Source: an uncultured virus (IMG/VR IMGVR_UViG_3300005683_000013) (Duplodnaviria > Heunggongvirae > Uroviricota > Caudoviricetes). From it: a stretch of DNA of 20,000 bases. The notes under the pieces were generated by a model. That model made no database searches. It saw only the letters and a program-made list of their open reading frames with translations, and was not told the origin of the DNA. The stretch's first letter is position 1; each line of letters opens with the position of its first letter. The DNA lies in the IMG/VR virus record IMGVR_UViG_3300005683_000013; one strand, 5' to 3'. The translations under genes were made by a program, and so were the position numbers. Positions 1-20,000 of the stretch are shown piece by piece.

Positions 1-47
1 TCAATTCCTTCAAACGCTATGATTTTACAATATTGTTTATTTATCAT
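1..47 (-). CDS. tmk: 5' fragment of probable thymidylate (dTMP) kinase, runs off the window edge
   Basis: ATG at 47 reads MINKQYCKIIAFEGI(D/E), matching the start of the dTMP kinase P-loop (I.FEG.DG.GK). It overlaps the 3' end of thyX. Only 15 codons are visible. Confidence 0.55.
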   Translation of the reverse strand, partial: MINKQYCKIIAFEGI

Positions 48-795
48 GTTGTTCAACTATCTCAAGAGGTCTAAGAACTGGAGACACTAAATCGAACGTT
101 GCTTTAGCATACTCTCTAATTTCTTGTTGAGCATGACTATTCATCAAACGTTGTTCCCAAAAATAAATCAAACACTGCAAACTACACGTCCAAACACATT
201 CTGAATAGATCGTCTGTGGTAACAATCCACGAACTTGTTCTTTTGCCGCGCCAGCATCAACTAACGTTTTGTAGTTCTTGTACTGATTCAAACACGATTG
301 TTTGAAAAATTCAACAGGTGCAAGTCCATCAATAAAAACATCAGAAAGAACGCCATCGCTCCCCTGCTTGTTTGACTTTGATTGCTTTCTAATTTCTGAT
401 GGAACATAAAATTCTGGCTCAAATTCAACGTATCGACCACTCATTTCATTCCAATTTGTCTCAGGAATTTCAATTGTGCCAACGTTTTCAGATTCTAACC
501 AGTCACAGCCTATTTGATGTTTCCACCATTGTCGGAAAACAATCAATGGTGCTTTGACACGAAAAGAAAAATATGAGTGTCTAAACGTAGAATAATGTTG
601 ATGTTTCAAAAGATAGTTGATTAATTTGACGTCATCTTGTGAAAGAGTGTCAACTTCTTTATGAAAAGAAACGCGAGCAGCATTAACGATCTTTAATTTT
701 GGATCTTGAATCATGCCATCAAAAAATTGAACATGACCGTGATCTAAAACTTGACGTGAATCAAAGTAATTTCGTAAGTCAAAGTTATCATTCAT
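37..795 (-). CDS. thyX: FAD-dependent thymidylate synthase ThyX
   Basis: IVNAARVS, H.S.F.H (HYSTFRH), APLIVFRQWWKH, WNEMSGRY, RKQSKSNKQGS, KEQVRGLLP and HAQQEIREYA are all typical ThyX segments. Confidence 0.92.
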   Translation of the reverse strand: MNDNFDLRNYFDSRQVLDHGHVQFFDGMIQDPKLKIVNAARVSFHKEVDTLSQDDVKLINYLLKHQHYSTFRHSYFSFRVKAPLIVFRQWWKHQIGCDWLESENVGTIEIPETNWNEMSGRYVEFEPEFYVPSEIRKQSKSNKQGSDGVLSDVFIDGLAPVEFFKQSCLNQYKNYKTLVDAGAAKEQVRGLLPQTIYSECVWTCSLQCLIYFWEQRLMNSHAQQEIREYAKATFDLVSPVLRPLEIVEQHDK

Positions 796-812
796 TCTCG
801 AACGCCTTTCGA

Positions 813-819
813 ATATTTA
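813..819 (+). promoter_or_regulatory. Putative late promoter motif ATATTTA, 5 nt before the ATG at 825
   Basis: The same motif and spacing recur before the ATGs at 9958 and 14254. Confidence 0.55.
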
Positions 820-824
820 CAGAT

Positions 825-1427
825 ATGCAAGTTTTACGTGAATACATCAGACAATTTATCTTTGAGGATCGAGCATGGAAACGCGCGGGACTACAATTTG
901 ACCCACTTGGCCCATTAAAAAAATGGGCAGGAAAAGGAACATTTGTACATTTTGGGAATATCAACAAACTAGGGATCAACCCACAATTTCAATACATTTA
1001 CCCATTTGGTATTCACTCGTATATTTTTACGACAGAACTTCTAGACAAGATTCTCAATAACTCAGTTCCATTTGCCGGTCATAGAGAATATATCCATATT
1101 TTTAAGCCTGTATTACCATCACTTGTCATTACAAAAGAAAATTTTTCTGAAGATGATTACGAATATTACGTTAGCATGCTAAAAGACATGGGTAAACATA
1201 TTCCAGAAATGTCATCTCAAGAATCTCCAATCGAACGCTTCATGAAACTGACAAAACAAATATCAGGTGGTAACAACTACGTTCAATGGGGAATGTTATT
1301 TAGAAAACTTGGTATCGAGGGTCTTGTTGATAAAAAAAGAAACCTAGCTGTGTTTTTTGGTAAGGACACAATTAAACATCTCGACACAGTGATGAATCCT
1401 CACTTCTCAAAAGAAGAAGATTATTGA
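825..1427 (+). CDS. Hypothetical protein with LREYIR-type N-terminal leader (putative virion-internal protein)
   Basis: Only credible plus-strand gene. Start moved from 699 (overlaps thyX) to ATG 825 (MQVLREYIRQFIFED), which follows ATATTTA-N5. Confidence 0.7.
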   Translation: MQVLREYIRQFIFEDRAWKRAGLQFDPLGPLKKWAGKGTFVHFGNINKLGINPQFQYIYPFGIHSYIFTTELLDKILNNSVPFAGHREYIHIFKPVLPSLVITKENFSEDDYEYYVSMLKDMGKHIPEMSSQESPIERFMKLTKQISGGNNYVQWGMLFRKLGIEGLVDKKRNLAVFFGKDTIKHLDTVMNPHFSKEEDY

Positions 1428-1765
1428 AACGTAAATTGATCAAGACAGATTTTTGCATCTGTCTTGATTGTCTGATTGGCATGCATTTTTATAATTGACA
1501 GCAACTGTAGTTTTACATCTTGTGAAAAGACAACGTTTGTCGTAACAAACAAAACTCGCAAACCAAATATTGCAGAACTCACAACGTCATCAACGTCTGA
1601 TTTCAATTGTTTCAGTAGTAGTGTCTGTGCCATCTGAGTGTCACTCAATAATGGTATGGCATCTGTGGCATAGACAACTTCTTTGTCACTCAAAGAATTT
1701 TCTACAATGGCTCTATGCAATTCTAACGGCCATTGTGTGGCATATGTCCAATACTTGAAAAACAT
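1421..1765 (-). CDS. Hypothetical protein (114 aa)
   Basis: ORF with a GAGG RBS just upstream of the ATG. It fills the intergenic space and has no recognisable motif. Confidence 0.65.
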   Translation of the reverse strand: MFFKYWTYATQWPLELHRAIVENSLSDKEVVYATDAIPLLSDTQMAQTLLLKQLKSDVDDVVSSAIFGLRVLFVTTNVVFSQDVKLQLLSIIKMHANQTIKTDAKICLDQFTFQ

Positions 1766-1779
1766 GTTACCTCATACAA

Positions 1780-1803
1780 GAAATGGGTCAAACGACCCAT
1801 TTC
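1780..1803 (-). terminator. Stem-loop, probable intrinsic terminator
   Basis: GAAATGGGTC-4 nt loop-GACCCATTTC, a perfect 10-bp stem about 30 nt downstream of the stop at 1832. The U-tract is weak. Confidence 0.6.
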
Positions 1804-1831
1804 AAACGTACTTTATTTTATGTAGCTTGTA

Positions 1832-2221
1832 TTAAAATCTTGGCGGAGCGATTGTTTTACGTTGATCTGGATTCGGACCAGTGTCTGGTCTATCGTCAAA
1901 TGATGTTTGTACATCACCAACTTTTGCTGTTCTCACAGCAGAACTAACTGATTTATCAATCAATATACGAAGCTCATGTTCAAATTGAGCGGCGGCGTCA
2001 CTGACATGTTCTCTAACGGTTGACGCGATAGATTGACGTGTTCTATTATCTGCACCTTTTCCGCCGTTCTGATCAACGATCATATTTGACACAGCGGTTG
2101 GAAATGCATTTGCCAACCGCTGAAATCCGTCTTTGAGAGTGCTATTTGACATAGCTCCAGAAGAATACGGAGTAAATTCTTCTCTAATCAAACGCTTTAG
2201 TTCTTTCACTTTGATCTTCAT
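1832..2221 (-). CDS. Hypothetical protein with MKIKVKELKRLIREE leader (putative virion-internal protein)
   Basis: Start moved from 2326 to ATG 2221 because of the leader motif and the upstream ATATTTA at 2273-2279. Confidence 0.65.
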   Translation of the reverse strand: MKIKVKELKRLIREEFTPYSSGAMSNSTLKDGFQRLANAFPTAVSNMIVDQNGGKGADNRTRQSIASTVREHVSDAAAQFEHELRILIDKSVSSAVRTAKVGDVQTSFDDRPDTGPNPDQRKTIAPPRF

Positions 2222-2272
2222 GCTTGCACTTTCGAAAACCTCTGTTGACTTAAAGAGGTTGCTGACGTATCT

Positions 2273-2279
2273 TAAATAT
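2273..2279 (-). promoter_or_regulatory. Putative late promoter motif ATATTTA, followed by a 5' leader with a 7-bp hairpin (2237-2260)
   Basis: TAAATAT on the plus strand, in the intergenic region after nrdJ. An AACCTCT/AGAGGTT inverted repeat lies between the motif and the ATG. Confidence 0.45.
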
Positions 2280-2349
2280 TGCATGAGAACAATATACTCC
2301 GTTAATAAATTGAACATCATTCTCATGCAACACCCAAAATCTGACTAAA

Positions 2350-4566
2350 TCATCCGCATCGAGAATTTCCACAAGCGGAACACTTAACACAACCTTCTTG
2401 ATAAATAAGCGTTCCTTCAGCACCACAGACATCACACTTCTTTTCTGAAGTTGATTTGACTCCATCTGGGATGTATGCCTTTAGAACTCTTGCGATCACT
2501 CTAGCAAATGATGTCATGTCGCTATATTTGTCTTTTTGCAGTTGTTCAACAATGTATTGAACAGGAACATTATGTCGTAACAGCAATGATAACATTCTTG
2601 TTAGCGCGCCCTGTGTTGGATTGTCAAACAATTGAACAATGTCTTTGAACACAAAATCGTCTTCACCAACAGTGATCTTAAGATTATACGACGTTATTCC
2701 GTCTTTCTTGCCGTTTTTCACAAGAATTCCATGTTTGATTTTTTTTGACACTTCGACAAGCGACGATAATCCGCCAAAGACTTCGTAAGGTTTACCATTT
2801 AATAAACCAACAAGAATTGTCCAGGACTCACCTGCAATTTTCACTTGTTTAATGTCGCAAGGTAATTCCTTATGACGTTTAAGTGCATGATTCTCTTCTA
2901 TGATAGAACGTTCTTGAACTGGCTTTGGATTTTTACGAGATTCGTAATATTCTTTAATTTGTTTCAGCGTTGTTTTATAACCTGATGGCATGTTTCGAAA
3001 ATACTTTTCGCCTATGCCTAACATCTTTTCAATTTCTGCATCAGGAACAGCATCATATCGACCAGGAATGTCAATCTGAACCTTCCCATCATCAGACACT
3101 AAAACACCGTCCCTAGATTTATCTCGATAAACAGTGATGCCTTTACACCCAGATTTCCAAGCCTCAAGATACACTTGTGAAACTAGATCATGTGATGCAT
3201 TCTGTGGAAGATTTACTGTTTTTGAAATACTATGACAAATCCATTTTTGAGCTGTTGCTTGCAACTTGACAGTCATCATCCAATCAATGTCATTACTAAG
3301 CGCTTTATGATATGGAGAATCTTTTACGTCAGTTTTTCCTGTGACGTCCATCCATTGTTTAAACGCATGATGATAAACTGTGTGATTTGTCCATTTATCA
3401 CCCATAGCATCAACAAAATCAACTTTTGAATCAATGTCATTAGGATTTTGTTTTTTACGTCGAGTATATGATAACATAAACGCTGGTTCAATCCCACTAG
3501 TTGTTTGTGTTAGTGTAGACAGTGAACCAACAGGTGCGGTCGTCGTATTTGCGATGTTACGTCTACCAAATTTCTTATAGCGTTCAGACAGTTCAGAATC
3601 TTGAGACATTATTCGTTGAATGAACGGATGTTGATGTTCTAGTTCATAATCGTATACTGCGAACGGGCCACGTTCCTCAGCCATTTTGACGCTTGAACGA
3701 TATGATGCAAGCGCAAGAGCACGATAAATTTTATCAGTCCATTCAATTGATTCTTCAGACCCGTACCTCACGTTCAACATTGCAAGAGCATCGCCGAGAC
3801 CAGTTGGACCGAGACCAGTTCGTCTTCCATTTACACATGCACTTCGAATTTTTTTCCAAAGTTCAAGTTCTATTGTTTTGACGTATTCGCTTTCTGGATC
3901 TGTTTGCACTTTATTAATGATCTTGTCAATCATTTCAATTTCAAGATCAACAATATCATCTAACAATCTTTGACCTATTTGAGCACATTCATCAAATTTT
4001 TCAAAATTGAATGTTGGGTTGTTTGTAAACGCACCATCAACAAAATGTGTTAGATCGATTGCTAACAACCTACATGAGTCTCCCATTGAAAGTGCAAGCT
4101 CTGCGCATGGATTTGTGCTTACAGTTTTAAATCCAAAATCTTTGTAGATATCAGCAACACCGTTATTGATCATTGCATCCCAAAACAACCCACCTGGTTC
4201 TGCAGAATCCCATCCTGCATCAATAAATTGTTCCCAAACGTCTCTTGCACGAACAACTTTTGTAATTTTTGCTTGTTCAATTGGAACGTCTATAGGCCAT
4301 TGCAACGTAAAATCTGTGTCTTTGTCAACTGCCTCCATAAACTCATCACAAAGTTTAATTGAAATATTTGCGCCGGTGACGCGTGTTCTATCACGTTTAA
4401 TGTGAATAAATGTTTCAATCTCTGGATGATTGCAATTTGATGTATAAAAACCGTTTGCAAGAATTCTATGTGTATCTTTTACTGTAAAATCATAACTAGG
4501 GCCTCGACCAATAGATTTAATACTTTTAATTTTTGACGTGCTCTTGATAACTCTAATCACTTCCAT
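2350..4566 (-). CDS. nrdJ: Class II (B12-dependent) ribonucleotide reductase, C-terminal part, preceded by a C-intein
   Basis: HPEIETFI, ANIS, AEPG, TNPCAEL (radical Cys), CRL, RRTGLG, APVGS, SGIEP, ISKTVN and GCKGITVYR, plus a C-terminal TSCPD-like domain and CxxC..EGCxxCxxCGxSxC zinc ribbon. GGAG RBS lies inside the endonuclease ORF. Confidence 0.93.
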   Translation of the reverse strand: MEVIRVIKSTSKIKSIKSIGRGPSYDFTVKDTHRILANGFYTSNCNHPEIETFIHIKRDRTRVTGANISIKLCDEFMEAVDKDTDFTLQWPIDVPIEQAKITKVVRARDVWEQFIDAGWDSAEPGGLFWDAMINNGVADIYKDFGFKTVSTNPCAELALSMGDSCRLLAIDLTHFVDGAFTNNPTFNFEKFDECAQIGQRLLDDIVDLEIEMIDKIINKVQTDPESEYVKTIELELWKKIRSACVNGRRTGLGPTGLGDALAMLNVRYGSEESIEWTDKIYRALALASYRSSVKMAEERGPFAVYDYELEHQHPFIQRIMSQDSELSERYKKFGRRNIANTTTAPVGSLSTLTQTTSGIEPAFMLSYTRRKKQNPNDIDSKVDFVDAMGDKWTNHTVYHHAFKQWMDVTGKTDVKDSPYHKALSNDIDWMMTVKLQATAQKWICHSISKTVNLPQNASHDLVSQVYLEAWKSGCKGITVYRDKSRDGVLVSDDGKVQIDIPGRYDAVPDAEIEKMLGIGEKYFRNMPSGYKTTLKQIKEYYESRKNPKPVQERSIIEENHALKRHKELPCDIKQVKIAGESWTILVGLLNGKPYEVFGGLSSLVEVSKKIKHGILVKNGKKDGITSYNLKITVGEDDFVFKDIVQLFDNPTQGALTRMLSLLLRHNVPVQYIVEQLQKDKYSDMTSFARVIARVLKAYIPDGVKSTSEKKCDVCGAEGTLIYQEGCVKCSACGNSRCG
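4435..4566 (-). mobile_element. Split intein C-fragment of NrdJ (44 aa)
   Basis: Block F SYDFTVKDTHRILANG and block G FYTSN, followed by +1 Cys (CNHPEI). The fragment is basic. Confidence 0.88.
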
Positions 4567-5509
4567 TTAAAATCTCCATAATTTTGTTTTTAACAACATC
4601 AAAATTACAATGGATGTCATGTTCCCAAAATTCAACGTATTTGTAATCATTATCAATTGCAATTTGTTCTTTTATTTTATCATCTTGTCTTTTAGCGATT
4701 TGATGATCACGTAACAACTTTAAACCATCACCGTAAAACCTAGGATTTCCATGCCAAAAATCACCTTGCACTTCAATTATTGTTTTTTTGTCGTAAATAA
4801 CAAAATCATATTGTCGTTTCTGTAAAATAAATGAATATTTGAAATTAGCATTAACTTCGATTAGAAATTTTTCAATTTTTTCTTCAATTTCTGTTTTCTT
4901 GATTTTACAAGCCAAAAATTGAGCCTGTGAAGCTGCCTTAATTTTTTCAATCGTTTCACTACTGTATATGCCTGTCTTACCTTTGTTCCATGGAATATAA
5001 TTTCTATGAAAAAGCATATCATTTATTTTTCTAGTTAGTATGCGTCGATTCGTAATTTCATCTTTATTTTCAGAACTGCACCAATGTGTTTCGGCAATAG
5101 CTAAACCAATTTCTTTATTGATTGATTCAGCACATTGTGTGCTACAACATCCTCTCAATTTTTTTGATTTTTTACATTGAATACCACATTTTTTACAGTT
5201 TCTAATCGATCGAGATAAAGCAGAAAGTTGTTTTTTTTCATTTATAACTTTATCTCGATCGATTTTTGACGCAAATTTTTTTACAATAATTTTTTTGCGA
5301 GAAATTTTTGCCGTCTTCCAATCGACACAAAACATTTCCTTTCCAATAAGGATATCACACAATTGTTGATTATTGTAATTTAGTGCTCTAATTAAACTTG
5401 TTCCAGTTCTAAACTTATTTGTTTTAATTCCTTGATATTCAACAACTTCAGGTAATTCAAACCATAATAAATCAAATGATTCTTTTAATAATTTCAGGGT
5501 GATTGACAT
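4553..5509 (-). CDS. Free-standing homing endonuclease, Vsr-like/EDxHD type, with Cys-rich and NUMOD3-like DNA-binding modules
   Basis: C-terminal TEIE..YDF..IIEVQGDFWHG..D..K..FWEHD nuclease motif, CKKC..CCSTQC cluster and PWNKGKTGIYSSETIEKI. Sits between the two intein halves and is visibly more AT-rich than its flanks. Confidence 0.85.
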   Translation of the reverse strand: MSITLKLLKESFDLLWFELPEVVEYQGIKTNKFRTGTSLIRALNYNNQQLCDILIGKEMFCVDWKTAKISRKKIIVKKFASKIDRDKVINEKKQLSALSRSIRNCKKCGIQCKKSKKLRGCCSTQCAESINKEIGLAIAETHWCSSENKDEITNRRILTRKINDMLFHRNYIPWNKGKTGIYSSETIEKIKAASQAQFLACKIKKTEIEEKIEKFLIEVNANFKYSFILQKRQYDFVIYDKKTIIEVQGDFWHGNPRFYGDGLKLLRDHQIAKRQDDKIKEQIAIDNDYKYVEFWEHDIHCNFDVVKNKIMEILNGSD

Positions 5510-5521
5510 ATATCATATATA

Positions 5522-5833
5522 TCAGCCCTCACTAAGTGTTGTATCATAAAACACTAACTCTTCTTTTTCAACGTCAACGTATTTAATTTCTTTCAAATAT
5601 TCTTCACCAGTATCAATGTTTTTGACAACAAATTTATGATCTGATGTAACCTTGATAGTTTTACCATTTTCGGTCTCAATTTCATACAATTCGCTATCTT
5701 CAAATTTTTGATACGCTTCGATTTCTTTCCATCCTTCATGTGTCCAAACCTTACCAGAATATTGTGTATCGACAACGTTGTCAATTCTTTGCCATCCATC
5801 TTGAGTCAAAACATTTGTTGACCCTTCGAAACA
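5522..5833 (-). mobile_element. Split intein N-fragment of NrdJ (103 aa)
   Basis: Block A CFEGSTNVLTQDG and block B IKVTSDHKF. The fragment is strongly acidic and ends at a stop codon. Confidence 0.9.
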
Positions 5834-6409
5834 TTGAATAGTCAACATGAGCGCGCCGCGTCTTCCACCTTGAGCAACTTCACGACAAGTGTTACTGTAT
5901 CTATCCATAAACACAGCAATTCCATCAGTTGTACCGGCCGCATTTGCAGTTGGCATTCCCTTGGGTCTAATTGATGATATGTCAAATCCGACGCCGCCTC
6001 GGCGCTTCATGATTTGTGCCTCTTGTTGATCAGTATAGAAGATTCCAGCATATGAATCTTCTGGTGATGCAACAACAAAACAATTTGAAATGCTTTGAAT
6101 CTTGTATGGGTTACCAATACCAGATAACGGGCTTCCTTGCGGAACGATTGGGCCCATGCCTAATCTTCCTGGACGTTTACACATATAAGAGTAAATTTGT
6201 TCACTAGAAAGAGGATTCGGATATCTTGCTTCAATGCGAGCAAGTTCAGGTGCAATACGATTCTTGAACATGTCATCAGGATCTGATTCAAGAATCGTAT
6301 TTTCATTATCTCTCAATGCATATTTTCCTAAAAAAACATCTGGAGCTACAGTGTCATCTGGAAAATACGCTTGTGTGCTGTGCTTTGCTTCGTCGTAAGT
6401 TAATTTCAT
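5522..6409 (-). CDS. nrdJ: Class II ribonucleotide reductase, N-terminal part, fused to an N-intein
   Basis: FLGKYALRD, PQGSP, SNCFV, KRRGGVGFDISSIRPKG and VAQGGRRGALML. GAGG RBS. No ATP cone is visible. Confidence 0.92.
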   Translation of the reverse strand: MKLTYDEAKHSTQAYFPDDTVAPDVFLGKYALRDNENTILESDPDDMFKNRIAPELARIEARYPNPLSSEQIYSYMCKRPGRLGMGPIVPQGSPLSGIGNPYKIQSISNCFVVASPEDSYAGIFYTDQQEAQIMKRRGGVGFDISSIRPKGMPTANAAGTTDGIAVFMDRYSNTCREVAQGGRRGALMLTIQCFEGSTNVLTQDGWQRIDNVVDTQYSGKVWTHEGWKEIEAYQKFEDSELYEIETENGKTIKVTSDHKFVVKNIDTGEEYLKEIKYVDVEKEELVFYDTTLSEG

Positions 6410-6430
6410 ATATTTCCTCGTCTAACAACG

Positions 6431-7834
6431 TTACGAAACTTCCTTTATTTCAATCCTGCTATTGAAATGTTGAAGTTTGTCTTTTATCGCCTTTTTTAGA
6501 TCTTGTTCATTTTGAATCGTTGCGTCGGTTGCTGACATTGGCGTGGTTTTTTCACCAATAATTTCAAACTTTGATCGAGCAGTATCAATTTTTACTGGAA
6601 AAATTATGCCGTCTCTTCCGGCACGATTTTTTGCAACATACAACCGACCAAATCCCGATGCTTTTTCAACTGATCTTCTAGAAATAGTGATGACAAAATC
6701 ATCAATGAAAGCTTTTCCATAACCTTCACTCATGTTTGTCAAATCGATTATTTCGCTGTCTGCACCCTCTTTGTTTGATTGACTCGCGGTAAAAATAGGT
6801 ATCCCCAGCTCACCAGCATAACCACGTAATTCTTCATGTATTAATTTTAGTTCATGACGCAATGAATCATATTGACGTGTTGATCTCATGATATCAGCAT
6901 AGTCAACAATGATTAAGTCAGGTCTAAATCCCTTTAGAGCGCATCTCTCAACGTGTGATCTAATGGTTAAAATTGATGCAGAATTCGTGGGAAAGTATTT
7001 GATCTTTAGACGACCTAATTTTGCTTGTTCTTTTGTATAATACTCAATAACTTTTTCTTTGTTAGCAATAATTTCATTACTATCGATGTCACAAAAGTTT
7101 GAGTCATATCGAATTCCAACTTTTTCTTCACTCAATTCAAACGTGTAATGCAATACATTGTACTTGTTTCGAATTGCGTTTGCTCCGATTGTCGTTAAAA
7201 AGTGAGATTTGCCTGCACCAGTGGCGCCAATGCAACACAACAACTCGCCTTTTCCCATTCCACCCTGAAGAACATCTTTTGCATCTAACTCTGGAATTCC
7301 TGTCGGGACCACACAACGATTGATTAGAGTAAATCTTGATTCCAATTCATCAAAAAAATCGTGTCCAAGCGATGGCATCGTACCGACAGAAACTGCTGTT
7401 TTGATAATATCAACAATTGATTCATATTTTTCAGTCTCAATCAAATCAACTGCTTTATCCATTGCGCCTTTAAGCGCTTGCTTTCGACAAAAATCTAATG
7501 ACTTATCTTTGACCATGGGCAAATCGCCTGGATCTGGATTTGTCTTTGTTCTTTGTAAATAATCAATTATTTGATCTCTTAATTGAATGTCTTGACCGGA
7601 TTTTAGATCATCTTTAATAATCGTGACTAGTAATTGCAAAGATGGATAATCTTTGTATTTTCTTGCATACTTGAAGTATGCGTCGGACAAATACTGTAGA
7701 TACTTTAGTTCAAAATATCTCGTATCAAAGACTTCAACCATTTGCTCTGCCCATTTTTTATCAGTGAGCAATGCTTGCATGATTTTTTCTTGAAACGACT
7801 TTCCGTATTTACCAAATGTATCAATTTCTGTCAT
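6431..7834 (-). CDS. dnaB: Replicative DNA helicase, DnaB/T4 gp41-like
   Basis: Walker A GATGAGKS, YTFELSE, Walker B IIVDYAD, TASQSN and AKNRAG. Confidence 0.9.
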   Translation of the reverse strand: MTEIDTFGKYGKSFQEKIMQALLTDKKWAEQMVEVFDTRYFELKYLQYLSDAYFKYARKYKDYPSLQLLVTIIKDDLKSGQDIQLRDQIIDYLQRTKTNPDPGDLPMVKDKSLDFCRKQALKGAMDKAVDLIETEKYESIVDIIKTAVSVGTMPSLGHDFFDELESRFTLINRCVVPTGIPELDAKDVLQGGMGKGELLCCIGATGAGKSHFLTTIGANAIRNKYNVLHYTFELSEEKVGIRYDSNFCDIDSNEIIANKEKVIEYYTKEQAKLGRLKIKYFPTNSASILTIRSHVERCALKGFRPDLIIVDYADIMRSTRQYDSLRHELKLIHEELRGYAGELGIPIFTASQSNKEGADSEIIDLTNMSEGYGKAFIDDFVITISRRSVEKASGFGRLYVAKNRAGRDGIIFPVKIDTARSKFEIIGEKTTPMSATDATIQNEQDLKKAIKDKLQHFNSRIEIKEVS

Positions 7835-7855
7835 ATGAGCCTTTCGTAAAACAGT

Positions 7856-7886
7856 TCAAGCAAAGAAAATTCCGTTCTTTGCTTGA
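7856..7886. promoter_or_regulatory. Intergenic 12-bp stem-loop between exonuclease and helicase genes
   Basis: TCAAGCAAAGAA-7 nt-TTCTTTGCTTGA perfect inverted repeat. It could be a terminator or a processing/stability element. Confidence 0.5.
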
Positions 7887-7919
7887 TTATTCAATAAACT
7901 GTAAAATTGTTTTATGTGT

Positions 7920-8912
7920 TTAAACGTTATGTTTTGTATACCCAACAAGTAAAAACGCATAAAACAATGATTCAACATCAAACGTTGTGATTCCCTCTTC
8001 GATCAACAATTTCATGAATTCAACTTTGTTTGCTGACGGTTTGTAGTTATCAACAATAAACTCAATTTTTGAAATTTGCGAAGCTGATAGCATCACGCTA
8101 TCAAGATAAACTAACTGCCAGTTCCGTTTAATCAAATCTATTGATTCAAGTACCTTAGAATAAACGCCAGATTTTTTTTGGTTCACTGTACAATAATCAA
8201 TCACTTCATCTATTAAAATGTCTCTTTCAGATCCAAACAATGGAATTCTTTTCACTAACGTTTTAAATCCAACGCCGTCAATTCCCGGTATGTTGTCTGA
8301 AACATCGCCACAAAATGCTTTTGCTAACGCAAAATTCTGTGGTGTGATCTTGTACTCTTTTATCACATCTTCTTTTTTGATGATTATCTTCTTATGAAGA
8401 TTGTAAATTTCAATAGAATCATCAAGAAGTTGATAAAAATCCTTGTCTGACGAAACGATCAATTTTTTTGCTGCTGCAAATTTGCGTTTTGCTAAAAAAG
8501 CAATTACGTCGTCGCCTTCGCAATTTGGAACGTAAACCTGACAGACAGGCAACAATTTTAGTAATTTCGCCAAAGTTCTAATTTGTTGCGATTTATTTTC
8601 TTCCGTGTCGGGAATGTCATCTTCATAAAAACGATTAAGTTTTTCAGGCTTTCGATTTGCCTTGTATTCTGAAAACAAAGACCGACGTCTAGATGAACCA
8701 CCACTTTCCCATGCAACGTAAATTGCCTTAGGATGTGTGTCATTGATGACTTTGTGTAAAGTCTTTAAAAATCCAACGATTCCACCAACTTGGTATCCAT
8801 GTGAAGACATCGCTGGAAATGCACAGTAAGACCTAATGAAAAGGTTAACTCAAAGCCCGTCGATAAGCAATATAGGACGCTTATCGACGGGCACCTCGTG
8901 ATTCTCTGTCAT
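7920..8912 (-). CDS. 5'-3' exonuclease / flap endonuclease (PolI 5' nuclease, T5 exo, T4 RNase H family), with an in-frame UGA at codon 21
   Basis: From ATG 8912 it reads MTENHEVPVDKRPILLIDGL*VNLFIRSY, in frame with the ORF-track segment 7920-8810. Downstream motifs YKANR, EGDDVI, SSDKDF and GDVSDNIPGIDGVGFKT are intact. Confidence 0.88.
8855..8892 (-). promoter_or_regulatory. Perfect 14-bp GC-rich stem-loop in coding sequence, ending 2 nt 5' of the in-frame UGA (candidate recoding signal)
   Basis: GCCCGTCGATAAGC-GTCCTATATT-GCTTATCGACGGGC, then TT TGA GTT AAC. Confidence 0.7.
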
Positions 8913-8944
8913 TGAACCAATTTACTTCAGATTATACTGATTGT

Positions 8945-9958
8945 TCAGAAAAAACTTCCAGGATCAGAAATGACGTAATCACCCGTCCCGGGCCTTATCA
9001 TGATATTGTCAGAATGCAAATCATTCCAATTAAAATTGTGATTCTTGCTTAGGAATTGTAACGTTTTCATCAAGTCTTTCATTTGATCGTCTTCAACCAC
9101 GGAGTCAAATGTTGTCATGTCATCTTGTGAAGACATTGGCATCACTAAACTATTCAAAGCGTTACTAATTTTGCCTTGAAAAGTTCCCTCTGCGTATTGC
9201 CATTCTTCTAGTGATACACTATTAGGCAGTTTTTTACCAAATTGTTGCATCGCAGTACGTATTTGTTGAACAAACTGATCAATTAATTTTGAGTATTGTT
9301 GAAACGATGAATCGTTTGAACCTGTAGTTGTTAGTGATTTCTCCATCGTCGATAATGACTTCACAACCATCTGATAAAGTTCAGTAAACATCTGTGGTTC
9401 TAGTTTAATTTTTGATTCTTTTAACGAAAAAATCAACAGTTTTTTGAGTGAATCAGAACCATGAACAAATGATTTTAGTCTGTTTTTTATCATGTAAACG
9501 GTGTCAGACATCTCAACTGGTGACCACAAACTCTGAGCAATACTCTTTGGTAATGGCAACAAATACTCCACAAGAACACAATCTTGATAAAACCCAACAT
9601 CATCATATAATTCTTCTGTGATTTTATAAAACTTATACACTGACAAAATGTTTTTAGCAAATTCTTTAGGAAGTTCTTCTTTAAATCCTTTTATCTTTTG
9701 ATAAACTTCAACTTCATGTTCTGGAATGAATTTTGCAACATATCTTTTTCCACTGATTTCGACTTCATATGCAACGGCGTTCGCTCCATTACCAAGTTTT
9801 GAGCCTTTCTTACCAGACGGAATTGGGTTTAAATTTTGATTGACAAGCCATTTTTCAAAAGGATCAGAAGATTTTGATGCCCATTTTTTTAAAACATCAG
9901 AATCTTCTCGTAGTGATTCTCGTAAAACTGTACGTAATTGTTTGACTGTCAATCTCAT
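8945..9958 (-). CDS. Protein kinase-like (Ser/Thr kinase fold) protein with LRES-type N-terminal leader
   Basis: Gly-rich loop LGNGANAVAY, VAK lysine, E in helix C, catalytic DLHSDNIM and metal-binding ISDPG. Start moved to ATG 9958 (MRLTVKQLRTVLRESLRED). Confidence 0.8.
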   Translation of the reverse strand: MRLTVKQLRTVLRESLREDSDVLKKWASKSSDPFEKWLVNQNLNPIPSGKKGSKLGNGANAVAYEVEISGKRYVAKFIPEHEVEVYQKIKGFKEELPKEFAKNILSVYKFYKITEELYDDVGFYQDCVLVEYLLPLPKSIAQSLWSPVEMSDTVYMIKNRLKSFVHGSDSLKKLLIFSLKESKIKLEPQMFTELYQMVVKSLSTMEKSLTTTGSNDSSFQQYSKLIDQFVQQIRTAMQQFGKKLPNSVSLEEWQYAEGTFQGKISNALNSLVMPMSSQDDMTTFDSVVEDDQMKDLMKTLQFLSKNHNFNWNDLHSDNIMIRPGTGDYVISDPGSFF

Positions 9959-9963
9959 GCACT

Positions 9964-9970
9964 TAAATAT
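9964..9970 (-). promoter_or_regulatory. Putative late promoter motif ATATTTA, 5 nt before the kinase ATG
   Basis: Same motif and spacing as at 813 and 14260. Confidence 0.55.
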
Positions 9971-9971
9971 C

Positions 9972-10002
9972 AATGTGCATGAACAACAAGCTCATGCACA
10001 TT
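9972..10002 (-). terminator. Stem-loop after dUTPase, possible terminator
   Basis: AATGTGCATGA/TCATGCACATT 11-bp stem, extended on the minus strand by G-U and C-G pairs. It lies 15 nt after the dut stop. Confidence 0.5.
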
Positions 10003-10017
10003 TGACAATCTTACGTC

Positions 10018-10524
10018 TTAGATTCCAGTGGAACCAAAACCGTTTGACCCTCGAGTTGATTCTGATGTTTCAGATACCTCAATCAGTTTTACGTTCAAAT
10101 GAGCGCTTACTGTTGCTAAAGTGTAATAACACACTAATTGTGCAATTCTAGAACCACGCTTGTACGAGATTGTAGAATCAGTGCTGTTATATAACACCAC
10201 GATAATTTCACCTCTGTATCTAGGATCTAAAATGCCGCCGACTGGAAATACGCCATTTGCTGCCATTCCAGAGCGACCTTCAATCTTCATAAAAGGAACG
10301 GCAGAAATCCTATTATCAATTATCAACGGTTCTATGCTTTCAGCAAACATCAAACCGGTGCTAACTTTCGCTGTCTTTCCAGGCAACAGCGTCACATCTT
10401 CAACACAAGATAGGTCAAAGCCAACATCGCCAGCTGCTTGAATAGGCAGGACCGCGCTCTCGTGACACTTCTTCACCGGTATTAGAATATTACTGTACTT
10501 TAGCAAAACATTCCCTCCAATCAT
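10018..10524 (-). CDS. dut: Trimeric dUTPase
   Basis: All five motifs are present: VGFDL, GRSGMA, GILDPRYRGEI, IAQLV and RGSNGFGSTG. The exact start is uncertain; a TTG after GGAGGG is an alternative. Confidence 0.92.
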   Translation of the reverse strand: MIGGNVLLKYSNILIPVKKCHESAVLPIQAAGDVGFDLSCVEDVTLLPGKTAKVSTGLMFAESIEPLIIDNRISAVPFMKIEGRSGMAANGVFPVGGILDPRYRGEIIVVLYNSTDSTISYKRGSRIAQLVCYYTLATVSAHLNVKLIEVSETSESTRGSNGFGSTGI

Positions 10525-11465
10525 TCTGTGTCATCTCCTTCTTCACCTGAATCATTCAAGACTTCATCTTGTTCGCTCTTCGATGGAAGTTTGACATACG
10601 CAGCCTCCATCATGTCATCAACGTATTTTCCTAAAACAGGATCCGAAATAATGTTGCCAAAATCCTTTTTTGAGAATTTCTTGCAAACGATAACGTTTCC
10701 TGAAGAATCAGTGACTGTCAAAGATTTCCATGCGCCGCCGCCGTCAACCAATAACTTTTTTCCGTCTTTTTCAATTGGGCCATTTTTTTCACAATACATT
10801 CGTAACACATCATAAATTTCTTCATGTTCAAAAATACCACGACCAAAATGAATTTGAAATTCAACTTTACGAAGAGGTGGAGCGACTTTGTTTTTCACTG
10901 TTTTAGCAGCGACATTGATGCCGATAATGTCTCCGTCTTTGTTCTCAATTTTTGATCCACCAGTCAAAGCAAGTCGAACGCTAGCATGGAATGGAACGGC
11001 CATTCCCCCACTCGTGCATGTTGGGTCGCCGTACATTGTATTGTGTGACAAAATACCGTTTGAATAATAACAGTTTGATCCCTCGACCTCAATATCCAAT
11101 ATATCTGTTTTACTAGATGTCTTAGTAACTTTACCAGTTATCCACTTGTTCTCTTCTGACAAAAACAACAAATCTTGTTTGTCAACAGCTTCCATAGCAG
11201 GTAACCAATGTTCAATACCGTCTGATTTAACATAAAATCGATGTAACCCAGAAACTACTAATGTCTTTCTATTAACAAGATCAACGTTATATGCAATACT
11301 TTCTTGTTTTCTAACGATTTTTAGAATTTTCGACCAAACATTTACTTTGTTTGTAACGTCATATGCAAGTATCTCATACTTTAAATGACTAACATCAACA
11401 GGTGTATCATATTCTAATGTTTGATATGGAAAACCCATTTCTTCAAACAACTTTGAGATAATCAT
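10521..11465 (-). CDS. recA: RecA/UvsX recombinase, C-terminal part, preceded by a long C-intein
   Basis: After ...SHN the sequence reads TMYGDPTCTSGGMAVPFHASVRL...KTVKNKVAPPLRKVEFQIHFGRGI, continuing RecA. AAGGA RBS lies inside the endonuclease ORF. Confidence 0.9.
   Translation of the reverse strand: MIISKLFEEMGFPYQTLEYDTPVDVSHLKYEILAYDVTNKVNVWSKILKIVRKQESIAYNVDLVNRKTLVVSGLHRFYVKSDGIEHWLPAMEAVDKQDLLFLSEENKWITGKVTKTSSKTDILDIEVEGSNCYYSNGILSHNTMYGDPTCTSGGMAVPFHASVRLALTGGSKIENKDGDIIGINVAAKTVKNKVAPPLRKVEFQIHFGRGIFEHEEIYDVLRMYCEKNGPIEKDGKKLLVDGGGAWKSLTVTDSSGNVIVCKKFSKKDFGNIISDPVLGKYVDDMMEAAYVKLPSKSEQDEVLNDSGEEGDDTE
11040..11465 (-). mobile_element. Split intein C-fragment of RecA (142 aa, blocks B, F, G)
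   Basis: Block B LVVSGLHRF, block F ILDIEVEGSNCYYSNG and block G ILSHN, with +1 Thr. Confidence 0.88.
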
Positions 11466-12240
11466 TAATTTTTTCCTTTGTAGAATTCATTATAACTTCA
11501 AATGATTCCTTGATATCTTTTTCCCAAATTACCAATCTGTGATAACCTAATTGTTTTGCTTTGTCACGTTTACAAAAATCTCTTCTAATAGATTTTCTTT
11601 GCCAGTCATTAATTGGCCCATTTACATAAACTGACGGATTACAATGCCAATAATCACCATGAACTTCTATTAAGATGTTAGTATTTTTAACATGAAAATC
11701 AAAATAAAAGCTATCTACCAGAAATTGTCTTGTAATTTCAAACCCTTGATTTTCTAACCATTCACCAACTATACGTTCTGGTTTAGAAATTGTACACATA
11801 TACGCGTTTGGCAATTTTGTATTTGGCGTTATTCCGTTTTTAATTAAAATTTCTTTTATTTGTTTCCATCCACGTTGTGTTATTTTTGCTATGTCTTTAA
11901 TGTAAACGCCCTGTTGACCAAGTTCCTTTATTTTTATCAATTCTTCAGGATACAAATCAGATGGTAAAAATTTTATTTGTGGAATTTTACAATGTTCAAG
12001 TTTGAGCCTCTTATAAAGAGTTCCACCAATATTGCAAATATCACGAATCACTTTTGGATTTAAACATCCGAAACTCCACAAATACACTAATTTTTCAATT
12101 AATTCTGGAGTTTCGGATCTTTCTTTTAAAGCTTTAGAAATTGCTGATTTACGTTTTTCACTAAAAATTTGTCCAGTGTTTCCTAAAGCTATTTTTTTCT
12201 TTGTTTCTTCTGAATGTTTTTTGCGAGTTCTCTTACCCAT
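11443..12240 (-). CDS. Free-standing homing endonuclease, Vsr-like/EDxHD type, with NUMOD3 repeats and HTH-like segments
   Basis: KHSEETKKKI and FSEKRKSAIS (NUMOD3-like), IKDIAKITQRGWKQIKEIL (HTH-like), and SKPE..FDF..LIEVHGDYWH..RD..K..IWEKD. Confidence 0.87.
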   Translation of the reverse strand: MGKRTRKKHSEETKKKIALGNTGQIFSEKRKSAISKALKERSETPELIEKLVYLWSFGCLNPKVIRDICNIGGTLYKRLKLEHCKIPQIKFLPSDLYPEELIKIKELGQQGVYIKDIAKITQRGWKQIKEILIKNGITPNTKLPNAYMCTISKPERIVGEWLENQGFEITRQFLVDSFYFDFHVKNTNILIEVHGDYWHCNPSVYVNGPINDWQRKSIRRDFCKRDKAKQLGYHRLVIWEKDIKESFEVIMNSTKEKINDYLKVV

Positions 12241-12245
12241 AGAAC

Positions 12246-12252
12246 TAACTAT
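12246..12252 (-). promoter_or_regulatory. ATAGTTA, variant of the putative late promoter, 5 nt before the endonuclease ATG
   Basis: One mismatch to ATATTTA with identical N5 spacing. No SD sequence. Confidence 0.4.
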
Positions 12253-12254
12253 GG

Positions 12255-13001
12255 CTAATCATCAGACTTGCGCACAGTTAGTTCAGTTTCTGGTCCTACA
12301 CAACCAATTTTCATTCTTGTCTGATTTAAGATCACCATTAAAATGTTATTGTTACCAATGACTTGAGTGACTTTTCTCATACATTTGCTAATCACTCTTG
12401 CAGCCAGACCCATCGTTGATGTGTCATAATCACCTTCAAGCTCAGCTTTGGGAGGTGTTCCTGCAAGCGAATCCCAAATAATCGTAAATGGAATATCTTT
12501 TTTTATGGCTGAAGCTTTCGTGATCGTTGATTCAACAATTGAAAAAACATCTTCAATGCATTCTGGATCTGCATAAATAAAACGTTTTGAAACGTCAACT
12601 CCTAAAGAAGCAAGGTTCTCTGGAAGAATTGCATTTTCTGTATCAATATAAACAACAACACCACCAAGCGCTTGCGTATTTTTTGCAAATTGTGCAGCAA
12701 GATGTGATTTTCCAATTGATGGTGGTCCGAATATTTCTATGATTCTTCCTTCTGGCGCTCCACCTCCTTTCTTATTTGCAATGATATAGTCTAATTGTTT
12801 ACTTCCTGTTGAAATCCAACGTTTAATATGTGTTGGTGATGTGTCTGAACTAAGATTGTAAGCAATACGTTGTTGATGTTCTTTGTTCAATGACTTTATC
12901 AAATCTTGAACAAAATCATCTTTACTATCAAGATCCACTTCTGAGTGTTTTGTTGACTCAATCAATTCAGTTTCTGATGCAATTTTCTTTTTACTAGCCA
13001 T
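12255..13001 (-). CDS. recA: RecA/UvsX recombinase, N-terminal part, fused to a 15-aa N-intein
   Basis: ISTGSKQLD, GGAPEGRIIEIFGPPSIGKS (Walker A), YIDTENA, IIWDSLA (Walker B), ARVISKCMRK and LNQTRMKIG. AGGAG RBS. Confidence 0.93.
   Translation of the reverse strand: MASKKKIASETELIESTKHSEVDLDSKDDFVQDLIKSLNKEHQQRIAYNLSSDTSPTHIKRWISTGSKQLDYIIANKKGGGAPEGRIIEIFGPPSIGKSHLAAQFAKNTQALGGVVVYIDTENAILPENLASLGVDVSKRFIYADPECIEDVFSIVESTITKASAIKKDIPFTIIWDSLAGTPPKAELEGDYDTSTMGLAARVISKCMRKVTQVIGNNNILMVILNQTRMKIGCVGPETELTVRKSDD
12258..12302 (-). mobile_element. Very short split intein N-fragment of RecA (15 aa, block A only)
   Basis: NQTRMKIG is followed by CVGPETELTVRKSDD and a TAG stop. CxxxxTxhxh is intein block A. 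Confidence 0.82.
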
Positions 13002-13023
13002 TTACAACTTTTCTCCTAATAAA

Positions 13024-13069
13024 TGAAAACAGCAGTCATACGACTTTTGTCATACAACTGCTGTTTTCA
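13024..13069 (-). terminator. Long 21-bp RNA hairpin between ssb and recA (terminator or processing site)
   Basis: Minus strand TGAAAACAGCAGTTGTATGAC-AAAA-GTCGTATGACTGCTGTTTTCA, followed by TTTATT. It includes three G-U pairs. Confidence 0.65.
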
Positions 13070-13096
13070 GTGATTTAAAAAATCAGTAACTGAAAA

Positions 13097-14026
13097 TCAA
13101 GTATCCAGATCTTCTAGATCACCGAGAGCGTCATCTAAGGCACTGTCAATTGACTTGATTTCTTTTGTTTGTGTCTTTGGCTTTGTCTTTTTATCTTTCT
13201 CTTTCACTTGTTCTACGACTGCAGGTGTAGTATGTAGTTCATTGACGAGAGATTCAAGTTCATCAGTACTATCTGCTTTACCTTTTGTAGTTCCTTCAGA
13301 GCCTTCATTTGCTTGAGCGATTTCTTGCCCATGCAATAGAGTGTTAGGACCACCAGAATTAAGCCATTCATCAAATTGCTTTTGTACTTCTTCCGTTGTC
13401 TTGGGTGTGTAATACTCATCAACGTTAGGAAGATTATTCATCCACTTTGCAGATTTTTCAGTATCACTGCTGGCTGCACTGGGTCTTGGACGTGGAACGA
13501 TCTTTGTATCGTAAACAGTCTTACCATTGTACTTTTTTGCGCTGGCCGTGATCGAAATCTTCAAATCAAAGCCCTTTTCAAGATCAGTGATATCATTGTA
13601 ATCGTCATCAAGAAAAAACCCAAGAACAGTCGCAGCTTCATATTTTGACATGACCCACAACTGAGGACCTACGTCTTCAGCGGCACGATCAACAATTGCT
13701 GCACAAATTGCTGGCTTTGGCCAAAGCTTCTTACCGAGTGCCTTGTTTTCCTCTCCGCCTTCACGATAAAGTGCTTTGATAAAATCATCAATCGGATCTC
13801 GATCACCACGAGTCAATGGAGAAGTAATCCACGATTTTCCGATATTGTAATAAATGAGACGTTCCTTGAACGGCGTGCCCTCAGGAGCATCCTTCCAAGG
13901 GAGGATTCGAATGACATGATCACCAGGAGCTGGCTTCCAACGACGAACCTTTGACGAACTAGACGAACCTTTGACGTTGTTGTATTGATCTACTTTACGA
14001 CGAATTGCATCTAAATTAATTGCCAT
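13097..14026 (-). CDS. Single-stranded DNA-binding protein, T4 gp32-like
   Basis: WKP..G.HVIRILP, DPI, LWPK, DITDLEKGFDLKI and a long acidic C-terminal tail. Sits next to recA/uvsX. Confidence 0.75.
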   Translation of the reverse strand: MAINLDAIRRKVDQYNNVKGSSSSSKVRRWKPAPGDHVIRILPWKDAPEGTPFKERLIYYNIGKSWITSPLTRGDRDPIDDFIKALYREGGEENKALGKKLWPKPAICAAIVDRAAEDVGPQLWVMSKYEAATVLGFFLDDDYNDITDLEKGFDLKISITASAKKYNGKTVYDTKIVPRPRPSAASSDTEKSAKWMNNLPNVDEYYTPKTTEEVQKQFDEWLNSGGPNTLLHGQEIAQANEGSEGTTKGKADSTDELESLVNELHTTPAVVEQVKEKDKKTKPKTQTKEIKSIDSALDDALGDLEDLDT

Positions 14027-14089
14027 GTATTGTGATTCCGATGTTTTATTGGTTGATTTATGATAATATAAACTGATTTAATATGTTGA

Positions 14090-14254
14090 TTATTTTGATT
14101 TTCTTTGCTTACGGCGTTTTATCACTTTCGGCTCAGAAGGAATGTTAGGAGATGTTCCGAGTTTGGTATTTATCCCAACAATCGAAGAACATGTCGTGAT
14201 CTCTTGTAACTCAAGAAATTGCGTAACATACTCTTCGATCAAGTCTCTCAACAT
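14090..14254 (-). CDS. Small protein (54 aa, absent from the ORF track) with LIEEY-type leader and basic tail
   Basis: MLRDLIEEYVTQFLELQEITTCSSIVGINTKLGTSPNIPSEPKVIKRRKQRKSK*, preceded by ATATTTA-N5. It fills the HD-ssb gap on the coding strand. Confidence 0.6.
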   Translation of the reverse strand: MLRDLIEEYVTQFLELQEITTCSSIVGINTKLGTSPNIPSEPKVIKRRKQRKSK

Positions 14255-14259
14255 AATAC

Positions 14260-14266
14260 TAAATAT
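14260..14266 (-). promoter_or_regulatory. Putative late promoter motif ATATTTA, 5 nt before the ATG at 14254
   Basis: Same motif and spacing as at 813 and 9964. Confidence 0.55.
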
Positions 14267-14282
14267 TCTGATTCTTGTTTAT

Positions 14283-14879
14283 TTATCCTTTCTTTTCTTG
14301 TTCACACGCCATTCTATCAGCTTGATGAACCAATATCGCAAGCAATGGTTCTTTCATTGCATACGTCCTATTTTCTTCAACAATTGGACCATCATTTAGC
14401 AAAATTGACATATATTCGTTATATGACAACTTAATTTCAAAATGTTGCATCAAAAACAATCCCATTTGAGAAGTTGTCATGTATTTCAACAATGGATTGT
14501 AATCATACACTTGCCCTTGCTTGACTTTCCAGTCGTTTGTTTGAGCAACATATCGTTCGTTGTCGACATCACCAAGTTTTCCAATGTCATGGAAAAGACA
14601 AGACATGATCATTTCTTCTTGCGAAAAATCGACGTTTTCTTTATAAACTTGCATCAAGCGATTACAATTTTTCATCACCCGTAATGAATGATCAACTAAT
14701 CCTCCAGGAACTGCAAGATGATAATACGTTCTTGACGAAGCTGGACATAACGCCAATCGCTCCTCAAAATGAGCAAAAAACGTTTTCAACGCATCGGTTC
14801 TATGTTCTCCAGTTTTCATTGCAAACGAAACAAACTTGTTATAATTTTGTTCAATAAGTTCTGGTGTTAAATCTATCAT
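14283..14879 (-). CDS. HD-domain metal-dependent phosphohydrolase (YhaM-like HD domain)
   Basis: PASS..YHLAVPGGLVDHSL, LFHDIGK and VHQAD. Start moved from TTG 14921 to ATG 14879 (MIDLTPEL). Confidence 0.8.
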   Translation of the reverse strand: MIDLTPELIEQNYNKFVSFAMKTGEHRTDALKTFFAHFEERLALCPASSRTYYHLAVPGGLVDHSLRVMKNCNRLMQVYKENVDFSQEEMIMSCLFHDIGKLGDVDNERYVAQTNDWKVKQGQVYDYNPLLKYMTTSQMGLFLMQHFEIKLSYNEYMSILLNDGPIVEENRTYAMKEPLLAILVHQADRMACEQEKKG

Positions 14880-14917
14880 TTTCTTATTGAAGAACTTACA
14901 AACATTGCGTACGTTGT

Positions 14918-16141
14918 TCAAGAAATTTCTGAAGCTGTCATATAAAACTTATTACCAAGCTTTTCAATTTTAGAACCAACCTCCATCAAATCACCTAACA
15001 CAGACACATATGCTGGGTGAACATCCAAAACAATCGCATCATGTAGCAAAAAAAGAGGTTTGATCAACATGTTTTCAGACAATATCAAATTGATGATATT
15101 GAGATAACCCAAAAGACAAATGTCGGCAGCTGATGATTGAACGTAATAGTTTAACAACAAGTTTTGGCTGTCTGCGTGTATCACTCTTCCGTAAAGATTT
15201 CTGAACGTATTTTTATCTTTCCATTCTGACACTAACTTATTATGAAACGTTGTCATACAGAATTCTTCTTTTATTTGACATACAAACTTCTCAGTGTCAG
15301 CGTATGACATTCCTAACAATTGTCGAATCTGTTCCGTTCCAGAACCGTACAACAACATGATGACAGCGAGCTTTACGATGTCTCTTCGAACGTTACTTCC
15401 TAACTTTACTCGAATGTCTTCATAAATGTCAACGTTATCTATGACTTTTCCAACAACAGAAAGAAACGTTCTAGCCTCAAGAGCAGAATAATCAACGTAA
15501 TAAATCTTGCCACGATCATATGATGACGTAATCAAATTTCGAAACTCTTTTTTGATCGTAAGAATTTCTGGTCCAGACTTTACAGTCAACCTTCCTGTCA
15601 TAGAATTGTGACGATTATAGATGACTTTAGATGCATATCCATGTATGTCAGGTCTAAATGACATTATTGACGATTTTATTGACGCATTTTCTTCAGAATC
15701 GTACAACGTATCAAATCGTTTCACATCGATATGGGCAGGCTTCAGTGTATCGAACACTCGAGTGACCCGAGAATAAACATCAAAATAGTCAGTAGATACT
15801 GCACCCAATTGTTGATGAATATTCTTGACCATGCTCGAGACAAATCGGTGATAGGTTTGTTGTGGCAGGACGTGTTGCCATGGCACGATCTCACTCACGT
15901 TATCTTTTTTCAAGATCGTCTTAAACGAATTTAAATGTTCTGTCGGAACGTTTGCGTTCAAATCAATTCCATTTAACTTAAACAACGTTTTCAAACAACA
16001 TGATTCTGTCTCGACAGTCGAAGGATAGTAAATCCAACAATCATTAGGATAATTTGAAACCCACGTGATTGAAGTGTCTCTGACAAGAAGATGTCGAGAC
16101 GATCCTAACACGTTTCTATCAATACAAAAATGTCGAGACAC
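14918..16141 (-). CDS. Family A DNA polymerase-like protein (compact polymerase domain only)
   Basis: TGRL..GP, motif A VDYSALEAR, motif B RDIVKLAVIMLLYG, NYYVQSSAAD and motif C LLHDAIVLD. GTG start. Confidence 0.8.
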   Translation of the reverse strand: MSRHFCIDRNVLGSSRHLLVRDTSITWVSNYPNDCWIYYPSTVETESCCLKTLFKLNGIDLNANVPTEHLNSFKTILKKDNVSEIVPWQHVLPQQTYHRFVSSMVKNIHQQLGAVSTDYFDVYSRVTRVFDTLKPAHIDVKRFDTLYDSEENASIKSSIMSFRPDIHGYASKVIYNRHNSMTGRLTVKSGPEILTIKKEFRNLITSSYDRGKIYYVDYSALEARTFLSVVGKVIDNVDIYEDIRVKLGSNVRRDIVKLAVIMLLYGSGTEQIRQLLGMSYADTEKFVCQIKEEFCMTTFHNKLVSEWKDKNTFRNLYGRVIHADSQNLLLNYYVQSSAADICLLGYLNIINLILSENMLIKPLFLLHDAIVLDVHPAYVSVLGDLMEVGSKIEKLGNKFYMTASEIS

Positions 16142-16180
16142 GTTCTAGTATGATATAACAATTTTCACACGTTTACAACC

Positions 16181-18949
16181 TCACTGTAATTTATCAGCGT
16201 CGGCCTTCAGTATGTCAGACAATTGTTGAACCTTTGAAACAACAGACTCATACACTCCGTACGCATCCAAGGGAACAAGCTTCATGTGTGACTCAAATTT
16301 GCCTTGTTTTATTGTATGTGACAAATGTGTCAACAGGTAAATGTTATCGACTGTTGTACCTGTTTGAAAGTCAACAAAAAATTGTTGATTTATGTTCAAT
16401 AGCGGACACCCATAGGTGTTTAAATCAAGTTGCGAAGGAATAATTCGCAACGGAACGCCTCCAGGACCAGAGCCGTTTGGTTCGACGTTATTTTGTCGTC
16501 CAGCAGTTCGCATCATCTGTACGGTTGATAACAACGGAATTTGTTGCGATGCCAGTGTTCCGTTAATCACTGCTGTATTATTTGTGCCATACGTTATTGT
16601 TGGTAACACTGCGCTAATGAAATCTTTAATTTGTTGATTACCACCAAAAGAAACTGAAGTCTTATTTGTTTTTTTGTTCGTAGAAATGTCAAGCCCAAAT
16701 TGCTTAGCAAGCGTTTTCATTTCATTGTCAAGTTTTTGTCGTGTTTCTATTTTGCTTTTGGTCTTTGAACTGTCAATGATGTCCTGTAAAGACGATTGAG
16801 ATTTTATCAAGGCCAAAAAAGGTTCATAAGGTGAAGATTGCTTGTCATAAACATGAATTCTCAAAATATCGGATGAATCTTTGTCATCTTCAATCTCGCC
16901 TGCTGAAAACACTCTTCCACCACGAGTTTCAACATATGCTTCAATGACAGGAAGTCTGAACGAACCACCACCGTTACGAGCAACAGCTTCAGCGATTTTG
17001 TCTTCAATTTTAACTTTTGGATTTGGTTGAGGCTCTGAACTTCCATTTCTAGGAAGGTACGCATCACGTAAACCGTAACCTATTGCAGTTGGATCATTAA
17101 CGAAAGCACCCTGGATTAGCAACACAAACTCGTTAATTGACATGTTCGGGTTACCTCGTTTTCGGGCGTGTTCATCTAAAATTTGTTTGATTCTATTGAT
17201 CTCAATTGGAAATGCACCTATGTTTGTATCACCAGCGAGACCAGCCTGAGAATTCATTTGATAAAACAATATTTGCAATTCATCAACATTTCGAATTGCT
17301 TGAAACGGTTGAATTACAAACGTCATCAATAACTTTGCCAATGAAACAAACTTCTTTGATTTTTTATCACCTGACTTTGGCTTTACACCTATCTCTTTTT
17401 TGATGACCTCACCAAGAGGGTGATTTTCATAAAAAAACAAGAACGGATCATCGCCCTCTTCTAACTCTTTGTATTTTTTTGCAAGTGCAGAATTGACAGT
17501 TTTATTTACGATATCACTTGCACTTTTTGAACCATCATACATTTTTTCAAGAAGTTCTGCAAGTTGACGTGTTGATTCAGAGTTTATCGAACGTGGTTTT
17601 GAACGTAAGTTTTGCAACAGTTGTTTCAATTCGTTTGACTTAAACTCAAATGTTGCTTCGCCACGTTCTGCAGCATCAAGAATTTGATACACTCTTACTT
17701 CTTTACTGATATTTTCAGGTTTTGTGAATCCAGCTTTGTCACGGATTCTTGCGACCATATTTGCTAAATCTTGTAATTCTTTTTGAGCGTTTACGTATTC
17801 ATCGCTTTCAGCAATTTTTAGAACTTGAAGTTCTTGGGTGCCTTTCATGGCGAGTTGCAAAACAACCTTCACTTGACCAACGGCATCAAATGCAAATGAT
17901 GCATTGACTATTCCATATTTTTCATTTTTAATGACAAGTTGATTTAGCAAATCGCCATATGAATTGTTGCTACCAATTTGATCTGGATGTTGCCACCCAT
18001 AAGAAATGCTTAACGTTGTTTGCGTATAAATTTCGGGTCTAACAAGATCTGAAATTTCTGATAATCTTGACCTGTCATGTAACGTAATTGATAGTTTTGC
18101 AGTCTTATAAGAAAACATACCAACAGTTGGTGCCGCCTGAATCTCAAATGATTCAATTGACATAAATGGTCGTGTTGGATCAATCACTGGAACGTATCTT
18201 TTTTGAATCGTTCTTTCAGAAGAAATTGGACTCATTAACGTTTGCGGCGCCGTGAATAATTCCATTCCAGACTTAAAAATTTCTGTCTTACCACCATCTG
18301 CGTTTGTTTGATTGTCGTATTGAGAATTTAACATCGTCTTGTCTGATCCTTCAGGTTTGAATGCTCCATTCAAAAATTTGATCAAAGACGGTGTTGTTGC
18401 ATACGATTCAGAATCGTTTTGTCTTGTCAATTGAAACTTCACTGACAAATATGGAACTGCTCTTGATAATTCTAACGTCGGGATTGCATTCATAAAAATA
18501 GCGACTTTGTTTATATCGCGAACACATTGTGATATAAACGGTGATGCTAATGCAATTACTGCTATTTTTGGTTTTGCGGACGCTTGTGCAGTTCCGACGA
18601 ACCTATTGAAATCTAACGTTTCTTGATATTCGTTTTTAAAGTATTTGTCGTTATCTTTGACTTGATTGACTGCATACACTCTTACGATATCTTCAAAATT
18701 AACGCCGTCAATTCCAGTTCCTTTTGATTTTGCTTCATTGATTTTTTTGACAAGTTCGTCAATTTTTAACAATCCAGATCCTCTGCCATCGCGCGAATCT
18801 ATGATTGTTTTTACAAGCATTTCAATCGCAGGATTTTCAGCAGTCAATGGTGATTTTCCACCTTTAAAGCTTTTTAAAACATATCGTCCCATCAAATCAT
18901 TAGGACGAATGATTCGATAAAACATTTCTAAATCACTGTTTGCAGACAT
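16181..18949 (-). CDS. Large virion protein, probable baseplate hub (gp27/late control D-like C-terminus)
   Basis: 922 aa, downstream of a LysM/tail-X gene. YGW motif and C-terminal GCPLL..QQFFVDF..IYLLTHLSHTIKQGKFESHMKL resemble hub beta-barrel ends. Assignment rests mainly on context. Confidence 0.5.
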   Translation of the reverse strand: MSANSDLEMFYRIIRPNDLMGRYVLKSFKGGKSPLTAENPAIEMLVKTIIDSRDGRGSGLLKIDELVKKINEAKSKGTGIDGVNFEDIVRVYAVNQVKDNDKYFKNEYQETLDFNRFVGTAQASAKPKIAVIALASPFISQCVRDINKVAIFMNAIPTLELSRAVPYLSVKFQLTRQNDSESYATTPSLIKFLNGAFKPEGSDKTMLNSQYDNQTNADGGKTEIFKSGMELFTAPQTLMSPISSERTIQKRYVPVIDPTRPFMSIESFEIQAAPTVGMFSYKTAKLSITLHDRSRLSEISDLVRPEIYTQTTLSISYGWQHPDQIGSNNSYGDLLNQLVIKNEKYGIVNASFAFDAVGQVKVVLQLAMKGTQELQVLKIAESDEYVNAQKELQDLANMVARIRDKAGFTKPENISKEVRVYQILDAAERGEATFEFKSNELKQLLQNLRSKPRSINSESTRQLAELLEKMYDGSKSASDIVNKTVNSALAKKYKELEEGDDPFLFFYENHPLGEVIKKEIGVKPKSGDKKSKKFVSLAKLLMTFVIQPFQAIRNVDELQILFYQMNSQAGLAGDTNIGAFPIEINRIKQILDEHARKRGNPNMSINEFVLLIQGAFVNDPTAIGYGLRDAYLPRNGSSEPQPNPKVKIEDKIAEAVARNGGGSFRLPVIEAYVETRGGRVFSAGEIEDDKDSSDILRIHVYDKQSSPYEPFLALIKSQSSLQDIIDSSKTKSKIETRQKLDNEMKTLAKQFGLDISTNKKTNKTSVSFGGNQQIKDFISAVLPTITYGTNNTAVINGTLASQQIPLLSTVQMMRTAGRQNNVEPNGSGPGGVPLRIIPSQLDLNTYGCPLLNINQQFFVDFQTGTTVDNIYLLTHLSHTIKQGKFESHMKLVPLDAYGVYESVVSKVQQLSDILKADADKLQ

Positions 18950-18957
18950 GTTAATTC

Positions 18958-19251
18958 CTACGCAACTATCTTTGCAACTTCAATGATATCAGGAATGTTT
19001 ATAATAGTTCCTGGTGGAACTTGTAAACACCAGCCAATATCAGATGCTGCGGCAATCACCCACCAATAACGAGAATTCCCGTAATATTTTCCAGCCAATT
19101 GATCTAATCGTTCTGCTTCATGCAATATGACAGTCTTGTATGCAATACGTTTAGATTTTACTGCGTCATGTATTGCAACATGAGTGATAGATGTTCCATA
19201 CTGGTTTCCAAATCCCAATACGGGTGTTCTTTCATACCTTGAAAAAGCCAT
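18958..19251 (-). CDS. LysM/tail-X-like baseplate wedge protein
   Basis: ERLDQLAGKYYGNSRYWWVIAAAS...VPPGTIINIP pattern. Its start overlaps the upstream stop (TAATG). Confidence 0.8.
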   Translation of the reverse strand: MAFSRYERTPVLGFGNQYGTSITHVAIHDAVKSKRIAYKTVILHEAERLDQLAGKYYGNSRYWWVIAAASDIGWCLQVPPGTIINIPDIIEVAKIVA

Positions 19252-20000
19252 TATGATCCCTTACGCGTCAAATATTTTCTAAGATTTTCTTTTTTATCGT
19301 CAAAGTTTTTCAAACCGGTCGTATTTGACTCTGGAGACATTCCTCTGATTACATTTCCAACGTTGTACACTGGTGCTCTATTCATTCCAGAACTATCAAT
19401 ACCTGGTGCAATATCATGAATTGGCGTCAAATTCATCGTAACTTTGCACATTTTTGGTGCTCGACCGACATATGAATCAGTTTCCCAAATCATTCCATCA
19501 AGCCATCCAAAATTTAAACTATCAATTGTGCAAGCAAGTCCCTTACCTGCAACATGCTCAAATGATTTTACAATAGAATTACTCTGTTGATTAAAAAAAT
19601 CTTCAAGTGCCTGTTTTGTATCTTGATCTACATCTTCTATCATTGATGGATCAAGGTATTTTGCAAAATCATTTTTCATCTTTGAAACATCAATTGTTAA
19701 TTGCGATTGATGAACCTTGAACGTTTTGTCACCAACAACAGGATTTGACGTGAATTTTACAATGTACGTATCATTTTCTTCGCCATCACTAATGATTTCT
19801 GCTGGAGCTGACGCGTTCAGTATTAATTGCACAGGTGGTTTGTCGCCAAGATCAACGCCTAACGCTGCTGCAGCCCCAGAAAGTGCCCCTGCAAGTCCTC
19901 CAAGTGATTTTGAAGAAGTTTCTTTATATGATCCAGCAGCAACGATGACTTTAAATCCCTTGTCAAACGAATCTGAATACAGGTCGTAAATACGTTTTAT
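19251..20000 (-). CDS. 3' part of a probable baseplate/tail-tube initiator-like structural protein (5' end outside the window)
   Basis: The frame stays open from 19832 to 20000. C-terminal IDSLNFGW..WET..RAPKMCKVTMNLTPIHD resembles a tube-fold end, and it lies directly upstream of the LysM gene. Confidence 0.5.
   Translation of the reverse strand: MKRIYDLYSDSFDKGFKVIVAAGSYKETSSKSLGGLAGALSGAAAALGVDLGDKPPVQLILNASAPAEIISDGEENDTYIVKFTSNPVVGDKTFKVHQSQLTIDVSKMKNDFAKYLDPSMIEDVDQDTKQALEDFFNQQSNSIVKSFEHVAGKGLACTIDSLNFGWLDGMIWETDSYVGRAPKMCKVTMNLTPIHDIAPGIDSSGMNRAPVYNVGNVIRGMSPESNTTGLKNFDDKKENLRKYLTRKGS

Follow-up and report, generated by a model that had tools for sequence, protein, structure and literature searches.

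A candidate six-nucleotide translational hop over an in-frame stop codon in a viral flap endonuclease gene

The DNA considered here, a stretch of 20,000 nucleotides from an uncultured virus that we refer to as the window, carries on its minus strand a gene for a 5'-3' exonuclease whose reading frame is broken inside the active-site motif, which raises the question of how an intact enzyme could be made from it. From ATG 8912 the frame passes through ATC GAC GGG CTT TGA GTT AAC and is open thereafter until the TAA at 7922-7920. This reading of the minus strand bears out the preliminary description of the locus, which had placed a stop codon between D-G-L and V-N. Unless the six nucleotides are skipped, TGA and one further codon intervene, and the catalytic Asp in its D-G-x-N/H setting is absent from any single unbroken chain. 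In the read-through product, PF02739 (5'-3' exonuclease, N-terminal domain) spans the stop and covers residues 14-187 (2.1e-32; 112.5 bits, cut-off 34.3), PF01367 matches slightly below its cut-off of 40 (1.4e-8; 35.5 bits), and the 5' nuclease of Taq polymerase aligns from residue 11 (1.7e-23). The gene belongs with the 5'-3' exonucleases and flap endonucleases (FEN), which combine an N-terminal resolvase-like domain with a C-terminal H3TH/SAM-fold domain.

Because the PF02739 alignment extends across the stop, the ORF that begins at ATG 8810 contains neither the first strand nor the first Asp, as had been predicted, and this 296-aa ORF is an annotation artefact caused by the gap. All of the ten protein clusters with 94-99% identity are 296 aa long, and the five that were fetched (P0001, P0003, P0004, P0007 and P0010) begin at the internal Met of ATG 8810. 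Likewise, 13 of the 22 proteins fetched from 120 listed begin at the conserved internal Met; the only one of these 13 that was traced to DNA (P0013, corresponding to locus L082) is interrupted, and the other 12, which have no DNA among the loci, may represent gene-caller choices or additional interrupted cases. Recognition of the gap corrects an annotation: in the databases the gene appears as an ORF of 296 residues from which the first catalytic Asp is missing. The features of the locus are listed in Table 1.

Table 1. Positions of the features of the interrupted FEN gene in the window.
Feature	Position	Strand	Basis
Whole FEN (5'-3' exonuclease) gene, including leader, 6-nt gap and stop TAA (7922-7920)	7920..8912	-	Pfam and Taq alignment
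Leader ORF, 20 codons, from ATG 8912 to CTT; encodes first strand and catalytic Asp (ILLIDGL)	8853..8912	-	Sequence; motif kept in frame in all interrupted lineages
Putative take-off codon CTT (Leu)	8853..8855	-	Sequence
6-nt gap: in-frame stop TGA (8852-8850) and GTT (8849-8847), the proposed near-cognate landing triplet	8847..8852	-	Gap absent in uninterrupted relatives
Resume codon AAC, the Asn of D-G-x-N	8844..8846	-	AAY after the gap in 12/12 lineages
296-aa ORF from gene callers, starting at the conserved internal Met	7920..8810	-	ORF call
Internal Shine-Dalgarno-like GAGGTG at the base of the hairpin's 5' arm	8892..8897	-	-9.5 kcal/mol against the anti-Shine-Dalgarno sequence
Hairpin: 5' arm 8892-8878, 8-nt loop 8877-8870, 3' arm 8869-8855; 14 Watson-Crick pairs and one G-U pair	8855..8892	-	Predicted fold, covariation

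An error of assembly, one of the refutations envisaged at the outset, is excluded by comparison with independent contigs from three other studies, all of which retain the six bases, with no inserted or deleted letters reported; judged by these sequences, the six nucleotides are real DNA. The covering contigs come from one estuary DNA run, one river DNA run and two runs of one wastewater RNA library. Contigs drop rare variants, and those of the RNA library (X12 and X13) keep the six nucleotides but do not prove transcription or exclude rare RNA forms. A BLAST search with positions 7800-9100 against 50,697 phage records gave no match, the exact 26-nt site pattern had no match in viral_contigs, and the in-frame site pattern had none in genome_contigs, which hold one genome per species only.

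Relatives with an unbroken gene show the spacing that the active site normally has. The D-x-x-N motif is without an extra residue at 79/79 evaluable IMG/VR loci, at 69 of 73 metagenome loci and at 87 of the 96 evaluable loci of a second subfamily. Furthermore, no sense-codon insert was found at the site in any uninterrupted locus of these three sets, and the inserts that do occur there all start with a stop codon. A protein of 79% identity (P0011) lacks exactly these two codons, and the alignment with Taq and a mycobacterial Pol I has a two-residue gap at the break point. The spacing in these relatives, together with the other broken lineages and the likeness of their landing triplets described below, supports the claim of the preliminary description that removal of exactly TGA-GTT restores D-G-L-N.

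The search for relatives with a conserved stop and a short insert at DGx/N, which had been proposed as a check, uncovered eleven additional FEN lineages (12 with the window) that are broken at the same codon, directly after D-G-L or D-G-Y, and the break is maintained across relatives that are 42-61% identical. The stop is TGA in five lineages, TAA in four and TAG in three, and in all 12 it immediately follows the putative take-off codon, which is CTT in ten lineages (CTT TGA in the window), CTC in one and TAC in one. The gap measures 6 nt in nine lineages and 4, 11 and 13 nt in one lineage each. The triplet 5' of the resuming AAY agrees with the take-off codon at two or three of three positions in 12/12 lineages; by our own arithmetic, agreement at two or more of three positions is expected by chance at 0.25 per lineage. 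In five lineages this triplet is the take-off codon itself or its wobble partner, including a CUU...CUU pair over the 11-nt gap, and in the other seven it matches at two of three positions. The window is of the latter kind, with GTT differing from CTT at the first position, which counts against a hop. Since the gaps of 4, 11 and 13 nt shift the frame, readthrough is ruled out as the common mechanism, and a simple +1 shift fails in L270 because the +1 frame of this lineage has a TGA two codons ahead of the resume codon. The interrupted lineages are not all independent, and within the subfamily of the window, whose tree has five interrupted rows, an AU test did not reject that these share a single origin (p = 0.20).

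The preliminary description had noted a perfect 14-bp hairpin reaching the first base of CTT. This hairpin is present, with one added G-U pair (15 pairs); its 3' arm codes for LLIDG and finishes on the C of CTT, and two extra G-U pairs extend it to the second and third bases of this codon, much as the preliminary description had suggested. The predicted fold of 106 nt has a z-score of -4.2, with an equally good fold in 1 of 200 shuffles, and the z-score is -6.9 for the 70 nt that lead up to the site. Covariation in relatives, another of the proposed checks, is seen with L082, L158 and L159; the main helix is 95% paired, and both sides have changed at three pairs. In 13/13 interrupted representatives the hairpin ends within 0-4 nt of the base that follows the take-off codon, and the z-score is -5.9 in interrupted versus -1.55 in uninterrupted genes (Mann-Whitney p = 4e-6, not corrected for phylogeny). 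The hairpin is found at all interrupted sites, but a comparable hairpin is also found at the same place in 43 of 140 uninterrupted relatives, maintained by compensatory synonymous changes and with a sequence that evolves at roughly the rate of the gene body. The hairpin by itself is not diagnostic of interruption, and since comparable hairpins occur in these uninterrupted relatives, it may have another primary role. No Rfam family was found in 8600-9100 at E values up to 1.

A Shine-Dalgarno-like motif at the foot of the hairpin, overlooked in the preliminary description, does distinguish the interrupted genes. It reaches -6.5 kcal/mol or lower in 11 of the 13 interrupted representatives versus 2/43 uninterrupted hairpins, none of which (0 of 43) attains -9. 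The value of -9.5 kcal/mol at the site is equalled in 0 of 267 gene-body windows and by only 0.5% of the 20-mers across the whole stretch.

We favor the hypothesis that the gene encodes a single full-length flap nuclease by means of a programmed 6-nt translational hop, or stop-hop, to which we assign a probability of about 0.75 on the evidence of sequence comparisons. That TGA-GTT may be skipped by the ribosome, as originally put forward, is supported by the comparison with relatives. Translation would start at ATG 8912 and proceed through 20 codons, whereupon the ribosome would stall, its P site occupied by peptidyl-tRNA-Leu on CUU and its A site by UGA. The weak pairing between CUU and the anticodon would then let go, the mRNA would slide forward by 6 nt, the tRNA would re-pair on GUU at two of three positions, and decoding would restart at AAC, giving a product whose active site has D-G-L-N in its canonical spacing. 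The probable driver of the slide is the 15-bp hairpin, which would re-zip as its 3' arm exits the ribosome, and GAGGTG at its 5' foot may pair with the 16S rRNA and thereby tether the 5' arm where the mRNA exits. It counts against this scheme that the 3' arm of the hairpin would still be within the ribosome at take-off. The hop, its driver and its efficiency are what we infer; the sequence features, their conservation, the covariation and the selection on both coding pieces are direct observations. Ribosomes stalled at UGA are described as being able to hop to codons matching the anticodon in the P site (PMC6815119).

Other explanations must be weighed against the hop. A near-cognate or suppressor tRNA could potentially read the UGA, in which case the nuclease would gain X-Val after D-G-L. 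Such readthrough would be consistent with the in-frame gap of the window, with the hydrophobic codon (V, I or L) that comes after the stop in seven of the nine 6-nt lineages, and with the C that follows the stop in 4/12 lineages (six of the 12 have G, A, C, C, C and C here), C in this position being a weak termination context. However, TGA, TAA and TAG are all found at the site, the gaps of three lineages (4, 11 and 13 nt) cannot be joined in this manner, the second codon is Arg in L166 and Phe in L276, and no relative has a sense-codon insert. TGA also ends 8/19 ORFs in a window without a tRNA gene, and we consider readthrough unlikely. The genetic code is standard, since 8 of the 19 ORFs in the window end in TGA and no tRNA genes were found in it; selenocysteine or a reassigned TGA was rejected on the same termination pattern and on the presence of TAA and TAG in relatives at this position. 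A shift by +1 at the CTT-T of the window was also rejected, as it leads into an unrelated frame, which closes about 29 codons further on. It is less probable still that the gene is broken and that termination at UGA leaves either no nuclease or a truncated one from ATG 8810. The 296-aa ORF of the gene callers and the family-wide conservation of the Met at 8810 are what a broken gene might show, but the 14 codons from the gap to this Met are in frame and conserved and contain no start codon in the window, and the strand-plus-Asp motif is kept in the leader's own frame in 12/12 lineages. The break, moreover, is kept across the 42-61% identical relatives, and the interrupted gene is the sole FEN, that is, the sole PF02739 match, on three related viral records (215, 75 and 43 kb). 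Relaxed selection downstream, which had been named as a sign of a pseudogene, is not seen: downstream of the gap, the interrupted pair L158 and L163 has a dS of 0.449 and a dN of 0.036, and a pseudogene is ruled out by the purifying selection expressed in this ratio (omega, or dN/dS, 0.08). The site itself is surrounded by a 130-nt island without differences, with flanks that have about 5 differences per 50 nt. Within the lineage of the window, third codon positions hold 20 of the 25 listed ORF differences, where the list covers 40 of 64 differences and part of the variation in 8242-8897.

The alternative to which we give least weight is that two polypeptides are made, the leader being freed at UGA and re-initiation occurring just downstream, so that a split enzyme assembles. 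We know of no precedent for a 20-residue peptide that supplies a central strand of the fold. Both pieces are conserved as protein, and 70S sliding with re-initiation is mentioned in PMC11194080, but the window has no ATG, GTG or TTG from the stop up to ATG 8810, and the positions of possible start codons vary among lineages. Yet another explanation concerns only the hairpin, whose main job could lie elsewhere: at the 5' end of the FEN mRNA it could attenuate or terminate transcription, serve as an operator for a binding protein or be a target of an RNase, with the hop merely adjacent. Its occurrence in uninterrupted relatives, where it is kept by compensatory synonymous changes, its nearly gene-like rate of evolution and the match of the window hairpin to a loose terminator pattern all point in this direction. 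Set against this, other lineages have not conserved the T-rich tail (in L165, L166 and L265 it is not U-rich), the hairpin ends at the take-off codon in every one of the interrupted representatives, and it is missing from the closest uninterrupted neighbours in four of the interrupted groups of the tree. Such a role would leave the stop unexplained and is compatible with a hop; as the main explanation, we regard it as about as improbable as readthrough.

The proposed hop resembles the 50-nt translational bypass of T4 gene 60, which lies within a mobA homing-endonuclease cassette (PMC5009743; bioRxiv 10.1101/2022.08.31.505936; PMC5462505). In both cases the site lies in a replication gene, at its 5' end, a stop comes right after the take-off codon, and the peptidyl-tRNA re-pairs at a similar codon before the next codon is decoded, as described for gene 60 and proposed for FEN. 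A homing endonuclease is found directly upstream in 4/12 FEN lineages, with a diverged region in L225 that stops just past the landing codon, and the 5' stem-loop of gene 60 has a counterpart here in the predicted, covarying hairpin. The two differ in that the FEN gap is 6 nt (4-13 in relatives) rather than 50 and holds no take-off stem-loop, that the 20-codon leader is too short for a nascent-peptide signal located 25-30 residues back, that the landing codon in the window would be merely near-cognate, and that the strong Shine-Dalgarno-like motif is 5' of the hairpin instead of 6 nt before the landing site. Furthermore, the host gene is FEN rather than a topoisomerase, the window has no adjoining endonuclease, and descriptions of gene 60 have part of its 5' stem-loop already formed outside the ribosome, whereas the FEN 3' arm would still be inside. 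Pairing of the exiting mRNA has been proposed as the forward driver in gene 60 (PMC5009743; bioRxiv 10.1101/2024.12.09.627546), and for this idea the 60-nt three-part element of the FEN gene (Shine-Dalgarno-like motif, hairpin and CUU-stop) would provide a far simpler test bed.

Synthetic stop-hops in E. coli (Weiss et al. 1987), in which 9 nt were decoded as one residue (PMC5009743; bioRxiv 10.1101/2024.12.09.627546), share with the hop proposed for the FEN site the matched or similar codons around one stop, the in-frame +6 movement and a product two residues shorter than that of readthrough, and FEN relatives with CTT TAG CTT and CTT TAA CTC are further likenesses. As described, the synthetic hops were low-level, artificial and without stimulatory signals, whereas the FEN site is natural and conserved and has a hairpin and a Shine-Dalgarno-like motif. 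According to PMC5009743, in-frame stop-hopping had been demonstrated in synthetic constructs only and no natural instance was known in 2016, and our literature search turned up none described for a nuclease gene. A gap this short in a natural gene was likewise not found reported in the literature, in agreement with the early impression of a compact bypass signal unlike the described cases. The large terminase gene of Streptomyces phage phiHau3 is a candidate for short-gap bypassing with mass spectrometry support in E. coli, and it too is a phage gene with a short coding gap and a proposed 5' stem-loop with a flanking Shine-Dalgarno interaction (PMC10732093). As described there, the rare UUA acts as the slow codon in the A site, and a sensing of the host growth phase is proposed; the FEN gene has a stop codon at this point instead, and the window gap is in frame. 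The sequence CUU UGA is also the frameshift site of prfB (RF2). The shift in prfB is +1 onto an overlapping codon, with a Shine-Dalgarno sequence 3 nt upstream (PMC6815119), whereas in FEN a +1 shift gives a nonsense frame and the Shine-Dalgarno-like motif is 38 nt upstream in linear distance, with the hairpin between.

How such a break came to be placed in a catalytic motif may be connected with mobile elements. Homing-endonuclease genes located directly upstream in four of the 12 lineages (L166/L251, L225/L243, L274/L277 and L276) suggest an origin from a mobile cassette; in the window no endonuclease gene adjoins, and the upstream ORF at 8945-9973 matches, weakly, a kinase-like entry (phrog_15752, 2e-4). 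A homing-endonuclease element probably overwrote the 5' ends of FEN genes, with the cassette originating as its untranslatable end, and what is seen today may be the scar of such a cassette instead of, or besides, a device for dosage control of a toxic nuclease. A broader hypothesis, which we find evenly poised between true and false, is that FEN bypass cassettes, consisting of a Shine-Dalgarno-like anchor, a 13-16-bp hairpin, CUU and a stop, with hops of 4-13 nt, are portable and have been spread by endonucleases into the codons of catalytic motifs, where the untranslatable insert blocks re-cutting. If this is true, the version in the window would be the first natural in-frame stop-hop, a hairpin zipper alone would be a sufficient forward driver, with neither a nascent-peptide signal nor a structure in the gap, and the length of the hop would be limited by the portion of the 3' arm that is still in the ribosome. 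It would also add a third route, beyond introns and inteins, by which homing-endonuclease elements could reside within conserved catalytic codons without loss of the gene.

On the minus strand of the window, the flap nuclease gene (FEN, PF02739) begins at ATG 8912 with a leader of 20 codons ending in ATC GAC GGG CTT, followed by an in-frame TGA (8852-8850), GTT and AAC, and is then open until TAA 7922-7920, in agreement with the preliminary description. The 296-aa ORF from ATG 8810 is a truncated call without the first strand and, as had been claimed, without the first Asp, because the PF02739 match (residues 14-187 of the read-through product) bridges the stop. The proposal that a ribosome hopping over TGA-GTT, from CTT to GTT, would restore the normal D-to-N spacing agrees with the relatives. 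No stop or extra residue was found between D and N in any of the 79 evaluable IMG/VR loci (80 were taken, one without upstream DNA), and 69 of the 73 metagenome loci examined were uninterrupted (80 loci, less seven whose match begins past residue 1). The other four were L082, L158, L159 and L081, which is the window's own contig and hence gives no independent support (L-numbers denote FEN loci on viral or metagenome contigs). Alignment of the homologous protein P0011, 79% identical, shows a 2-residue gap exactly at the stop site, and the same holds for Taq polymerase and for a mycobacterial Pol I; judged by these sequences the insert is exactly two codons in excess.

The stop and short insert, which the preliminary description suggested looking for in homologues, recur in 11 lineages besides the window. 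These were collected by scanning viral_contigs with degenerate patterns, adding relatives of two matches and combining the results with the metagenome loci; genome_contigs gave zero matches to the interruption pattern. One pattern scan yielded 16 loci, including 12 interrupted genes, three normal genes that fitted the pattern in a different frame (L271, L275, L279) and a chance match (L283), and one of three loci from another scan (L162) was also rejected as a chance match.

Take-off, gap and resume codons in the twelve interrupted lineages
Lineage	Sequence	Gap
Window	CTT TGA GTT AAC	
L082	CTT TGA ATC AAT	
L158/L163	CTT TAA CTC AAC	
L159	CTT TAA CTC AAT	
L165 group	CTT TAA CTC AAC	
L166 group	CTC TAA CGC AAC	
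L225/L243	CTT TAG CTT AAT	
L274/L277/L281	CTT TAG CTG AAC	
L276	CTT TAG TTC AAC	
L265/L267	TAC + TGAC + AAT	4 nt
L269	CTT + 11 nt ending in CTT + AAC	11 nt
L270/L278	CTT + 13 nt ending in ATC + AAT	13 nt

In every lineage the strand-plus-Asp motif lies in the leader's own frame and AAY comes first after the gap, so both coding pieces must, to judge from this pattern, be translated and joined. The landing triplet is the take-off codon or its wobble partner in 5/12 lineages, including CTT...CTT across the 11-nt gap, and matches the take-off codon at two of three positions in the other seven (GTT, ATC twice, CGC against CTC, GAC against TAC, CTG and TTC). For a random triplet the chance of at least a two-thirds match is 0.25, with C and T taken as equal at the third position and the lineages not fully independent; like this figure, the other counts and statistics given here treat each lineage or representative as a separate observation, irrespective of common descent. 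Since none of the uninterrupted loci examined has an insert of sense codons only at this site, the stop looks like a requirement rather than an accident. A conserved internal Met start was also seen in twelve more distant homologues (P0023, P0030, P0035, P0045, P0063, P0065, P0091, P0100, P0102, P0108, P0115, P0117), which may be further interrupted genes or start choices of the gene caller.

An assembly error can be rejected, because the six bases are retained in contigs, the form of sequence-run evidence used here, from three other studies, which cover 7900-9100 with zero inserted or deleted letters. Over this interval, identity to the window is about 99.6% for an estuary run and about 94.6% for a river run and for two runs of a wastewater RNA library. 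Ten protein clusters with 94-99% identity share the length of 296 aa and, in the five examined, the same internal Met start; the contigs that carry them reach about 300 kb and come from four sources. A pseudogene, a possibility raised in the preliminary description, is likewise excluded, since the sequence downstream of the gap shows a purifying pattern: dS is 0.449, dN 0.036 and omega 0.08 for L158 versus L163, and 20 of the 25 listed ORF differences within the window's lineage are at third codon positions. In three related viral records, which are an estimated 13-62% complete, a search with the PF02739 profile for a second FEN matched the interrupted gene alone.

Selenocysteine insertion or reassignment of TGA is excluded, as TGA, TAA and TAG all occur at the same site; additionally, TGA terminates 8/19 ORFs of the window, in which no tRNA gene was found. 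Readthrough was rejected as the common mechanism, since a gap of 4, 11 or 13 nt puts the downstream piece in a different frame. A +1 shift at CTT-T was rejected in L270, where the +1 frame has a TGA two codons ahead of the resume codon.

The stem-loop claimed to end at the first base of CTT was found in the window, and two additional G-U pairs can extend it to bases 2 and 3 of that codon, as had in part been suggested. The fold has a z-score of -4.2, and 1/200 shuffles folded equally well. In 13/13 interrupted representatives, the distance between the last hairpin pair and the base following the take-off codon is 0-4 nt. In a gapless alignment of the window, L082, L158, L163 and L159 (a small sample with only four distinct rows), the main helix is 95% paired, as against only 29-54% when partners are shifted by 1-3 columns, and three pairs are altered on both sides, the kind of covariation that the preliminary description suggested testing for. 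Across L274, L281 and L277, one pair changes from A-U to G-U to G-C.

Features of the window
Feature	Position	Strand	Description
Hairpin	8892-8855	minus	14 Watson-Crick pairs and 1 G-U pair, 8-nt loop, last pair on first base of CTT
SD-like motif GAGGTG	8897-8892	minus	-9.5 kcal/mol versus anti-SD; absent from the preliminary description
RNR gene	2350-6409	minus	split over three ORFs
ORF	5522-6409	minus	RNR N-terminal part and Hint/intein N piece
ORF	4553-5509	minus	Vsr-like endonuclease ORF
ORF	2350-4566	minus	remainder of RNR and TSCPD domain
RecA	10521-13001	minus	three ORFs
ORF	12255-13001	minus	RecA profile positions 7-201
ORF	11443-12240	minus	restriction-endonuclease-like, related to L251 homing endonuclease
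ORF	10521-11465	minus	weak intein C-terminal motif, then RecA profile positions 194-261
ORF	8945-9973	minus	342 aa, between dUTPase and FEN genes

The pairing energy of GAGGTG is below that of 267/267 gene-body windows and of every real ribosome-binding site of the window except one. An SD-like motif at or below -6.5 is present in 11/13 interrupted representatives, L166 and L265 being the exceptions, and reaches -9 or lower in six. A hairpin with 12 or more pairs occurs at the same place in 43/140 uninterrupted representatives, almost all of which read D-G-L-N, but only 2/43 have a motif at or below -6.5 and none at or below -9. The hairpin by itself is thus not diagnostic; on the sequences compared, the combination of hairpin, SD-like motif and stop is. 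In the uninterrupted genes, the hairpin is upheld by compensatory synonymous changes in a sequence that evolves at the gene-body rate. In the uninterrupted L055, L063, L068, L128 and the L188/L203/L217/L235 group, it has 12-21 pairs, ends at the Leu codon, is located about 40 nt ahead of the D-G-L-N codons and has no SD-like motif at its foot. Uninterrupted hairpin genes may be healed cassettes, conceivable because a gap between CTT...CTY direct repeats is easily deleted, or their hairpin may serve some other purpose.

We propose that a slow stop in the A site, placed by the sequence right after the Leu codon, would start the event; this Leu codon is also the shifty codon of prfB. It has been reported that ribosomes stalled at UGA can hop to codons matching the P-site anticodon (PMC6815119). 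The conserved hairpin and SD-like motif 5' of the site could then act once the codon and anticodon dissociate: each 3'-arm nucleotide leaving the ribosome would add one hairpin pair, and such pair-by-pair zipping would pull the mRNA forward, with the SD-like motif perhaps anchoring the 5' arm at the mRNA exit. A forward pull by a 5' stem-loop has been proposed for gene 60 (PMC5009743; bioRxiv 10.1101/2024.12.09.627546). The pull would stop once the stem is complete, consistent with gaps (4-13 nt) that are no longer than the stems (13-16 pairs) in the lineages.

The event would be translational bypassing, an already known kind. Compared with gene 60, the FEN site has another gap length and host gene, and lacks the gap structure and nascent-peptide signal of the former. 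Its closest counterparts are, in form, the synthetic stop-hops from 1987 and, in the arrangement of SD motif and stem-loop, the candidates in the phiHau3 terminase (PMC10732093). A 2016 review states that a natural in-frame stop-hop was not known (PMC5009743), and no later report of one, or of one in a nuclease gene, was found in literature mostly outside subscription journals.

Mapped on a tree of 158 FEN proteins, the interruption requires a minimum of seven changes, with no fewer than five on well-supported branches; inside the window's subfamily, the AU test does not reject a single origin (p = 0.20). Downstream of the site, L225 and L243 share about 97% identity with L236 and L238, two uninterrupted loci, whereas the leader of L225 and L243 is strongly diverged and the divergence stops right after the landing codon. 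Between RecA and FEN in this pair, a 666-nt insert (L225:796-1461) with an HNH homing endonuclease (phrog_655, 3e-53) takes the place of 59 nt (L236:1409-1467). This arrangement matches the one described for the mobA/gene 60 element (bioRxiv 10.1101/2022.08.31.505936). An endonuclease-like ORF (NUMOD3, HNH) lies directly upstream in 4/12 lineages and is absent from that position in the window, L082, L158, L165, L265, L269 and L270. The association is suggestive, not exclusive, since related endonucleases also lie upstream of the uninterrupted L210, L211, L219 and L228. L158 and L163, which differ at about 10% of positions overall, share 130 nt without differences, from -76 to +53 relative to the take-off codon, with about 5 per 50 nt in the flanks; this island reflects either strong nucleotide-level constraint or a recent cassette transfer.

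Among the neighbouring genes, the 342-aa ORF matches nothing in Pfam and, among the PHROGs, a protein kinase only weakly (phrog_15752, 2e-4), and in L082, where dUTPase is directly followed by FEN, it is missing at that position. The ribonucleotide reductase (RNR) gene looks as if a split intein, accompanied by a free-standing endonuclease, has fractured it, which is a known arrangement, and RecA is also divided over three ORFs.
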